From: a virus
Reading direction: 5' to 3' (one strand)
IMG/VR virus record: IMGVR_UViG_3300048907_000144
DNA length: 64,000 bases
This document shows, piece by piece, positions 1-64,000 of this stretch. A model generated the notes under the pieces. The model saw only the letters and a program-made list of their open reading frames with translations, had not been told where the DNA came from and did no database searches. Every line of letters begins with the position of its first letter. The stretch's first letter is position 1. A program made the position numbers and the translations under genes.

Positions 1-195
1 GTGGACGCCGTTACACGCTTTACGACCCAAACGACGACGCTGCTAACGTTCATCGACCGTACGACGGAAAGCTGTCAGGTCGCCATCGACAGCATAAACG
101 TCTTTGCAGGTGCGGTTACGCCCCCGCCGGAGGACAAAGAGTCGCCGCCTCAGTTGCCGCGTATGCCCGGACGCATGCCAGGAGCGCCGCGATGA
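1..195 (+). CDS. hypothetical protein, probably 5'-truncated by window edge
   Basis: ORF from base 1; stop overlaps ATG of next gene (ATGA at 192-195). Confidence 0.45.
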   Translation: MDAVTRFTTQTTTLLTFIDRTTESCQVAIDSINVFAGAVTPPPEDKESPPQLPRMPGRMPGAPR

Positions 196-566
196 CCCGC
201 ACCATCTTCAAGGACGTGGCAGTGTCGCTGCTGGTGTCAGCTGCCCTCGCGATCGCCATCGCTCTGATGTGGTACGCAATGGTCACACGAGCCCACGCGG
301 ACGGCTTGCTTGTGCCGCCTCCGCCGCCTCCCGCATATGGCTACGGCCCGCCGCCGCCGCCGCTCTACAGCTTGCCAACGCCGGGCTTCCAGGGCCCGCC
401 GTCGCAGAGCTGCATCGAGACTGCGATCCAGCTCGCGTACCAGACGGGAAGCCGTCAGGTCGGCAACGCTGCGGCAGAGGCGTGCCGGTACTTTGCGCCG
501 GTCAACTTTCCCTATGCGAGGAATCGCTACTACGGGCCGCCGCTCGGATGGCAGCCGCCGAGGTAA
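192..566 (+). CDS. exported proline-rich hypothetical protein
   Basis: Hydrophobic N-terminus ending TRAHA (signal peptidase-like site), then poly-Pro tracts and a Cys pair. Confidence 0.7.
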   Translation: MTRTIFKDVAVSLLVSAALAIAIALMWYAMVTRAHADGLLVPPPPPPAYGYGPPPPPLYSLPTPGFQGPPSQSCIETAIQLAYQTGSRQVGNAAAEACRYFAPVNFPYARNRYYGPPLGWQPPR

Positions 567-582
567 ATCCAATAGGGGGAAC

Positions 583-759
583 ATGCGCAGGGAGATCGAC
601 AAGGACTGCATCGACTGCGGCGGCACAGGACTCGTCGTCGTCGCAGTCGAGAAAATGGTGTTGGGGCCTCGCCTCATCATGGGCGGGTGCCATTGCGTGC
701 GATGGATCATCGACGCGCAGGACATCGAGGCAATCATCGAGTTGGGGAGGGAACTATGA
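583..759 (+). CDS. small CxxC-containing hypothetical protein
   Basis: GGGGA RBS, ATG 583; MRREIDKDCIDCGGTG...CHC; stop overlaps next ATG. Confidence 0.6.
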   Translation: MRREIDKDCIDCGGTGLVVVAVEKMVLGPRLIMGGCHCVRWIIDAQDIEAIIELGREL

Positions 760-959
760 TCACGAACAAGTACCAGGGCATCTGTTTCGTCAACAGCGAG
801 GGCTGGAAGAACATGGAGGCCTACGACGAGCTGGAGCCCCACCTGCGCCACAGGCTGGCCAACTCACCGTTCAACCTGTGCCCTGCATGCGTCGGTATGT
901 ACGGCCATGAATCAATCTCTGAGATGGAAAATTACGTTCGGCGGGAGGGGCTGACGTGA
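756..959 (+). CDS. hypothetical protein
   Basis: MITNKYQG...; ATGA overlap upstream and GTGA overlap downstream. Confidence 0.6.
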   Translation: MITNKYQGICFVNSEGWKNMEAYDELEPHLRHRLANSPFNLCPACVGMYGHESISEMENYVRREGLT

Positions 960-1159
960 TCAAGCGCGGCTACAACATGCGGGCCGCGATCCTGCAGCCC
1001 ATGGCGCACAAGGAACGGCTGGCGGTTGCCGAGAAGATCGTGCGCGAGGTGCTTTCCGAGCACGCGACGCCGGGCCGGGTGCTGGACGACGAGATCGTCA
1101 AGACAGTCACAGAACTCACAGTGGCCGCCATCGAGGCCAGCGTCCGGGGAAAGTCATGA
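956..1159 (+). CDS. hypothetical protein
   Basis: ORF track; coupled overlaps. Confidence 0.6.
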   Translation: MIKRGYNMRAAILQPMAHKERLAVAEKIVREVLSEHATPGRVLDDEIVKTVTELTVAAIEASVRGKS

Positions 1160-1383
1160 GCATGACCGACCAGCTCCGGCGCCAGCTTAACACGGCGATC
1201 ATCAACTACTGCCACCAGCGTCCGTTCGTCGACCAGAAGATCATGTTCCGGCTGTGTGCGCAGGCCACGGCCGAAGTGTTGGCCGATCTGATCACGAGTG
1301 CGTCGAGCAATCCGGGAACGCAGAAGGAACTTGTTCGGACAATGGTTCACCACATGGCGGCGCGCATGGAGAATCGGCGATGA
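1156..1383 (+). CDS. hypothetical protein
   Basis: ORF track; coupled overlaps. Confidence 0.6.
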   Translation: MSMTDQLRRQLNTAIINYCHQRPFVDQKIMFRLCAQATAEVLADLITSASSNPGTQKELVRTMVHHMAARMENRR

Positions 1384-1670
1384 GCGAGGACGACTACCAG
1401 GGCGAGTTCAGCGTGTGCCAGTTCTTTGACAACGGCGAATACGAGTACGTGCGGCGTTGGGTCGGGCCAGAGGAAGCAGTAAAGGCGTTCGCGCACTACA
1501 CGACTAGCCTCGCCGTCAAGATGGGCAAGGTCGAGCGTGTGATTATCACAGACGGAGGTGACTTCACCAACCTCGAATGGCAGGCCGGTAAGGGCTTCAC
1601 CTACGATGGCGTGACCTATCAGCCGTCGCCGCACTCGTCACTGCACCCGCACGTCAAGGAGGATGAATGA
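1380..1670 (+). CDS. conserved-looking phage hypothetical protein
   Basis: MSEDDYQGEFSVCQFFDNGEYEYVRRWV...RVIITDGGDFTNLEW; ATGA overlap. Confidence 0.65.
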   Translation: MSEDDYQGEFSVCQFFDNGEYEYVRRWVGPEEAVKAFAHYTTSLAVKMGKVERVIITDGGDFTNLEWQAGKGFTYDGVTYQPSPHSSLHPHVKEDE

Positions 1671-2014
1671 ACTTCAAGGGAAGCCGGCAAGGGAGGAACC
1701 GAATGAACGCCGACAAATCTCCGTTGGATTCAGGCGACTGGACCACGGCCATGAAGGTGCTGGGCCTTAGCGCGGCTGCGATCCTGCTCGCAGCCTTGTT
1801 CATGCTGGCGATGGCATACCGCGCGCACGGGCAGACGTTCCGGGACGCGAGTGGGCGCGAGATCGGCACCGCCACGCGCAGCTCGAATGGCACGACGACA
1901 TTCCGAGACTCGAGCGGCAGGCTGACCGGGACCGCCACGACCAACGGCAACGGTACGACCACGTTCCGGGACGGCTCCGGCCGCATGACCGGCACGGCGG
2001 AGCGGCGGCGATGA
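1667..2014 (+). CDS. exported protein with three TFRDxSGRxxGTA repeats
   Basis: Signal-like helix ending RAHG, then QTFRDASGREIGTAT / TTFRDSSGRLTGTAT / TTFRDGSGRMTGTAE. Confidence 0.75.
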   Translation: MNFKGSRQGRNRMNADKSPLDSGDWTTAMKVLGLSAAAILLAALFMLAMAYRAHGQTFRDASGREIGTATRSSNGTTTFRDSSGRLTGTATTNGNGTTTFRDGSGRMTGTAERRR

Positions 2015-2253
2015 AGCAAAAAGAAGATCGCGTAATCACCGCAATAAAGGACATGGTTTTCAACCACGCCCTCGATGGATTTGAAGTCATAAAAACCGCA
2101 GATGAGTGGACTTATAGATGCCTGCATTGCGGCAAGCGCTTTATTTTCCCAGTCACAGAACCTTCTAAGAAACTGAAGAATAAGTACGTGACCGTGACCT
2201 TCCCAGAGATGATTGAGCACGCGAAGTCGCACCAAGCGGAGCGGCGACGGTGA
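2011..2253 (+). CDS. small CxxC zinc-finger-like protein
   Basis: YRCLHCGKRF...HAKSH; locally AT-richer; overlapping starts/stops. Confidence 0.6.
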   Translation: MKQKEDRVITAIKDMVFNHALDGFEVIKTADEWTYRCLHCGKRFIFPVTEPSKKLKNKYVTVTFPEMIEHAKSHQAERRR

Positions 2254-2519
2254 CAACCGGCCCTCGCATCCTCGTGTGCCAAAGGGTGGCCGATCTGCCT
2301 GACCCTCAGCTCCTCTCGCGCCGCGCCCGCTGCAAGCGCTGCGACGCTCAGGTGTGGGTGGCGCGGTCCTCGCCCGCCGCTGACCTGATCTTCTGCATGC
2401 CGTGTGCGATGGATGAAATGAAGCTGCAGAAGGAATCGGGGGAGGAGATCGAGGTCAAGCTCCCGACTGCCAAGCAGCGCAACGACCTCGCACGATGGCG
2501 ACGGAGGAGGGGCCAATGA
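2250..2519 (+). CDS. hypothetical protein with two CxxC motifs
   Basis: CKRC and CMPC; GTGA overlap. Confidence 0.6.
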   Translation: MTTGPRILVCQRVADLPDPQLLSRRARCKRCDAQVWVARSSPAADLIFCMPCAMDEMKLQKESGEEIEVKLPTAKQRNDLARWRRRRGQ

Positions 2520-2755
2520 TCAGCGACACCGAACGGCGCGACGTGATCGAGACGATGACGAAGGCACGCGACATGCTTCTTGAGTTGATCGAGCAGCGCG
2601 ACAAGGCCGAGGCGCGCTTCCAGTCATTGCTGAACATCGGGCCCGTCATCACAGAGCGCGAGCGCTGCATCACGTTGCTGCAAGTCTATGGCGTCCTGCA
2701 AAACATGCCGTTGCTCGACATCATCGAGAAAATAAGGAACGGAGAACAGGTTTAG
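2516..2755 (+). CDS. hypothetical protein
   Basis: ATG 2516 overlaps previous stop; MISDTERRDV...TERERC. Confidence 0.6.
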   Translation: MISDTERRDVIETMTKARDMLLELIEQRDKAEARFQSLLNIGPVITERERCITLLQVYGVLQNMPLLDIIEKIRNGEQV

Positions 2756-2821
2756 GTTTCCTCCGGAGAGGGGGAAAAGGGAGCGAACCCACTTCCGGGC
2801 TCGCAAGCACAGGAGCACTAG

Positions 2822-3163
2822 ATGTCTCTACCGTCACTTTTCAACTTCCCATCGCAGCAAACCATTAACACGAACGTCAGCCTGTTCGACAGCGTAGGCG
2901 TCCTGTCTTCCAACCATGACTTCATCAACATTACGAACAACCCGCACTTGTTTGCGTCCATCTCCGCACACGACGACGCGCACTCTGGATTGTTCAGCGG
3001 CCTGTTCGGAGGTGGCGGACAAACGGTCAATACGAACGTGAACGTAGTCGACGTCATCATCATCAGCCACTCGAATAACAACATCATCAACATCCACAAC
3101 GACCCGAGCGTCGTGGTGGTCGTTGGCGCCAGTCTCGGTAACAACGACGTGCATTACGCCTGA
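2822..3163 (+). CDS. Asn/Ile/Val-rich beta-prone protein with two imperfect repeats
   Basis: AGGAG RBS; QTINTNV...NHDFINITNNP and QTVNTNV...NNNIINIHNDP. Confidence 0.7.
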   Translation: MSLPSLFNFPSQQTINTNVSLFDSVGVLSSNHDFINITNNPHLFASISAHDDAHSGLFSGLFGGGGQTVNTNVNVVDVIIISHSNNNIINIHNDPSVVVVVGASLGNNDVHYA

Positions 3164-3215
3164 CCAAAAACGACGAGAGCCCTCGGCGCAAGCCGGGGGC
3201 TCAGGAGCGGCAAAC

Positions 3216-3716
3216 ATGCTGGTGATCGGTCCTGACGGCGGCGCGCTGATCCCGAGGATGTTCTGTGGAGGAAAGACGATGGACACAGAGGAGCGCAGAG
3301 CCTGGAAACTACTGTTCGAGAAGGTGAACGCGATGAATGACGATCCGTTGAAGCGCACGCCAGCATGCGAGCTTGACCGCGACAATAAGGTGAACGCGAT
3401 GGACGACACGCAACGCCGAGCTGCAGTGGTTCGCTGCAAGAAAACCGGCGAGGACATCGCCGTGAAGCTCGATGGCGGTCAGTGCGCGTGCATGACCGCA
3501 GAGGCGTGCTGCCTGCAGGAAGCTGTGTTGGACCGCATCTCTCGCACCACCAGCGCCTTGATGGACGCTGCGAAAGCCGAGCGCGAGCGGTGGGCAGCAT
3601 CACTTGAACGACAGGCAGAAGAAGTTTTGCACCCGCGTCACCGGGGAGTGTGGGGACGTGATTCGGTTTCTGACTTGCTGAAGCAACAGGCCGCCGCCAT
3701 CAGGAAGGGCGAGTGA
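3216..3716 (+). CDS. hypothetical protein (AERERW motif)
   Basis: AGGAG RBS upstream of ATG 3216; start uncertain (3278 also possible). Confidence 0.55.
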   Translation: MLVIGPDGGALIPRMFCGGKTMDTEERRAWKLLFEKVNAMNDDPLKRTPACELDRDNKVNAMDDTQRRAAVVRCKKTGEDIAVKLDGGQCACMTAEACCLQEAVLDRISRTTSALMDAAKAERERWAASLERQAEEVLHPRHRGVWGRDSVSDLLKQQAAAIRKGE

Positions 3717-3892
3717 TGACAATCGCGGTAGACGAACAGAAGCTCATCACTACGATGGAAGAGTTGGCCGCGAAGGTCCGTGCCGCCGAGCGCGAGCGGT
3801 GTGCAAACATTGCTAAAACACTCAGCAAGATCGACCCTCACGGTCCTCGCATCGCGCTTGAAATAGCCGCTCAAATCGAGAGGGGCGAGTGA
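3713..3892 (+). CDS. hypothetical protein (AAERERCANIA motif)
   Basis: Translated by hand (59 aa, below track cutoff); GTGA overlaps on both ends. Confidence 0.6.
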   Translation: MMTIAVDEQKLITTMEELAAKVRAAERERCANIAKTLSKIDPHGPRIALEIAAQIERGE

Positions 3893-4545
3893 TGACTAAC
3901 GAGACACAGAAAGTCTGCGAGCACTGCGGTGGCATCACATACGGGGATGAAGTCGAAGACGAGTTTCACGACAGCGACTGCCCTCACCGCTGTGATGCTG
4001 CCATCGCCGCCGAGCGCGAGGAATGCGCCAAGATCGCCGACGAGCAGCGCGAGCTGTGGAGCGACCCGAGCAGCAGCCATGGCGGCTCCGCGGCCTCGGC
4101 CACGATCGCCCGCTTGATCCGCGAGCGCGGCAAAAAGACCCCCGAGCGCGGCGGGGATGTTGTTGATGACGCCGGTCCAGGGGGCGGCCGCCCGTCGCAG
4201 CCCCCACCAGATGCGTTCCGCGTACCTGAGAACACCTGCCTGAGCTGCGGCGAGAAGCTTGACTCTGCCGCCAGGATCGAGGGCGACGCTGAAAAGCCCG
4301 AGCCCGGCAACTGCACGATCTGCATGCACTGCGGACACCTGATGGCGTTCGCGGACGACATGACGCTGCGCGAGCTGAATGACCAGGAGGCGTACGATCT
4401 GGCCGGCGACCCGACAATCCTGCGCTTCCAACACGTGCGGGGTATGGTCATGGCAGAGAAGCAGGAGGCCGAACCATGGTCGCAGCCAGCAAGTCAACCA
4501 GACGACTCGGAGCCGCCCTCGCGGGAACCCCCGAAGAACGACTGA
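3889..4545 (+). CDS. multi-CxxC hypothetical protein (AAEREECAKIA motif)
   Basis: CEHC, CLSC, CTICMHC motifs. Confidence 0.65.
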   Translation: MMTNETQKVCEHCGGITYGDEVEDEFHDSDCPHRCDAAIAAEREECAKIADEQRELWSDPSSSHGGSAASATIARLIRERGKKTPERGGDVVDDAGPGGGRPSQPPPDAFRVPENTCLSCGEKLDSAARIEGDAEKPEPGNCTICMHCGHLMAFADDMTLRELNDQEAYDLAGDPTILRFQHVRGMVMAEKQEAEPWSQPASQPDDSEPPSREPPKND

Positions 4546-4724
4546 AGGTCGTGCTCAACCAAGCGCTGGACGAGGCGCTGCGCATCTATGTCGTCAACCT
4601 GTTCAGCGTGTGGATGAAGGACCCGTCCGGCCAGCCTGACCGGGCGCGGACCGGCGTCACGAAGGCAGTCCAAGTGTGGGTGGAGTGCCGCAAGGCCATA
4701 GACGGTTGGGAGGTGCCGACGTGA
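4476..4724 (+). CDS. hypothetical protein
   Basis: ORF track; start uncertain. Confidence 0.5.
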   Translation: MVAASKSTRRLGAALAGTPEERLKVVLNQALDEALRIYVVNLFSVWMKDPSGQPDRARTGVTKAVQVWVECRKAIDGWEVPT

Positions 4725-4748
4725 ACCGTCAGCAAGGGAGGAAGGGCA

Positions 4749-4925
4749 ATGAAGGTCGAGGAGAAACTGAAGCTAGTTGAGAGCGCTCTCGTGAAGCTCA
4801 AACACGAATACTGGTATGAGGGCGTCAACTTCACTCTGGAGGAACGAGAGGTCGTGATCGGAGCGCTGGACGTCGCCCACGAAATCGTCAGCCAGATCGT
4901 GGCGGCGAAGAGGCTGGCAACATGA
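4749..4925 (+). CDS. hypothetical protein
   Basis: GGAGG RBS; MKVEEKLKLVESAL...; stop overlaps next ATG. Confidence 0.6.
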   Translation: MKVEEKLKLVESALVKLKHEYWYEGVNFTLEEREVVIGALDVAHEIVSQIVAAKRLAT

Positions 4926-5209
4926 GCTGGAAAGTCTGGAGGCCGACTCCCATGGGCCGGCTGATCGAGTGGGGAAAGTGGATGGTAGACGGACCGCGGT
5001 CGGAGATCGCGCGCGCGCAGGAGCACTACAATCGCAACAGGACGACAATGACCCGCGACGAATACGTCGCCGAGCTTCGGCGTGTGCAGAGCGCGTACGA
5101 GCGCAACCGCCGCATCCAGATCATCTGTGCAATCGTCGTGCTGACTGGTGCGGTAATCCTGCTGTGCTCGCTGCTCGCCGGCTGTCAGGTGCCGCTGAAA
5201 AATGAATAG
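4922..5209 (+). CDS. hypothetical membrane protein
   Basis: C-terminal hydrophobic helix ending LLAGC. Confidence 0.55.
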   Translation: MSWKVWRPTPMGRLIEWGKWMVDGPRSEIARAQEHYNRNRTTMTRDEYVAELRRVQSAYERNRRIQIICAIVVLTGAVILLCSLLAGCQVPLKNE

Positions 5210-5603
5210 GAGGAGGTTGGCAATGATGAAATGGCTCTACAACCACCCAAGGCTCCATGTCATCCTAATCGCATTCAACGTTGCTCTCGGAGCGGTCAAT
5301 GTTGCATCGGCCGTTGCGTTTCCAGGGTATTTCAGTTGGACGAATTGGCTCGTTGCAGGCTTCTGCCTTGGAACCGCTTCGTGCCTGCCGACGATTCACA
5401 AACTGAAACAACTGGCCGAAGACCAGACCAACAGCCTCATTGCGTCAAACGCCGCGATGGAAGCGATGTCGCCCGCCAACATGCGGACAATGCTCCAGGG
5501 CGCGCTCCTGTCCGTCATCGAACAAATGAAGAAGGAGGGAACGTTGCCTCCTGAAATACAGATCACCCTGGCCGACGACGAGCTGCCGAAGTCCTACCAC
5601 TAG
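5202..5603 (+). CDS. two-TM membrane protein
   Basis: Two hydrophobic segments followed by a coiled/soluble tail. Confidence 0.65.
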   Translation: MNRRRLAMMKWLYNHPRLHVILIAFNVALGAVNVASAVAFPGYFSWTNWLVAGFCLGTASCLPTIHKLKQLAEDQTNSLIASNAAMEAMSPANMRTMLQGALLSVIEQMKKEGTLPPEIQITLADDELPKSYH

Positions 5604-5612
5604 GAGAGCGAA

Positions 5613-5864
5613 ATGCCTCAACTGAAGTTTCGCGACGGCTTCGACATGCGACTGGTGGCGTGGAGCGCGCCGAACAGCCCGCCGCCAAGCATTTGCTCCT
5701 ATTGCTACGGCGGACTGCCGGACACGCCGCTGGCGCTGTTCCGCGAGAACGGCGCAAGCGCCGCGTTCTGCGACACTTGCGTCGAGAAGTGGATCACGTC
5801 CGAAATGTCGGAGGCTTCGCTGGTTCGATTCCCCTCACGCTCGGGTCGGAAGCGGCGGCCTTGA
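5613..5864 (+). CDS. small CxxC protein; last gene of + strand block
   Basis: GGAGAG RBS; CSYC and CDTC. Confidence 0.6.
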   Translation: MPQLKFRDGFDMRLVAWSAPNSPPPSICSYCYGGLPDTPLALFRENGASAAFCDTCVEKWITSEMSEASLVRFPSRSGRKRRP

Positions 5865-6105
5865 GATCTTCCGGCGAGCTGGTGCTGGTCTGGACCGTGA
5901 CAGCGCCGCGGTCGACCAGCTCTTGCGCCATCTTCACCGGGCGGCCGCGCCACCACTGCCAAGCGCCGGCCAGCAACATGATCGCCCCACCGGCAATAAG
6001 ACCAGCGGTGTTGTCGTCCATGCCATAGCCGACGAGCGCAGCGGTCGCGAGCGGCAGAAACGCGGCAAGCGGGCCACTGATCTGCGCGTTGTTGGCGGGG
6101 TTCAT
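5794..6105 (-). CDS. putative holin (two TM helices)
   Basis: MNPANN...two hydrophobic helices, WQWWR and basic tail; last gene of the lysis block. Confidence 0.55.
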   Translation of the reverse strand: MNPANNAQISGPLAAFLPLATAALVGYGMDDNTAGLIAGGAIMLLAGAWQWWRGRPVKMAQELVDRGAVTVQTSTSSPEDLKAAASDPSVRGIEPAKPPTFRT

Positions 6106-6452
6106 GCTCCACCCGCCCCCTGGGTTCGGTGCTCCCCCAGGAGCTTCGCCCATGTCTTCTGACCGAGCAGGCCATCCGCTTCCAGCATCCGCGAGTTCTG
6201 GTACTGGGTCACTGCCGCTCGCGTCAGCGCTCCCGGCTTCCCGTCGATTGGACCCGGATCGAAGCCAAGGTCCTTCAACATTTGCTGCGCCTTGGCAATG
6301 TCGATCACTTCCACCGCCTCGTCCTGTTGCAGCGGCGGAAGGGAGCCGATGATGTCGATCACCTCCTTGATCGGAAGCTCCACCGCTGGCTTGCCGCGTC
6401 CCAACATCGACAACAGCAGCGGCAGCAATGTCGTCAGACTGAGGCCCATCAT
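6102..6452 (-). CDS. peptidoglycan-binding (PG_binding_1-like) protein with hydrophobic N-terminus
   Basis: AQQMLKDLGFDPGPIDGKPGALTRAAVTQYQ...LEADGLLGQKTWAKL. Confidence 0.85.
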   Translation of the reverse strand: MMGLSLTTLLPLLLSMLGRGKPAVELPIKEVIDIIGSLPPLQQDEAVEVIDIAKAQQMLKDLGFDPGPIDGKPGALTRAAVTQYQNSRMLEADGLLGQKTWAKLLGEHRTQGAGGA

Positions 6453-7840
6453 GCGACTTCTCCTTGATCTGCTTCGCTGTGAAACTTACCGGCCGCGGCG
6501 AGAGCATTGTCCCACCGATTGACCAACCCCTTCCAGAACTGCGACGACTCATTGCGTCCTACTACCACGCGCTCGTAGTTTTCGCGCGCGACCCGCAAGC
6601 GCGACAGCAGCTGGACGGGCGTCATTGCTTCTACGGCAGCTCGCGTGATTGGTCCCCACTTTCCGTCGTCCTTGACCTGAACGGCACGCTGGAGAATCCG
6701 CATCGCCCCGGTCGGCCCACGATTGAACACGCTGTCTCGCAAGAAAAACTGTACCCCAGGATCGTCGTGCCACTTCGCCGCCGCGTCTGTGTATGTCGCG
6801 ATGATCTCCTGCGCTCGCGCTTCAGCTTCGGCGTGCTTGCCGGCCTTGATCAGCGCGCGCAGCTCAGCCGCTTCGACTGGATGGTATTTTTCATTGATGC
6901 CGGCAACCTCGTAGTCGCCGCCGCCATCTCCAGCAGGCAGATCGTACACGACGAGCCGTCCGCTACCGTCACGCCTTGCCTCGTATTGGAGGATTTGCTC
7001 GGCCATCTCGAGCCGCGTCTCAGGCGGGACTGGCTTCGGGCCGACAGGTGGAGGCGTGATGATGACGGGAGGTGGATCGACGGGCGGCGGATCGACAATG
7101 ACGATCGGCGGCGGATCGATGACGATTGGTCCCTCGTTTGTGGGCGGCTGCGGAGCACCCGGCCAGTCTTTGGGCAACGGGATGCCTCGCACCTTCGCTA
7201 CCTCGGCCAGTGCGTCCCAGGTGGCCTTGCCGACCTTGCCGTCGTTGACCAAGCCCTGCTCGCGCTGGAAGCGCTTGACCGCAGCCTCGGTGGCGGGGCC
7301 GTAGTCGCCGTCTGTCATCACAAGGAGCTGGACCCATTGGACCAGTGCGCCTTCGCTGCCATCTTTGAGGATCGGCAGCACCTGCGGCGGCGGCGCGTTT
7401 GGGTCTACGCCTTGGCCCACGTTGCCGATGTCCCACGGCCTCGCGTCGTCCTCCAGCGCCTTATTGATGCTGACGTGCGTATGTTCGTCATGAGGGTTCG
7501 CGCCGTTGTACGGGTACAGCGTCCACGCCTTGCGGCCGTTGCGCTTGCCGTAGGCTTCGTCTCCAAAAATCTTCCTGTTCGAAATCATGTATTTGATGCG
7601 CGGGTCCTTCACCGCGCGGAAATGGTCGAACAGCTTGTAAGTGTCGAGCCCCAGCTCCGGGTAGTGGGGAATGTCGAGAGCGTGAACGATGCCGCGCGAG
7701 TCTGACTCGTGGTCAGAGCTCGGGTTCTGTTGCGAGTGCGCGTCGGACGCGACCCACCCGAACTCGTTCTTAGGTGCCTTTGGGACCCGCGCCTGTATTT
7801 GCGAGCGGAGTGTGCCCAGCCCTTCGGCGATCCGCGCCAT
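6449..7840 (-). CDS. modular endolysin: M15-like Zn peptidase + PG_binding_1 + Pro linker + GH108-like lysozyme/PG_binding_3
   Basis: SDH...HALD and HDEHTHVS; DGDYGPATEAAVKRFQ...DGKVGKATW; RDSVFNRGPTGAMRILQRAV...WKGLVNRW. Confidence 0.8.
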   Translation of the reverse strand: MARIAEGLGTLRSQIQARVPKAPKNEFGWVASDAHSQQNPSSDHESDSRGIVHALDIPHYPELGLDTYKLFDHFRAVKDPRIKYMISNRKIFGDEAYGKRNGRKAWTLYPYNGANPHDEHTHVSINKALEDDARPWDIGNVGQGVDPNAPPPQVLPILKDGSEGALVQWVQLLVMTDGDYGPATEAAVKRFQREQGLVNDGKVGKATWDALAEVAKVRGIPLPKDWPGAPQPPTNEGPIVIDPPPIVIVDPPPVDPPPVIITPPPVGPKPVPPETRLEMAEQILQYEARRDGSGRLVVYDLPAGDGGGDYEVAGINEKYHPVEAAELRALIKAGKHAEAEARAQEIIATYTDAAAKWHDDPGVQFFLRDSVFNRGPTGAMRILQRAVQVKDDGKWGPITRAAVEAMTPVQLLSRLRVARENYERVVVGRNESSQFWKGLVNRWDNALAAAGKFHSEADQGEVA

Positions 7841-7859
7841 GTGAACTCCTGTCAGAGGG

Positions 7860-7900
7860 AAACCGGGACCCGGCTGCTAGAAAGAAAACCGGGCCCCGGC
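7860..7900. repeat. two 15-bp direct repeats, each with a palindromic core, upstream of the endolysin RBS
   Basis: AAACCGGGACCCGGC (7860-7874) and AAACCGGGCCCCGGC (7886-7900). Confidence 0.7.
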
Positions 7901-7948
7901 CCAAGGGGACGTGCCAGGGCAATGGACCACGCCACCCAAGGCGGTTGA

Positions 7949-10258
7949 TTACGGAATCCTAACGAGCATGGGACGGCCGATCGTCGGCGAGGCGGCGGTG
8001 AAGCCAGTCGCCACTGGCAACGTGACGGATGCCCGAGGCGTCCCGATCACTGGAGCACCTACCGTCAAATCGCGCGGAATGAACGTCTTCGTCTGACGCA
8101 AAAGCCGCTCGAAGTCGGCACGCTGCGCTGCCACAACTGCCGTCAGCGCAGCTACGTCCGCGCGAAGCTGCTCGACCTCGGACATGTCGATTTGCAGCTT
8201 CTTGTCCGCCATCGACAGCGGCTTGACCGGGATGATCTCCTCAGCGGGACCGCGCCCGGGAGCCGTGCGGCCGGGAAACGTACCACTCGACAGCGTCAGC
8301 TCGATCTCATCATTCAGGTTGGCGAAGATTGCTTGCTTAACCGGCCGGCCGAACTGAGTGTCGTCGTCGTCGTAGAACTCGGCTTTTGGATCGCGAGACC
8401 AGCGCTTGACCCGCGTTGTCAGCCACACCATCGGCGGCGCGAGCCATTCAGCATCCGGTTGCGAGAACTGCGGCCGGCCTGTCTCGAAGTCGAGTACCGC
8501 CAGGATGTGGGAGCGCTTGAGCACAGGCTGCGCGATCACGGGAGAGCCGACCGTCAGCCCAGCAGCCACCAGCGGCGGCGCGATTGTCCCGAGCTTCGGC
8601 GTGCCGATGACTGGACTCGGATTCGTCAGACGCGGCGCGAAGATCGGGTACTTCTGGCTCAGTACAGCGACCGGGATCGTCGGACGCCCGACCGCCATCG
8701 AGGATGCGAACAGCGGCGCGCCTTGAGAGGCAACCGGCACGCCGATGACCGGCGACCCTGCCGCCAAGCCAGTCGCGATGATTACCTGCTTCTGCTTCAG
8801 GACCAACGTGCCGAACGACGGCGAGATGGTCGAGAAGTTGAACGCCTGAAACGCGTGGCGCTGCGACGTGATCGTTGCGGCACTGACCGTGGGAGCGGAC
8901 ACGGCCAAGTTGGACGCGAGCAGATTGATCTTGAGGGCGACCGTCCCGGTCCCAAGCGCCGGAGCGCCAGCCGCGAGGCTCGATGCGCTGAGGATGTGCG
9001 TCTGTGCCAGCGTGCTCGAGCTGATGGCTGGAGAACCGGCCGCGAGCGCCACAGCGACGGGAGCATGGGACTGCCCGAACGTTGCAACGCCCACGGTCGG
9101 AGCGGAAGCCGTCAGCGAAGCTGCGGACAGGACGTAGGACTGCCCGCAAGCCGGGACGCCGAGGACAGGAGCGCCGGCAGAGGCAGCAACGGCCGCCAGC
9201 GGGACCTTCTGATTAAATACGGCAACGTCTAGGACTGGCGACCCTGCGGAAGCCGGGTTGGCCGCCAGGACGTGCTTTTGGCCAATTAAAGGCGCTCCTA
9301 GGGCCGGAGCGGAGCCCGCCAGTGCGTTTGCCGTGAGAGCGTGGCCCTGAGCAAGGGCGGACGCTCCAACCGCTGGAGACCCGGTTTCCAGGGCTGTAGC
9401 AGCCAGGGCGTAGGCCTGGGTGATTGTGCCCGCGTCCAGGGTCGGGCTAGACACCGCGAGGTTGCTCGCGGTCACCGCGACGGCCGTGACCGGCCGAGGA
9501 GTGCCACGCCAGCCTACAGGACGCCAGTAGTAGCGGTCGGCCGTGACCGGAGGGACGTTCGACCCCTGTGTGAGGGTGCCGGGCGAGCTGCCCACGGGGG
9601 ACAGCGTGCGGTCGGCAACGCCGTTCTTGACACGATTGAAACCCGCGTTCGCGATGGTCTCAAGCGGCCAGTACGCTTGCAGCGCGGATGGCCGCACGAA
9701 CAGCGGCGACATTCCGCGCCCAAGCGCCGCCACCTCCGCATCGGTCAACGCCACGTTCCAGACGGCAACATCCGCCATGCAAAGAAGCGCATCACCGGAC
9801 GCGATGGTGAACGATGGAACCCAAAGGCCGCCCATTGCTGTGACGGTGATGCTCAGAGGCTGGACGCTGGTAGCGCCGGTGCCCTTGAAGCCGCCGTTCA
9901 AGAAAGCCGCGCGAGCCGTGTTTGAGGTGAATACGCCGCAGACGTGAAACCACACGTTAGCTGCAGCCGCGATGCCGCTCGACGTCGAGATTACGGTTTG
10001 GTTCGGCGATCCACTGGTAGCAGCGACCACCGCCAGCGCATTTAAGTTGTTGCTCCCGTCCGTCCCACCTTTGAGCATAAAGAATGAAGGCGTCGTGGCA
10101 TCGCTGCTGAGAGCAATGCAATAGCCGTTTGAGTTGGCAGTCGGAGTCGCCGGGAAAGACAACCATCCGGCCAAGGTGAGTGGTTCGACAGAGGCGGGGA
10201 CGTTCGTCGCCGTCGGTCTACCGAAAACTAGGTTCCCGGTTTTGAAGTCGATCGCCAC
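7949..10258 (-). CDS. putative tail fibre/adhesin: N-terminal LamG/concanavalin-A-like domain + about 15 tandem 23-aa repeats
   Basis: WFHVCGVF...AFLNG...MADVAVWNVALTDAEVAAL (LamG-like); repeats of QxHxLxAxxLxxGSPxLGxxxL. Confidence 0.75.
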   Translation of the reverse strand: MAIDFKTGNLVFGRPTATNVPASVEPLTLAGWLSFPATPTANSNGYCIALSSDATTPSFFMLKGGTDGSNNLNALAVVAATSGSPNQTVISTSSGIAAAANVWFHVCGVFTSNTARAAFLNGGFKGTGATSVQPLSITVTAMGGLWVPSFTIASGDALLCMADVAVWNVALTDAEVAALGRGMSPLFVRPSALQAYWPLETIANAGFNRVKNGVADRTLSPVGSSPGTLTQGSNVPPVTADRYYWRPVGWRGTPRPVTAVAVTASNLAVSSPTLDAGTITQAYALAATALETGSPAVGASALAQGHALTANALAGSAPALGAPLIGQKHVLAANPASAGSPVLDVAVFNQKVPLAAVAASAGAPVLGVPACGQSYVLSAASLTASAPTVGVATFGQSHAPVAVALAAGSPAISSSTLAQTHILSASSLAAGAPALGTGTVALKINLLASNLAVSAPTVSAATITSQRHAFQAFNFSTISPSFGTLVLKQKQVIIATGLAAGSPVIGVPVASQGAPLFASSMAVGRPTIPVAVLSQKYPIFAPRLTNPSPVIGTPKLGTIAPPLVAAGLTVGSPVIAQPVLKRSHILAVLDFETGRPQFSQPDAEWLAPPMVWLTTRVKRWSRDPKAEFYDDDDTQFGRPVKQAIFANLNDEIELTLSSGTFPGRTAPGRGPAEEIIPVKPLSMADKKLQIDMSEVEQLRADVAALTAVVAAQRADFERLLRQTKTFIPRDLTVGAPVIGTPRASVTLPVATGFTAASPTIGRPMLVRIP

Positions 10259-10261
10259 GGA

Positions 10262-10771
10262 CTACACGTCCGCATATTCAAAACTAGCGTTATGGACTGT
10301 GATGTCGGCGGCGCACGTGTCGTTGCTGGCGCTGTCGAACCGCTCAATCAGGTACTCGACCAGCGCGCCAGCAGAGAAGTTGGCGGCCGTGACCGCAAGT
10401 GTCGCGTCCATCTTGCGATGGGCGGCACCGGGCGCGGCGTTGGTCGTACTGCTTACCTGCTCGGTCTGCGATGTCTGGTCGAGCGAGGTTGTGTTGCTGC
10501 CGGTCACGATGCGGTAGGTGAGGCGGAACGCGGCGTTGCCGGTGATCGCGGTCGTCGTCCAGTTGAGCTTGAACGCGGCGGCGGAGACGTAGTTCTGCGG
10601 CACCTCGAAGATGCCGTACCAACCGTGATTGTTGGTCGCCGGGTTGGCGAGCCGGATGACGCCGTGCTTCCAGATGTCGTTGGTGGCGGCGACGTCGTAC
10701 GGCTCAACCCAACACCGTCCGGTGTTGTCGGGCTGGACCGCCTGCAGGATGCTTATGCGATGAGTAGCCAT
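10262..10771 (-). CDS. putative virion/tail accessory beta-sandwich protein
   Basis: Start reassigned to MATHRIS (ATG overlaps previous stop); Thr/Ala-rich beta-type composition. Confidence 0.65.
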   Translation of the reverse strand: MATHRISILQAVQPDNTGRCWVEPYDVAATNDIWKHGVIRLANPATNNHGWYGIFEVPQNYVSAAAFKLNWTTTAITGNAAFRLTYRIVTGSNTTSLDQTSQTEQVSSTTNAAPGAAHRKMDATLAVTAANFSAGALVEYLIERFDSASNDTCAADITVHNASFEYADV

Positions 10772-11022
10772 CAGACCTTGAGTCCTTGCCTGCGCGCGTA
10801 CATCGTCGTCCACGCCATGAACAGCATCTCTTTCATCTGCGCATTGAACACGCCGGGAGCTGCCGCCTCGATGTCGTTGGCGATCGCTTGCTTGGTGCCG
10901 GGAGCTAACACGCGGTCCTCGATCGACTGAAACGCCGCCCTGATCTGCGGCTTGGTCCAAGTCTGAACGTCGGTGTTGTTGTTGATGATCCGCATCAGCT
11001 CGATGCCCTCGTCCATCGTCAT
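10771..11022 (-). CDS. hypothetical protein
   Basis: MTMDEGIELMRII...; ATGA overlap with the glycosyltransferase stop. Confidence 0.6.
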   Translation of the reverse strand: MTMDEGIELMRIINNNTDVQTWTKPQIRAAFQSIEDRVLAPGTKQAIANDIEAAAPGVFNAQMKEMLFMAWTTMYARRQGLKV

Positions 11023-12887
11023 CGCGGCCATGGGAATCGCTCCAACTCTACCATCACGGTGTTGATCACGGACTGCCAGTCGCGGAATCGCGGCTGGCGG
11101 AAGATGCGAACGTTCGGGTACCAGATCGTCTGACTGCCCTTGAGCCCCCAGCGAAAGTCTGGGTCCCAGCTCAGCAGCAGCCAGGTCGGCACGCCAAGCG
11201 CGCCCGCAAGATGCGCGATGCTGGTGTCGACCGTGATGATCAGGTCGAGCGCCTTGATCGCCGCCGCCGTCATCGCGAAGCTGTCGAACTGGCCCTGCTG
11301 GTCGAGCGGGAACACTGGCCCCCACTTGCGCACCAGCGGCATCAGAAGCTCTTTCGGCACGTCGCGCGTGTATGGCCGCTCGCTCGAGGCGCTGCCTTTG
11401 TGGCACAGCCCGATCCGCGCCCCATGCAGCGGACCCTCGGGCGTGTGCCCGATCCGGACGTGGCCTTCGCCCCGCCAGTTGGCCACCAGCTCTGGGTCGG
11501 CTTCGAGGTAGAAGTCCCCAACCACGATCATCTCGCGGGTCGCACCGATGGCCCAGGGAACGGAGGGAAGCGGAAGCTGGAGGGAATAGGGAGGAAGGGA
11601 GCGACCAAGTCGGTACAGCCGGTTCTGGAAGCTGTTGTTAAGGCCAATACCAGACTGATCGAACAGCTCGTACAGCTCAGGCCGACACTCCAGCATCGCG
11701 TTGGGAGCACGCTGGAGCACATGCTCGTAGAACCGCACGAACATGATGTTGTCGCCGAAGCCCTGCTCTGACCAGATCAGAAGAGGCTGATCTGTTGAAA
11801 TTCCGTCCCAGCGCTCGACGCCTTCGGGAAACGTGCGGTCGCCGCCGAACTGGTGGCGATTGGGCTGGCGGTGCCTGATCTCGTAGCCTTCCCAGCTCTC
11901 GCGGTTGTAGACGCCGTCTTGCAACGTCATCAGCCCGAGCAGCGCTCGCGTTGGCTGGTGGTCGGGATTGCGTGCTAGGTTCTCGTCGATCAACTCGCGG
12001 GCAAAATCGCGATCCTGCATGAGGTTGGAATAATGGGCAGCCATCCACCGGGACTGCAAATCGTCGGGATCGCGATCGGCATACTTGAGGTAGCGTGCGC
12101 GTTCACGGTTGAACATCTCGTCGTCGTCGCGGTAGTCCGACACTTCCTCGAGCGCCTCGACTGAATAGCCGGCCTCGTCAGGCACGCACACGTTCATGAT
12201 GCTGACTAGCGACCCGAACACGTTGCGCTTGTCGCCGCGAAAGTTGTCGATGTTAAACAGGTAGGGCCGGTGCCAAAACAGTCGGTAACCGTGGTCGATC
12301 AGCCACGCGACCATCGCCTCGCGCTTCTCGTTGATTTCGTTCTCGATGTAGATGATCGGCCGGCAGCGCTCGATCGTTTCTACTGCGCCGTTGAGCACCT
12401 CGAGCTCGTGCCCGTCCACGTCAATCTTGATCAGCTTGCAGCGCGGGAGCTGCAGGCTGTCGATCGTCGTGCACGTGACCTCGAACTCGCCCTCGTTGAT
12501 GTCCTTGCGGCTATAGGCGTGAAGTGCGGATTGCTTGTCGACCTTGAGCGTGCCGTCCTTGTCGCTGGCAGCGCACGGCATGATCGTTACGAGATCGGCG
12601 CACTGGTTTTGCCGGACGTTCTCCGTCAGCAGCACCACGTTTGCCGTGCTGGCCTCGAACGCATAAACAAGGCCGGAGGGTGTAACCAAGTCTGCCATCG
12701 GGATCGTGAAGGCGCCAATGTTGGCGCCTACATCGATTGCCATATCTCCTGGCCGGAGGACCTTGCGGAAGACGTCGACCTCACCCTCGCTGTACTCTCC
12801 GTATGTCGCGAGCGAAAGCCCGACCAGCTCATCCTCGTCGAAGATCGTAAAGCGACCATGACGAGTCTCGACCGTTTTCGTCTGCAT
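11019..12887 (-). CDS. FkbM-family methyltransferase / TPR / GT9-like glycosyltransferase fusion
   Basis: IDVGANIGAFT, YAFEA, LIKIDVDGHELEVLNGA (FkbM); EQGFGDNIMFVR, LDLIITVDTSIAHLAGALGVPTWLLL, RWG...WYP..RIFRQ (GT9-like). Confidence 0.9.
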   Translation of the reverse strand: MQTKTVETRHGRFTIFDEDELVGLSLATYGEYSEGEVDVFRKVLRPGDMAIDVGANIGAFTIPMADLVTPSGLVYAFEASTANVVLLTENVRQNQCADLVTIMPCAASDKDGTLKVDKQSALHAYSRKDINEGEFEVTCTTIDSLQLPRCKLIKIDVDGHELEVLNGAVETIERCRPIIYIENEINEKREAMVAWLIDHGYRLFWHRPYLFNIDNFRGDKRNVFGSLVSIMNVCVPDEAGYSVEALEEVSDYRDDDEMFNRERARYLKYADRDPDDLQSRWMAAHYSNLMQDRDFARELIDENLARNPDHQPTRALLGLMTLQDGVYNRESWEGYEIRHRQPNRHQFGGDRTFPEGVERWDGISTDQPLLIWSEQGFGDNIMFVRFYEHVLQRAPNAMLECRPELYELFDQSGIGLNNSFQNRLYRLGRSLPPYSLQLPLPSVPWAIGATREMIVVGDFYLEADPELVANWRGEGHVRIGHTPEGPLHGARIGLCHKGSASSERPYTRDVPKELLMPLVRKWGPVFPLDQQGQFDSFAMTAAAIKALDLIITVDTSIAHLAGALGVPTWLLLSWDPDFRWGLKGSQTIWYPNVRIFRQPRFRDWQSVINTVMVELERFPWPR

Positions 12888-12922
12888 CGGTGCCCTGGAT
12901 GTTCCGTGCAAAGCCTGTCCTC

Positions 12923-13120
12923 CTATTCTAGATTCCTCCAATGAGTAAGGTCGCCGATCTTGCCGCCGACCGCTATAACGTCGTCCTTCCAGAACGCCTG
13001 CACGACGTGGTTCTCGGCATCTTTCACCTCGACCACGCTACCGTCACGTGGGAACGTGCCGATCGGTTGCCATCCGCGCGTGACGATCAGGTCGGGGGCG
13101 GTGAAGTGGTGGACTGCCAT
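12923..13120 (-). CDS. small DUF551-like hypothetical protein
   Basis: WQPIGTFPRDGS...LTHW pattern common in phage small proteins. Confidence 0.55.
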   Translation of the reverse strand: MAVHHFTAPDLIVTRGWQPIGTFPRDGSVVEVKDAENHVVQAFWKDDVIAVGGKIGDLTHWRNLE

Positions 13121-13401
13121 TAGTTGTCGTCCTTCTCCTTCTGCCGCTTCACGGCTTCGGCGTTGGCTTCCTCGCCTTCGCGCTGCCGTTCGGCCCGCTC
13201 CTTTTCCTTGGCCTCGGCCCGCTCCTTTTCCTTTTCCGGATCAGGCGGCTGGCCCTTGCCGGCGTCGTCGATCAGCTTAATCAGCACCTGTGCTGTCTCA
13301 GCCGAGACTGTGCCGCCGTTCGCGCCGAGCTGCCTGAACTCCCACAACAGCTTCTCGTCGATTTCTTCCGGGGTGGCATCGCCTGGAACACCTTCGGCCA
13401 T
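13120..13401 (-). CDS. hypothetical protein with charged tail
   Basis: AAGGAG RBS; MAEGVPGD...KEKERAE repeats. Confidence 0.65.
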   Translation of the reverse strand: MAEGVPGDATPEEIDEKLLWEFRQLGANGGTVSAETAQVLIKLIDDAGKGQPPDPEKEKERAEAKEKERAERQREGEEANAEAVKRQKEKDDN

Positions 13402-13428
13402 GTGAGTCTCCTTTGGTTGGGAAATGGT

Positions 13429-13464
13429 GGGAGCTGGACCAGAGGTGTGGGAGGACCAGCTCCC
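13429..13464 (-). promoter_or_regulatory. 9-bp-stem hairpin in intergenic region
   Basis: GGGAGCTGG (13429-37) / CCAGCTCCC (13456-64). Confidence 0.45.
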
Positions 13465-13517
13465 TGGCGGTCGCACCCGGAGGAAGGCGCAAGGGCGCGA
13501 TCACCGAGTCCTGTCTA

Positions 13518-14051
13518 CTACGGCGGCGCGCCAAAGTAATGCATGTATGCTTTGCGGTAGTCCTTCATCATCCGTCGCGCCTTCGCCAGCGACAGATGGC
13601 CCTTGCAGTATTCCTTGCTTACCCGAACCTCGAGCCGGTCTTTGCGGGAGGCATTCCATGGCGCTGTGCCGTATGGCTGCGGCCAGAGGTTCTTTACATC
13701 GTCAGCGCCGCCGAGAGAGCGCGGGATCAGGTGATCGATCTCGCAGCGCCGTCCATGCTTGTCCTGCTCGCACGCTTCGTCCTTGGGGCCGCTCAGACCG
13801 TAATCGTGGTAAACAGACAGCTTCATCTTTGCTGTGACAAAGCGCTTGTCGACGCCCCACTTGGTCGAGCAGATCGTCTTTTTGCTTAGCGGCCGTGTCT
13901 TGCCGGGAGTCTTCGCCGGGTCCTGCAGCGTCAGGTCTGGTGGTACATCTTCCTTGTTCTGTGCATGCGCCGGAGTGACCAGCAGCGCCAGAACGATTAC
14001 CCACCAATGTCGTTGATGGCCTTGAGCATCTTTGCCCGCCATTTGTCCCAA
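13518..14051 (-). CDS. signal-peptide-bearing HNH/His-Me finger nuclease-like protein
   Basis: WWVIVLALLVTPAHA signal; EIDHLIPRSLGGADDVKNLWPQP...RKDRLE; start uncertain. Confidence 0.75.
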   Translation of the reverse strand: MGQMAGKDAQGHQRHWWVIVLALLVTPAHAQNKEDVPPDLTLQDPAKTPGKTRPLSKKTICSTKWGVDKRFVTAKMKLSVYHDYGLSGPKDEACEQDKHGRRCEIDHLIPRSLGGADDVKNLWPQPYGTAPWNASRKDRLEVRVSKEYCKGHLSLAKARRMMKDYRKAYMHYFGAPP

Positions 14052-14236
14052 CTCCAGCCGGTGCCCCAGCCACCTCGGCTGTCCATCGCGAGCAGTTCCT
14101 TACGCAAGATGTCGAGGATGCGCTCGCGCTCCTCTTTCACGGCGCGGTCGATCACGTCCTGCTGCTGCCGGTCGGTCAGTCCGGTCGGGACGTGCCGCTC
14201 GGTGATGATCGGTTGGTAGCCAGGAGAGCTGGCCAT
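13997..14236 (-). CDS. hypothetical protein
   Basis: ORF track; follows 14240 gene with a 3-nt gap. Confidence 0.55.
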   Translation of the reverse strand: MASSPGYQPIITERHVPTGLTDRQQQDVIDRAVKEERERILDILRKELLAMDSRGGWGTGWSWDKWRAKMLKAINDIGG

Positions 14237-14239
14237 GAC

Positions 14240-14620
14240 TTACGATGCCGGGATTTTTATGGAGAAGGACGCAAGGGTGAACGTATTGCCAGCTGTCACA
14301 ACCTGCGCCCCGCTCAGCGTCCCGTGTGCGTGGAGTGTCCCAGCGGCATAAGCAGCCCACCAGCTCGCCGTGCCAGACGTTGTGATCGTGCCGTCAGACA
14401 CCGCGATGCTGGCCACTTGGCGGCCGTTTGGCGCGCCGGCGCTAGGACTGCCGAATGCCGCGCCCGCGCCCCAGTTTTTGAAGCCAAGCAAGCCGGACGT
14501 CGCCGCGATCCCAATGCTCGTCGGCTCCGAGCTGCAGATGCTGACGAAGCTCGACTCCGTGTCGAGCACGTTGAGGCCAAAGTCCAGCACGCGATCTTCT
14601 AAGCTGGCAACCATGTTCAA
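14240..14620 (-). CDS. putative minor tail protein
   Basis: DGTITTSGTASWWA...VTAGNTFTLASFSIKIP pattern typical of small phage tail proteins. Confidence 0.65.
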   Translation of the reverse strand: MNMVASLEDRVLDFGLNVLDTESSFVSICSSEPTSIGIAATSGLLGFKNWGAGAAFGSPSAGAPNGRQVASIAVSDGTITTSGTASWWAAYAAGTLHAHGTLSGAQVVTAGNTFTLASFSIKIPAS

Positions 14621-14631
14621 ATCTCCTCAAG

Positions 14632-15837
14632 TTAACCTTGGTTCGGTGCTGGTTTCGGCAGGCCGAATGCGGTGCCGACATTTGCTCCTCCGGGCGCGCC
14701 GTACATCGGCAGCACGCTCAAATAAGTGAGGTAGCCAGTGCGCGAGTAGACGTGCTCGGCTTGCGTGATCAGGTACAGGCCGTCGACCCCGGGACGCGCG
14801 CCCATCAGGTGGACCATACTGTTCCACCGCGCGGTCGGCTCGCCGTTCATCACGATCGTGCCGTTGCCCATGTACGAGGAGTCGGACGCCTCCTGCGCAC
14901 CCTGGTTGTCCTGCTGGGCCGCGCTCTCGGTCGCAGCCGCCGCCGGATTTTGGGTGTTGGAGCCAGCTAACGAGCCGGGGCCTTCCTTCTGCCCGAAGCC
15001 TTGTGTGAGCAGGTTGTAGCCAGCCTTCTTGGTGTCGTACCACTGCTGTTTCGATCCGGCGAAAGCCGCACGCGCCGCGAACGGCCGCACCCGCCACGAG
15101 ATCAGGTTGTCGCGCCAGCGCGCGATGCAGCTCACACCGCGCTGACCGCGCTTCTCGATGTCGACCTGATCGCCGCTATGGAATTGATGAACGAACCCGA
15201 ACTTGTCGCCCAGGTTCATGACCTCGTGCATCGGGCTAGCGTTGGCGATCGCCCAGTAGTCCTGCTTGAACGCGTCGAAAGCCTCGTTGATCTGAGCGTT
15301 GACGCCCGCGTGCTTGGTGATTTGTTTCAGCCAATCCGGCAGGCCGTGCAAGTCACCTTCCTTCTTGCCAGGAGGTGCGCCCTCACCGAGCCCGTCTTGC
15401 ACCGGCTCCTTGAGCTTGCTGCTGAGCACGTTCGCGCCGTTGGCGTGGACCCACATGCGACGGCCGCCCTGCTTGCGGCCGAACCCGTGCTCGAAGTCCA
15501 TGATCATGCCCGAGAAGGTCTTGTACATCTGCTCGCTGCGCCACCCCAGCTCCACCTGCACCCGCGCCAGCAGCGGCGGGATCGGAAGCCGGCCGTCGCG
15601 GTCGTCGATCTCCAGCTCACACTCCGACGCCACGTCCTTGTCCAGAATCCGACAGCTGATCAGGTGCGGCTCGATCTTCGAGGTGATGTCCACGCCGTCC
15701 ACGGTGACGGTGATGAACGCGCGCAGCCGGCTGGTCTGCTGGATCGTCCCGATGAACGGGTCGAGCTGCCCGATGAGAGTGTCTTCTTTGAACGGGTCGT
15801 ATTGGAACGTTGGGTCGGTGCTGTAGATGTCGGTCAT
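14632..15837 (-). CDS. baseplate hub / late control D-like protein (P2 GpD-like)
   Basis: TVDGVDIT...ECELEIDDRDGRL...VELGW pattern; position after GpX/GpU. Confidence 0.85.
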   Translation of the reverse strand: MTDIYSTDPTFQYDPFKEDTLIGQLDPFIGTIQQTSRLRAFITVTVDGVDITSKIEPHLISCRILDKDVASECELEIDDRDGRLPIPPLLARVQVELGWRSEQMYKTFSGMIMDFEHGFGRKQGGRRMWVHANGANVLSSKLKEPVQDGLGEGAPPGKKEGDLHGLPDWLKQITKHAGVNAQINEAFDAFKQDYWAIANASPMHEVMNLGDKFGFVHQFHSGDQVDIEKRGQRGVSCIARWRDNLISWRVRPFAARAAFAGSKQQWYDTKKAGYNLLTQGFGQKEGPGSLAGSNTQNPAAAATESAAQQDNQGAQEASDSSYMGNGTIVMNGEPTARWNSMVHLMGARPGVDGLYLITQAEHVYSRTGYLTYLSVLPMYGAPGGANVGTAFGLPKPAPNQG

Positions 15838-16157
15838 GGCAGTACCGGTATGGCGGCGGGAGCGGCAGGACCGCCGATCTCACCGCGCAGTCGGTAACCA
15901 GCTCTGTCGGTCCACAGGCTGTCTTGCGGCAGCGAACGCGGCTTGCCCAGCATGAGGCTAGGATCGATCGGCACCCGCACATACACACCGGGCGGTATGA
16001 ACGGTGAGCGGCGATGCGCAAACGCCAAATGCGGGTTCGCGTCCATCATCAGCTCGGTCATGCCGGGAGCGCGCGCCATGTACCTGTTCCAAATGATCAG
16101 GTCGACTGTGACGTTCTCGCTCTCGATGACGTAGAGCTCGAAGCCGGTGACGCCCAT
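15834..16157 (-). CDS. tail protein X (P2 GpX/LysM-like)
   Basis: TVDLIIWNRY...ELMMDANPHLA...IPPGVYVRVP. Confidence 0.8.
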   Translation of the reverse strand: MGVTGFELYVIESENVTVDLIIWNRYMARAPGMTELMMDANPHLAFAHRRSPFIPPGVYVRVPIDPSLMLGKPRSLPQDSLWTDRAGYRLRGEIGGPAAPAAIPVLP

Positions 16158-16678
16158 CAGATGTTCCCCACCGCAGCGTTCTGGGCAAACAGCAAGCCGT
16201 CCGGGTCCTGCGGCGTCGGCACCCGCGCCATCTGCGCTTCGAAGTTGATCTGCTGGCCAAGTCCTTCGCCGCTCAGAAACGTGTTGGCGCGCACCAGCTT
16301 CTCGCACACGAACCAGCCGAGCTTTGTCGTTGGATTTGCGCCGCGCATGAGCAGTTGCGCCAGACCAGCGCGCCGGTTGCCCTCGAACACTTCGATCTGC
16401 GGCACACCGCCAATGCGGTACGGAAACAAGCGGCCGCGCAGGTAGAGCACCTCGTCGTTCTCGCCCACCCACTCGCGGTAGATCGCGGCTCCAGCGATTT
16501 CTTTCTGTGCCCAGTCGGTGTCCGACTCGTGGTCATACTCGTGGATGTTCATCGGCCAAACCCGGAACTCGATGCGCGGCCCCCACAGAAACAGGACGCC
16601 TTGATTGTTTGGGTCGGATGTCTGCAGGTTGAGCCCACGCAGCGCCGGATCGGTCAGGTTGCGCCAATTCGTGGACAT
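16157..16678 (-). CDS. tail tube initiator (P2 GpU-like)
   Basis: WAQKEIAGAAIYREWVGEND...LRGRLFP...LGWFVCEKL pattern; follows tape measure. Confidence 0.8.
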   Translation of the reverse strand: MSTNWRNLTDPALRGLNLQTSDPNNQGVLFLWGPRIEFRVWPMNIHEYDHESDTDWAQKEIAGAAIYREWVGENDEVLYLRGRLFPYRIGGVPQIEVFEGNRRAGLAQLLMRGANPTTKLGWFVCEKLVRANTFLSGEGLGQQINFEAQMARVPTPQDPDGLLFAQNAAVGNI

Positions 16679-16679
16679 G

Positions 16680-19600
16680 TCACTCGAACCCCAGGTCGGT
16701 GTGAGACGTGCGCGCCTCGTCGCGCGTTGCTTGCCGCTGGTATTGTTGCGAGGCGTGGCGGGTCCAACGATGGCGTGCCGGGCCCATCTGCTGGACCTTC
16801 GGCTTGATCACCGGTTCGATCGGACGCTCAAGCTGCGAACGCATGGCCTCGATCATGGCCTGCGTGTTGCCGGCCGAGGTCACGCTGCCGGAAGATGACG
16901 GCGTGATCATCTCCGGGCCTTGCTCGCCAACCATGTACGGTGTGCCAGCGTCGATCGAACCGCCGGCCGCCTTGCCCTCCGGCTCTTCTGCTGCGGCGGG
17001 GGCTGGTGCCGGAGCTACGCCCTTGCCCGCAGCCTTGTCCTCGTGGCCCGGCGCAGACACTGGTCGCACTGTGATCGGCTTGGCCGCGATGCCCTTGCCA
17101 GCAGCTCTGCCTTCACCTGCCGGTGCTACGTACGGCAGCCGGCGGATGTGGCGAGCTTCCTGCGAGAACGTGCGCCCGCGCGCGCCCTTGCCAGCAGCCC
17201 TGCCGCCAATGAGTGGCGTGTCGTCCGGTGCGGCCGGAGTCGCTGGGGCGGCCTGCCCTTCTACTGCGGCCTTGTACCGAGCTGCGGCACGTGTCTCGAC
17301 ATCGGACGCAACGCCCGCCGGTCCGGCTACTTTGGTTTTTTCCGCTACCGCTTGCGCTTGCTGCTCGCGTAGCTTTTTAAGCTCAACGGCCAGCTGTTCC
17401 GGCTTCATGCGGCGGGCCATGCCGCGAGCCCAGGCTTGTTGCAACCACGGCGGCGCGTTGGCCCCCGCTCCGCCAGCGCCCCAGGCTACGTCCGTGCCGC
17501 CACCGACATGGAAGCGTTCCGCTCCCATGTATGAATCACCTTTCCCGGCGCCGACACCGCCAGCCCCCGCAGCCACCGAGTCTTCGATGAACCCCGCGAT
17601 CCGTTTTTGATCTTCGGGGTTCTTCGAGTTTAGTTTGCGCTTGAGCGCTGGATCATAAAGGTCGAGATCATAAGCTGGTGCGTTCGTGGTGTGGCGAGCG
17701 TGACCTTTTTCCAATCCATGCGCGACCTGCACTTGAAGACCGCTTTTTAGGGCGGCGTACATTAGCTTCTCGTCTAGACCGGCATGGCGTGCGCCGCTGC
17801 CACTCGTGATGATGCTGCCACCGTCGGCAGAGACCGCCGGAGCGCCTTCTAGCGCGGTCTTGAGACCGGCCACGGTCGTAGTGCCGGGAGCGCCCGGACC
17901 GCCCGCAGCGGCGGTGCCCTTGTTCGCTGCCACGAAGTCTGGATTGGCGCGCTCGTAGGCAGCAGCGCTTCCGGATTTATACATGTCCAGCGCTTGGCCG
18001 ATCTGCTTCATCGAGAGGCCACCTCTTTGGCCACTCTCCGCACCGTGCATTGCCATCCAGAACTTCGGGTCTTGCGCCATCTCCTTGGTAAGGATGGCGT
18101 TAGAGTCGAAGCCAGGCACTGATCTTCGTCCGCCACCGCTCCACTTATGAATAGCCGCGCCGACGGTCATGCCGACATAGTTGCGGCTCAGGAGGCCTAT
18201 GTTGGATGCGAGCCCGTGCACTGGCGTCGGGAATCCGGCGATCTTGTTCCCGCCGCCGATCACGCCCTGGTCGGTCATGCCGAAGCGCTTGCTCTCAGCG
18301 CTTGGCCACTGCGCGCCAGGATTGTTGTACCGAATAGATGCGGGGATGCTCTTGTTGCTGCGGTCCCCCAGGCCGTAAGTCGCACCATCACCACCCGGCG
18401 GCACTAGGTAGCCGCGCTTGTAGGCTTCCTCCAACGATTCCGCCGGACCGGTCGCGCTCGCCGGGTCCAACCCGACTGGCGTGTTGAGCGGCGTGTCGCC
18501 GACGCCCGGTGTTCCAGTCTTGCCGTCGCCAGTGCCGCTCCCGTCGCCGCCGCGCGCGCCCGTTCCCGTCCTCGTGCCGCTCGCAGGATCGCCACCGCCG
18601 CCGCCACCGCCTCGCCCGCCCGCGCCGCCTCCGAGGCCACCGCCATCGGCACCGATGCGCTGGTCCAACATGGCCAGCCGCTGCATCTGCCGGCCTTTGT
18701 CACGGAAGCGCGCGAAATACTCGCGCTGGGTCTGGTCGGCCTTGTCCTGCGCCTGCTGGAGTCCTTCGTAGCGATCGACCTCGGCCTGCGGCGTGATGTC
18801 GACGCGCTCGCCCTTGGTCGCCATGAACTCGACCGGCGTGGTGTCGGTGCCGCCGGAGCCGGGAACTTCGAAGCTGCCGCCGGTTGCGAAACCGGGTTTC
18901 CTCTTAGAGAGGCCCTTGTCCCTCAGCTCCTTGTCGAGCGCGTCCTGCTTGGCCTGATTGGCCTTGTCCTGCGCCGACTGTTCGGGAGATTTTGGGTCTG
19001 CTGGGCGGTACCAGCTCTGACCCTTTCCTCCGATCAGGAAGTCTGTGATCGGCGTTTCTTTCTTGTTCCACCAGTCGCCGAGCGCTCCGCCGCCAGTCTT
19101 CCCGGCCGCCTGTTGCTCCTGCATGCGCTTAAGCGCGTCTTGCGACGTTGTCGTCGCTTCCTGGCCTTCAGGCGTCTCCGTCTTGGTAACGTTCTCCCTG
19201 ATCCACTTGAACCCGTTGACGATCCGGTCGAGCGTGTCGGCGACACCGTTGAGCGCCTTCGCGAGCTGGTCGGGGATCGAGCCGCCAAGCACCTTGCCGA
19301 TGTTTTCGTACATCAGATTCCAAGCGGCGTTGAGCCGGTTCATCGCCTCCTGCGGCGTGCCGTTGAGTTCCGCGATGCGCTTGTTGACCTCGCCGACCGA
19401 GATGCCGAGCTTCGCCGCCGTCTCTTGCACCTTCGTGAAGTTGTCGCTTAGCTCTTTGATCGCATCGAGCTTGGTCTGGTCGACGCCGAGACGATCCATC
19501 AGCACGGACTTCTGGGCCAACGACATCTTGTCGTCGTACAGGCCCATGTCTTTGAGCTTGCCGAACAGGTTCTGGACACTCAGCGCGGCCGCGTCGCTGT

Positions 19601-20654
19601 TGTTGCGCAAGCCTTCCATCGTCGGGAGCATCAACTTGCCGAGCATCGTGTTGATGTTCGACATGTCGCCAAAGATCGCTTGCAGCGAATTGGCAGCGTC
19701 TTTCGAGCCGAGCTTCTGGGCAAGGTTAACGTAGGCTGCGCTGAGCGAGGTCGCGGTCGCTGTGCCGTTGACGTTTAGTTGTCGCAACGTTGCGCCGATG
19801 CGAGGAACCAGCTCGGCCCACGCGCCCATCATGCTCGACGGGATCGTCTTGACCCACGTGTCGAGCACGCCGCTCACCTCGTCCATCGGGACCTTGAGGC
19901 TCTGGATCGCGGCGACGGCGGCGCTGGACATGTCATTCATCGCGACGCCTGACGCGTGTGCCGCCAGCGCCACTCGGTTGAACATGTCTCCCGCAGGACC
20001 GAGCGCCATTCCGGTCGCCGCGCGGAAGTCCTGGAACGACTTCGAAATGTCTTGGACGCTCTCGCCGGTGATCGCAGACAAGGCGTGGAATTGCTTGCCG
20101 AGGCCTTCGATCTCCTTGCGGGTTGCTCCGGTCTCCTGTGCGATCCTCGTCATTCCAAACGACACGTTCGCGAACTCGGTGAGCCCGCGCTTCGCGGTGT
20201 CGATTGCGGCGTAGACGGAAATGAAGCTCTTGGCGTAGTTGAGCAGCGCGCTACTCGACTGCTGCATCACCTGCTGGACTTGCGTGCCGTACTGCTGTGC
20301 GGCACGTCCGGCCATAGCGAAGGCATGTGCCTGACCCTGGCCGAACTGCATCATCACGGTCGCGGACGTGGTGCCGAACTGCTGCGTCGACTGCACAGCC
20401 CGGTTGACCGACGTGACGTAAGTATTGAAGCCTTGCGCCCCGCGCTGGGCCGTCTGCGCGACCCGCTGAGACATCTCATCGATCGAAACGCCGGCACGCT
20501 TGGCCATAGCCTCGATGGCACGAAGCTGTGTCCCGTAAGCAGCCTCCAGCGCGCGCGAGCCCTGCTGGGCGCGCCGGATCATGTCATCCGTGACGCGTCC
20601 AGTTTCGTCGCTGGCGGTAAAGCGTAGATTTACGTCTACGTCGTTCTCGCCCAT
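16680..20654 (-). CDS. tape measure protein with C-terminal lysozyme-like and M15-like domains
   Basis: 1324 aa, Ala/Gln-rich helical N-half; SIRYNNPG, RH...AYDLDL...FHVG, and GGSIDAGTPYMVGEQGPEM motifs. Confidence 0.9.
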   Translation of the reverse strand: MGENDVDVNLRFTASDETGRVTDDMIRRAQQGSRALEAAYGTQLRAIEAMAKRAGVSIDEMSQRVAQTAQRGAQGFNTYVTSVNRAVQSTQQFGTTSATVMMQFGQGQAHAFAMAGRAAQQYGTQVQQVMQQSSSALLNYAKSFISVYAAIDTAKRGLTEFANVSFGMTRIAQETGATRKEIEGLGKQFHALSAITGESVQDISKSFQDFRAATGMALGPAGDMFNRVALAAHASGVAMNDMSSAAVAAIQSLKVPMDEVSGVLDTWVKTIPSSMMGAWAELVPRIGATLRQLNVNGTATATSLSAAYVNLAQKLGSKDAANSLQAIFGDMSNINTMLGKLMLPTMEGLRNNSDAAALSVQNLFGKLKDMGLYDDKMSLAQKSVLMDRLGVDQTKLDAIKELSDNFTKVQETAAKLGISVGEVNKRIAELNGTPQEAMNRLNAAWNLMYENIGKVLGGSIPDQLAKALNGVADTLDRIVNGFKWIRENVTKTETPEGQEATTTSQDALKRMQEQQAAGKTGGGALGDWWNKKETPITDFLIGGKGQSWYRPADPKSPEQSAQDKANQAKQDALDKELRDKGLSKRKPGFATGGSFEVPGSGGTDTTPVEFMATKGERVDITPQAEVDRYEGLQQAQDKADQTQREYFARFRDKGRQMQRLAMLDQRIGADGGGLGGGAGGRGGGGGGGDPASGTRTGTGARGGDGSGTGDGKTGTPGVGDTPLNTPVGLDPASATGPAESLEEAYKRGYLVPPGGDGATYGLGDRSNKSIPASIRYNNPGAQWPSAESKRFGMTDQGVIGGGNKIAGFPTPVHGLASNIGLLSRNYVGMTVGAAIHKWSGGGRRSVPGFDSNAILTKEMAQDPKFWMAMHGAESGQRGGLSMKQIGQALDMYKSGSAAAYERANPDFVAANKGTAAAGGPGAPGTTTVAGLKTALEGAPAVSADGGSIITSGSGARHAGLDEKLMYAALKSGLQVQVAHGLEKGHARHTTNAPAYDLDLYDPALKRKLNSKNPEDQKRIAGFIEDSVAAGAGGVGAGKGDSYMGAERFHVGGGTDVAWGAGGAGANAPPWLQQAWARGMARRMKPEQLAVELKKLREQQAQAVAEKTKVAGPAGVASDVETRAAARYKAAVEGQAAPATPAAPDDTPLIGGRAAGKGARGRTFSQEARHIRRLPYVAPAGEGRAAGKGIAAKPITVRPVSAPGHEDKAAGKGVAPAPAPAAAEEPEGKAAGGSIDAGTPYMVGEQGPEMITPSSSGSVTSAGNTQAMIEAMRSQLERPIEPVIKPKVQQMGPARHRWTRHASQQYQRQATRDEARTSHTDLGFE

Positions 20655-20655
20655 G

Positions 20656-21159
20656 TCAGTGCACCGGCCGCGCCGCCATCGGCGGCCGCACGTTCATCTG
20701 AGCGGCCTCGTCATCAGCCGTCTTGTTTGGAGGCTGAAGGATCGGACCGGGCGGCATCCGCACCACCGGACCGTCCGCAGCCGGGAACCGCGGATCGATC
20801 TGATCGGGTGCCGGCACGTGCGCCTCCTGCTGAGGTAAGTCCTCCTCCGGCGTTGCCAACGGACGCGTGCCTTGCTCGAAGTCGGCCTTCATCACCCCCG
20901 GCATGATGTTGATCAGCGCCATCATCACCCGGTCGAAGTCAGCGCTGGGAAGCTGGCGCAATACCTTCTCCGGCACGTCGCACAACTCTGACAGCAGCGC
21001 CAACGTGGACGGAATCCTTTGCTGGCCCCAACGGATCATCTGATCGGCCGTCGTAGGTCTGATCTCGATCGCCGTGATCTCTTTATTTGGGCCGAGCTTG
21101 AGCGGCTGGTTAAGCTCCACGCACCAGCCGCCGGTCTTGCGCAGGATGTCGAGCGTCAT
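20656..21159 (-). CDS. tail assembly chaperone (P2 GpE/FluMu gp41-like)
   Basis: VELNQPLKLG...IEIRPTT...LSELCDVPEKVLRQLPSADF; between tube and tape measure. Confidence 0.75.
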   Translation of the reverse strand: MTLDILRKTGGWCVELNQPLKLGPNKEITAIEIRPTTADQMIRWGQQRIPSTLALLSELCDVPEKVLRQLPSADFDRVMMALINIMPGVMKADFEQGTRPLATPEEDLPQQEAHVPAPDQIDPRFPAADGPVVRMPPGPILQPPNKTADDEAAQMNVRPPMAARPVH

Positions 21160-21162
21160 GCG

Positions 21163-21756
21163 TTACGCTCCGCCACCCAACGGGATGGAGAAGTTGTTGA
21201 GCATGAACTCGGGTGCTGGACTGTTGACGTGGAGGTTCTCGTTGATCTCCGCGTTCATGTCCTGCCCGCCCTGGAACCGGGTGTTATTGAAATAATCCCA
21301 GTAATAAACGAGCCCGCCCGCGAGACCGAACTCGTAGTGGATGATCTGGCGGATCGAATAGTTGATGTGCATCACATCGCCCTTGCGGAAATTCTGGATG
21401 TCGCTCCGCCCGAGCTGGCCGGTGAACGCCGCAGCGGCTTGGATCGCTTGCCCCGTGTGCTGATCGCGCACGTTGCCGTAGACGTAAAAATTCCTCTGCT
21501 CCGGCACCCACGAATCCACGAGCTGCATCACTTGCCGAGTAATGCCGATGAGGACGAACGTCGTTTCCAATCGTGCCATGCCGGTGCCGACCTCGATGTA
21601 GATCGGTGCGCCGCCCGCGCGATGGTCCGTGTACTGCATCTCAAACGAGGGCAGCTTCACCTCGGTCAAGGTCAGATGGTTGCTTGCTTGATCGTCTGCA
21701 GGGCCCGAGCCGCAGAACATGTTCGCGTAATCCATTACCAGGACGGGATTCGGCAT
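21163..21756 (-). CDS. major tail tube protein, paralog 2 (P2 FII-like)
   Basis: MPNPVLVMDYANMFCG...EVKLP...HRAGGAPIYIEV. Confidence 0.85.
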   Translation of the reverse strand: MPNPVLVMDYANMFCGSGPADDQASNHLTLTEVKLPSFEMQYTDHRAGGAPIYIEVGTGMARLETTFVLIGITRQVMQLVDSWVPEQRNFYVYGNVRDQHTGQAIQAAAAFTGQLGRSDIQNFRKGDVMHINYSIRQIIHYEFGLAGGLVYYWDYFNNTRFQGGQDMNAEINENLHVNSPAPEFMLNNFSIPLGGGA

Positions 21757-21768
21757 GGCGGTGCTCTC

Positions 21769-22326
21769 CTATGTGTTGTTTGCGGTGTCTAGTTCGACGC
21801 CGAGCGGTGCGGTGGACGCGCCGTTCTGGTTGATGCCGCCGACCGACCAAGTCGTGGTGAAGAAATCCCAGTCGTAGACCGGTCGGTTGGCGAGGTTGAA
21901 CGTGTACCGGGTAAGACCGCGGATTTGGTACTTCGTGCTGAACACGTTGCCGCGCCGGAACGCTCCTGGCTCTACCCGCCCGAGTTGCCCGCGTACAATC
22001 GCCTCAGCTTGGATCGTCAGCCCCGTCAGGTAGTCGCGGCAGTTGCCGTAAAAAAAGAAGTCGTTGGCCCCGACGACGTACTTGCCGACGAGCTCCATAA
22101 CCTGACGCGTCATCCCGATCAGCTCGAACCTGATCTCGAAGCGCGCCATGATCACGTCGACCTCGATCGCCACAGGTGAACCGCCCGGTCGATGATCGAC
22201 GTACTGGACATCGATGGTCGGAAGCTCGACCGACATCAGCGTGAGATGGTTGCTGGCCTTGTCGTTCTCCGGCGCGGAGCCGCAGAACAGGTTCGCGTAG
22301 TCCATGACGAGGACGGGATTCGGCAT
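21769..22326 (-). CDS. major tail tube protein, paralog 1 (P2 FII-like)
   Basis: MPNPVLVMDYANLFCG...SVELP...HRPGGSPVAIEV. Confidence 0.85.
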   Translation of the reverse strand: MPNPVLVMDYANLFCGSAPENDKASNHLTLMSVELPTIDVQYVDHRPGGSPVAIEVDVIMARFEIRFELIGMTRQVMELVGKYVVGANDFFFYGNCRDYLTGLTIQAEAIVRGQLGRVEPGAFRRGNVFSTKYQIRGLTRYTFNLANRPVYDWDFFTTTWSVGGINQNGASTAPLGVELDTANNT

Positions 22327-22356
22327 TGGCTCCTCCTCCCGTCCTCGATGGTCGCG

Positions 22357-24267
22357 CTACGCAGCGACGCCGAGATTCAGCTCCTGCTCGAGGCTCTGCA
22401 CCATCTGGTCGATGGCTGGCTTGTAGCGGGCGCTCATCGTGGTGATGCGCTTGAGCACCGGCGCCTCTTCGCAAGCGAACCCAACGGTCAAGTGGCCGAG
22501 CCTGATCTCCTCTGCGGAGTTGAGCTTGCCCTTGAACGTGACTTGCTTGCCGAGGATTTGCTCCTGCGCGACCAGCGAACCGAGGAAGTTGTTGATCGTG
22601 GCGAGGATGTTTTTGATGGTCTGGCGCGTGATGTTCTGCCGACCGAGGTAGGTCCGCAGCGCAGGCATCAGCGAGAGGTGGATGTAATCGCGACCCCGGT
22701 AAACGTTGTACATGCGCCAGAGCTCGTCGTCCCCGAGGTTGTCCGTGCCGATGAAGACAAATCCGCCCGAGCTGATCGCACTCTCCACCCCGACAAGTCC
22801 GCGCGCCACCACGCCGAGGTTGGAGGCGAGCAACTGCTGACCTTCGGTGGCGCCATCCGTCAGTGAGAACGGAATGGTGCGCGCCGGCCCCACGATGCCC
22901 TGGATCGGCCGGTTTGCCGCACTGTGGAACGGGTAGCCCGTCGAGAAGTCCACCGCCACCATCAGCCCCGCCACGCGCGGAGCCAGCGGTCGCACGACGA
23001 TGTTGCCGGACAGCGGGTCCATGATCTTGACCCCGCCCGACACGCCGATCAGCCGTGGATGGTTGAGCGTCGTCCGCCAGTTCTGGTCCGCGATCTGGCC
23101 GGTGCCGGCGCTCTCCACGATGGCGTGACCGATCAAGCCGTCGAGCACGCCCGGAAGCATCGAGCAGATCGGGTTGGCACCGAGCCCGATTGTAGCCACC
23201 AGCACTGCGTCCTGAGGCGCTTGCGCGTCCTGGCCGCCGGTCAGGTGCGAGCCCGAGATTGAGGCCCCGGTGACCGTCGTGTGGATCGTGTAAGCGTTGC
23301 CAGCCTCACCGGTCGCCTTTTGAATGATCAGGAGCGTGCCGGCGGTCAACTCGTACGTATTGTCGTTGATCTCTGTGTCGGCTGAGCCGTTGAGGAACGT
23401 CAGCAGCCGGTCGAGCGTCGTCATCAGGTCACCGCCGAGCTGGACTTGATTGCCGGTCGGCGTGCCGCTCACGAATGTTACAATCGTGCCATTGAGCGTG
23501 ATCGTGCTGCCGATGCCGGGCTCGCGCTGGAACATGATCGAGCCGCTGGCGCGCTCCGCTGTAATCGGATCGCCGTCAGCAGCTGGCAGAACCGCGTTCG
23601 GTGCCACCGTCATCCACGCGCCGAACTCATCGATGAACATCTCGAGGTCGTGGATTTCGCCGTACTGGTTCGCCACCGCGTGCGCGGAGGGAAGCACCAT
23701 CTGCGCGCCATTGGTCTCACCCACGCCCTGCGAGAACGTGACCGTGTATTCGGCAAACGGAATGTACCCTTTGCCAGGAGTCGTCGTGCGCAGCGTCTCC
23801 AGCGAGTTGGCCATCTGGCCGGTATAGCCGGGAGTCAGAATGATGCGAGGCGTGCAGTACAGCGTCGCGGGAGCCTTGAGCAGAGCCCAGATGCCGTTGC
23901 CCATCACGGACTGGCCCATGATGTTCGCGATCGTTTGCTGGAGCTTGATGTTGGCGTCCGCGTGCGTGCCGTACGGCGTCCGCACGATGATGACCTGCGC
24001 CGCCACTTGAAAGTCGGCAAGCTGAGCGTTGATGCCGTTGATCGCGTCGGCGATGTAGCCGTCGAAATAGCCGGACCCATCGCCCAGCTTGGCGAGAGAC
24101 GCGGTGTCGTTGCTGTAGATCAGGACGGGCTGATTCAACGGGAAGAACTGCTCGTCCGCCGTGTCGCAAGGTCCGACAATGCCGATCACGTCAAGGTTGG
24201 CACCAATTACGGGTTGCGGCTGGTCGTTAACGCGGAAAAACTCTAAACCGAACGTCGGGCGCGCCAT
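22357..24267 (-). CDS. contractile tail sheath protein (P2 FI-like) with inserted domain
   Basis: TPRIILTPGY, GYPFHSAANRPIQGI, LGHLTVGFACEEAPVLKRIT; size and position. Confidence 0.9.
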   Translation of the reverse strand: MARPTFGLEFFRVNDQPQPVIGANLDVIGIVGPCDTADEQFFPLNQPVLIYSNDTASLAKLGDGSGYFDGYIADAINGINAQLADFQVAAQVIIVRTPYGTHADANIKLQQTIANIMGQSVMGNGIWALLKAPATLYCTPRIILTPGYTGQMANSLETLRTTTPGKGYIPFAEYTVTFSQGVGETNGAQMVLPSAHAVANQYGEIHDLEMFIDEFGAWMTVAPNAVLPAADGDPITAERASGSIMFQREPGIGSTITLNGTIVTFVSGTPTGNQVQLGGDLMTTLDRLLTFLNGSADTEINDNTYELTAGTLLIIQKATGEAGNAYTIHTTVTGASISGSHLTGGQDAQAPQDAVLVATIGLGANPICSMLPGVLDGLIGHAIVESAGTGQIADQNWRTTLNHPRLIGVSGGVKIMDPLSGNIVVRPLAPRVAGLMVAVDFSTGYPFHSAANRPIQGIVGPARTIPFSLTDGATEGQQLLASNLGVVARGLVGVESAISSGGFVFIGTDNLGDDELWRMYNVYRGRDYIHLSLMPALRTYLGRQNITRQTIKNILATINNFLGSLVAQEQILGKQVTFKGKLNSAEEIRLGHLTVGFACEEAPVLKRITTMSARYKPAIDQMVQSLEQELNLGVAA

Positions 24268-24341
24268 GGGGCTACTCCTGTTTTCTCTTCAGTGATGTGC
24301 GGATGGAAGCCGGGCGGCCCTGGATGCCCGAAGACGACGTT

Positions 24342-24584
24342 TTACCTGCGGTAGACGAGAACCGGCGGGAACACGTAGCGGGACGGCGGCGAGACGTACC
24401 AGCGCCCCATCGGCAGGAACGGCGAGGTCACGCAGCAGCGTGCCGACACAGCGCGCAGAACCGGCGTCGGTACCCGGCACACCGGCATCGCTGGGACAGG
24501 AGTGCCGGAGAAGTAGCCGAGGATCGTGATCGGAGGCGGTCCGGCTTGGCGCGGGACCGAGTAGATGTAGGTCGTGGTGGCCAT
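24342..24584 (-). CDS. small Pro/Cys-rich hypothetical protein
   Basis: AAGGAG RBS; ORF track. Confidence 0.55.
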   Translation of the reverse strand: MATTTYIYSVPRQAGPPPITILGYFSGTPVPAMPVCRVPTPVLRAVSARCCVTSPFLPMGRWYVSPPSRYVFPPVLVYRR

Positions 24585-24595
24585 GGCGTTCTCCT

Positions 24596-24817
24596 TCAGA
24601 ACGAGAGCGTGGGCGTGTGAATCTTGAGTGGCTCCTCTTCGCCGGCAAAGACGATGACCGTCAGCACCGGCCGCCGGTTCAGCACGCTGAGATCGTCGGT
24701 GTAGAACTCGATGCGGCGCGCTTGGCCTCCGCTCTCCTCGTCAGGCTCGATGTCCGAAACATCGATGCTGGTAACGCCATCGATGCGCAGAGCTTCGCTG
24801 AGGTAGGTGAGCGTCAT
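24596..24817 (-). CDS. small acidic hypothetical protein
   Basis: AAGGA RBS; ORF track. Confidence 0.65.
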   Translation of the reverse strand: MTLTYLSEALRIDGVTSIDVSDIEPDEESGGQARRIEFYTDDLSVLNRRPVLTVIVFAGEEEPLKIHTPTLSF

Positions 24818-24830
24818 CTGTTATTTCCTT

Positions 24831-25400
24831 TCAGCGAAAGACTAGGAGCACTCCGCCGGGAGCACCTGTCCCAAAGTTGTTGCCGCCCGCAGCGCTCGCA
24901 CCACCACCGCCACCACCCCATGCACCGCCGTTCCCCGGCGCACCTGCTCCGACAGCGCCGATGCCACCAGCTCCGATGTATGACGACAGAACGCTGTTGG
25001 ATGCCGGAACACCTCCAGCGGCTCCAGAGGCTCCGTTCCCAAGCTCGGTGCCAGGAGCGCCGCCGCGACCGCCGTTGGCACCGCTGGCAGCACCGCCAGC
25101 ACCGCCTGCGGTGTTGTTCGGAAGGCTGATGGTGCTGGAAAAACTACCGTCCCAAATCAGGATCGAAAAGATCACGCCGATCGTAGTGTGACCGACAACG
25201 GAGATTCCAGTACCCCAGTTGCAACCCCCGCCCGCGCCTCCATCACCTCCTGCGATCCCGTTCGGAGAAGCGAGACCAGCCGCGCCGGCAAAAACTTGGT
25301 AGATGTCGACCATCGTGACCCCCGCCGGGATCGTCACCGCCGGACCGCCGTCGTTGATCGTCCTGACGATGCCCTGAGACGCGGCAAGCACGCCTAGCAT
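24831..25400 (-). CDS. glycine-rich tail fibre-associated protein
   Basis: MLGVLAASQG start; GGAGGAASGANGG..., GAPGGVLLVFR end. Confidence 0.75.
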   Translation of the reverse strand: MLGVLAASQGIVRTINDGGPAVTIPAGVTMVDIYQVFAGAAGLASPNGIAGGDGGAGGGCNWGTGISVVGHTTIGVIFSILIWDGSFSSTISLPNNTAGGAGGAASGANGGRGGAPGTELGNGASGAAGGVPASNSVLSSYIGAGGIGAVGAGAPGNGGAWGGGGGGASAAGGNNFGTGAPGGVLLVFR

Positions 25401-25408
25401 CGCGGGTC

Positions 25409-26821
25409 TCACGAGATCAGGTTCCCGCTCACGTTCCACTCGGCATGGCTGCCATCGCTGTTCAACTCGCAGAACACCGAGGCGGTCGCGTACTGGCCCG
25501 CCAGCTTGAAACGTCCGCCGAACGCTCTGCGGGTCGCGTTGGTCGCCACGTTGATCGTCACCTGCCCGGTGCCGAACTGCTCGATCATCGTGTTGTGACC
25601 GATCGTGACGCCGGACGGCAATACGCAGCTCACCGCACTGTTGCTGGTGAAACGGATGATCTTCCCGTTGTCGTCGGAGACCAGCGTGTAGCTAGTGCCA
25701 GTCTGGGTGTTGATTCCCGCTGTCTTCGGCGTGTACGTGTTCGCGATCCCGAGCGCCGTCGCGAACTGGACGTCGTCGGTGCCGGCCGCCACGGTCGCGG
25801 TCGAGGCCTTGACCGGAACGTCCGGAGGCGCTGCTACTCCCAGTGCTCCGCGCGCGGTGGCGGAATCAGGCGCCGACAGCACCGTCTTCATGTAGGTGGT
25901 GACGCCCAGCGTCGAGAGCGCGGTGCTCACGTCCGGGTCGTCCATCAGCGTCTTCATGTAGTCGGTGATGTCGAACTGCGAGAGCGTGCCCGCGCCGGTC
26001 GAATACTGGACCTTGTTCGCCGCCCACACCAAGTTGACGAACGCGTCGAGCTTGGCGCTCGCGTTCTGCTTGCCGGACACCTGCGATGTCACGAACCCGG
26101 TCGTCGCCTTCGACGCCAGCGCATCCACTAGGCCGGCGATGTCGCCGATGATCAACGTGACCGCGCCGGTCTTACCCGCCACCGAGGCCACCGGCCCGGA
26201 CTGCACCGCGTCGATCAGGCCCTGCACCGTCACCATGTCGGCAGTGACGGTGTTCATCGCCGCCACTGACTGGTCCTTGGCAGCGACCGACTGGACGAGC
26301 AGGTCCTCCATCGCCGGAAGAACACCCGCATGGGCCGCGATCTGCCACTGGCTGCTGGTCTGGGTCTTGCTAGCATACACAACGTGAGTGGAAAGATCGC
26401 CGGTCGTAGAGTGCCATCCATCCGGGTCGATGGAGAGGATGCCCCAGTTGCTCGGGTCGGTCTCGTCCAACGCCAGACAGAAATGCGTTGGCGTGAACAG
26501 GTCGGCACCTTCGGTCACCGTCCAGCCGACAAACTCGCCCGGCACGAGAGAATGGTTCGCTCCCGTCACCCGGCAAGTCAGAAAACCAAGCTCGGCTGCC
26601 GCCTGAATCGTCGTTAGCGCGGGCCCGAGCACCGTGTTGATGCGTACGAGCCCGAGCTGAATCAACGTGTCTTCAGCCTGACCAAAACCAGCGAACTCGG
26701 CGTCGAGCCGGTAAAGCTCATCCCATAGCGCCTTGAACCGGCGGTTATAGAACGCCTTGTCCATAGGCGTCCGCTCGGACTTAACCTCCAGGTCGTTGAC
26801 ATATGAGACATTGAGCGTCAT
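25409..26821 (-). CDS. tail fibre protein
   Basis: VASVAGKTGAVTL; C-terminal INTQTGTSYTLVSDDNGK...QFGTGQVT...LAGQYATA...WNVSGNL module. Confidence 0.8.
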   Translation of the reverse strand: MTLNVSYVNDLEVKSERTPMDKAFYNRRFKALWDELYRLDAEFAGFGQAEDTLIQLGLVRINTVLGPALTTIQAAAELGFLTCRVTGANHSLVPGEFVGWTVTEGADLFTPTHFCLALDETDPSNWGILSIDPDGWHSTTGDLSTHVVYASKTQTSSQWQIAAHAGVLPAMEDLLVQSVAAKDQSVAAMNTVTADMVTVQGLIDAVQSGPVASVAGKTGAVTLIIGDIAGLVDALASKATTGFVTSQVSGKQNASAKLDAFVNLVWAANKVQYSTGAGTLSQFDITDYMKTLMDDPDVSTALSTLGVTTYMKTVLSAPDSATARGALGVAAPPDVPVKASTATVAAGTDDVQFATALGIANTYTPKTAGINTQTGTSYTLVSDDNGKIIRFTSNSAVSCVLPSGVTIGHNTMIEQFGTGQVTINVATNATRRAFGGRFKLAGQYATASVFCELNSDGSHAEWNVSGNLIS

Positions 26822-27027
26822 TCGCGCGGGTACTCCGGCTCTGCGGTAGCGCACAAGTCGGCGAACGGCGTGCCGTCGTCCGTCGTACCGTTGTAGACGG
26901 ACAGCGGCACCCGGTAGACCGGGAATCCCTTCTTTTGCCCCTCAGTCTCGGCCGGCCGGAATGTCACGTTGTGGGCTTTGAACCACTTGTTGACCGTGAC
27001 CTTGTAGCCGGTTGGTTCTGCTGCCAT
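26818..27027 (-). CDS. small virion-associated hypothetical protein
   Basis: GAGGAGG RBS; ATGA overlap with the fibre gene. Confidence 0.65.
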   Translation of the reverse strand: MAAEPTGYKVTVNKWFKAHNVTFRPAETEGQKKGFPVYRVPLSVYNGTTDDGTPFADLCATAEPEYPRE

Positions 27028-27044
27028 CTCTCACCTCCTCCTGC

Positions 27045-29492
27045 TCATGGCGGTTGCGTGAACGCGATGCGCTCGCCGACGATGAACGGTGCTCCAACGC
27101 CGTCGTTCGCGCCGTTGTGGATGATGCGGAACGAGGTGACCCCAACGCCCGGACTGAATGTCGTCGTGCGGACGATCGTGCCGTCATCCAACAACTCGTC
27201 CTGCGCCGTGCCTCCAGTGTCGTAGGTCGCGCCGTAGTACAGCGCGACGCTGAGGTCGTGGTGCGCCTCAACGTAGTTCTTCAGCTTGCTGATCACCTTG
27301 ACGTGCTGAGTGCTCGCAGTCGTGATCGGTTTAGAGATGTGATGCACGGTCGGAGCTGACGCGCGCATCAGCTCGACCTCGCTGTTCGTCAACGAGAACC
27401 CGGGCATCAGGTCGGTCGTACCCGTAATGACGACTCGGAACTGCAGTAGCGGATCGCCGCCGTCGAGGACCGGCGTGTCTTGCTGGAACGCTTGCCACAC
27501 ACCGTCCACCATCACTTCGTAGTGCAGATCGCACGCCGCTGGGATGATGTGCTCGGCAAGCACGTCTACGCCGCCAATGCCGCCGGGGAGTTGGAGCGGC
27601 GCAAGGTTGATCTCGTAGCGGAGCTGACCGCCCGGGCTCGACTGATCGCCCCAGCGTCCCCAGGTGCAGAAATGCAACCGGAACCGCATGACGCGCGGAC
27701 CGCCCGACCAAGCGCGGAACGTCGATCCGTCGTTGTACCAAAAATGGCCTTGGCACACTTGGTAGGCCGCATCGTTGTCACAAAACGAGAACTCGTGATC
27801 GAACGTCGAGTGGACGTGGATGCCGAAGTGCTGGCCCTGCGTCAGGAACACCGGCGGGAAGTTGATGCGGACTGGCCAGACATAGGTCGGGATCACGTTG
27901 TAAGTCGGTAGGCTCATCCAGAACAGGCCGCCCAGGATGACTGTAATCACGTCCTCGACGATGATGTCGCCTGCGTAAACCGGCTGGCCGTAGCAGGTCT
28001 GGACGCTCGCAGCGTCGAGCACAGCACGCCGTAGCGACTGGTTGCCTTGGTCTGGTGTGGCGTCCTCCATGCAGCCCGAGATGATGAGCGACAGTGGCTG
28101 GTAGAGCTGCCGATGCGAGAATAGCGTGATGCCGGAAAGCCAGCCGTCCTGCGCGTTGTAGAACGTTTGGCAGCCGTGGTTACCGCTGTGGCTGAAGTCG
28201 GTGTAAACCTTGGCCCAGTGATGGGGCTCGACCCAGTCGCGCCAGTAGTGATTCCAACGATCGTAGCCATGGCGAGGCCAATACAGGCTCTGCTCGTTGT
28301 GAATCATCGTTTCCTGCCACTCGACCTGCTCCCACGTTTCGGTCGTGAAGCTAAGGATGTGGTAAGTCGGATCGCGCTGAGCTTCGAACCACCAGACGCT
28401 CGCCGCAGGCCACGGCACAAAACTCGGGCCGAACCGGAACCGCCAGCGTGACGGTGTCAGCTGACGCACCGGAAAGTTCCAGAACCCCCACGTCAAAATT
28501 CTGACCGGTGTCCAAGGCTTGTCCGGGAACGAACAATCATAGCGTACACGCGCGCCCGAGGGCTTGGGCAGCACAAACCCGTCGAACGCTTGGATCACGC
28601 GCTCGGCTGGATTGAGGAGCTGCAGCGGGCCGCTCCAGCCGACGCCACCGGGCGGAAAACGCAATCCCTCCTCGATCCGGGCCGAATACGCCCCGCTCAC
28701 GTTGGCCGCCAGATCGCTCTCGTCCTCATCCAAGAAACGGTCGGTGCCGTACCACTGGAACGCCTCCGGCCTGTGCGCGTAGGTCCACAGTTCGTTGACC
28801 AGATCGACCAACTGCTGGAACTGGGTCAGCAACGTGTAGAGCAGCATCTGGCTCGCGAGGTTGGCCAAGTCCGTGCGCAGGGTGTCGATCATGCCCTGCG
28901 CAACGCCGCGCCAAGCCTCCATCTGCGCGAGCCGCGCTGCCACCAGCTCGAGGTTGTCGAGCTGGGTGTCCGTCACCTGCGTGAACGAGATGATCCCGGT
29001 CGGATCGCACAGCACATAGCCAATCAGCAGGTAGGTCGCCTCCACCCCAGGGAACTGCGGGTCGGCGCTCTCGTTGCCGGCGACCGTTGAGATGTTGCAG
29101 TAGCGCGTGCGTTGCATTGCCACCGATTGCGGCTCTGCCATGCCGGTGTCGGCGTCGATCAGGAAGTTTCTGGGCTGGATGTCCTCATCGATCGTCTGGC
29201 CCCACGCCACCACCGCGAAATACTTTCGCGCCGTGACGGGAAGCTGGTTGTAGAGGTCGATGCTGACCTCATCCTCACGCGCGTACACCGCGCCGCCGCT
29301 GTAGAGCCGCCCCTGCGATGTCTTGATCGTCGTCTGCGCCGCCTTGGTCAGTGTGAAGCCGCTGTACGCCTTGGCGGGATTGATTGCGTCAAGGACGACG
29401 TGATCGAGGCTCTGCTGGACCCAGCCCTGCTGGTTAAGGAAGTCTTCGGCTTGAAGCTCCTGGTTGTCACGGAAAACCACCATCTTTTCCAT
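27045..29492 (-). CDS. large baseplate/tail-fibre attachment protein (P2 GpH position)
   Basis: 815 aa directly after the GpI-like genes; MEKMVVFRDNQELQAEDF start. Confidence 0.7.
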   Translation of the reverse strand: MEKMVVFRDNQELQAEDFLNQQGWVQQSLDHVVLDAINPAKAYSGFTLTKAAQTTIKTSQGRLYSGGAVYAREDEVSIDLYNQLPVTARKYFAVVAWGQTIDEDIQPRNFLIDADTGMAEPQSVAMQRTRYCNISTVAGNESADPQFPGVEATYLLIGYVLCDPTGIISFTQVTDTQLDNLELVAARLAQMEAWRGVAQGMIDTLRTDLANLASQMLLYTLLTQFQQLVDLVNELWTYAHRPEAFQWYGTDRFLDEDESDLAANVSGAYSARIEEGLRFPPGGVGWSGPLQLLNPAERVIQAFDGFVLPKPSGARVRYDCSFPDKPWTPVRILTWGFWNFPVRQLTPSRWRFRFGPSFVPWPAASVWWFEAQRDPTYHILSFTTETWEQVEWQETMIHNEQSLYWPRHGYDRWNHYWRDWVEPHHWAKVYTDFSHSGNHGCQTFYNAQDGWLSGITLFSHRQLYQPLSLIISGCMEDATPDQGNQSLRRAVLDAASVQTCYGQPVYAGDIIVEDVITVILGGLFWMSLPTYNVIPTYVWPVRINFPPVFLTQGQHFGIHVHSTFDHEFSFCDNDAAYQVCQGHFWYNDGSTFRAWSGGPRVMRFRLHFCTWGRWGDQSSPGGQLRYEINLAPLQLPGGIGGVDVLAEHIIPAACDLHYEVMVDGVWQAFQQDTPVLDGGDPLLQFRVVITGTTDLMPGFSLTNSEVELMRASAPTVHHISKPITTASTQHVKVISKLKNYVEAHHDLSVALYYGATYDTGGTAQDELLDDGTIVRTTTFSPGVGVTSFRIIHNGANDGVGAPFIVGERIAFTQPP

Positions 29493-29581
29493 GGCTTAGC
29501 TCCCCTTCTGGATGTGTGCTATAAAGTCTAGACGTACTTCCGTCTTCTCCATCGGGAAGCTCCTTGAGAAAGGCATGAGCG

Positions 29582-30205
29582 ATGTATCGCTACGAGATCG
29601 CACCAGACGCGCTGACCGAGCACTTCTTCGCTGGACCACCTGGTCGGTACAAGTTGAGTCGCGCTGAACGGAAACGTCAGTCCTGGCGCGCATATTACGA
29701 GCGCAACCAAGAGGCCATGGTCGAGCGCGCTACCGCATGGGCGAAAGAGAACCCAGCTCGCCGCAGAGCCATCAATGCTGCGCGCTATTCGACGCCGGAG
29801 CGCAGAGAGATCACCGCCGCTGCCACGAAACGATGGGCCGAACAGAATCCCGAAAAATGGGCAGAGACCAGACACCGTGCCCAGTTCATTTTCCGTCTTA
29901 AGAAGTATGGCCTGACGCTCGAACAGTACGCCGCGATGTTAGAGGCGCAAGGAAACTGCTGCGCGATCTGCAAGTCCACGACCAACTACGTTCGCAGCGG
30001 CATGCAAGGCGCGAAGTCGAAGGGCAAGGGCTGGGCGAGCACCAAGCGCATCGGCTTCGCAGGGTGGTGCGTCGACCACGACCACGAGACCAACCAGGTG
30101 CGTGGCATTCTTTGCTCGACCTGCAACATCGCGATTGGTGCCGCGCAGGACGATCCCGATCTGCTAATCACCATGGCCGCGTACTTGCAGAGCTTCAAAG
30201 GCTAG
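29582..30205 (+). mobile_element. free-standing endonuclease VII-family homing endonuclease, antisense insertion
   Basis: KYGLTLEQYAAMLEAQGNCCAIC...VDHDHETNQVRGILCSTCNIAIG...AAYL. Confidence 0.9.
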
Positions 30206-30672
30206 TTCTCGGTCTGCTCGCCGACGTAGTGACGCCCGTCTGGGACGCGCACGTCGCGGAGCTGGATGGTCCTGGTCACGGTCGTGTCGACAAGGATCGT
30301 GTCGCGAACGGCCATGCTGGCGCGCACGCCCCGCAGCAATCGCGGGATCGCTTCATTCTGTTTCGGTCGGAAGAACCCGCGTAGGTAGCGCGTGGTTGAA
30401 ACGTAGAACTGCGGCATGTCAGCCGTGATCTTGATCAGCGCCTCCGCCGTGTACTTGTGGATGCCAAAGCGGCAAGCCCCCATGTAGTACGACGCCGCAC
30501 GCTGGTCCGGCGCTCGGTCGGCATCAAACAAGTAGAACCGCTCGTACATGAACTGCCACGCATTGGAGCGCGGCAAGAACTTGCCTGTTGGCCGTCCTCC
30601 GCGCACACGCGTCAGCCCGAGCTCTGGCGAGCCCGTGCTGAAATCGCGCGGAACGATCTGTTGGATTGGCAT
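30202..30672 (-). CDS. probable C-terminal part of a split baseplate GpI-like protein
   Basis: Begins with the same 23-aa repeat as the preceding ORF's tail (VPRDFSTGSPELG); 5-nt gap, different frame. Confidence 0.6.
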   Translation of the reverse strand: MPIQQIVPRDFSTGSPELGLTRVRGGRPTGKFLPRSNAWQFMYERFYLFDADRAPDQRAASYYMGACRFGIHKYTAEALIKITADMPQFYVSTTRYLRGFFRPKQNEAIPRLLRGVRASMAVRDTILVDTTVTRTIQLRDVRVPDGRHYVGEQTEN

Positions 30673-30677
30673 GTGTT

Positions 30678-32189
30678 TTAGAAGTTATGGGTCAGGACGG
30701 GCGCGCCGAGGACCGGCGAGCCGACCGTCATGTTGACCGTGCGGATTGCATAGCCAGGACGCGTGAATGTTGGCGCGGAAACGATGATCGCAAACGAGTT
30801 GAGCTTGTGGCCCTGCTTGAACACAGGAACCGTGAACGTCGGATGTCCCGCCGACGCAGGAGCGGCAAACGCCGAGTACCGCAGCAACGCCGTTCCGAAC
30901 ACCGGAGACGATGTGTTCAGGTTTGTCGCGTTCTTCATGCGGTAGCCCGGTTCGCCGAACCACAGCATCGACGTCACTAGGTTGTTCGCCACGATCACGT
31001 GACGCTGCTTGAGCACACCGACGCCGATCACGGGCGAGTTGACTTCCAAGTCATCGCCGGCAAAGCCCTTAGCGGTTGCGCGGCCGAACTGCGGCGGGCC
31101 TACCTCAAGCGACGACGCCACGAGATGAGAACATAGCTTGGACGGCCGCGACAGGTACTCACCCCTTGCCGCATACAGCTCGGTCGGTCTGCGCGGATGC
31201 CGGATCGCAACGTATTCCGGCCGCACATTCAGCAGCTCCTCCTGCGGGAAGATCGTTTGGTATTGTGCCTTCCCTTGGTAGAAATCGAGGAAGCCACTGC
31301 GCCCGATGCTGATCGTCCGGAGTGGAAGCTGGACCCCAAGGAAGATGCCGTATTTGCCCGCGCCGCCGAGGAACTTGCCGCTCTCGCCAATGAAATAGTT
31401 CGGCCGCTTCTCCAGCGGCAGGATCACCTCTTCGTCATACTGCGAGACACCCGGCGTGTAGCCCCAGCCGGCGCCGGGACCCATGTTGATCTTCTCGACC
31501 TTGCGGATCGTTAGGGTCGTTTCGACTCCGGTCCGCGGCTCGTAAATCGTTGCCGTCCGCGTGTACTTGCCGCCCGCGTCTTGCACGGTCGGGTACAGCT
31601 TCCAGTTCGGGCCAAGGAACGATCCGTTTTTCTGAAAGATGCGGTTGAGCCCGGTGCCGTCGTAGTGCTTGCCGGTAAAGCACAGCCATCGAAGCTGCTC
31701 GCGCGCGACATACGGGTAGATGCGGAGCTGAGGAAAGCGGGCGACGTAGGCAGCACGCTCTTCAGCCGTTTGCTTCTTCGTGCCATATGCGCGCGCGGGA
31801 GGAACGACACAGCGTTTGACATGACCACGAACCGCCGAGACGAACTCGTCCAAGCCTGCGCGCTTGCCCCTGACCGACTTCAGGTACCACTGGCGAGCGA
31901 CCCAGTTGCGCCGGAACGTTTCATCCCAGTAGTTCTCCCACAGGTTGACGCCCATCGCCCAAGCGAGAAACGGCAGGTGCTCAAACGCGACCTGCCACGG
32001 ATTCCACTGGTCGATGATCGCTTCCGCATAGATGTCCATCAACCGTTCGGCATCGGTGTCGGCGGCAGCTTTCTCGAACCCGGTCGCCGATCGGTACAGC
32101 GTCAGCGCACCAGGATTCGCGATCCGCTCAGCCGGCGGAATCTCGAACGGGTCGGGGTAGTCGTTCTCGACCGGGTACAGTTCAGCCAT
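30678..32189 (-). CDS. baseplate wedge / tail protein I (P2 GpI-like) with C-terminal 23-aa repeats
   Basis: QWNPWQVAFEHLPFLAWAMGVNLW...KSVRGKRAGL. Confidence 0.85.
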   Translation of the reverse strand: MAELYPVENDYPDPFEIPPAERIANPGALTLYRSATGFEKAAADTDAERLMDIYAEAIIDQWNPWQVAFEHLPFLAWAMGVNLWENYWDETFRRNWVARQWYLKSVRGKRAGLDEFVSAVRGHVKRCVVPPARAYGTKKQTAEERAAYVARFPQLRIYPYVAREQLRWLCFTGKHYDGTGLNRIFQKNGSFLGPNWKLYPTVQDAGGKYTRTATIYEPRTGVETTLTIRKVEKINMGPGAGWGYTPGVSQYDEEVILPLEKRPNYFIGESGKFLGGAGKYGIFLGVQLPLRTISIGRSGFLDFYQGKAQYQTIFPQEELLNVRPEYVAIRHPRRPTELYAARGEYLSRPSKLCSHLVASSLEVGPPQFGRATAKGFAGDDLEVNSPVIGVGVLKQRHVIVANNLVTSMLWFGEPGYRMKNATNLNTSSPVFGTALLRYSAFAAPASAGHPTFTVPVFKQGHKLNSFAIIVSAPTFTRPGYAIRTVNMTVGSPVLGAPVLTHNF

Positions 32190-32352
32190 GGATCGGAGCG
32201 CCGAACACTTTCCATCCTAGCAACAAGAACAGCACAAACAGCAAGAGCGTGCTGCCGAGCGCGCCGTAAGGTCCGATGTAGCCGAAGTGAACGATCAGTC
32301 CGAACACGAACCAGATCAGCATCAGAATCCAGAAACAAAGGCCCAGGGTCAT
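32182..32352 (-). CDS. 56-aa two-TM membrane protein
   Basis: Translated by hand: MTLGLCFWILMLIWFVFG...LLLFVLFLLLGWKVFGAPIHG; GGAGG RBS. Confidence 0.7.
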   Translation of the reverse strand: MTLGLCFWILMLIWFVFGLIVHFGYIGPYGALGSTLLLFVLFLLLGWKVFGAPIHG

Positions 32353-32510
32353 GTCTTGCCTCCCTCTTTAACGCAGACCCACCGATCAGTGCTAAGCACG
32401 CTCACTTGGTCCTCCGGACAATACTTGCCGTGATCTAGCAGCAGCACGATGGCGACCGCGATCAGTACCGCGATCAAAGCCGCGATCACAGTGCGGACCG
32501 CGACGCTCAC
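32349..32510 (-). CDS. small single-TM protein with Cys pair
   Basis: GTG start overlapping the GpJ stop; hydrophobic helix then YC...WVC. Confidence 0.55.
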   Translation of the reverse strand: MSVAVRTVIAALIAVLIAVAIVLLLDHGKYCPEDQVSVLSTDRWVCVKEGGKT

Positions 32511-33532
32511 TCGCCGACGCCCGTCCATGTGATGTCGATGTGCGTCACCCACACTACGCTGTCCTGGCCGACGACGACGTCGCCTTGAGGCTGCTTGATG
32601 ACCCGGTTGTATACGCCACCAGCATCGGTCAGCACGCCGTCGATGTTCATGATCGTGTGATCGTAGCCCAGCCATCGCTGCTTCTCGACCAACTGCATCA
32701 ACCCCGTCACAACGTTGGTCAGCACGCCAGCAAGGTCGTAGCCAGGGAACGTCTTCAACGAGATGTCGTAGCGGGTCTGGTACACCTTCGGCCGCGCAAT
32801 GACGATCTCGTCCGTTAAGCCTTTGCGTGTGTCGGCGATGATGTACTTGTAGACCTCGAGGATTTGGTCGTTCGTAGGGATCGGCGGCGGGCCCGGATTG
32901 ATCTCGAATGACACCTTGAGTGGATCGATCAGCCCGGTCTTGATCTGCTTCTGAACAATGAACAACACCTGTTGCTCAGACAGCGCCAACGTTGGGATGT
33001 TGACGAGGATCGGGATCGTCACAATACCGGTGCCGCGCGTGGTAAACGCGGCCGCGTCCCGCAACACGTTCGCCCCTAAAGCGCTCAGCGCATAAAAAGC
33101 ATAGCTCTCCGTCGTTCCATGTGGGCCGAGGATGTTTGGGCTCAACCAGATGCGGCGGCGGTAGTTGTCGTCGCTCTCGCCCGGTTGCCTCGGAACGCCG
33201 CCCGGGTAGCGCGAAGCAATGCCGTCTAGGTTAGTGCCAAACGAGAACGCGAGCATCACAGCGCGCGCGGCTTGGTTAACCCTGTCCCGCAGCATCAGCT
33301 CGAAATAAGCCGCGTTCTCCGTCAGGATTTTGATCGGATCGAACTCGAGCTGCGCTATGTCGTACTGTGCAGCGTTTGGCGGGTCTTCCTCAGCCCAACG
33401 CAATTTGAACCGCAGCATGCGGTCGTCGATGATCTTGTCGGTGTCGATGGTCTCCAACACCGACGGGCGCTGCAGCAGCTCCGGCTGGATGACCGGAAAG
33501 CGCGACGGGGTCGGGGTAACCAAGGTTACCAT
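32507..33532 (-). CDS. baseplate J-like protein
   Basis: EFDPIKILTENAAYFELMLRDRVNQAARAVMLAFSFGTNLD...ESDDNYRRRI...GTTESYAFYA. Confidence 0.9.
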   Translation of the reverse strand: MVTLVTPTPSRFPVIQPELLQRPSVLETIDTDKIIDDRMLRFKLRWAEEDPPNAAQYDIAQLEFDPIKILTENAAYFELMLRDRVNQAARAVMLAFSFGTNLDGIASRYPGGVPRQPGESDDNYRRRIWLSPNILGPHGTTESYAFYALSALGANVLRDAAAFTTRGTGIVTIPILVNIPTLALSEQQVLFIVQKQIKTGLIDPLKVSFEINPGPPPIPTNDQILEVYKYIIADTRKGLTDEIVIARPKVYQTRYDISLKTFPGYDLAGVLTNVVTGLMQLVEKQRWLGYDHTIMNIDGVLTDAGGVYNRVIKQPQGDVVVGQDSVVWVTHIDITWTGVGE

Positions 33533-33533
33533 G

Positions 33534-34133
33534 TCAGCTCACCTGTCCGCCGAGCGCCGGGTCCCATATTTCGCCACCACGGCTCAGCAGCGTGTTGGCC
33601 CGGCGGATGTAGGGCGACGGATCACCCAGATGAGCGCGCGGGCGGTAGTTGCCCTCGGTGCGGAAGAACACGTGGCCGAGCCTGAACTCCCCCGCCACGT
33701 CGAACGTCTCGGTCGGCTGCCATTGCTCGATCGCGGTGTCCATGAAGAACACCGTCTGGATGCGGTAGTTCGGTTCCCACAGCTCGATGCTTTCTGCCAT
33801 CGCCCAGTGGAAGCGCGTGATGATCCGCGGCACCGCGATCTCGCCCAGGATGTGAGGGACGTAGGAGCCCACCCACCGCCGCAAGATGCGCTCATGGAAA
33901 CCAGTGGCGAAGATCACTTTCATCGATTGCTCGACGTGATCCCAGCCCTGCATCAGCATGCCGGTTTCGCGGTTCACGCCGTTGCGGACCGGCGCGATGA
34001 TGCTTTTCTGGTTGAGTAGGTCCGGCCAGATCGCGTTGACGACACGGTAATAGCGCGAGGCCTGCTCGTTCTCCGCCCGTATTTCGCCGGGCTGCGGCAG
34101 GTAGCCGCCGGCGAGGTCGGCCGGGAGCGTCAT
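33534..34133 (-). CDS. baseplate wedge W / gp25-like protein
   Basis: GVNRETG...WDHVEQSMKVIFATGFHERILRRWVGS...IELWEPNYRI. Confidence 0.85.
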   Translation of the reverse strand: MTLPADLAGGYLPQPGEIRAENEQASRYYRVVNAIWPDLLNQKSIIAPVRNGVNRETGMLMQGWDHVEQSMKVIFATGFHERILRRWVGSYVPHILGEIAVPRIITRFHWAMAESIELWEPNYRIQTVFFMDTAIEQWQPTETFDVAGEFRLGHVFFRTEGNYRPRAHLGDPSPYIRRANTLLSRGGEIWDPALGGQVS

Positions 34134-34142
34134 GGCGAGCTG

Positions 34143-34409
34143 CTACTTCTTCTTCGGAGCGGCCTGCGCCTGCGCGTCCGGTGCCGCCTCAACCTTCTTG
34201 ATCGAGCCGCTGTCGAGGTAAAACCGTGCCTGATCCTCGGTCAGCTTAACGAACTCCTTGCCAGACTTCTTGTAGACCTTGCCGCCGGCAAGCTCGCCGT
34301 TCAGGTCGGGCTCGTGGTGCGGGTCAAGCACTTCGTACTCGAGCAACGGCGCGGCAGGCACGCCGGCCTGCTTCACCAGATGCATGATGCGGTTTGAAAC
34401 TCCTACCAT
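34143..34409 (-). CDS. small virion-associated hypothetical protein
   Basis: AGGAG RBS; ...LTEDQARFYLDSGSI. Confidence 0.65.
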   Translation of the reverse strand: MVGVSNRIMHLVKQAGVPAAPLLEYEVLDPHHEPDLNGELAGGKVYKKSGKEFVKLTEDQARFYLDSGSIKKVEAAPDAQAQAAPKKK

Positions 34410-34418
34410 GGCAAGCTC

Positions 34419-35333
34419 CTATGCCTCGTCGTGATTCGGGACCGGATCGTCCGGCGAGTCTTTGATGACCCACGGTTTGTTGACGTAGTTCTGGCCGTCC
34501 TTGGCGTGGACGTAGTTGTCGATCTTCGACTTGATCAGGTTCTTTTTGTCCTTCTCGGACACGAAGTAGTTGTCCTTCCCTGCCCTGATCTTGGCGCCCT
34601 TCTCGTGCGCGGCGTAGCGAACCGCGCTGTCGCCGTCGCCGATCTTGGCCGTGTGGCCCATCTTCTCGTGCATCGAGACGGCCATCGCCTTCTCTTCTTT
34701 TTTCTGCTCGCCCTGCTTGCCCTGCTGCTGGCCGCCTTTTGGGTTGAGGCCACCGCCTCCGGCGCCGCCCTGAGAGCCGCTGCTGGTCTGGGACTTGCCC
34801 GATTGCGGCGTCCACTTCTCCAGCTTCTCGTCTTCCTTGACGAGGTAGTTGGTCCAGTAGTGCTCCTTCTCCTGCTTCTGCTGTTGGCCGCCGCCGCTGC
34901 TGCCCTGATTGCCGCCACTACCGCCGCTGCCCTGCTGCTGCTCGTCCTCTCCGCCGTGCGTGGCGGAACGAAACTTCTTGCCCACCGACTGTGACGGTCC
35001 ATTGGTCTGCGGCGCGTGCTTTGGCTGTGGCGCGTGATCAGCCTCGCCTTGCGCCGAAAACGTGCCCTGCCGGAACGAGCCCTGGATGACGCCGTTCTGT
35101 CCCGGTTTGAGCGATGACTGCGAGCGCTCCTGGCCGCTGCGCTGTTCCTGCGTGCTCATCCACGGGCTCAACCACTCCGAGCCGTCCGGCCGGATGCCCA
35201 TGATGCAGCGCACCTTGCGCTCGCCGCCTTCTTCCTTGACCTCCTTGATCGTGCATTGCCGGTTGGTCTCTACGCCATTGTTGCGGTTCGCCTCCGCAGA
35301 CCGCTGCAACAGCCGCTGGTAAGGACTCGTCAT
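34419..35333 (-). CDS. baseplate spike V-like protein with Gln/Gly/Ser/Lys low-complexity C-half
   Basis: N-terminal OB-like KVRC...SPWM...PGQ pattern; position before W/J. Confidence 0.7.
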   Translation of the reverse strand: MTSPYQRLLQRSAEANRNNGVETNRQCTIKEVKEEGGERKVRCIMGIRPDGSEWLSPWMSTQEQRSGQERSQSSLKPGQNGVIQGSFRQGTFSAQGEADHAPQPKHAPQTNGPSQSVGKKFRSATHGGEDEQQQGSGGSGGNQGSSGGGQQQKQEKEHYWTNYLVKEDEKLEKWTPQSGKSQTSSGSQGGAGGGGLNPKGGQQQGKQGEQKKEEKAMAVSMHEKMGHTAKIGDGDSAVRYAAHEKGAKIRAGKDNYFVSEKDKKNLIKSKIDNYVHAKDGQNYVNKPWVIKDSPDDPVPNHDEA

Positions 35334-35977
35334 TTTGCCCTCTTCTTCACCGCCTTGATCGAAACCTTCAGCTCGCCGGCAATGGCGTCCGCAAGACCCT
35401 TGGCCGTGTACATCTCCTGTTCGCCAGCTCCGAACGTCACTCGCAACCGCCGCTTGTTGGCGAACGGCGTCAGCACACAGCGGCAGTTCGGATGGATCAG
35501 GTTGGTGCGGAAGCCCGGAGCTGGCCCAGTTGCTGGCTCAAAGTTCTTCCACTTCGCCACCATCGTGTCGATGTCGGCCATCGTGTATGGCCCAGACGCA
35601 GCCGCCTGTTCACACACTTCGCACGAGAACCTGTCGTGCATCGTCGTGATGTTGACGAGCACCTGCTTGTCGAACTGGTTCTGATCGCGTGTTGCCCACG
35701 GCCGCGACCAGTCTCCCGATGGTGGCAGGATTCCACTTGCATCCATCGACCATTCGAGCCTGCGCGGCGTCGCGCGCGTGACAACGATGGTCGCCATTAC
35801 CTCGTGGACTTGCAGGTCGGCCTTGTCGGCAATCTTGGCCGCAGTCCTTTCCAACACGCCATCGCCGTAGGTGTTGAGCCCGCGCGCGATCGCAGCGTTC
35901 GTCACCTTTGGTATTTCCTCGATGTACCGCGCCCAGTTGAGCATGTCCTCGGCGTCGACCTTGTAGGTCGGGATCAT
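35330..35977 (-). CDS. neck/minor tail Z-like protein with inserted CxxC...HPNCRC motif
   Basis: AAIARGLN...VTRATPRRL; SCEVCE...IHPNCRC. Confidence 0.6.
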   Translation of the reverse strand: MIPTYKVDAEDMLNWARYIEEIPKVTNAAIARGLNTYGDGVLERTAAKIADKADLQVHEVMATIVVTRATPRRLEWSMDASGILPPSGDWSRPWATRDQNQFDKQVLVNITTMHDRFSCEVCEQAAASGPYTMADIDTMVAKWKNFEPATGPAPGFRTNLIHPNCRCVLTPFANKRRLRVTFGAGEQEMYTAKGLADAIAGELKVSIKAVKKRAK

Positions 35978-36885
35978 GGAATCCGCGTCACCTTCGGCAC
36001 CGAGAACTGCGGCCGCCCAACTGTCACGTCGTACGGCGCAGGCAACTCGAACGGGTTGTCGTCCACGAGGTCTAGCTTCTCAAGGTCATAGATGCGCTCA
36101 TGCATCCCCATCTCTTCCAGCGGCGGCTGCTCGACGTTGAGCTCTACGCCCGGTTCGCCCCACGGAGGCGGCACACCGTCCGGCTGGATGTTCTTGATCG
36201 ACTGCCGCGAGCCGCCAATGTACGCAGCGGCGATCAGCCAAGCGGAATGCGGGTCGCTCTCCACGATCAGCTTCTCCACTGTCCGCGCACGATCGGCGAC
36301 GTTGACCGGCGCAAGGCTCGATTTGCCCAATCGGATGAAATCGTGCACCGGGTGAACGTCCGGCGGCACTACACCGGGCGCGATCTCATAGATCGTTTGG
36401 AGCTCGTACACTGTGCGCCTCGCGGCGAACTTAACGCCAGAACCCTGACCGCCGCGCCGGGACGGTACGCGCAACACGCGCGGCGCAAACCGCTTCAACA
36501 GCTCTCCCCACACCGAATCCGGGTCGCCCCACAACGCGGCCATAATCTGGCCGTCCATCACGTCGCAGGCCCATTCGAGGCCTTCGTCCGTAGCGGAAAA
36601 CCGCACGCTGATTTCTTCGGTGTTCGGAAGCGCGACAGCTGACGCAACGCCCATTTCGATTGCGAGCTGCATCTTGCGGCCGATGCCCGAATACATCTCG
36701 GCCATCGAGGCAGGAGTTCTGTCGTCAGTGTCCGTATAGACGACTATGTATGGCTTGTCGGCCTTGCCTTGAATCGCCTCGGCCATCGACTGCAAATCGG
36801 AGTCGAACACGTTGGCTCCGGCCCACGTCCGATCCCGGAGCGCGGCGACGGCGCAGCTCCTGATGATCGGACGCAGCAGGCTCAC
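35974..36885 (-). CDS. putative tail terminator / neck protein
   Basis: LRDRTWAGANVFDS...PYIVVYTD pattern; position. Confidence 0.65.
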   Translation of the reverse strand: MSLLRPIIRSCAVAALRDRTWAGANVFDSDLQSMAEAIQGKADKPYIVVYTDTDDRTPASMAEMYSGIGRKMQLAIEMGVASAVALPNTEEISVRFSATDEGLEWACDVMDGQIMAALWGDPDSVWGELLKRFAPRVLRVPSRRGGQGSGVKFAARRTVYELQTIYEIAPGVVPPDVHPVHDFIRLGKSSLAPVNVADRARTVEKLIVESDPHSAWLIAAAYIGGSRQSIKNIQPDGVPPPWGEPGVELNVEQPPLEEMGMHERIYDLEKLDLVDDNPFELPAPYDVTVGRPQFSVPKVTRIP

Positions 36886-37217
36886 GTGACAGGCGTCACT
36901 TCAGTGTTGGCAGCGATGGCAGCGCTCAACGCGGCAGCGCTCGACTGCAACTGCTGGGTCAACACCTGGATCGCCGCGTTGTCGCCCGAGTTGTTCGCCT
37001 CCTCCAACTGGCGGGCGATGCCCTGGATCAACTGAATCCCCGACTGCTCCAAGTTGGTGTTCATCTCAACTTGCGCCTTCAGATCGTCCAACGCGCTCAT
37101 GATCTTTTCCTCGCTCTTGCTCGGTTTGGTTTGGTTGAAAAGGACCTGATCCAACTTGGCCATGATCGCGTCGTAGTCGGCCTTGCTCCAGTAGAACGCG
37201 CCGAACAACTGCGCCAT
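36882..37217 (-). CDS. small coiled-coil hypothetical protein
   Basis: MAQLFG...MSALDDLKAQVEMNT...AIAANT. Confidence 0.65.
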   Translation of the reverse strand: MAQLFGAFYWSKADYDAIMAKLDQVLFNQTKPSKSEEKIMSALDDLKAQVEMNTNLEQSGIQLIQGIARQLEEANNSGDNAAIQVLTQQLQSSAAALSAAIAANTEVTPVT

Positions 37218-37627
37218 CACAGCGTGCTCTCTTGAATCCGCGAAACGTAAACCTGTGGCCGTCCTGTCTTCGACGGCATTGGGTGGTCGATCATGTACCA
37301 CTCGTTGCGGTCGGGAAAATACACCCGGTCGCCTTGCTGAAGGTCGCTCAGCTTGTACGGCAGCAGGTTGTACTCGGTGATCGAGAACCACGTCGTCGTG
37401 TCCAAGTATGTTGCCGTCATGCCCTGCGCGCCCGAACCCGCCTCGCCCGATGCTGCCGCGCCCGGCATGACGAGCGCCGCTCGCGTGTCCAACGGCGGTC
37501 GAGCTGGATCGGGTTGCCCGTCGTCGTCGATCCCCACCGGGCCCCATGGAACGTACCGCATCGGCTCAGCGAAGAAGTCGTCGACGATGCTGTCCATCAT
37601 CACCTGCGGGCCGCGCCAGAACACCAT
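37217..37627 (-). CDS. head-tail joining / head closure protein
   Basis: VDDFFAEPMRYVP...QQGDRVYF...WYMI; position after adaptor. Confidence 0.7.
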   Translation of the reverse strand: MVFWRGPQVMMDSIVDDFFAEPMRYVPWGPVGIDDDGQPDPARPPLDTRAALVMPGAAASGEAGSGAQGMTATYLDTTTWFSITEYNLLPYKLSDLQQGDRVYFPDRNEWYMIDHPMPSKTGRPQVYVSRIQESTL

Positions 37628-37630
37628 GGC

Positions 37631-38080
37631 TCAGCCCCACTGTCCGCGTGTCGTGCGCGGGCGAACCTTCGCCGCCTCCCTCATGTTCGCCCTCGTGCTC
37701 TCGCGAAAGTCACTGTCTTGCCACTTCGCCTTGATCGCTGCGCTGTGCTTCGCGCGCGCCGCCGGATCGAGCCAGCGCGACTTGAGCGCATGCGCGGCGT
37801 GAAACGGTTTATTCCAAAGGTCCTTGTGCTTCGCGATCATAGCCGCTTCCAGCTTGAACGCTCCGCGCTCGTCCAGGTCGTCGCGGAAGAGGATGTATTC
37901 GATGCCGCGTCCGTCTCGCAGCGCCGCGCTCAGTTGTTCGTTGCAGTGGTTGCCGCTCTTGGCTTCGACCACGTGCGCGTAGATGCGGCCATTGCAGCCC
38001 TTGCCGACGTACCGGACGATGCCGTCCACCTTGATCCCGTAGACGTAGAACCGGCGCAGCAATACGATCTTCTTAGCCAT
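37631..38080 (-). mobile_element. GIY-YIG-like free-standing endonuclease with basic DNA-binding tail
   Basis: FYVYGIKVDGIVRYVGKGCNGRIYAH...E..AFKLEAAMI; KAKWQDSDFRE repeats. Confidence 0.75.
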
Positions 38081-38146
38081 GTCGAGCCTCCAATGCTCGT
38101 TGTGGTCAGGGGCCGGTTCGCGCTTCAACGCGAGTCGGCTCCGCTA

Positions 38147-38566
38147 CTATACCGTGAGGATCGGCGGTATATTTCGACTCCGCAACCTTAAAAACTTCTG
38201 GCCGTAAATGGTGTCGTCGAACTCCGCCGCGCCGGGGCCGGTGATCTGGCCCTCCGTGGTGGACACCTTGCGCTCGCCGAACATGACGCGCCGCTCGCCG
38301 AACGCCACCATCCGCACGAACAGGTCGGAGCTGATCTCGCTGCTGCCGCCCGAACCGCCGGCCACTGCGCCGCCGATGCCGAGCGACATCTTGATGTTGT
38401 GCGCGGTCAAGTACCACCGCGCCCACACAAAGTCGGGCGGATGCCACAAGCCCGCCTCCAGCCACATATCGGTCTCGTCAAGCGCGTTCGAGAGCTGCGG
38501 ATCGGTCATCGACGCGAACTCAGGGATCGCAATCCTGAACGCAGCGATGTCCGCGCCCGAGGCCAT
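38147..38566 (-). CDS. head-tail adaptor (DUF4054-like)
   Basis: IAAFRIAIPEFAS...YLTAH...TIYGQKFLRL. Confidence 0.8.
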   Translation of the reverse strand: MASGADIAAFRIAIPEFASMTDPQLSNALDETDMWLEAGLWHPPDFVWARWYLTAHNIKMSLGIGGAVAGGSGGSSEISSDLFVRMVAFGERRVMFGERKVSTTEGQITGPGAAEFDDTIYGQKFLRLRSRNIPPILTV

Positions 38567-39054
38567 TAGCCCTTGCCCTTGCCCTTCGGCACCGCCATCG
38601 CTTGCGCGCGCGCCGCCTCACGCTCGGCAAATAGCGCCCGCTGGCGCTCGTCGTAGCGCTCGGCCGCCCCCTCGATCATGGAGCCCACGCCCTCGATCTT
38701 GATCGGGTGCAAGGGCTTCGGCCGGCCGGGCTTGGCCGGGTCGATCACCGGGTAATACCGGTCGGGCCGCCGCATCTCCTGGAACCGGGCGATCTCGTCG
38801 TTGATCATCTCGATCTCGACGCTCTGCCCACCCCGCAGCTCGTGGCCGACCATGAAGCGATCAATCACGACATGTATCTGGCCGTTCTCCGAGGTGTTCG
38901 TCACCTTGACGCGCGAGGACGGCTCCTGCAGCCGCTCCCAGCTCGGCTCCGGACGCATCGGTGCGAAGTACGGATGGTCGGGCGGCGGCGGACGCACTAG
39001 GTTCTGCTTCTGCGGTACCGGGTGCATGTTCGGGTTGAACGGCACGTCAGCCAT
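38566..39054 (-). CDS. virion-associated hypothetical protein
   Basis: KVTNTS...HELRGGQSVEIE; position after capsid. Confidence 0.6.
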   Translation of the reverse strand: MADVPFNPNMHPVPQKQNLVRPPPPDHPYFAPMRPEPSWERLQEPSSRVKVTNTSENGQIHVVIDRFMVGHELRGGQSVEIEMINDEIARFQEMRRPDRYYPVIDPAKPGRPKPLHPIKIEGVGSMIEGAAERYDERQRALFAEREAARAQAMAVPKGKGKG

Positions 39055-39541
39055 TAGGCTCTCTCCATATTTCGCGGCGGAGAATCCTCCCCACCGTTCG
39101 TTGATCGACGTTGAACTTGGCAGCGAGCAATCGCTGCGATCCTCGGGACTTCCGTATTTGCTCGACCAGTTTCCACGTCAGCTTTGCGCGACCATTGCGC
39201 TCGCCGCGCGACGCTGTGCCGTGCTCCACCGAATCCGCGTAGTTCTCGCTCCTGGTTGCCCAGCGAATATGCTTCGGCGTGACGCAGCCGAGATGGCCGT
39301 TGCCACAGGAGTGCGCGGAGTCATGTTTCGGTGTTGGCGGCTCGCCGTGGACGCGCTTGCACACGATGCGAGCGACTAGGACGGTGCCGAAGTTCTTCGC
39401 TCCGATCCTGGCGTAGCCTTTGGCGGTTCTGCCATAGGGCCACAGCAGGCATTCATCGCCTTGGTACGCGCAGGCTTTTTCTAGGAAGGCCGGCAGGTCG
39501 CCGTGCGCGCGGTACGTCTTGCGGTATACTCGCTTAGCCAT
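39047..39541 (-). mobile_element. HNH homing endonuclease
   Basis: CLLWP...GYARI...HSCGNGHLGCVTPKHIRWATRSENYAD...GERNGRAKLT. Confidence 0.9.
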
Positions 39542-39652
39542 TCGAGCCTCCTACGCTCGGGTGGTGAGGGGCCGGACCCACGTTGCAAGCGTGGCCCGGT
39601 CCCGCTAATATACCGTCATTGCCTCAGCCTTTCCATTTTGATTCGAGTTGCC

Positions 39653-40597
39653 TCAAATCCCGTCCAAGTAGCGCATGGCCCCTGGCCGCCGAATCTCTAG
39701 CCCGGCAAGCCTAAAAATTCCTGGCACGTCGAAAATCATGGGCCCCGTCCTCATCACTTCGAGGAAGCGATGCGGCATGGGCACATGCATTTTTATTACT
39801 TCGGGGTCTTTCTTGTACGCGATCATACGCGGCTGACCAGCTGCACCTGCCGTTTCCAACCCGCGCACGGCGCGGATCGTCAGAGGCGCTTTGGCCTCTT
39901 GCGTGTACATGTTGTACTTTTCGACCCATTGCATGAGGGTCATGGTGGTGTTCGGCATTGCAGTGGTCGTGAGCACGTTGAGCTGCGTCATCGGCAGCAG
40001 CAGCGTGTCCGCGATCTCGACGCCGGACGACGATTGCCACACATTGGCGAGCACGCCGTTGACGTCCTGCATGATCATCGGGATTTGGTTGTTCGCGACC
40101 CGATAGGCCCACGTCTGCGCCGTGTTGATCACGGTCGGTGCCGGGTGGTTGATCAGCCCGAACCAGTTCTTTGCCGCCGCGCCGTACAACGCGGTGAAGT
40201 GAATGAACTCCTCCGCCGCACGCTTCGCAGCGGCCGCGCGCTCCGGTCCCAAGTTCACGTTCGGGACCATCATCGCCTGTTGCAGCTCCTCGGTGGTGTA
40301 ACGATAGCCCACCGCGGCCATCTCGATCGCCATCTCGAATTTGTCGCGGGTGATGTCGGCGAGCGGCACGTCGTGCGCCAGGTGCGAGAACCAGTCCGCC
40401 TTGCCGACTTGGTCGACCGAGAAGAACGTGATGCTCTTCGCCCATTCCGGTGCGCTCGTGTCGATCGGCACCAGCTCCCGATAATTGAGTTCGGGATACT
40501 TCATTCTGTAGACGCCCGGCTCGATGTAGGTCGTCTGCGCGATCAGAAAGCCGAGGGCCTGCTGTTGCGCGTCTGCGGTGTAAAAATTGCTCAGCAT
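39653..40597 (-). CDS. major capsid protein (DUF2184-like)
   Basis: QTTYIEPGVY...ELVPID...YTTEELQQA...GAAAKNWFGLINHP...RPGAMRYLDGI. Confidence 0.9.
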   Translation of the reverse strand: MLSNFYTADAQQQALGFLIAQTTYIEPGVYRMKYPELNYRELVPIDTSAPEWAKSITFFSVDQVGKADWFSHLAHDVPLADITRDKFEMAIEMAAVGYRYTTEELQQAMMVPNVNLGPERAAAAKRAAEEFIHFTALYGAAAKNWFGLINHPAPTVINTAQTWAYRVANNQIPMIMQDVNGVLANVWQSSSGVEIADTLLLPMTQLNVLTTTAMPNTTMTLMQWVEKYNMYTQEAKAPLTIRAVRGLETAGAAGQPRMIAYKKDPEVIKMHVPMPHRFLEVMRTGPMIFDVPGIFRLAGLEIRRPGAMRYLDGI

Positions 40598-40628
40598 TGT
40601 GATCGCTCCTCTCAGCCCTAGGGCACGG

Positions 40629-41474
40629 TTAATACTGGATGCCGAGGCTGACGACAGCGAGCTGTCCCGGCATTGCCGCCAGACGCCACTTAGCGCCATT
40701 GATCAGCGTTGCCGCGGCAGTGCCGCCCGTCAGCGTGGCACCCGACTTCGTCATGCCCGTGGGGCCGGAGGTGATTGCGAGCGCGTTGCCCGCAGTCCCT
40801 GCCGCCACTGACGAGATCAGAATGGTGTCGGAACCGCCGCTACCGCCAAGCGGTTGCGCGGGATCGGTCGCGAACTGCAATGCAGCAAAGCCCGCAGTCG
40901 CAGAGTCGTTCATCGCCTTCACGGCGTTGACCAACGTGTCGTTGAGGGTGGCACCGATATTGGCTTGATCGCCGGTCGCGCCCGTCGCCACAAATGTCAG
41001 CGTGGCACCGTTGATCACCAGCGTGGAGCCCGCCGCTGGATTGGCAGCGAACTTGACCCAGCCCGACGCATTGAGACCACCAGCGGCGTTGCCGAGCTTG
41101 CCGATGGTCTCGTCGTAGTAGACCGCCTCGCCGGGCAACACGATGTCCTGCGGCAGCACCCACATATGACCGCGCGTCATCAACGAGATGTTGGTGCGGT
41201 AGCCGTAGGAGTCGAGCGGGTTCTGTGCCGAGCTCTGCGGATCAACGTTGGCACCTACCAACGTGATGTCGCGCACGGACAGGCCGATGAAGTTGGGGCC
41301 GCCGAGGATGGCACCTTTCGGTCCGGTGCCCCACGAGCAGGCCTTGCCGAACGTGATGCCTGCAGCGGTTTCAACCACGTGAGTCAGCACAGCGCTCGGG
41401 GACATGTCGGAGATCATGCCCTCAAGCCCAGGACGCATTTGAACGGGATAGGCCGTCTGGACCACAGTTGACAT
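40629..41474 (-). CDS. head decoration/cement protein with inserted domain
   Basis: AYPVQMRPGLEGMI...ITFGKAC...SLMTRGHMWV; ends VVSLG. Confidence 0.8.
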   Translation of the reverse strand: MSTVVQTAYPVQMRPGLEGMISDMSPSAVLTHVVETAAGITFGKACSWGTGPKGAILGGPNFIGLSVRDITLVGANVDPQSSAQNPLDSYGYRTNISLMTRGHMWVLPQDIVLPGEAVYYDETIGKLGNAAGGLNASGWVKFAANPAAGSTLVINGATLTFVATGATGDQANIGATLNDTLVNAVKAMNDSATAGFAALQFATDPAQPLGGSGGSDTILISSVAAGTAGNALAITSGPTGMTKSGATLTGGTAAATLINGAKWRLAAMPGQLAVVSLGIQY

Positions 41475-41534
41475 AGCTTTAGCTCCTTTGCGTAACTGTG
41501 TAGGGATGCCCCGGTAAAGAGAGAGGAAGACGCG

Positions 41535-42089
41535 ATGCCGACGTGCTCAGTTCGTGGCTGCAAGAATCCCGTTCGCTCGAACGGTCTTTGCCACATGCAC
41601 CATCAGCGTTGGGTTAGGCACGGCAATCCGCTGGTGGTCCTGCGCAAGCAGAACATCACGCACCCGGACGGCGGGGATGGCTGCTCAGTCGAAGGCTGCA
41701 GCGAGAAGTTCTATTGCCACGGTTTTTGCCGAAGGCATTACCAGCGCTGGAGGCGCTACGGCGATCCGAACCACAACCACACCGAGGAAGTCTTGCGCTT
41801 CATCGAAGCGGCACTCTCACACCGAGACGGCTGTCTGCTCTGGCCGTTTAAGAGCAAGGCAGGGAAGGGTTACGCGCGAGCGCGGATTAACGGAGAAGAT
41901 CAGTACGTCCACCGCTACATCTGCCAGCGAGTACATGGTCCGGCTCCGTCACTGATCCACGAGGTGGCCCATTCTTGCGGTAAGGGCCACCTCGCTTGCA
42001 TTGCCCCTCAACATGTGCGCTGGGCGACGCCGAAAGAGAACGAGGCGGACAAGGTCCTACACGGCACCCGAAAGCGCCGCGCTGCTTAG
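41535..42089 (+). mobile_element. HNH homing endonuclease with two N-terminal CSVxGC zinc-finger repeats, antisense insertion
   Basis: CSVRGC...LCHMHHQRW, CSVEGC...FCRRHYQRW; HSCGKGHLACIAPQHVRWATPKEN. Confidence 0.9.
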
Positions 42090-43567
42090 GACGCGACGGC
42101 CGCCGGCTTTGGTTTCCAGGCGTTTTCCATGTCCTTGACCATCTCGTTGTAGGCCGCGTCTCGGACAGCTTGTGCACCCTGCATGTTGAGCGGTGGCGCA
42201 CCGGCGAACGCATGACTGGCGTCGCGGATCGGATCGCGCGGAGCGCCTTGCAGGCCGGCAGTGAGGTGGTCGAACACGGCCTTCACCTCGGGATCGCCCC
42301 AGGCCTTCGCCGCGTCGCCTACGCCAGACTTTGCGGTTACCACTTCGCGCATGACGTCCTCGATCTTGCGGCCGTCCGTCTTGAAGGTCGGGCCCATGAC
42401 CGCCATCGCCTTGCTGCGCACGTGGTCGCGGGCGACGAGCTGGGCGTCGAGCTTGGCCGGGTCCTGCGCGTCCTTGAGCTGGGTCTGCAGCGTGAGGATC
42501 AACGCGTCCTTGGTCTTGACCTCAGTGTCCTTGCTGGCGAGGTCCTTGGCCATCGCGTCGCATTTCTTATCGGTCTCATCCTCGTCGTCGGCGGCCTTTT
42601 TCTTGAACGCCTCGAATGCGTCGGTGAGGTTCTGGATCGTGCGCTGCACGATCGCTGCGTCCTTGTCGCTCATCTGGCAGGGCAGCCCGTCGATCATCAC
42701 AGTCCGAAGTTCGGTCATCGCTTCGTCTCCTATTGTAAGAAGTGGCCCACCGCGCGCTTCCGTGACGATGGCCAAGTGGTTGCCCCGGATGTTGGTCTGC
42801 ACGGCGTCGTAGTGCTCGCCGTCTGCGGTGTAGCCGTCCTGCCATTGCAGGTCGCACGCGTAGCCAACCGAGAGCTGCCGCTTGCCGCTCTTGACCAGCT
42901 CGATTGCCTTGCTGTCGCGCAGCATCATTGGAACGCGCACTGAGCCGCCGTCGCGCACGACCTCGTCGCCCGTCTCGCCCACAGCGTGCTTGCGCCAGCT
43001 GTCCGCGTTCACCATCGAGCGTGGATGGTCGATCGTCACAGGCAGATGCGAGTAGCTGTGCATCGCGTCGTTGTGGAAGACACTGCTTTCCGGCCGGTAC
43101 ACCATCACGGTGTCCATCTCCGGTCGGCCGCACTCCTTCCCGAGGTACTTCTGGAGCCCTGTGCGCGCGATGCGCGGCTGCGCTTTTAAGTAGCCGTCTG
43201 CCGTAAACGAGACCTGCGCTTTGTCGTCGAGCTTGACCGCGTCGTACATCATGCGCGTTGTCGGCGCGGGAGCGTCCATAATCACTACCAGCGGCTGCTT
43301 GAACAACGGCATGGCGTCCAACTCCTCCTCCGCGAACTCCTCCCAGGAGGTCAGCTCGCGCCCGAACTTGTCACGTGACTGCCCGCTCCTGCGCCTACGT
43401 GCGTCATTGCTCATGTTGGCCACCGTGGCATTGGCGATCCGGATCGCCTTGGAGTCGGAGCCGTGCTTGGCCAGCGCAGCGTTGGCAGCCGCGGCCCAAG
43501 CTCTCTGCTTCTTCGGAGTGTCAGCCTTCGACGTGAATTCCTTGGCGTTACTTGCTGACCAAGGCAT
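42086..43567 (-). CDS. prohead protease/scaffold (DUF2213-like) with N-terminal extension
   Basis: TADGYL...ARTGLQKY...VYRPESSVF...VTIDHP...QLSVGY...NIRGNHLAIV..ARGG. Confidence 0.9.
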   Translation of the reverse strand: MPWSASNAKEFTSKADTPKKQRAWAAAANAALAKHGSDSKAIRIANATVANMSNDARRRRSGQSRDKFGRELTSWEEFAEEELDAMPLFKQPLVVIMDAPAPTTRMMYDAVKLDDKAQVSFTADGYLKAQPRIARTGLQKYLGKECGRPEMDTVMVYRPESSVFHNDAMHSYSHLPVTIDHPRSMVNADSWRKHAVGETGDEVVRDGGSVRVPMMLRDSKAIELVKSGKRQLSVGYACDLQWQDGYTADGEHYDAVQTNIRGNHLAIVTEARGGPLLTIGDEAMTELRTVMIDGLPCQMSDKDAAIVQRTIQNLTDAFEAFKKKAADDEDETDKKCDAMAKDLASKDTEVKTKDALILTLQTQLKDAQDPAKLDAQLVARDHVRSKAMAVMGPTFKTDGRKIEDVMREVVTAKSGVGDAAKAWGDPEVKAVFDHLTAGLQGAPRDPIRDASHAFAGAPPLNMQGAQAVRDAAYNEMVKDMENAWKPKPAAVAS

Positions 43568-43763
43568 GGCTCACGTCCTGTGCTTTGAAGGGTGCCCTGA
43601 GTTGGTTCTTCGGCAAGCAATGCCGCATCCCGTCCTCGTAGTATTCGACAATCGCCAGCTCAGGCATGATCAGCAGAATGCGCGCGGTCTTGAGCACCGG
43701 CCGCCCACCGTTCGGGTGCGGGGCCATCACGTCAGCGCCAACGCCAACCAGTTGCTGCATCAC
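43548..43763 (-). CDS. hypothetical protein
   Basis: GTGA overlap with the upstream acidic ORF. Confidence 0.5.
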   Translation of the reverse strand: MMQQLVGVGADVMAPHPNGGRPVLKTARILLIMPELAIVEYYEDGMRHCLPKNQLRAPFKAQDVSHALVSK

Positions 43764-43960
43764 AGGTCCTCGAATAGGTGGTCGTAATCGTCCAGGTCGT
43801 CCTCGTCGTCCTCAGGCTCCTCGCCGTCAGGCGTTTGTCCGTAGGCGCGCAGGATCGCTTTGTGCTCGAGCTGCCACGCACGCTCGTACTCGCGCCACTC
43901 TTCCTCGGTCGCGAACGCCGTCGAGCCAGGGTCCTGTGTGAAGCGCGGATCGTCGCTCAA
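43760..43960 (-). CDS. acidic 66-aa protein, candidate immunity protein
   Basis: ATG overlaps the MuF-toxin stop; Asp/Glu-rich tail. Confidence 0.6.
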   Translation of the reverse strand: MSDDPRFTQDPGSTAFATEEEWREYERAWQLEHKAILRAYGQTPDGEEPEDDEDDLDDYDHLFEDL

Positions 43961-46900
43961 TAGACCGCCTCTACTTCCTTCAGGTGGACATGCATCGTGC
44001 CGCCGGGCTTGCCCTCGACCTTGATGACCTTGACCGGCGTGTGGGCCTTGATCAGCACCTCACCGCCTGCTTCGCTCGGGTTGAACTTGCCGAGGTCCTT
44101 CGCACGCGTCTTATGCGGCGGCAGAGGCTCGATCGTGCATTGCATGTTGCCGCCGAACGAGCCCGACTTTCCGCAGCTCGAAAAGCCATGCCACTGAATG
44201 ATCGCGCCAGGAACATAGGTTGCTTGAGTCTCTGTGTCGGCAGTGAACCCGCGGTAGATCGTGCCAACGTAAGGCGGCATCTTCGTCAACGCAGTGTTGA
44301 TCGCGTTGGCGAACACGTGGGTCTTGTCATCCCATACGCCGCTGCGCAGCTTGGCGTTGGCCGCGTAAGCATTCGGCCCGACGTAGCTCTGGATCATCGC
44401 GCTTTCGAACGGCGTAACCGGGTAGCCGTGCTTTCCGGTGCCTTCCTCGTAGAACTTCTTGAACTGCTGAATGATCTTCGCTTTGTCGCCGCCAGCGAGT
44501 TGAACGAGCGTGTCGACCTGCTCGGCGTGCTCTGGATCGATCCCGATGTCGGCCGCGATCTTCGCAAGCTCGGCTTGATGCTTGGCGCTCTCGGCCTTCG
44601 CCTTAGCCTCTGCCTCGATCTTCGCCAGCTTGGTCGCGGCCGCCTGTTCCTTCTTGAGCTGGGCAGTTGCCTTTGCAGCGACCTCCGCTTCCATCTCGTC
44701 AATCTTGGCCAGCGCTGCCTTGGTCGCCTTGTACTCGGCGACCTTCTGCTCCAGCTCGTGCGCCTCGGGCGTCTTGGTCGCCCACTTCTCGTTGAACGCC
44801 TTAACCACAGCCTTGCCCAACTCAGAGGTGGGCGCGGGGTAGAACGTCCCGGTCTTCTTCGCCTTCTCCAGTTCGGCCGCTGTCGCTGTGGCCTTCGTGA
44901 ACTTCTGTTCCAGCTTCGTCATCCACTCGGTCTGGCCGCCTAGAAGCTCCTCTTCAGCAGCTTCCGCCTCGATCTCGGCCTCGGCCGCAGCCTTGACGTG
45001 TGCAGGAAGGTCCGCGCCGGGGACGTCGAGCGTCTTCTGGTACTCGGCCAGCCAGTTCTTCCGCGCAATCAGCGTGGCAGCAACGCCTTGCCCAGCAAGC
45101 CCATGTTGGTTGACCAGCGCAATAATCGAGTAATCCGGGATCGCCAGCACCTTGTCGATGGACGCCGAGACCTCGGCGTCGGTCATGTTCCCGAACACCG
45201 ACGCAGTCTGCGCGTTGATCTTCGGATCGCGCATGGACGTGATCTCGCCCACAGTCGAGCCGAACTCCTTGGTCTCGCCCTGCGCCCGGTACATGAGCGT
45301 GCCGCCCTGGTCGATCCGGAACGGGACCCCCGATGGCGAAAGCAGAACGTTATTGTTGTCTTGCCCCATCACGTCGCGGTTGCCGAGCCATGCGTCGACC
45401 GCAAAGTTCTCGCGCAGGTACAGGATGGCCCCGCCCTGCTCGTCCAGCGTCCCTTGCGAGTACGTCTTGGTACCCGGGATAAACTCGCTCGCAACTGCCG
45501 GCTTGCCCTCCAACACGGTCTTGACCTCGTGCGAGACCGGCACGCCCGCGAGCTTGTAGAGCTGGTTCGATAATAGGTCGGCGTTGACGTGCGCCTCGGT
45601 CTTCGGCGTCTTCACGTACCACTTCTGTCCAGTCATCGGCGCCAGATAGAACCCGCCCGCCACGCTACCCGCTTGGCCACCAACCTTGGTCCAGGCCGGC
45701 GTTGCGCCTGGAATGGTGGCCTTGGCCTCGGCTTGCTCGCCTTCATACGCGGGCGTGCCCGGCTCAGCTCCCGTCGTCAGCTCGGGTGGATCAAACGGGA
45801 TCGGGTCCGGTTTGGGCGTCGGTGCGTGCTCTTGATTGGATTCGGCAAGCGTCGGCTGATAGCCGTACTGCTTGCCCTTGTAGATCATGGCGTTGGCTTG
45901 CGCCTCCAGCCCCTTCTCCTTCTTGAGCAGCCCCTGCTTGTAATAGGACTCGCCGATCTTCTGCTTGAGCCCGCTTATGATCGAGACGTCGGCACCGTGG
46001 CTCTTGGCCTCCTCGACCAGCTTGCCAACGATATAGCGGTAGTTGTCGTTGCGCTTGGCCTCGTTCTGCAGCGTGTTCTGCACCCGCATCTCGTGGTGCG
46101 CCTTGTCCTTCGACGGCTCGAACAGCTTCTTCTTTGGTGCTGCTGGCCCGCCGGTAGCACCACCACTAATCCCTCCACCAGTGATCGAGGCGAACTGCCC
46201 GCCCTCGGACGTGCCCGCCGGCTCACGCGGCTGGTTCGGATTCCACGCGTCCTCACGCAGGAACCTGTTCTCGAACTTCCTCGGTGCAAGCCTTGCGAGA
46301 GCGCGATGGCGTTTGCGCCCCAACTGTTCAAGCAGCAGCTCGCGCTCCGTCTTCTTGCGCGCGTCCTCGATTGCCTCATCGCGACTGAACCGCTTGTCGT
46401 CCCACGGGAACCACGTGCACCGACAGTTCGGATGGATCGGCAACGTGTCTTCCACATCGTCAATATCGTGCGGCGAATTGGCAGCGAACGCGTCGCACTC
46501 GATACAGACGAACTCGTCCTCCGCGGTGCGTACGCCGACCTCGATCGGCTCCGTGACTTCGCTCAACTCCCACTCGGGACGCGCTGGCTTCTTCTCGCGA
46601 TAGCCCTTGTGCTTGGCGTCGTGCGTGAGCGCGTCGCCCAACCCGCCCGGCAGCAGCAACGCTTGCTTGGGCAGCAGCTTCTCAGCAACCACGCCCACCT
46701 TGGTAATCCCGGCCGCCCGATACGCCGCCAGCCGTCCGCGGTTGTGGCACGCCACGCAGAACGTATTCGCCAGCGCCATGACCCGCCGCGGCCCGACCTT
46801 GTCGAACGCCTTGGCCATGCGGCGCCAGGTCATGGTCTTGTTGGCCCGGCGCTTGGTGAGCGCGATCGCCGCCTCGCGCATGAGCGCTTGGACCACGGCC

Positions 46901-47289
46901 GCCTCGATCGCCTGCAACTCGATCTTAGCCAGCTCAGCCCAGGCGCCAGAGCCCTCACCGGGCGCTTCCGAGCGGGTCTGGAGCGCCCCAACCGCCTCCC
47001 CGCTGGCCCAGGCCCTGGCAACCCATTGGCTTAGCCAGGGGCCCTCTAGGGCTTGCCCAGCCGCTACCCGCGCCCAGCCATTGAAAGCCTGCAGCCGGGT
47101 CTCGGGCGGCTGTAGCGCCAGCCCACCCCCGCCCAGCCCCAGCACATCGTGCTCGATCACCGCCTGCCGCATCGCCGAGCGGAACATGTTGAGACGCAGC
47201 TTGCCGGCCGCCCGGAAGCTCCGTCTGATCCCCGCGGTGCCGGTTGGATCGGGCCCGCGCGCGTCGGTGACGAACGCGTGGATGTTCAC
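43957..47289 (-). CDS. MuF (gpF)-family head protein fused to kinase-like and ADP-ribosyltransferase domains
   Basis: DPTGT start and CIEC...HPNCRC (MuF); YVK...DAWLGNRD...NV...RIDQG (HipA/PI3-4 kinase-like); IYRG...FSSC...GEVL (R-S-E ART). Confidence 0.85.
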   Translation of the reverse strand: MNIHAFVTDARGPDPTGTAGIRRSFRAAGKLRLNMFRSAMRQAVIEHDVLGLGGGGLALQPPETRLQAFNGWARVAAGQALEGPWLSQWVARAWASGEAVGALQTRSEAPGEGSGAWAELAKIELQAIEAAVVQALMREAAIALTKRRANKTMTWRRMAKAFDKVGPRRVMALANTFCVACHNRGRLAAYRAAGITKVGVVAEKLLPKQALLLPGGLGDALTHDAKHKGYREKKPARPEWELSEVTEPIEVGVRTAEDEFVCIECDAFAANSPHDIDDVEDTLPIHPNCRCTWFPWDDKRFSRDEAIEDARKKTERELLLEQLGRKRHRALARLAPRKFENRFLREDAWNPNQPREPAGTSEGGQFASITGGGISGGATGGPAAPKKKLFEPSKDKAHHEMRVQNTLQNEAKRNDNYRYIVGKLVEEAKSHGADVSIISGLKQKIGESYYKQGLLKKEKGLEAQANAMIYKGKQYGYQPTLAESNQEHAPTPKPDPIPFDPPELTTGAEPGTPAYEGEQAEAKATIPGATPAWTKVGGQAGSVAGGFYLAPMTGQKWYVKTPKTEAHVNADLLSNQLYKLAGVPVSHEVKTVLEGKPAVASEFIPGTKTYSQGTLDEQGGAILYLRENFAVDAWLGNRDVMGQDNNNVLLSPSGVPFRIDQGGTLMYRAQGETKEFGSTVGEITSMRDPKINAQTASVFGNMTDAEVSASIDKVLAIPDYSIIALVNQHGLAGQGVAATLIARKNWLAEYQKTLDVPGADLPAHVKAAAEAEIEAEAAEEELLGGQTEWMTKLEQKFTKATATAAELEKAKKTGTFYPAPTSELGKAVVKAFNEKWATKTPEAHELEQKVAEYKATKAALAKIDEMEAEVAAKATAQLKKEQAAATKLAKIEAEAKAKAESAKHQAELAKIAADIGIDPEHAEQVDTLVQLAGGDKAKIIQQFKKFYEEGTGKHGYPVTPFESAMIQSYVGPNAYAANAKLRSGVWDDKTHVFANAINTALTKMPPYVGTIYRGFTADTETQATYVPGAIIQWHGFSSCGKSGSFGGNMQCTIEPLPPHKTRAKDLGKFNPSEAGGEVLIKAHTPVKVIKVEGKPGGTMHVHLKEVEAVY

Positions 47290-47468
47290 TCTAGCCGCAC
47301 TCGCAAATTGTCGACGACTATGGCGAGGTCATTGAACTTGCCGCAATCCAACAGGTGCTGCGGACATTGGCCGCGCAGGAACGGGTGCGGCGCAGCTAAG
47401 AACAACTCCACCGCCTCCGGGCCGCCCAGCAAGCGCAACAGTCGGTTGCAGATTTCGGTCTCGCTCAT
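47286..47468 (-). CDS. MbcA/ParS/Xre antitoxin C-terminal (DUF2384)-like mini-protein
   Basis: MSETEICNRLLRLLGGPEAVELFLAAPHPFLRGQCPQHLLDCGKFNDLAIVVDNL; stop overlaps the MuF ATG. Confidence 0.65.
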   Translation of the reverse strand: MSETEICNRLLRLLGGPEAVELFLAAPHPFLRGQCPQHLLDCGKFNDLAIVVDNLRVRLE

Positions 47469-47724
47469 ATCCCACCACCTCCGCACATGGCGGACATTGC
47501 GGCTGCATGGTCTCGGGACACCACGGCCAGAAGAAGTGCGTGCCCAGCATTCCGAACACGATCCCGACCGCGAACGGCAGCAGCGGCCAAGTCTCCGCCC
47601 AGCCACGCACCGTGGCCGACAGCGTCACCCCGCCTTTGTTGATCGCGCGCGCCTCCAAGATGATGAAGGTCACGAACAACGCGGATAGCCACAGAAACCA
47701 GACGCCACTCCAGTCCAGCGTCAT
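47329..47724 (-). CDS. small two-TM membrane protein
   Basis: WFLWLSALFVTFIILEARAI...TLSATVR...WP...GTHFFW; 3' end overlaps the next gene. Confidence 0.6.
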   Translation of the reverse strand: MTLDWSGVWFLWLSALFVTFIILEARAINKGGVTLSATVRGWAETWPLLPFAVGIVFGMLGTHFFWPWCPETMQPQCPPCAEVVGYERDRNLQPTVALAGRPGGGGVVLSCAAPVPARPMSAAPVGLRQVQ

Positions 47725-47951
47725 AACGGGTCAACGCACTGCGCGCTGCTCACCCAGCGTTCCCACGCTTCGATGGTGCCCCAATTCACCTGAGTCGACG
47801 CGAGCCTACGACGATCGTGGCTGCAGCCGGGGATCATCACCGCCAAGCGCTGGCATTCCAACGCATTGCCGCGGAACAGCTCACAGGAGAACGCGGACGG
47901 CATGCGCGCGTCGGCGAACTCAACCGCGATGGTGACCACGTGGGTTTCCAT
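47721..47951 (-). CDS. hypothetical protein
   Basis: GAGG RBS; METHVVTIAV start. Confidence 0.55.
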   Translation of the reverse strand: METHVVTIAVEFADARMPSAFSCELFRGNALECQRLAVMIPGCSHDRRRLASTQVNWGTIEAWERWVSSAQCVDPL

Positions 47952-47958
47952 GCCGACC

Positions 47959-48243
47959 TCATCGGCGTTGAGGCGGGTCCGGAACGATCTCGTGCACCTT
48001 GCCATCGGGCGATGTGATCCGTACGCCATGTCCACTCTTCAGCGTGTCGACGATCTGCACGATCGCCTTCTGCGGAAACGCGCACGCCCACTCGTGGAGA
48101 AAGATGCGCAACGAGCTCGGCAGCACGTCGTGGCCCGCCATGTTCTCGGCAGCCTTCGCATGCGCCTGATCAGCCGAGGGGCGGGCGACGTTTTGCCTTC
48201 GCCCCGGAATCAAGCCCAGGGTAGATGTCCGCACGGGGCTCAC
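47959..48243 (-). CDS. hypothetical protein
   Basis: ORF track; start uncertain (48141 also possible). Confidence 0.5.
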   Translation of the reverse strand: MSPVRTSTLGLIPGRRQNVARPSADQAHAKAAENMAGHDVLPSSLRIFLHEWACAFPQKAIVQIVDTLKSGHGVRITSPDGKVHEIVPDPPQRR

Positions 48244-48381
48244 CGAACTCCTCCTTCATCAACTCGAGCAGCACGTCAGCGTCCCACTTATACCGCTTAA
48301 TGCGCAGCTCGTTCGCTCGCTTGGTGTCAGAACTCTCAGTGTAGACGAGCAGGCTGCCATCAGCCGGCGTCCTCGGAGTCC

Positions 48382-49905
48382 TCAGCCCACCGGCGGCTTC
48401 GCCGTCTTCCCGCTCGTGGCCAGGGGCCGGGACCCGTTCGTCTTCGGCACCGCCCCCGGCACCGGCTTCGCCCCCGGAGGCGCCGGCGGCATGCTCATGT
48501 TGATCAACCCCTGCTTCTTGGTCTCCAGCTCGAGCATGTCGTGCTCGTCCTCGTCCGGCTCGAGATCGTTCTCCGCCGCCGCTTGCTCGAAGCCCGGGTA
48601 GAACCCGTCCTCGATCACCTGGTTCGCTCTCGCCTCGCGCAGCACATCCGGATTGATCAGCCCCGTGTCCACATCGATCTTGTGCGCCTGCGCCTTCTTC
48701 AACCACACGTCCGCCTTCTGAACCTCGTCCATCTGCCAGAGAGGTTTCCATGTGTAATAAATCTCTTCTGGGCGGTCCCCTAAGGCGTGGCGTATGAGCA
48801 CCTCATCCAATCGCGCGAGCGCAGGCTGGACCTTGATTGCTTGCTCAGACTGCAGCCGATCATAGTAGTTTCGGATGTCGGAAGCACCCGTCGCGTTCAT
48901 GCCTGACGGCTCTCTCCCAAGTAATCGTGTCGCTGGGATGTCGGCAGCTCCTGCAGCGACGTTCATGTACATGCCCATCACTTGGTCCATGTTGCTGAAC
49001 GTCAGCGCGATCCGCTCCCACTCCTCATTCGCATCAATCAGCGTGGCGTTGACCGTGCTCTTCGCCGCCATCGTGAACGAGAACCGGTTGCGCAACTTCT
49101 CGGTGCCAACCGTGGTCGACAACATCTCCAGTAGCCCTGGTATCTTAATCACGTCGAGCTTGGCCTCAGCAATCATCGACGCAATCGAACTATTGACGAG
49201 CCCGGCCGCTTTCACCGCGTCGATCACCGGCTGGAGACAACTGTCCGACCACGAGTCCTGCGAGTAGCTCAGGTCGGGATATTCCAACCCTAGCAACCGC
49301 ACCACCCGCGACGGATGGATCAGCAGCTCATCCCCTGGCTTGTAACCTAGCGACGATAGCTCGAGCGGAGGCTTCACCTGCTCCTGCGCAATCGTCATCG
49401 TGTTCGTGCGCTTGTAATAGCTCGGCTCGCCATACCACGGAGACGTCAGGTCCTTGATCAGCGTCCCAGCCTCGAGCTCCCAGCGCGACACAACATGGAC
49501 GAACGCGAGGTCGCCCTCGCCGACGCTTTCGACGTCCAGCTCCTCCTCGAACTTCTGGCCCTCGACGCCCATGATTAACGCAGCGCCGCCGAACAGCCGT
49601 GCCTTCGACATCGCCTGCATCAGCTTGCGCTGAATGCCGAGGTCCTTCTCGCACTCCTCGATCAGCTCGATTTCATCGTCGTCCGCGTGCCAGTCACGCC
49701 ATGCCCGACACGAGTCGAACGCCGGAACGTCGATGATCTTGCGGCACAGCCAATCACCACGGTACGCGGCGTTTAGCTGTTCGGGGTCAATCAGCTCGAG
49801 CACGAACCTCTGCGCAGCGCTCTTGTCCTTGGCCGGGTCGCCGAACCCAGCCAGGAAGTTGCGCATGCCGTCGTAGACGGACTTCAGCTGAGTCACGGCC
49901 GCCAT
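48382..49905 (-). CDS. portal protein (DUF1073/HI1409-like)
   Basis: YDGMRNF...AAYRGDWLCRKIIDVPAFDSCRAW...RLFGGA...AADIPATRLLGREPSGMNATGASD..NYYD. Confidence 0.9.
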   Translation of the reverse strand: MAAVTQLKSVYDGMRNFLAGFGDPAKDKSAAQRFVLELIDPEQLNAAYRGDWLCRKIIDVPAFDSCRAWRDWHADDDEIELIEECEKDLGIQRKLMQAMSKARLFGGAALIMGVEGQKFEEELDVESVGEGDLAFVHVVSRWELEAGTLIKDLTSPWYGEPSYYKRTNTMTIAQEQVKPPLELSSLGYKPGDELLIHPSRVVRLLGLEYPDLSYSQDSWSDSCLQPVIDAVKAAGLVNSSIASMIAEAKLDVIKIPGLLEMLSTTVGTEKLRNRFSFTMAAKSTVNATLIDANEEWERIALTFSNMDQVMGMYMNVAAGAADIPATRLLGREPSGMNATGASDIRNYYDRLQSEQAIKVQPALARLDEVLIRHALGDRPEEIYYTWKPLWQMDEVQKADVWLKKAQAHKIDVDTGLINPDVLREARANQVIEDGFYPGFEQAAAENDLEPDEDEHDMLELETKKQGLINMSMPPAPPGAKPVPGAVPKTNGSRPLATSGKTAKPPVG

Positions 49906-49906
49906 G

Positions 49907-50149
49907 TCAGGCCGCCCTCGCCCGCGCGATGGTCCTGTTGAGGATCGTTGTTCGGATGTGTGACGTCATCGTGCTCCCTTCGGGACACGATTTCTCAAGT
50001 CCCCAGTACAACTGTCCGAGCGTCATGTCGTGGTCACGAGCCATCGCCTTGAACATGCGCCAGAACTCAGCCTCCAGTGACACGCTGTACTTGTGCCCTC
50101 TGAACGAGAGCGAGTGCTTTGTCATCAAACTTGGCAGGTCCCCGTACAT
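49907..50149 (-). CDS. ribbon-helix-helix (RHH_4-like) DNA-binding protein
   Basis: KHSLSFRGHKYSVSLEAEFWRMFKAMA...MTSHIR. Confidence 0.8.
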   Translation of the reverse strand: MYGDLPSLMTKHSLSFRGHKYSVSLEAEFWRMFKAMARDHDMTLGQLYWGLEKSCPEGSTMTSHIRTTILNRTIARARAA

Positions 50150-50158
50150 GTGCCCCTC

Positions 50159-50455
50159 CTATCGGAGCAACACCGACACCCCCCACATGATCAAACAAAG
50201 CAAGACGCCGGCACCGGCCCCGAGCCCGAACGCCGAGCGAACGTGGTGCGCCATGGAGGCGGCGATCTCGCGCGAGATCGCTTGCTCCTCGTTGAGCGCC
50301 GCGCGCAGCTGGTCGATCACCGTGTCCCGCGTGGACACCTCGATCGCCAATCGCTGGTTTTCACGCCGCGCCAGCTCAAGCTCCTTCGCTTGAGCGATGT
50401 AGCCTTCGCCGTCGCCGTTGCCTTTCTTGCCAGCCATTGTGTGCAGCCAGCTCAC
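50159..50455 (-). CDS. coiled-coil protein with C-terminal TM helix
   Basis: ORF track; hydrophobic C-terminus. Confidence 0.6.
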   Translation of the reverse strand: MSWLHTMAGKKGNGDGEGYIAQAKELELARRENQRLAIEVSTRDTVIDQLRAALNEEQAISREIAASMAHHVRSAFGLGAGAGVLLCLIMWGVSVLLR

Positions 50456-50826
50456 GGCGGCATCACAAACGGGGCGTGATTGATCGGCTGCGGCTCGTCG
50501 CTCTGCAGCTTAGGCAGCTGAGACGGCGGTCTCGGCAGCATTTGTCGGTACAGCTCCCGGTCCCGCTCCAGCGCATTGACGACGATCTCCACGACCTCCT
50601 TGCTGACGCAGTTGGCCATCAGCGAGTCGGTCTGCTGCTGCCATTTGATGATCTGATCTACCGCCATCTGGCGCTGCGCCAACGTCTGGCTGTTCGAGTA
50701 GAACAGGAACACCACCAGCGCGAAGTTCATGACCACGAGCGCGAGGCTCAGCGGCTGCATCTTCATGATCTCCATGAAGGTGCCAGTCGCCTTGCCGACC
50801 TCCTCGGTGATGCCACCAGGGTTCAT
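50452..50826 (-). CDS. single-TM hypothetical protein
   Basis: LSLALVVMNFALVVFLFY helix. Confidence 0.65.
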   Translation of the reverse strand: MNPGGITEEVGKATGTFMEIMKMQPLSLALVVMNFALVVFLFYSNSQTLAQRQMAVDQIIKWQQQTDSLMANCVSKEVVEIVVNALERDRELYRQMLPRPPSQLPKLQSDEPQPINHAPFVMPP

Positions 50827-50853
50827 ACCGCACTCCGCAGTCTGTGCCCTGAT

Positions 50854-50988
50854 TCAGTTTGGTCTAATCACCATCAGCACGAGCATCGCCAACACGAAGA
50901 AAATGATCGCCACACCCCAATGGACAAAGTACGCGAACCCAATCGTCACGAGAGAGACGGCTAGGTTCGCCGCCAGCCAGATGACCAC
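50854..50988 (-). CDS. small two-TM peptide
   Basis: GTG start after GGAG; wholly hydrophobic. Confidence 0.5.
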   Translation of the reverse strand: MVIWLAANLAVSLVTIGFAYFVHWGVAIIFFVLAMLVLMVIRPN

Positions 50989-50989
50989 C

Positions 50990-51583
50990 TCACCATCTCC
51001 ACTGTGACGGGTAGCCCGGCCACTGCTGTTGGGGCTGCTGGTAAGTAGGTCGTGGAGCCGCGCGCGGTGTCGGCTTTGGCTTCGGCTTAGGCTTCGGAGG
51101 CGGACGGTCAACAACCTTCTCTCGCTTGCGCTTGCCTTTAACGTCAGCGTCGTATGGCGAGGGTGGGGGCTGATCGAAGCGCATCACCGCTTCCTTGCCC
51201 CACGAATAATGTTCGTAGTCCTCGACGTTGCAACTCGTGGGCACCGGCCCGAACACGATCAGCGCCCCTCCGTAGGTCACAACGCCGCGTATGGCGTAGC
51301 TGATCGCCTTGCAGTCCTTGCTGAATGCCCACGCCTCCCCGATCAGGATGTCTTCTTCCCACTGACCACGGACGAGCATCGTGCCGTCTGTGACGCCAAG
51401 CTCGCGCAGGTTGGCAGGAACGTTCGCGCCGAACGCGATCTCCATGCCGTTGTCGGCTGCGCGCCTGAGCACCATCTCGGTGCCGTCGTGCCAGACCTTG
51501 CGCGCTTCCTCAGCGTGTGCCGGCGAGCTCAGAAGGAGGAGGCACACGGGTATTGGCGCGCACCATGTTCTCGATGTCTTCAC
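50990..51583 (-). CDS. exported hypothetical protein with Pro/Lys-rich tail
   Basis: LLLLSSPAHA signal; PKPKPKP tail. Confidence 0.65.
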   Translation of the reverse strand: MKTSRTWCAPIPVCLLLLSSPAHAEEARKVWHDGTEMVLRRAADNGMEIAFGANVPANLRELGVTDGTMLVRGQWEEDILIGEAWAFSKDCKAISYAIRGVVTYGGALIVFGPVPTSCNVEDYEHYSWGKEAVMRFDQPPPSPYDADVKGKRKREKVVDRPPPKPKPKPKPTPRAAPRPTYQQPQQQWPGYPSQWRW

Positions 51584-51722
51584 GCGTTGCTGCCCACGTC
51601 CGTTCCCCTTTGAGCAACGCTTCTACATCAAAGATCACATCCCACAGCGGGTCCATCGAGCCCTTTTTTTCGGTCAGGTATCGGGCCCGATACAGCCACG
51701 CCTGCAGCTCGATGTCAGTCAT
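51510..51722 (-). CDS. hypothetical protein
   Basis: MTDIELQAWL start overlapping the TerL end. Confidence 0.5.
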   Translation of the reverse strand: MTDIELQAWLYRARYLTEKKGSMDPLWDVIFDVEALLKGERTWAATREDIENMVRANTRVPPPSELAGTR

Positions 51723-53217
51723 CGAGGCCTTCCGCGAACAGGTTGTACCCTGCCCCAGCGGTGATCCGGTTGAACGCGCCGGCGGCAGCATCGATCTGGT
51801 CCTTCGCCTTACCGAACGGGAAGCTCTCCATCTCCTCGAGGAAGTCGTGGTGCCAACCGCCCGCGACCAGCCACACATTGCCGTTCTGCACCTGCGCGGA
51901 AAACGGCTCGGCCCGGATCACCTTGTCGCCCGTTACCTTGTCGGCAAAGGCCCGGAACCCAGCCAGCATACGGATGCTGGCCTCAGCAGACTCTTTGCCA
52001 CCCGAGCCCGGCTCTTGTTCGACTCCAACTTCATACGTTCCGGCTGCAAGGTTTGCACGATCATGCTCGGCCCAGAACTTGATGCGCTGCTCGCGGTCGA
52101 GCGCGTTCCACTGGCCTCTAACGACGTGCTCGATGATATAGCGGCCGTCCATCAAGAGGTGCATCAGCACGCCCGCGGTATGCGCGCCCTCGTCCTCGGT
52201 GCCGGCCTTGTCCCAGTACCGCACCGACCGCCGCACATTAGAACGGTCTAACATCGGCACCGCGTGCAGCCGCTCGATCGGGAACATGCCGCCGCCAACG
52301 ACGTATGGCGACTGCTGGAACAGCGCTTCCCAGCTCGCTTCGGACAGGAGTTTTTTGCGTTCTAGCAAGAACTCCAACGACTTATGCTCGGGGAAAAGCG
52401 CCTCACCTTTGTCGCGATACAGCTCGTTGCGGTCGGCGATCGCTTTGAAGTTGAGCACCCGCGTGTTGGGGAAACGGTCCAGCCAACGCCCGGTCGGGTC
52501 GTCCACGTGCCACCGCGTTTGGATCATCACCATGCCGGCGCGATCTGAGAACCGGTTGAAGAAGTCGTCCGATAGCCAATTCCAGGTCTTGTCCCGGATC
52601 ACCGTCGACTGCGCTTCGGCACGGCCTTTGATCGGATCGTCTATGACCCCAAGGTCGAGCCCGAAGCCGTTGATCTTGCCGTTGATCGTGGTGTTGCGGA
52701 ACGAACCGTTGCGGCCCACGAATTCGAGGAAGGTCGTGGTTCTGCGACGATGGCCACTCCCCTCCCCGCCTTCGCCTCCGTAGAGCCGGGTCTTGGGGAA
52801 GATCGCGCGATAAGCCGGCGTCGCCATCATGCGCTGCATATGCAGGTTGCAGCTCATGCCCAGCTCGTCCGCGTAGCTCGCAAATAGCGTCTTGCTGTCC
52901 GGGTCCTTGCCCGCCACCCAGCAGCAGAAGTCCTTCATGGTGTCCGACTTGCCGTGCTGCGGAGGTGCGCCCAGCACCAGCTTCGGCCGCTTGCCGGCTT
53001 TGAGGTCGTACCAAAACGTCGTCAGGTTGTCGGCCACCTCTTGCTGCCACCAACCCTCGATCAGGTTGGGGCGCACCATGCACCGATATGTCCAGAAGTC
53101 CTTGCGCGCTAACGCGTACCAGGAATTCTCCCAGAGCTTGGCGCCCTCCGGATCGAGCGGCTTGTCATCTACCGTTCGTCGCGTGGCCGTTGCCCGCGTG
53201 CTCTCCTGTATCGTCAT
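51715..53217 (-). CDS. terL: terminase large subunit
   Basis: Walker A PPQHGKS; GVIDDPIKGR..A.S; QTRWHVDD; nuclease WDKAGT...DQIDA. Confidence 0.95.
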   Translation of the reverse strand: MTIQESTRATATRRTVDDKPLDPEGAKLWENSWYALARKDFWTYRCMVRPNLIEGWWQQEVADNLTTFWYDLKAGKRPKLVLGAPPQHGKSDTMKDFCCWVAGKDPDSKTLFASYADELGMSCNLHMQRMMATPAYRAIFPKTRLYGGEGGEGSGHRRRTTTFLEFVGRNGSFRNTTINGKINGFGLDLGVIDDPIKGRAEAQSTVIRDKTWNWLSDDFFNRFSDRAGMVMIQTRWHVDDPTGRWLDRFPNTRVLNFKAIADRNELYRDKGEALFPEHKSLEFLLERKKLLSEASWEALFQQSPYVVGGGMFPIERLHAVPMLDRSNVRRSVRYWDKAGTEDEGAHTAGVLMHLLMDGRYIIEHVVRGQWNALDREQRIKFWAEHDRANLAAGTYEVGVEQEPGSGGKESAEASIRMLAGFRAFADKVTGDKVIRAEPFSAQVQNGNVWLVAGGWHHDFLEEMESFPFGKAKDQIDAAAGAFNRITAGAGYNLFAEGLDD

Positions 53218-53704
53218 CGCTCAGCTCGTGGTCCAAGATCAGGGGACGCTCGATCAGGTGGTCAACCGAAATACCCTTCCTGATCATACGGTGACGTACC
53301 TCAACCACCGTCATGTATTCCTCAGCGTCCTCAGGCTGCTCTTCACGCACTGTGATCGAGGCTAGGCGCGGGCGCTCATACGGCAGCCGCAGCGCCAACA
53401 AGTCCTTCATGTGCTTGAGCCATTCCCAGAACTCAGCTTTGTCGCCACCCTCGCGCGGCGTGCCGTTCGGATTGTAGGGCGACGTGATTGCCAGCGCACC
53501 AGCCACGTATTTGGTGAGCTCGCGCGCATGATCCAACGAGCCTTTATCGCCCCTGTGCTCCGCAACGTTCTGGAGGTGGCGCACCTCGCTCTTGGTCGCC
53601 TCCATCAGCTTCTCGCGGTTGGACTTTCTGCGCAGATCGGGGTCCCGGATGCGCTTCTTTGTGCTCTGGACGGATGGCGCACTAACGTCCTTCATGCTGG
53701 CCAT
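53165..53704 (-). CDS. putative terminase small subunit
   Basis: Immediately upstream of and overlapping TerL; basic N-terminus; ...PYERPRLAS motif. Confidence 0.6.
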   Translation of the reverse strand: MASMKDVSAPSVQSTKKRIRDPDLRRKSNREKLMEATKSEVRHLQNVAEHRGDKGSLDHARELTKYVAGALAITSPYNPNGTPREGGDKAEFWEWLKHMKDLLALRLPYERPRLASITVREEQPEDAEEYMTVVEVRHRMIRKGISVDHLIERPLILDHELSDDDTGEHAGNGHATNGR

Positions 53705-53716
53705 GGCGTCCGGTCC

Positions 53717-53857
53717 TTAGATTCTACGCGCGGCGTATGGCAATACGACGTAGCCGTGGTCCACGATGGAGATCGTGTCACCCCATCCACCACACCATTC
53801 GCTGAAGTCGAAGTAGCAGAGGATGGGTCCGTGGTGCGACCAGATCATGGGGCTCAT
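53717..53857 (-). CDS. possible 46-aa aromatic-rich peptide
   Basis: Translated by hand: MSPMIWSHHGPILCYFDFSEWCGGWGDTISIVDHGYVVLPYAARRI; weak RBS. Confidence 0.3.
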   Translation of the reverse strand: MSPMIWSHHGPILCYFDFSEWCGGWGDTISIVDHGYVVLPYAARRI

Positions 53858-53968
53858 CTCGAAACAGGTGGGGGCCGGTACCTACCCGGCGGAACGTCGG
53901 ATCGACGGGCCAGCCCCCTTGCCTTCCCTGGTCCGCCCCACAGTAACGTGGGCAGGGTTGGCAACTCT

Positions 53969-54235
53969 TCAACTCAGAACGGGCACCTTCTGTTCGTTGA
54001 GGTGCTGGCGGATCGCCTTGTCCACGGCGACGAAGCGCTTGGCAACGCCATCATTGTCCGCGAGGTCGGTCAGCCGCGCGCCGACCGCGGCCATCTTGCC
54101 AGCCTCCTGCCAAAACTGCACGGCTACGTCGTCTTGGTAGATTGCAACGAGCGTATGCACGGCCGGGTAGTCGCGCTCGATTCCACGGCCCACAGCCATC
54201 GCGCAGTCGACCGCAGCGATCTGGACCGGGGTCAT
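53969..54235 (-). CDS. hypothetical protein
   Basis: MTPVQIAA start; ATGA overlap. Confidence 0.55.
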   Translation of the reverse strand: MTPVQIAAVDCAMAVGRGIERDYPAVHTLVAIYQDDVAVQFWQEAGKMAAVGARLTDLADNDGVAKRFVAVDKAIRQHLNEQKVPVLS

Positions 54236-54444
54236 GTCTTGTACCTCAACTCGGGCGGGAACGTGCGCAGCGTGTGCCCGCTCAGGTGATCCGGGTCGGG
54301 AACGCGCAGCTCTGCCTCCCTCACCTTGGCGAAGTGCGCGCAGGTCGGGCAGTCCCCGGCGAAGCCGTGCGCGCAGGGCTTGCGCTCGCGCTCGATGCTC
54401 TCTGCCAGAGCCTTGCCCAGAATCTCGATCGGTACGCTGGTCAT
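54232..54444 (-). CDS. small Cys-containing protein
   Basis: CAHGFAGDCPTC; ATGA overlap. Confidence 0.55.
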   Translation of the reverse strand: MTSVPIEILGKALAESIERERKPCAHGFAGDCPTCAHFAKVREAELRVPDPDHLSGHTLRTFPPELRYKT

Positions 54445-54599
54445 GGACACGGCACCGAGGCCAACAGAAACAGGAACCAGAACAACGCGGCCCAGAACAG
54501 CATGAATGGCAACAGCGGGAAGCTCGCGGCCCACAGCAAGTAGGCAAACGGAATGCGCCAACCGTCGTAACGCTTGCCCTCGTATGTCACGAACGTCAT
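54441..54599 (-). CDS. small membrane protein
   Basis: Hydrophobic C-half; ATGA overlap. Confidence 0.55.
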   Translation of the reverse strand: MTFVTYEGKRYDGWRIPFAYLLWAASFPLLPFMLFWAALFWFLFLLASVPCP

Positions 54600-54922
54600 T
54601 TCGGCACGTCCTGCGAGGAGCCCATCCACATCAGCGCCAAGCTGGAGGCGGCACCGCGCACACCATGCGCGTTCGCTTCGCTCGGCAGCATCAGATCGGC
54701 CACCCGCTTAAGTACTTCCTCCCAGTCGCCACCGAGAGCAACCGCAACGCTGGCCAGCTCGGCCGCGCGCACCATGGGATCGAACTCCTGCTCGGCGTTT
54801 GTGTAACCGATCCTGATCAGCTCTCGCCGGTACTGCTCAAACCGCTCCCTGGCGCGCTCGCGCTCCTCCACCGGCAGGTTGTCGAACTGCTTGATGATCG
54901 CGGTGTGGGTAGGGTCGCTCAT
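54596..54922 (-). CDS. hypothetical protein
   Basis: ORF track; ATGA overlap. Confidence 0.6.
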   Translation of the reverse strand: MSDPTHTAIIKQFDNLPVEERERARERFEQYRRELIRIGYTNAEQEFDPMVRAAELASVAVALGGDWEEVLKRVADLMLPSEANAHGVRGAASSLALMWMGSSQDVPK

Positions 54923-55194
54923 ACCACAACCGCTTCTCCGACCTTGCGCAGCGTGACTGGGGTAATGTCAGTATAGGCGTACCAGAGCGCCTCATACACC
55001 ACGAAATACGCTCCAGGGGCCCCCGCAGCCAGTTCTCGGCACCTTTGCTTGGCGGCATCCAGGGTTGAGTGCAGCTCGGTCTGCACTGCACCCAGCGCCC
55101 CTAGCTCGCCAGGATCGGAGCCGTCATCCGGCGGCGTGAACCCGCCTACGATCCAGTGCTTTCTGATCGCTGCGGTGTTCGTCGTGTCAGGCAT
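54919..55194 (-). CDS. hypothetical protein
   Basis: ORF track; coupled. Confidence 0.6.
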   Translation of the reverse strand: MPDTTNTAAIRKHWIVGGFTPPDDGSDPGELGALGAVQTELHSTLDAAKQRCRELAAGAPGAYFVVYEALWYAYTDITPVTLRKVGEAVVV

Positions 55195-55429
55195 TGCGGA
55201 CCTTCGGACGGTTGGGACGCCGCTTCAGAAACTCTGTAAGCAGCAGCTGGTCACGCTTCGCCGTCGTCCGCATGCCGTCCCGATCGATCTGGAACGAGAA
55301 CTCGACGCCGCACTCCCCACAAATCAGTGGTTGGTACGAGATCGTAGACAATGGCTCCGGCCAGTCCGCGACGATTGCGTTGCCCGACTGGTGATGGCAA
55401 AGCGGACAATGAAGCTCCATCCGGACCAT
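55187..55429 (-). CDS. small zinc-ribbon-like protein
   Basis: CPLC and CGEC motifs. Confidence 0.6.
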   Translation of the reverse strand: MVRMELHCPLCHHQSGNAIVADWPEPLSTISYQPLICGECGVEFSFQIDRDGMRTTAKRDQLLLTEFLKRRPNRPKVRNA

Positions 55430-55567
55430 TTATTGCTGCCCGCTGCGATTGGCCGCCGCTTGTGTGGCGTCCGAGGTCAAGCGCAAGCCGTCCACCTGGC
55501 GGTTCGGTGAAGCCGGCACGATGCATGAGAACGCGATCGCTGCCGCGAAGATGGCGACCTGTTTCAT
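55430..55567 (-). CDS. possible small exported peptide
   Basis: Translated by hand: MKQVAIFAAAIAFSCIVPA...; fills the gap between neighbouring genes. Confidence 0.4.
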   Translation of the reverse strand: MKQVAIFAAAIAFSCIVPASPNRQVDGLRLTSDATQAAANRSGQQ

Positions 55568-55570
55568 AGA

Positions 55571-56017
55571 TCATGCGCTCCCTCGCCCGGTCGAACTCCA
55601 TTCCAGCCCGACCCTGGTCTCGTGCCCGCGATTGCGGCTGATCATGGTCTCGTACGCCACCACGCGCGCGATCAGCGTGCCGCCTTCGTTAACCCAACCG
55701 ACCACGCGCTCGTTCATCGCGTCGTCTGTCCATTCGAACTTCTGCCCGCCTCCGCGCACCACCATGATGCGCTCCTCTTGGCCGTACTGCGGGACATTGA
55801 TGTTGCCGTACTCGCCCCGCAAGTACGCGTCCATGGTGTCGACCGCGTTCTGCAACTTGTCGAAGTACACCGTCCGCCAGAACACCCGCGCGCGCCACGG
55901 CACCAGCTCGATCGCGGCGTCGACCGCCTCGTTGACCTTGACCGCGGTTGCCAGCGCGGCACCGCCGAGCGCACCCGCCACGGCGCCACAAACGATCATC
56001 CTGCGCCGAGTAATCAT
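55571..56017 (-). CDS. hypothetical protein with Tat-like N-terminus
   Basis: MITRRRMIVCGAVAGALGGAALA. Confidence 0.6.
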   Translation of the reverse strand: MITRRRMIVCGAVAGALGGAALATAVKVNEAVDAAIELVPWRARVFWRTVYFDKLQNAVDTMDAYLRGEYGNINVPQYGQEERIMVVRGGGQKFEWTDDAMNERVVGWVNEGGTLIARVVAYETMISRNRGHETRVGLEWSSTGRGSA

Positions 56018-56151
56018 GGCACCGTCCGTCTATTGGCGAGCATCAACTCGATGAACGTTTTGAGCGGAACGTAGCCGATGGCAAAGCCAGCACCGGCTGC
56101 CACAGACATGAAGAAAATGGTTGACCCGGTTATGGTTATAGTCGCGTCCAT
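56014..56151 (-). CDS. small single-TM protein; first gene after the NusG paralog
   Basis: MDATITITGSTIFF...; stop overlaps next ATG. Confidence 0.5.
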   Translation of the reverse strand: MDATITITGSTIFFMSVAAGAGFAIGYVPLKTFIELMLANRRTVP

Positions 56152-56240
56152 AGCGGCAGCACTCGACGGGCAGTCGCGTTCAGGTCGAACCCCCACTCCA
56201 ACACCCGTTCCGCGGCAACGCTGCCCTGGTTGCGTCGGGT

Positions 56241-56831
56241 CTATGGTGCTGTTGGCGTATGTACTTCGACGTGCCGCTTGTCTTTTCGCGAATGTCTGCG
56301 TCTCTTACGTTTCTTGGTCGGCGGAGGTGGCGAGCTTACGACTGAAACGTCCCTGCTGTCCACGTCCACAGGTACATACCGCCCCAGCCATTCAAATTCG
56401 AGCCGCAATCGGCCATCCTCGGCAACTCCCTGGTAGACTGCTTGGTGACCGGACGCTGGCCCGTAGCCACCTACAATGACGCGATCACCGCGTTGAAAAG
56501 GTTCGGGGATTTCTTCGGGAGGGAGAACGTCAGTGCCGCCACATCGCTCGATCAGCCGATCTACGACCGGCTGGTGCAAAACGCCGATCCGTTCGCCGAA
56601 CATGACAAGGCCCAGCACCTTAGTGGCGTCACGCAATACGTCCCAGCACAACTCAGTGTGCACGAAGATGTAGCGGGGGAACGCTGGCAGGATGCGCTCG
56701 ACCACGCGCCCACGATAAACCGCAGAGGCGCGGCGCTTGAAGCAAATATGATCGTAAGACAGACGCCGCAGGTCTTCGGAGACTAGGTGCTCCGAATTCG
56801 GATGCGTCACGGCCAGCGTCCAGTCGACCAA
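56241..56831 (-). CDS. NusG/RfaH-family transcription antiterminator
   Basis: TTG start after AAGGGG; WTLAVTHPNSEH...PAFPRYIFV (NGN); FQRGDRVIVGGYGPASGHQAVY...LRLEFEWLGRYVPVDV (KOW). Confidence 0.85.
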   Translation of the reverse strand: MVDWTLAVTHPNSEHLVSEDLRRLSYDHICFKRRASAVYRGRVVERILPAFPRYIFVHTELCWDVLRDATKVLGLVMFGERIGVLHQPVVDRLIERCGGTDVLPPEEIPEPFQRGDRVIVGGYGPASGHQAVYQGVAEDGRLRLEFEWLGRYVPVDVDSRDVSVVSSPPPPTKKRKRRRHSRKDKRHVEVHTPTAP

Positions 56832-56885
56832 TCGGTGGCCCCTTCGATAGGATCGAATCAGGAAGGCTTGACCGTGGCTTACACC

Positions 56886-56901
56886 ACGTTCGGTCGAACG
56901 T
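56886..56901. promoter_or_regulatory. operator-like palindrome upstream of the NusG paralog
   Basis: ACGTTCG-GT-CGAACGT perfect 7-bp arms. Confidence 0.5.
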
Positions 56902-56915
56902 CCAACATTATGGAC

Positions 56916-56946
56916 AAAAAAAGGCCGCCTCGAAGAGAGGGCGGCC
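56916..56946 (-). terminator. rho-independent terminator ending the early gene block
   Basis: Minus strand: GGCCGCC-10 nt loop-GGCGGCC followed by T7. Confidence 0.85.
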
Positions 56947-56982
56947 AAACAAAAGGAGGAGTTAAAGGACCTATAGCGCAGA

Positions 56983-57156
56983 CTAAAGCCCAGCCGGCGG
57001 CGATTCGTCAAGCGGCTTCTTGGCGTCCAGCAGTTGTAGCAGCGCGGTCGCCACCTCGCGCGATAGCACAATCGCCCCCAATGGATTCCCGCTGGCAGGA
57101 AGCCGGTACTCGATCAGCTCGCGCAGCTTGGCCACGGCCTCGGCTGGCGTCGTCAT
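56983..57156 (-). CDS. hypothetical protein
   Basis: GAGG RBS; ATGA overlap. Confidence 0.55.
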   Translation of the reverse strand: MTTPAEAVAKLRELIEYRLPASGNPLGAIVLSREVATALLQLLDAKKPLDESPPAGL

Positions 57157-57329
57157 GCCACCTCCTCGTCGTTCGGCCACGCGTCCACGATGGTGACCCG
57201 GCGCTCGCGCCCGAACTTGAGCACCAGCTGATCGACGTGCTGCTTCAGCTCCCACAGCGTCAGCGGTCCCTTGATCATTTCCGCCAGGGCCGCGTCGAGC
57301 GGGCTGACGTCCACTTCCTTCTTGTTCAT
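57153..57329 (-). CDS. hypothetical protein
   Basis: MNKKEVDV start; ATGA overlap. Confidence 0.55.
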   Translation of the reverse strand: MNKKEVDVSPLDAALAEMIKGPLTLWELKQHVDQLVLKFGRERRVTIVDAWPNDEEVA

Positions 57330-57718
57330 TTCGGCCCCACGAGGTGAGTTGGAGGTGTCGGCATCCTGTCCTTGTGCCGCGTTGGACGCCACAGGTGCAG
57401 CGTAAACGGGTGACAGTTCACGTAGTCGATCTTGCGCGGGTGAAATTGAACCACCAGTTCGTCCTCCTTCCAGAACAGCGCCTTGACCACGCACATCTCC
57501 ATCCAGATCGGACAACGATCGGGCGTCGACACCGAGACGTGCTCCCACCACGCGGAGGTGCGGTCGGCCCTATTGGCGATGATCCGCAGCTCGGTCCGAG
57601 CTGCGTCTAACATGACCTCCAGCTCGAACGCGCCGAAGGGATCGCCGGGATTGCTGGCCCAGTCGCTGTCCGCCAGGATGCGGCAGCGCTCGATCTCCTC
57701 TGGCCAGGGATCACGCAC
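57326..57718 (-). CDS. conserved phage protein (WEHVSVS...HLWRP family)
   Basis: WWEHVSVSTPDRCPIWMEMCVVKALFW...QFHP...YVNCHPFTLHLWRP. Confidence 0.8.
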   Translation of the reverse strand: MRDPWPEEIERCRILADSDWASNPGDPFGAFELEVMLDAARTELRIIANRADRTSAWWEHVSVSTPDRCPIWMEMCVVKALFWKEDELVVQFHPRKIDYVNCHPFTLHLWRPTRHKDRMPTPPTHLVGPK

Positions 57719-57983
57719 GCCAGCCTCCCGGCCCGAACATCTCGCGCTCGTTCTCGGGCACGAGGTGGTCAATCAGCGCGATGAACATCGCGCGGAACTC
57801 AGGACGTGCTGACGGCTCGAGCCCGGCGAGGTAGGTCGCCGTCATGTCGGCCAGCACAGCAGATTGAATTTCAGGTTCCTTGCCCTTCAGGATTGGATGC
57901 AGGTGCTGCCTAATCGCCTTGCGCAACCTCCGCGCCGTCCACTCCAGCTCGCGCATGCTCGCTGCCATCTCCGGGTCCGACAT
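57711..57983 (-). CDS. hypothetical protein
   Basis: AAGGA RBS before MSDPEM. Confidence 0.55.
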   Translation of the reverse strand: MSDPEMAASMRELEWTARRLRKAIRQHLHPILKGKEPEIQSAVLADMTATYLAGLEPSARPEFRAMFIALIDHLVPENEREMFGPGGWRA

Positions 57984-58749
57984 CCTTGTCCCTCCACAGC
58001 TCGGTCTTGGCGATCTTGTGCTCGCGCTTCTTGATCCAGCTCGCGGCGCGGTCGTTGAGCATCGGCCACGCGGGAAGATCGATGTCCGCCATCTGCTGGA
58101 ACGCCTCGTCGCGGTACGCCCACGTCGATTCCTCGGCGCAGGCGTCCTCCTCGATGATGATCGCGCGCTGGCCAATCCGCATGGCGCGCAGGGCCTGCCT
58201 AAACCACGTCTCCTGCAGCGACGGCCAGGAGCAGAACACGGTGCGGTCGCGGAAACGGCGCACAGCTCGCTTGGCCGGCATCCTTTGTTGCGCCGGGTCG
58301 TACACGCCGAGCTTGATCCATGAGTGGCCGATGCCGCTGTCGGTGCCAATCACGTCGATGTTGCGGTGGCGCATCAGCGCGGTCAGGTAGCCAGAGCCTG
58401 CTCCGACCTCGACGATAGGCTGGTGCGCCTCCAGCGCGTCCAGCAGCTCTTTGCATGGGATGCTGAACCCGAACTCCTTGATCGCCTTGGTGCGCGTGTC
58501 GTACATGATCCGGGTGCGCTCGACGCGCTCGTTGACGTCGAAGTTCTTCCCCTCAAGGATCGGATCGGTGCCGAGCGCCCATGCTCGCCGGTACATCAGG
58601 AAGTCGGCGCCCCACCGCTCGATGATCTGGTCGTGCGACCACACCGGCTGGCCGGTCGCCCAGCCGCGCATGGTCTCGATGATCTGGTGGTCCGCCTCGA
58701 TGGTTAGCGGTCCCGCGATGCCCTGCACCACCATGTTGAAGTCGCTCAT
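57910..58749 (-). CDS. class I SAM-dependent methyltransferase-like protein
   Basis: FSIP...IVEVGAGSGY...DVIGTD...VFCSWP. Confidence 0.8.
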   Translation of the reverse strand: MSDFNMVVQGIAGPLTIEADHQIIETMRGWATGQPVWSHDQIIERWGADFLMYRRAWALGTDPILEGKNFDVNERVERTRIMYDTRTKAIKEFGFSIPCKELLDALEAHQPIVEVGAGSGYLTALMRHRNIDVIGTDSGIGHSWIKLGVYDPAQQRMPAKRAVRRFRDRTVFCSWPSLQETWFRQALRAMRIGQRAIIIEEDACAEESTWAYRDEAFQQMADIDLPAWPMLNDRAASWIKKREHKIAKTELWRDKDVGPGDGSEHARAGVDGAEVAQGD

Positions 58750-59117
58750 GGCTCGATCCTTTCCACGTCCTCGCGCGAGCCGAATTTGGCCAGGATGATG
58801 ACCCGGTCCGCCCGCCGGGCGATCTCCCGCGCCAGAGGGCCCAGCTGGGCCAGCTGGGCGGGGTCTGCAGCGATTAAGGGTACGAAGGGGTATGGACCTA
58901 GCGGCCCGGCGCAAACCCCCTCACCGGCCTCGTCAAGGCTCAGGAAGGCCCATATATGGTCGATCCGCCGCAGGTGGTTGCCGGGATCGTGCAGCCGCTG
59001 CTCGGCATAGCCGGGCACCGCTTGCCCCAGCCGCAGTTCGGCGTTCTCGGCATGCAGCCGCGCGATCTCCTTCTCGGCGCGGTCAAGCGCCGCCTTGATC
59101 TCGTTCCAACCAGTCAT
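58746..59117 (-). CDS. hypothetical protein
   Basis: ORF track; ATGA overlaps. Confidence 0.6.
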   Translation of the reverse strand: MTGWNEIKAALDRAEKEIARLHAENAELRLGQAVPGYAEQRLHDPGNHLRRIDHIWAFLSLDEAGEGVCAGPLGPYPFVPLIAADPAQLAQLGPLAREIARRADRVIILAKFGSREDVERIEP

Positions 59118-59644
59118 CCCATCCTCCCGAGCGCGGCAAGCTTGGCTACGATCTCCTCAGTCGTGTGTTCCGGTGCTTCGGTGCCGTGCATGACGACGTG
59201 CCATTGATGGTCAGACACCATCGGCGGAGCGAAGATCGTGAACGCTTCATGCGCTCCGGTTCGCACAAGGGCGACATAGCCTTCGCGCGCACGCCGCTCG
59301 AGGTAAGCGCGAAGCGCTGGGTCTTCGTGGGCGTCCGGGTAGGCCGAATCGAGCCACACTTGAATGACCGGGATGTCGTTCTTTACGCCCTCGCTTTCGA
59401 TCTGGATGAAGTCCGGGACAAGATCGATGACGTAGTGCGAGCGGTCAGGCCTGCGCAGGTCGGCCGTGTCGTCATTCGACAGCCAGCGACACGTCCAGAT
59501 CGCACAGTCGATCGGCCGCTTGGCGTAGATCGCGCAGCCGGTGTGGCGCTGGTGCTGACAGCGCTCGCCAGCTCCCTTGCGCAGTGCTTTGACCGGCACC
59601 AAGCGGCAGCACAGCGAACATTCCCCGCATTGCCTCTGCATCAC
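59114..59644 (-). CDS. YkgJ-like CxxCxxCC cysteine-cluster protein
   Basis: CGECSLCC...C.H...CAIYAKRPIDCAIWTCRWL. Confidence 0.8.
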   Translation of the reverse strand: MMQRQCGECSLCCRLVPVKALRKGAGERCQHQRHTGCAIYAKRPIDCAIWTCRWLSNDDTADLRRPDRSHYVIDLVPDFIQIESEGVKNDIPVIQVWLDSAYPDAHEDPALRAYLERRAREGYVALVRTGAHEAFTIFAPPMVSDHQWHVVMHGTEAPEHTTEEIVAKLAALGRMG

Positions 59645-59982
59645 AGCGCCTCCATAAATGCTTCGTCACCGAACACAACGGCGATGTCCCCGACCAGAAA
59701 GTCAGGCGAAGCGCCGCAACCGACAGCCTTACGCATCGCATTGTCCCAAAGCTTGGTCGCCGGCATGTTCATCGGCAGGCCAGTCAGCTTTCCGTTCTCG
59801 TCACAGAACGCAACGCATCGATGCTGCTTCTTGCCGTGCTGGATCGTGTTGAAGTACGGGACAATCTCAATGTGACCGCCTCCAATCCCGGCCTTGAGCA
59901 CGTCGAGCGTAGGCGAACCGTCGATCTCCCGAACCTCTGGAATTGTCGTTCCTGGCCGGTACACAAGGATCGTGCCCTTCAT
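59641..59982 (-). CDS. DUF3846-like phage protein
   Basis: LKAGIGGGHIEIV...CDENGKLTGLPMN..AT...DFLVGDIAV. Confidence 0.75.
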   Translation of the reverse strand: MKGTILVYRPGTTIPEVREIDGSPTLDVLKAGIGGGHIEIVPYFNTIQHGKKQHRCVAFCDENGKLTGLPMNMPATKLWDNAMRKAVGCGASPDFLVGDIAVVFGDEAFMEAL

Positions 59983-60470
59983 TTCTTGTCCTCCCATTCG
60001 TGCCCAAGCAGCAGCATCACGACATGCTCTGCCCATTCGTTATTTCCGCCGCGCGAGCGCAGCCAGTCGTGCAGACTTTCCTTGTCGAGACAGGCGATGT
60101 CGACGCTCGCCGGGCGACCATCCACCAGCGCCCGCACAATGATTCCGGTGTTGTCGTCGAGGTGCAGGCGCGCCGGATCAGTCTTGAGAACTTTCATTCC
60201 CCCCCTCCATTGTTTCACGTTGGACGCAAAGAACTGTACGAACGCGACGAACCGCAAATTGCGCGCCATTCGTTTTTTGGTGGGATGGGCTAAACGCCAG
60301 CGCTTGGTGTATTCGGTATGGCAACGTCGGCACGCCCACCGTTTGCTCGCGCTGCCACCCCGCTTCTTAAAGCGAAGATTGTCTGGCGTGAGCGCATGCC
60401 CTTGAGGGCAGTGCGAGGGTGCCATGCTGCCCTCGCCGCGGGGCAGCGGCGGTCGTCCCCGTCGCTTCAT
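59979..60470 (-). CDS. AT-hook-like / HCPxGH zinc-finger protein fused in frame to a small phage protein
   Basis: KRRGRPP; SHCPQGHALTPDN...CRRC; internal GGAGG+ATG at 60197. Confidence 0.55.
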   Translation of the reverse strand: MKRRGRPPLPRGEGSMAPSHCPQGHALTPDNLRFKKRGGSASKRWACRRCHTEYTKRWRLAHPTKKRMARNLRFVAFVQFFASNVKQWRGGMKVLKTDPARLHLDDNTGIIVRALVDGRPASVDIACLDKESLHDWLRSRGGNNEWAEHVVMLLLGHEWEDKK

Positions 60471-60481
60471 CGGCACCGACG

Positions 60482-61474
60482 TCACAGCTCGTATTCCTTC
60501 TCGATCCGACCCCGTGCTAGGTCGCCGCGAGCATGCGGACTCCAAAAATAAACTCCGGATTTTCTTGTCTTAAAATGACCTCGGACGAAATGACCGCGCA
60601 TGGGCGTATGGTCGCCGCGGCTCTCGCCCAGCGCATACACGCGCTTTGCTTGCCGGTGCGCGATGTGCAGAACCTTGTGCTCGAACAACGGCAGCACCCC
60701 GCGCTTGCGCCGCGCCTTGTTGAGCCGGCTTAGATCGGTCTGGTGCAGGTCCACCGCATTGCGCGCATTGAGCAAGCCGATCACGGCGAGCAAATAGCTC
60801 GGCTCCCCCGCCCAGTCCGCCCGCGCCAGGGTGGCCATGGCCTCGTAGAACTCGCGCCAGCGATGCTTCGGAATGCCGATCGGCAGCGGCATGTCGTAAT
60901 CCGCCCGGCACGGATTCGTGTGCCGCAACATGGCGAGCTTGACGCTCTCGCTTGATTGCGTCCAACCAGGGTGCGGCCCGATATCCATGTTGAGCAGACC
61001 TTGGTCGGCCATGCGCTGCCGCTCCGCCCGCTCGTCCTCGACGCTCGGCAGCGCCTTTTCGGAAGTCAGTGGCGCAGTCATGTCGAAGTCCATGGCCAAC
61101 GACGCCGCCGAGCATTGTCCATTCGGGATCGACCACAGCATGTGCGCCCGCCACGCGCTCAGATCGTCGCGCGTCGCCGACAGCAAGTAGCCCACGCGGC
61201 GCGGCTGCACCTGAAAAGCCGGCGCGTGCATTTGCGCCGCCGAGAAATTCGGCCGCTCAATATGCACAAACTCAATCCAGGTCTCGCGGAACGGAAGCCG
61301 GCAGTGCTCGAACGCCCGCACCAGTCCGGTATAGTCGGAGGACAAGGCGTCCGCGACCGCAGCGCATTCTGCCGAGAGAACGAACTTTTGCGCCTTGCCT
61401 ATGCGCTCGATCACCGGCCCGACCAGCATGCCGCTTGCAGAGGCGCGATCGACCGCCAGCTCATCGCACAGCAT
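60482..61474 (-). CDS. conserved phage protein with C-terminal HxVRGH motif
   Basis: CRLPFRETWIE...MRGHFVRGHFKTRKSG...W. Confidence 0.7.
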   Translation of the reverse strand: MLCDELAVDRASASGMLVGPVIERIGKAQKFVLSAECAAVADALSSDYTGLVRAFEHCRLPFRETWIEFVHIERPNFSAAQMHAPAFQVQPRRVGYLLSATRDDLSAWRAHMLWSIPNGQCSAASLAMDFDMTAPLTSEKALPSVEDERAERQRMADQGLLNMDIGPHPGWTQSSESVKLAMLRHTNPCRADYDMPLPIGIPKHRWREFYEAMATLARADWAGEPSYLLAVIGLLNARNAVDLHQTDLSRLNKARRKRGVLPLFEHKVLHIAHRQAKRVYALGESRGDHTPMRGHFVRGHFKTRKSGVYFWSPHARGDLARGRIEKEYEL

Positions 61475-61727
61475 GGCGCGCTCCGATCGTGCGGCAGCGT
61501 GCCCGGCGGCGAGGTGGCGGCAGCTGCCGGCCACGCATGGCGGCCTCGGTGAGATCACGGATCGCCAGCGCCAGGATCAGACCGGGGTCCTTGGCCGCAC
61601 TGATCTTGCACGCGAGCGCAGTGCAGATCGCACGCGTTGAGATCGCCTCCCCCTCGGCCCCAGCGGGGGCCATCTCGCTGCAGAGCGCGAGCACAGCTCG
61701 GCTCAGGGCTATGAATTCGTCGTCCAT
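61461..61727 (-). CDS. hypothetical protein
   Basis: AAGGG RBS; ORF track. Confidence 0.55.
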   Translation of the reverse strand: MDDEFIALSRAVLALCSEMAPAGAEGEAISTRAICTALACKISAAKDPGLILALAIRDLTEAAMRGRQLPPPRRRARCRTIGARHAVR

Positions 61728-61728
61728 G

Positions 61729-62232
61729 TCAGTGTCCCTTTCCCTTCACTGGCAGCATTCCAACGAACCGCCCCTCCAAGCGGCCCACCCTGTCCAACAT
61801 CTTGAGCGGCTGCAGTCGCCCCGGCCCGTCTGGCCCTTCGGGGCGCTCGATCATCTGGCAGGCTGTGACATTGCCCTCGGCGTCCTCAGCCGAAAACCAC
61901 AGGCACTCTTGCCGCTTCGGATCGCGGCCAAGGTCCCTCCGGTGCTCAAATTCGTCAAAGTCCGCGTCACCCGGCTTGGCGCTTCGTATCCAGCTCTCGC
62001 ACATGAAAAGGCAGGCGACGGCGTCCAACCGCTTCATCGCCTCGCGCATGGCGAAAGCGACGATGTCCTTTTCGGGCCCGCTGCCCATGGGCGCAGCAAT
62101 GATGCCGTGCTCGCCGTTGGCGCAAACGACGTGCCAGAGCGGCCGCAGCTCACCGGTCTTCTCGAACATCTCCGCGGCCTTGGGCGCGGCGAACTCGATC
62201 AGCTCGCGCGCGGTGATGGGCGGCTTGCTCAT
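61729..62232 (-). CDS. conserved hypothetical protein
   Basis: MSKPPITA start; ATGA overlap. Confidence 0.65.
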   Translation of the reverse strand: MSKPPITARELIEFAAPKAAEMFEKTGELRPLWHVVCANGEHGIIAAPMGSGPEKDIVAFAMREAMKRLDAVACLFMCESWIRSAKPGDADFDEFEHRRDLGRDPKRQECLWFSAEDAEGNVTACQMIERPEGPDGPGRLQPLKMLDRVGRLEGRFVGMLPVKGKGH

Positions 62233-62402
62233 CGCTTGTCGTCTCCGTGCAGCACGCCGGCATCGACGAGGTGCTGCCAAACTTTCTTGGCCGCCGACTT
62301 CGATAGCGGCGTGCCTTTCTCGGAATGATCTGCGTCCAGCAACATGAGCACATGCAAGGCTTCCGCTTGCGGCAGGCTCAGCTCAATACGGCTATCGGTC
62401 AT
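62229..62402 (-). CDS. hypothetical protein
   Basis: Translated by hand: MTDSRIELSLPQAEALHVL...; GAGGAG RBS. Confidence 0.6.
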   Translation of the reverse strand: MTDSRIELSLPQAEALHVLMLLDADHSEKGTPLSKSAAKKVWQHLVDAGVLHGDDKR

Positions 62403-62541
62403 TGCAGCTCCTCGTCCTTTTCTGGTTCGAAGGCTCAGCCGACCGATTGAACTGCGATGGACAACCGGCCGGCCTCACCCCCGCTGCGGGTGCGGGCCGC
62501 AGCGTGAGCGGCACCACTGCGGATGCCGCCTGCGCTGCCGC

Positions 62542-62745
62542 CTACGCGAGCTTGTCTTCCAACGGCACGCTCCATGCCTTGGCGAGGTGCCGGGCATGAT
62601 TGCGCACCCCCGCGAGCGATCCGCCCGCGAGCTGCCGCTTGATAATCTCGACGTTGAAATAGCCGCCGGTAGCCATCGGCGAGTAGCCGCGCAGAACCAC
62701 TGACCCATCCTCCATTTTGAACAACTTGAACTTGGTCGGCTTCAT
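62542..62745 (-). CDS. hypothetical protein
   Basis: GAGGG RBS; MKPTKFKL. Confidence 0.6.
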   Translation of the reverse strand: MKPTKFKLFKMEDGSVVLRGYSPMATGGYFNVEIIKRQLAGGSLAGVRNHARHLAKAWSVPLEDKLA

Positions 62746-62824
62746 TTTTACCCTCTGGGGTGTTGGGGATGCTGCCGGGCTTGCAGAGCCCCGAGTGCCG
62801 GTCATCGCGCCCGTCCGGCTCAGC

Positions 62825-63013
62825 TCATTCGCACTCCCTCACCGGCCGCGCCCAATACAGAACCTCCAGATCGCGTTCCAACTCCTCGACCGCGTCCTGA
62901 TCGCGCTCGGCGTCGGCAAGGTCGAGCGCGATCTTGATTCGCTTCCTCTCCGCCGCCCATGCGAGCAGCTTGGCCTCATGCTCCGCGAAATCCGCGGGAC
63001 GATTCATAGTCAT
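62825..63013 (-). CDS. hypothetical protein
   Basis: GAGGG RBS; ATGA overlap. Confidence 0.55.
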   Translation of the reverse strand: MTMNRPADFAEHEAKLLAWAAERKRIKIALDLADAERDQDAVEELERDLEVLYWARPVRECE

Positions 63014-63264
63014 TGGTCCCTCACTCGCTCGATCTCGTTCAATGCCAGCTCGCTCAGCCAGCCAGAATCTTCCCACTGGATCACCACGGTGCGGCTCCAG
63101 TGGATCGCTTGCACCCGCCCGATATGACGCCCGTCGCGCTCGCGAACGCGGTCGCCGCAACTCAGCTTCATCCAATCGCCCGCACCGACGCGCGAGCGGC
63201 TGATCGGGCCCAAGCCCGCCTCGCGGCGGAATTGCGCGTTCGGGGATTCAACTACCGTCCTCAT
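63010..63264 (-). CDS. small SH3/KOW-like hypothetical protein
   Basis: GDRVRERDGRHIGRV...VIQWEDSG; start uncertain. Confidence 0.5.
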   Translation of the reverse strand: MRTVVESPNAQFRREAGLGPISRSRVGAGDWMKLSCGDRVRERDGRHIGRVQAIHWSRTVVIQWEDSGWLSELALNEIERVRDQ

Positions 63265-63455
63265 GTCCAGCCCTCCTCTTCCATCAAGTCCGCTTCGGCA
63301 CGCTCCTGATCGAGCCGCTGCAGGTCGGCGATTGCTTCCGCTTCCGTTGCACCCCAGCCAGCGTGAAGTTCATCGCCGTCGTAGTGGGCGACCCAGTCGA
63401 AGCGCCGATCTGAGATCGGCGGACAGACGTTCCGCGTGATTAGTTTTTGATCCAT
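63261..63455 (-). CDS. hypothetical protein
   Basis: PPISDRRFDWVA...GWGATEAEAIADL, a motif common in phage small proteins. Confidence 0.65.
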   Translation of the reverse strand: MDQKLITRNVCPPISDRRFDWVAHYDGDELHAGWGATEAEAIADLQRLDQERAEADLMEEEGWT

Positions 63456-63457
63456 GA

Positions 63458-64000
63458 TCACCACCCATATTTGCCGGCGCAGATCGGCCCGATGCCGCGC
63501 TCGATTGAACCGTCGTTGGTCAGCTCGCGTCCACACACTGCGCAAGCGGACCACTTCTGGCCGTAAGCCAGCGCCGCCTTGAGCGGATCGGTGCAAGCGT
63601 CGAGGATCGCTGCCTCCTGCGCATCGGTGCAAGCGAACCGGCGCGTGAACTTGCCGTTCTTGACCGAGCCGAGCTTCTCGCCGTTGGCGCCAGCCTCGCG
63701 CACGAAGATCATGCCGTCCCATTGCGAGCCCGGTGAACCCGGCGAAAACGAAAGGCTGTGCTCGCCAGACTGGAGGCGGAGGTGCAGGCGCTTGATGCCC
63801 ATCGCACCCGCCTTGCGGGCCTTGGCCTTCGCCTTGTCAAAAGCAGCCTCCAGCTTGGAAACGTCGACCGCTGGAGCTGCGGCCTCGCGAGCTGCGCGCT
63901 CGGCGTCCCGCGCTGCATTGCGCTCGGCGTCCCGCGCCATGAGCTTGCGCACCGCGGCGAGCTGATTGTCGGTCAAGGCCAAGTAGCGATTGACCGCGTT
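63458..64000 (-). CDS. DUF6011-like zinc-finger protein, 5'-truncated
   Basis: CAVCGRELTNDGSIERGIGPICA; frame open to the window end. Confidence 0.8.
   Translation of the reverse strand, partial: NAVNRYLALTDNQLAAVRKLMARDAERNAARDAERAAREAAAPAVDVSKLEAAFDKAKAKARKAGAMGIKRLHLRLQSGEHSLSFSPGSPGSQWDGMIFVREAGANGEKLGSVKNGKFTRRFACTDAQEAAILDACTDPLKAALAYGQKWSACAVCGRELTNDGSIERGIGPICAGKYGW

Follow-up and report, generated by a model that had tools for sequence, protein, structure and literature searches.

A predicted stand-alone DUF2384 antitoxin domain encoded directly upstream of a MuF-kinase-ADP-ribosyltransferase gene in one phage clade

What might a protein of only 60 residues do when its gene runs directly into that of a phage head protein ending in a toxin-like ADP-ribosyltransferase (ART) domain? 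The gene considered here, orf60, lies on the minus strand of a 64,000-nucleotide stretch of viral DNA (IMG/VR record IMGVR_UViG_3300048907_000144, hereafter the window). It extends from an ATG at 47468 to a TGA at 47288-47286 (47286..47468, stop codon included), and is preceded by a Shine-Dalgarno sequence GGAGG read at 47478..47482 on the same strand, 9 nt 5' of the ATG. The stop codon and the GTG start of the MuF gene (47289-47287) share the sequence GTGA (47286..47289, minus strand). This arrangement had been described from the letters alone and is borne out. The window has a G+C content of 62%, so that open frames are cheap. GC3 (0.77-0.87) and codon-usage log-odds nevertheless shift at about position 47500 from the frame of the upstream membrane-protein ORF to that of orf60, and this extends down to 47290. 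Across six sequence-distinct orthologues, dN/dS in the orf60 frame is 0.14-0.71, mostly 0.2-0.5, as against 0.5-1.1 and 1.4-4.2 in the two other frames. A protein length of about 60 residues follows from a stop codon immediately before the orf60 ATG in one related contig (L007) and from a 60-nt spacer between orf60 and the upstream gene in another (L020); the same two features rule out a 106-residue reading from a GTG at 47606 and a frameshift fusion of orf60 with the membrane ORF. We conclude that orf60 is a genuine gene under purifying selection.

The upstream neighbour is a small membrane-protein gene, called in the window as a 131-residue ORF (47329..47724, minus strand), whose conserved part ends near 47530 (...WCPETMxPxCP). 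Its last 45 or so codons are non-conserved read-through, out of frame over the first 46 codons of orf60. The corresponding gene ends with ...PVCP in L020, 60 nt before orf60, and at the MuF start in L010. In the window, the membrane gene has thus lost its own stop codon and spacer. Gene callers are misled by this read-through: in L016 they report the long membrane ORF and overlook orf60. In addition, all clade members have two small conserved ORFs, of 94 and 104 residues, in the portal-MuF interval (window positions 47721-48243, minus strand); the 104-residue ORF reads METHVVTIAVEF..., and neither has a family assignment.

The sequence-only reading had recognised in orf60 the pattern of the DUF2384 domain, the toxin-binding C-terminus of MbcA, ParS and Xre antitoxins. 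Profile matches, homology and fold comparison now bear this out. In the window copy, the sole Pfam match is to PF09722 (Xre_MbcA_ParS_C, formerly DUF2384) at 20.4 bits (E 5e-4), below the gathering score of 24.5 bits, whereas the orthologue in the same position of L016, 56% identical, passes it with 29.3 bits; the profile check suggested earlier thus succeeds with an orthologue and falls short with the window copy. The four remaining orthologues score 16.5-20.1 bits, and PF09722 is the only or best Pfam family in all six (E 8e-7 to 8e-3). When 1.8 billion proteins were searched exhaustively by phmmer with orf60, four matches were returned: one orthologue, one repeat artefact and two short proteins of 86-87 residues. 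The artefact, P0005, is a plant-type leucine-rich-repeat protein of 4900 residues in which about 30 tiny HLLDCG matches are summed, and was discarded as a false positive. The two short proteins, P0006 (E 1e-5) and P0007 (E 1e-4), are the only real non-orthologous matches; both clear the PF09722 cut-off (27.1 and 29.7 bits), and the gene for P0007 immediately precedes that of a RES toxin (PF08808, E 1e-14).

An AlphaFold model of orf60 built from a small alignment consists of four helices (pLDDT 91). In a Foldseek search of the PDB with this model MbcA came first (probability 0.98, TM 0.64), followed by Xre of Pseudomonas putida, ParS, NatR and VPA0769. VIA-align, which is independent of Foldseek, placed Xre (6GW6_B, Z 6.1), VPA0769 (5.4), MbcA (4.8) and ParS (4.6) in ranks 1-4 among 48,161 chains, each match spanning 55-59 residues over the C-terminal toxin-binding domain. 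These Z values are modest, as expected of 60 helical residues, and the list of matches is coherent. Other resources contributed little: the PHROGs search assigned no family to orf60, NCBIfam gave only weak Xre_ParS_antitoxin / TIGR02293 matches for two orthologues, and a profile search of PDB sequences (alignment A1) placed MbcA and ParS at E 0.7-0.8 among chance PHPF-motif cupredoxins, a result not usable alone. We accept the DUF2384 assignment because sequence, transitive homology and fold agree; as judged from sequence and model, the identification of orf60 as a stand-alone Xre-MbcA-ParS C-terminal toxin-binding domain holds. The gene encodes this domain alone, with no room for a helix-turn-helix (HTH).

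The protein encoded next, of 1110 residues, has five parts: a gpF-like N-terminus, a linker, a kinase-like domain, a coiled coil and a C-terminal ART domain. Its MuF (gpF-like) head-morphogenesis domain (residues 1-340; 46270..47289, minus strand) has PHROG head-morphogenesis and minor-head matches at residues 255-318, and its homologues combine this common N-terminus with differing C-termini (ART, GNAT or DUF7178). The kinase-like domain (residues 527-750; 45040..45711, minus strand) has neither a Pfam match nor a sequence match in the PDB; its resemblance to HipA_2 and PI3_PI4-kinase, detected by language-model features only, serves as a lead. The ART domain (residues 915-1110; 43960..44547, minus strand) is closest to Tre1, the toxin of the Serratia type VI secretion pair Tre1-Tri1 (6DRH, 6DRE), by sequence (phmmer E 4e-3) and by fold (Foldseek E 2.5e-12), with ExoS/T, Vis, SpvB and C3 next by fold. 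No RES chain was among its top 50 fold matches, Pfam searches with pieces of the MuF protein gave no RES match, and a phmmer search with one RES toxin against all window ORFs found nothing, within the limited reach of a single-sequence search. Since R, S-x-S and E are kept and both sequence and fold match Tre1, the MuF C-terminus is assigned to the R-S-E ARTs and not to the RES enzymes; from its sequence and model, the fold is intact and Tre1/C3-like. Tri1, the immunity protein of Tre1, is an ADP-ribosylhydrolase whose extension occludes the active site, and no such gene is present at the window locus.

The kinase-like domain recurs, at 33-43% identity, in very large proteins of phages of about 85-130 kb that infect Enterobacteria, Pseudomonas, Aeromonas and Gordonia. 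Pfam has no family for it, and several of these proteins are annotated as ADP-ribosyltransferases. The one from Yersinia phage fHe-Yen8-01 (L023) is annotated as a particle-associated ART toxin, which would fit a packaged and injected cargo; L024 is Pseudomonas phage Jeremy. In these two virulent phages the virion proteins with the kinase-like domain also have a match to an ART profile. The cargo is fused to MuF in the window (43957-47289), L016 and L001-4, and forms a separate gene of 892 codons behind a MuF of 547-561 residues in L020 (4001-8345), L022 (181-2962) and L021 (3235-5067). The shorter MuF has a C-terminal domain of its own, of about 220 residues and without a Pfam match; the fused form lacks this domain as well as the first 118 or so residues of the effector.

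Homologues of orf60 are carried by six sequence-distinct lineages (the window, L001-6, L007, L016, L020 and L022), all from one phage clade. Identity among the orthologues is 50-80%, as against 83-89% for the portal protein. The 4-nt overlap with MuF is kept in all carriers. Wherever the contig reaches far enough (L001/L004, L016, L020 and L022) the kinase-like domain is encoded downstream, and the ART is present in the window, L016, L020 and, by its start only, L004. In L020 and L022, where the effector is a separate 892-residue protein encoded behind a MuF of 559-561 residues, orf60 still precedes MuF. No homologue was found beside MuF genes without the kinase-ART effector (L011-13, L014, L015, L017, L026, L027, L031 and L032), in the distantly related MuF-kinase-ART loci L018 and L019, or in the virulent phages L023 and L024. 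Equal frequency beside toxin-less MuF genes, which the sequence-only reading had named as speaking against a link with the toxin, is thus not what is seen (0 of at least 7 distinct genes compared), a weak result, since the co-occurrence does not constitute independent evidence because all carriers belong to one clade.

Two clade members do without orf60, namely L010 (/L025) and L021, and both contigs end before the toxin domains. Compared with L020, L010 displays a clean gap of about 250 bp at the position of orf60; L021 lacks orf60 and the membrane gene but retains the effector gene over its first 67 codons. By these sequence comparisons, orf60 is an accessory cassette of about 250 bp limited to one phage clade. 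In further searches for relatives, 50,697 phage records compared with orf60 by tblastn gave no match at E<=1, a degenerate-motif scan of IMG/VR gave no orf60-like match, and profile searches of viral contigs with orf60 and with the effector N-terminus found no relatives. Profile searches of genome contigs found nothing with MuF and one distant locus with the portal, and a search of metagenome contigs returned 4 loci, none of them a new clade member. The 60-nt spacer before orf60 in L020 (3755-3815) is AT-rich in a phage otherwise of 62% G+C and contains an inverted repeat, CTCCAGCGTT ... AACGCTGAAG; it looks like a remnant of the cassette's own upstream region, and is absent from the window.

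A second pattern concerns the MuF start codon, which is GTG in all six orf60 carriers (window 47287-47289, L001 5170, L007 3204, L016 2844, L020 4001, L022 181) and ATG in six of six loci without orf60 (L010 6001, L021 3235, L011 5814, L018 892, L019 2944, L017 3001). The last amino acid of orf60 varies, and the final base of its codon is always G. The use of GTG in carriers versus ATG elsewhere is suggestive of a tighter coupling between the two genes, in lineages that are not independent of one another. Overlaps of 4 nt are usual throughout the head operon, so the orf60/MuF pair is not singled out by its overlap. Neither in the window nor in L020 did the surroundings of orf60 reveal a sigma-70-like promoter; since no separate promoter-like site is apparent, orf60 would be expressed late, together with MuF.

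At its other end, the MuF gene overlaps by its stop codon a 66-residue acidic ORF (43760..43960, minus strand) with the C-terminal motif DLxDYDxL. Homologues of 66-88 residues lie directly after the toxin in L016 (6089-6310), L020 (8342-8596), L018 (4404-4670) and L019 (6000-6266). The acidic ORF thus follows the kinase-ART cargo in two phage lineages whose ART domains are only 32-34% identical, and it is missing in L011, which has flanking genes in common with L018 but a toxin-less MuF of 442 residues. Because it is present in L016/L020 as well as L018/L019 and absent from L011, the acidic ORF, unlike orf60, tracks the kinase-ART module across lineages. On these sequence grounds it is a candidate immunity protein, serving as a second antidote, or a chaperone; it belongs to no known family.

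How, then, is orf60 best explained? It probably silences an NAD-using toxin, and the nearest candidate is the enzyme encoded next to it. In solved complexes the C-terminus of the DUF2384 domain plugs the NAD+ cleft of RES toxins, and MbcA is no longer functional once its last ten residues are removed (PMC6436930); RES enzymes are themselves divergent members of the ART superfamily (PMC9503650). Plugging of the adjacent ART by orf60 would therefore be the most economical reading, and the chance landing of an orphan DUF2384 domain beside an uncommon ART-bearing MuF seems unlikely a priori. We thus favour, tentatively and at slightly less than an even chance, the view that, in the producing cell, orf60 acts as an inhibitor of the packaged MuF ART. 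One clade of temperate phages would have taken up among its late head genes the toxin-binding domain of RES antitoxins, in a minimal form without an HTH, and this would be translated just before, and coupled to, the MuF-kinase-ART cargo protein. It would bind the NAD+ cleft of the ART domain of the cargo much as MbcA, ParS and Xre do on RES enzymes, and hold the enzyme silent until the cargo enters the head; the non-covalent plug may then be stripped off or left behind as ejection carries the cargo into a new host. The acidic ORF downstream could act as a second antidote or as a chaperone, perhaps for the kinase-like domain. Complex prediction pairing the ART domain (alignment A3) with orf60 (A4) returned a score of 0.00, which counts neither for nor against binding.

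Several observations argue against this reading. The ART belongs with the R-S-E enzymes of C3/Tre1 type and is not a RES enzyme, and we know of no DUF2384 domain that binds this class; the immunity protein of Tre1 is an unrelated ADP-ribosylhydrolase. The distant L018 and L019 and the virulent L023 and L024 are devoid of orf60, as are L010 and L021 within the clade, and the acidic ORF tracks the toxin better than orf60 does. The earlier proposal of an upstream antitoxin domain as immunity for a virion-delivered ART is therefore upheld as regards the domain and its conserved overlap, and is called into question by the class of the ART and by the distant MuF-kinase-ART phages without orf60. Its further suggestion, that an upstream antidote replaces the usual downstream one, is weakened, as the acidic ORF lies downstream, where immunity genes are usually found, and comes and goes together with the toxin module in two lineages. 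It is possible, if more doubtful than not, that a RES-antitoxin plug has been re-targeted to a C3/Tre1-class ART on a virion cargo and forms an upstream, translationally coupled "safety catch", which with the acidic ORF would make a two-antidote system for kinase and ART.

The main rival explanation is that orf60 is a decoy antitoxin, binding RES toxins of the host (those of RES-Xre abortive-infection modules or stand-alone aRES proteins) and preventing NAD+ depletion during phage growth, with its adjacency to the MuF ART being incidental. The closest non-phage relatives of orf60 would suit such a role, being short DUF2384 antitoxins of which one is paired with a RES toxin, as would the way in which orf60 is gained or lost as a unit at a variable accessory-gene site between portal and MuF, the AT-rich spacer of its own in L020, and the kinase-ART modules found elsewhere without it. 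RES proteins are a proven anti-phage defence, and small phage proteins plug the RES active site (bioRxiv 10.64898/2026.01.28.702374); Freire et al. (2019) had suggested this very function for an MbcA homologue that mycobacteriophage Ibhubesi encodes (PMC6436930). Yet expression along with the late head genes, given that orf60 itself has no apparent promoter-like site, would come late for counter-defence, and adjacency to an enzyme of the ART superfamily would have to be a coincidence. Nor do the phage-record and IMG/VR searches reveal a widespread anti-defence family at the sequence level, and orf60 is, on comparison of the sequences by eye, unrelated to the validated aRad1 inhibitors. On balance we regard the decoy as unlikely, though deserving to be taken seriously.

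A non-inhibitory partnership with the cargo is harder to sustain. If orf60 were an adaptor or chaperone that helps the large MuF cargo to fold, to be packaged or to dock at the portal, or were itself a small head-internal protein, it would be in its expected place within the head-assembly module, between portal and MuF; it would also be expected to stay before MuF, away from the effector gene, as it does in the split arrangements of L020 and L022, and two clade members do without it. All characterised members of the fold are toxin plugs, however, and a dN/dS of 0.2-0.5 with the low identity of the orthologues relative to the portal is typical of conflict genes and less so of assembly factors, which makes this reading quite improbable. 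The view that orf60 is no independent gene, being a chance ORF in GC-rich DNA or the frameshifted C-terminus of the membrane protein, draws on the 140 nt shared with the 131-residue ORF in the window, but is already effectively refuted by the codon, GC3 and dN/dS signals, by the lack of conservation in the overlapping tail, by the position at which the membrane gene ends in L020 and L010, and by the confident model.

With the antitoxins of RES systems (MbcA 6FKG; P. putida Xre 6GW6, 9R35; ParS 6D0H; NatR 8QNL/8QNQ; VPA0769 8GUG; PF09722 / DUF2384 / COG5642), orf60 has in common the four-helix fold and the signature G-x-P ... P-x-P-x-L-x-G-x-x-P ... G, and the order of orf60 and MuF, antidote first with overlapping stop and start, is typical of type II modules. 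It differs from these antitoxins in consisting of the 60-residue domain alone, lacking HTH and N-terminal part, and in its C-terminal "plug" segment, which reads L-x-V-R-L-x instead of the E-x-G-Q-P of RES-paired relatives. In place of an adjacent RES (PF08808) toxin, its neighbour is an 1110-residue virion protein with an R-S-E ART; in place of an N-terminal Xre-type HTH with autoregulation, it lies among late structural genes and shows no sign of autoregulation. Since both the RES toxin and the HTH are missing, the locus is not a RES-Xre module.

The locus also resembles the MuF polymorphic toxins of temperate phages (Jamet et al. 2017, PMC5576092). As in that family, a MuF N-terminus in the head module is joined to a variable C-terminal toxin, here an ART fold, is encoded between portal and protease/scaffold, and is followed by a small ORF, here the acidic candidate. 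The candidate immunity ORFs described by Jamet et al. are downstream only (PMC5576092); the window differs in its extra upstream gene of antitoxin type and in having two enzymatic domains, and its sister phages in carrying the cargo as a separate gene. A third point of comparison is provided by small phage proteins that block RES active sites, namely gp52 of Ibhubesi, an MbcA homologue for which this was proposed in 2019, and aRad1, for which it has been shown (Osterman et al. 2026 preprint). Unlike orf60, neither is described from a head operon or as the neighbour of a MuF toxin. An identity of orf60 with aRad1 was rejected, as inspection by eye found no motif in common with aRad1a-g (W-x-E-G-[YF]-x-x-T-G ... 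W-G-C ... S-F-G; Table S4 of the preprint). In full-text searches of the literature, no paper was found to connect DUF2384 with MuF toxins or with R-S-E ARTs. The setting of orf60 is new for the DUF2384 family, to which it belongs.

Under either of the two leading readings, a protein of 60 residues with a confident model and a candidate target nearby lends itself to a cheap and decisive bench test. Should orf60 prove to be a decoy against host RES proteins, a family derived from antitoxins would join the new phage counter-measures against NAD+ depletion by RES and aRES proteins. To our knowledge, DUF2384 domains have so far been encountered only as partners of RES toxins. If orf60 inhibits the R-S-E ART, this would widen the target range of a common antitoxin fold and provide the first identified family of antidotes for MuF-borne ARTs, and it would reveal how phages protect the producing cell from the enzymes that they package.
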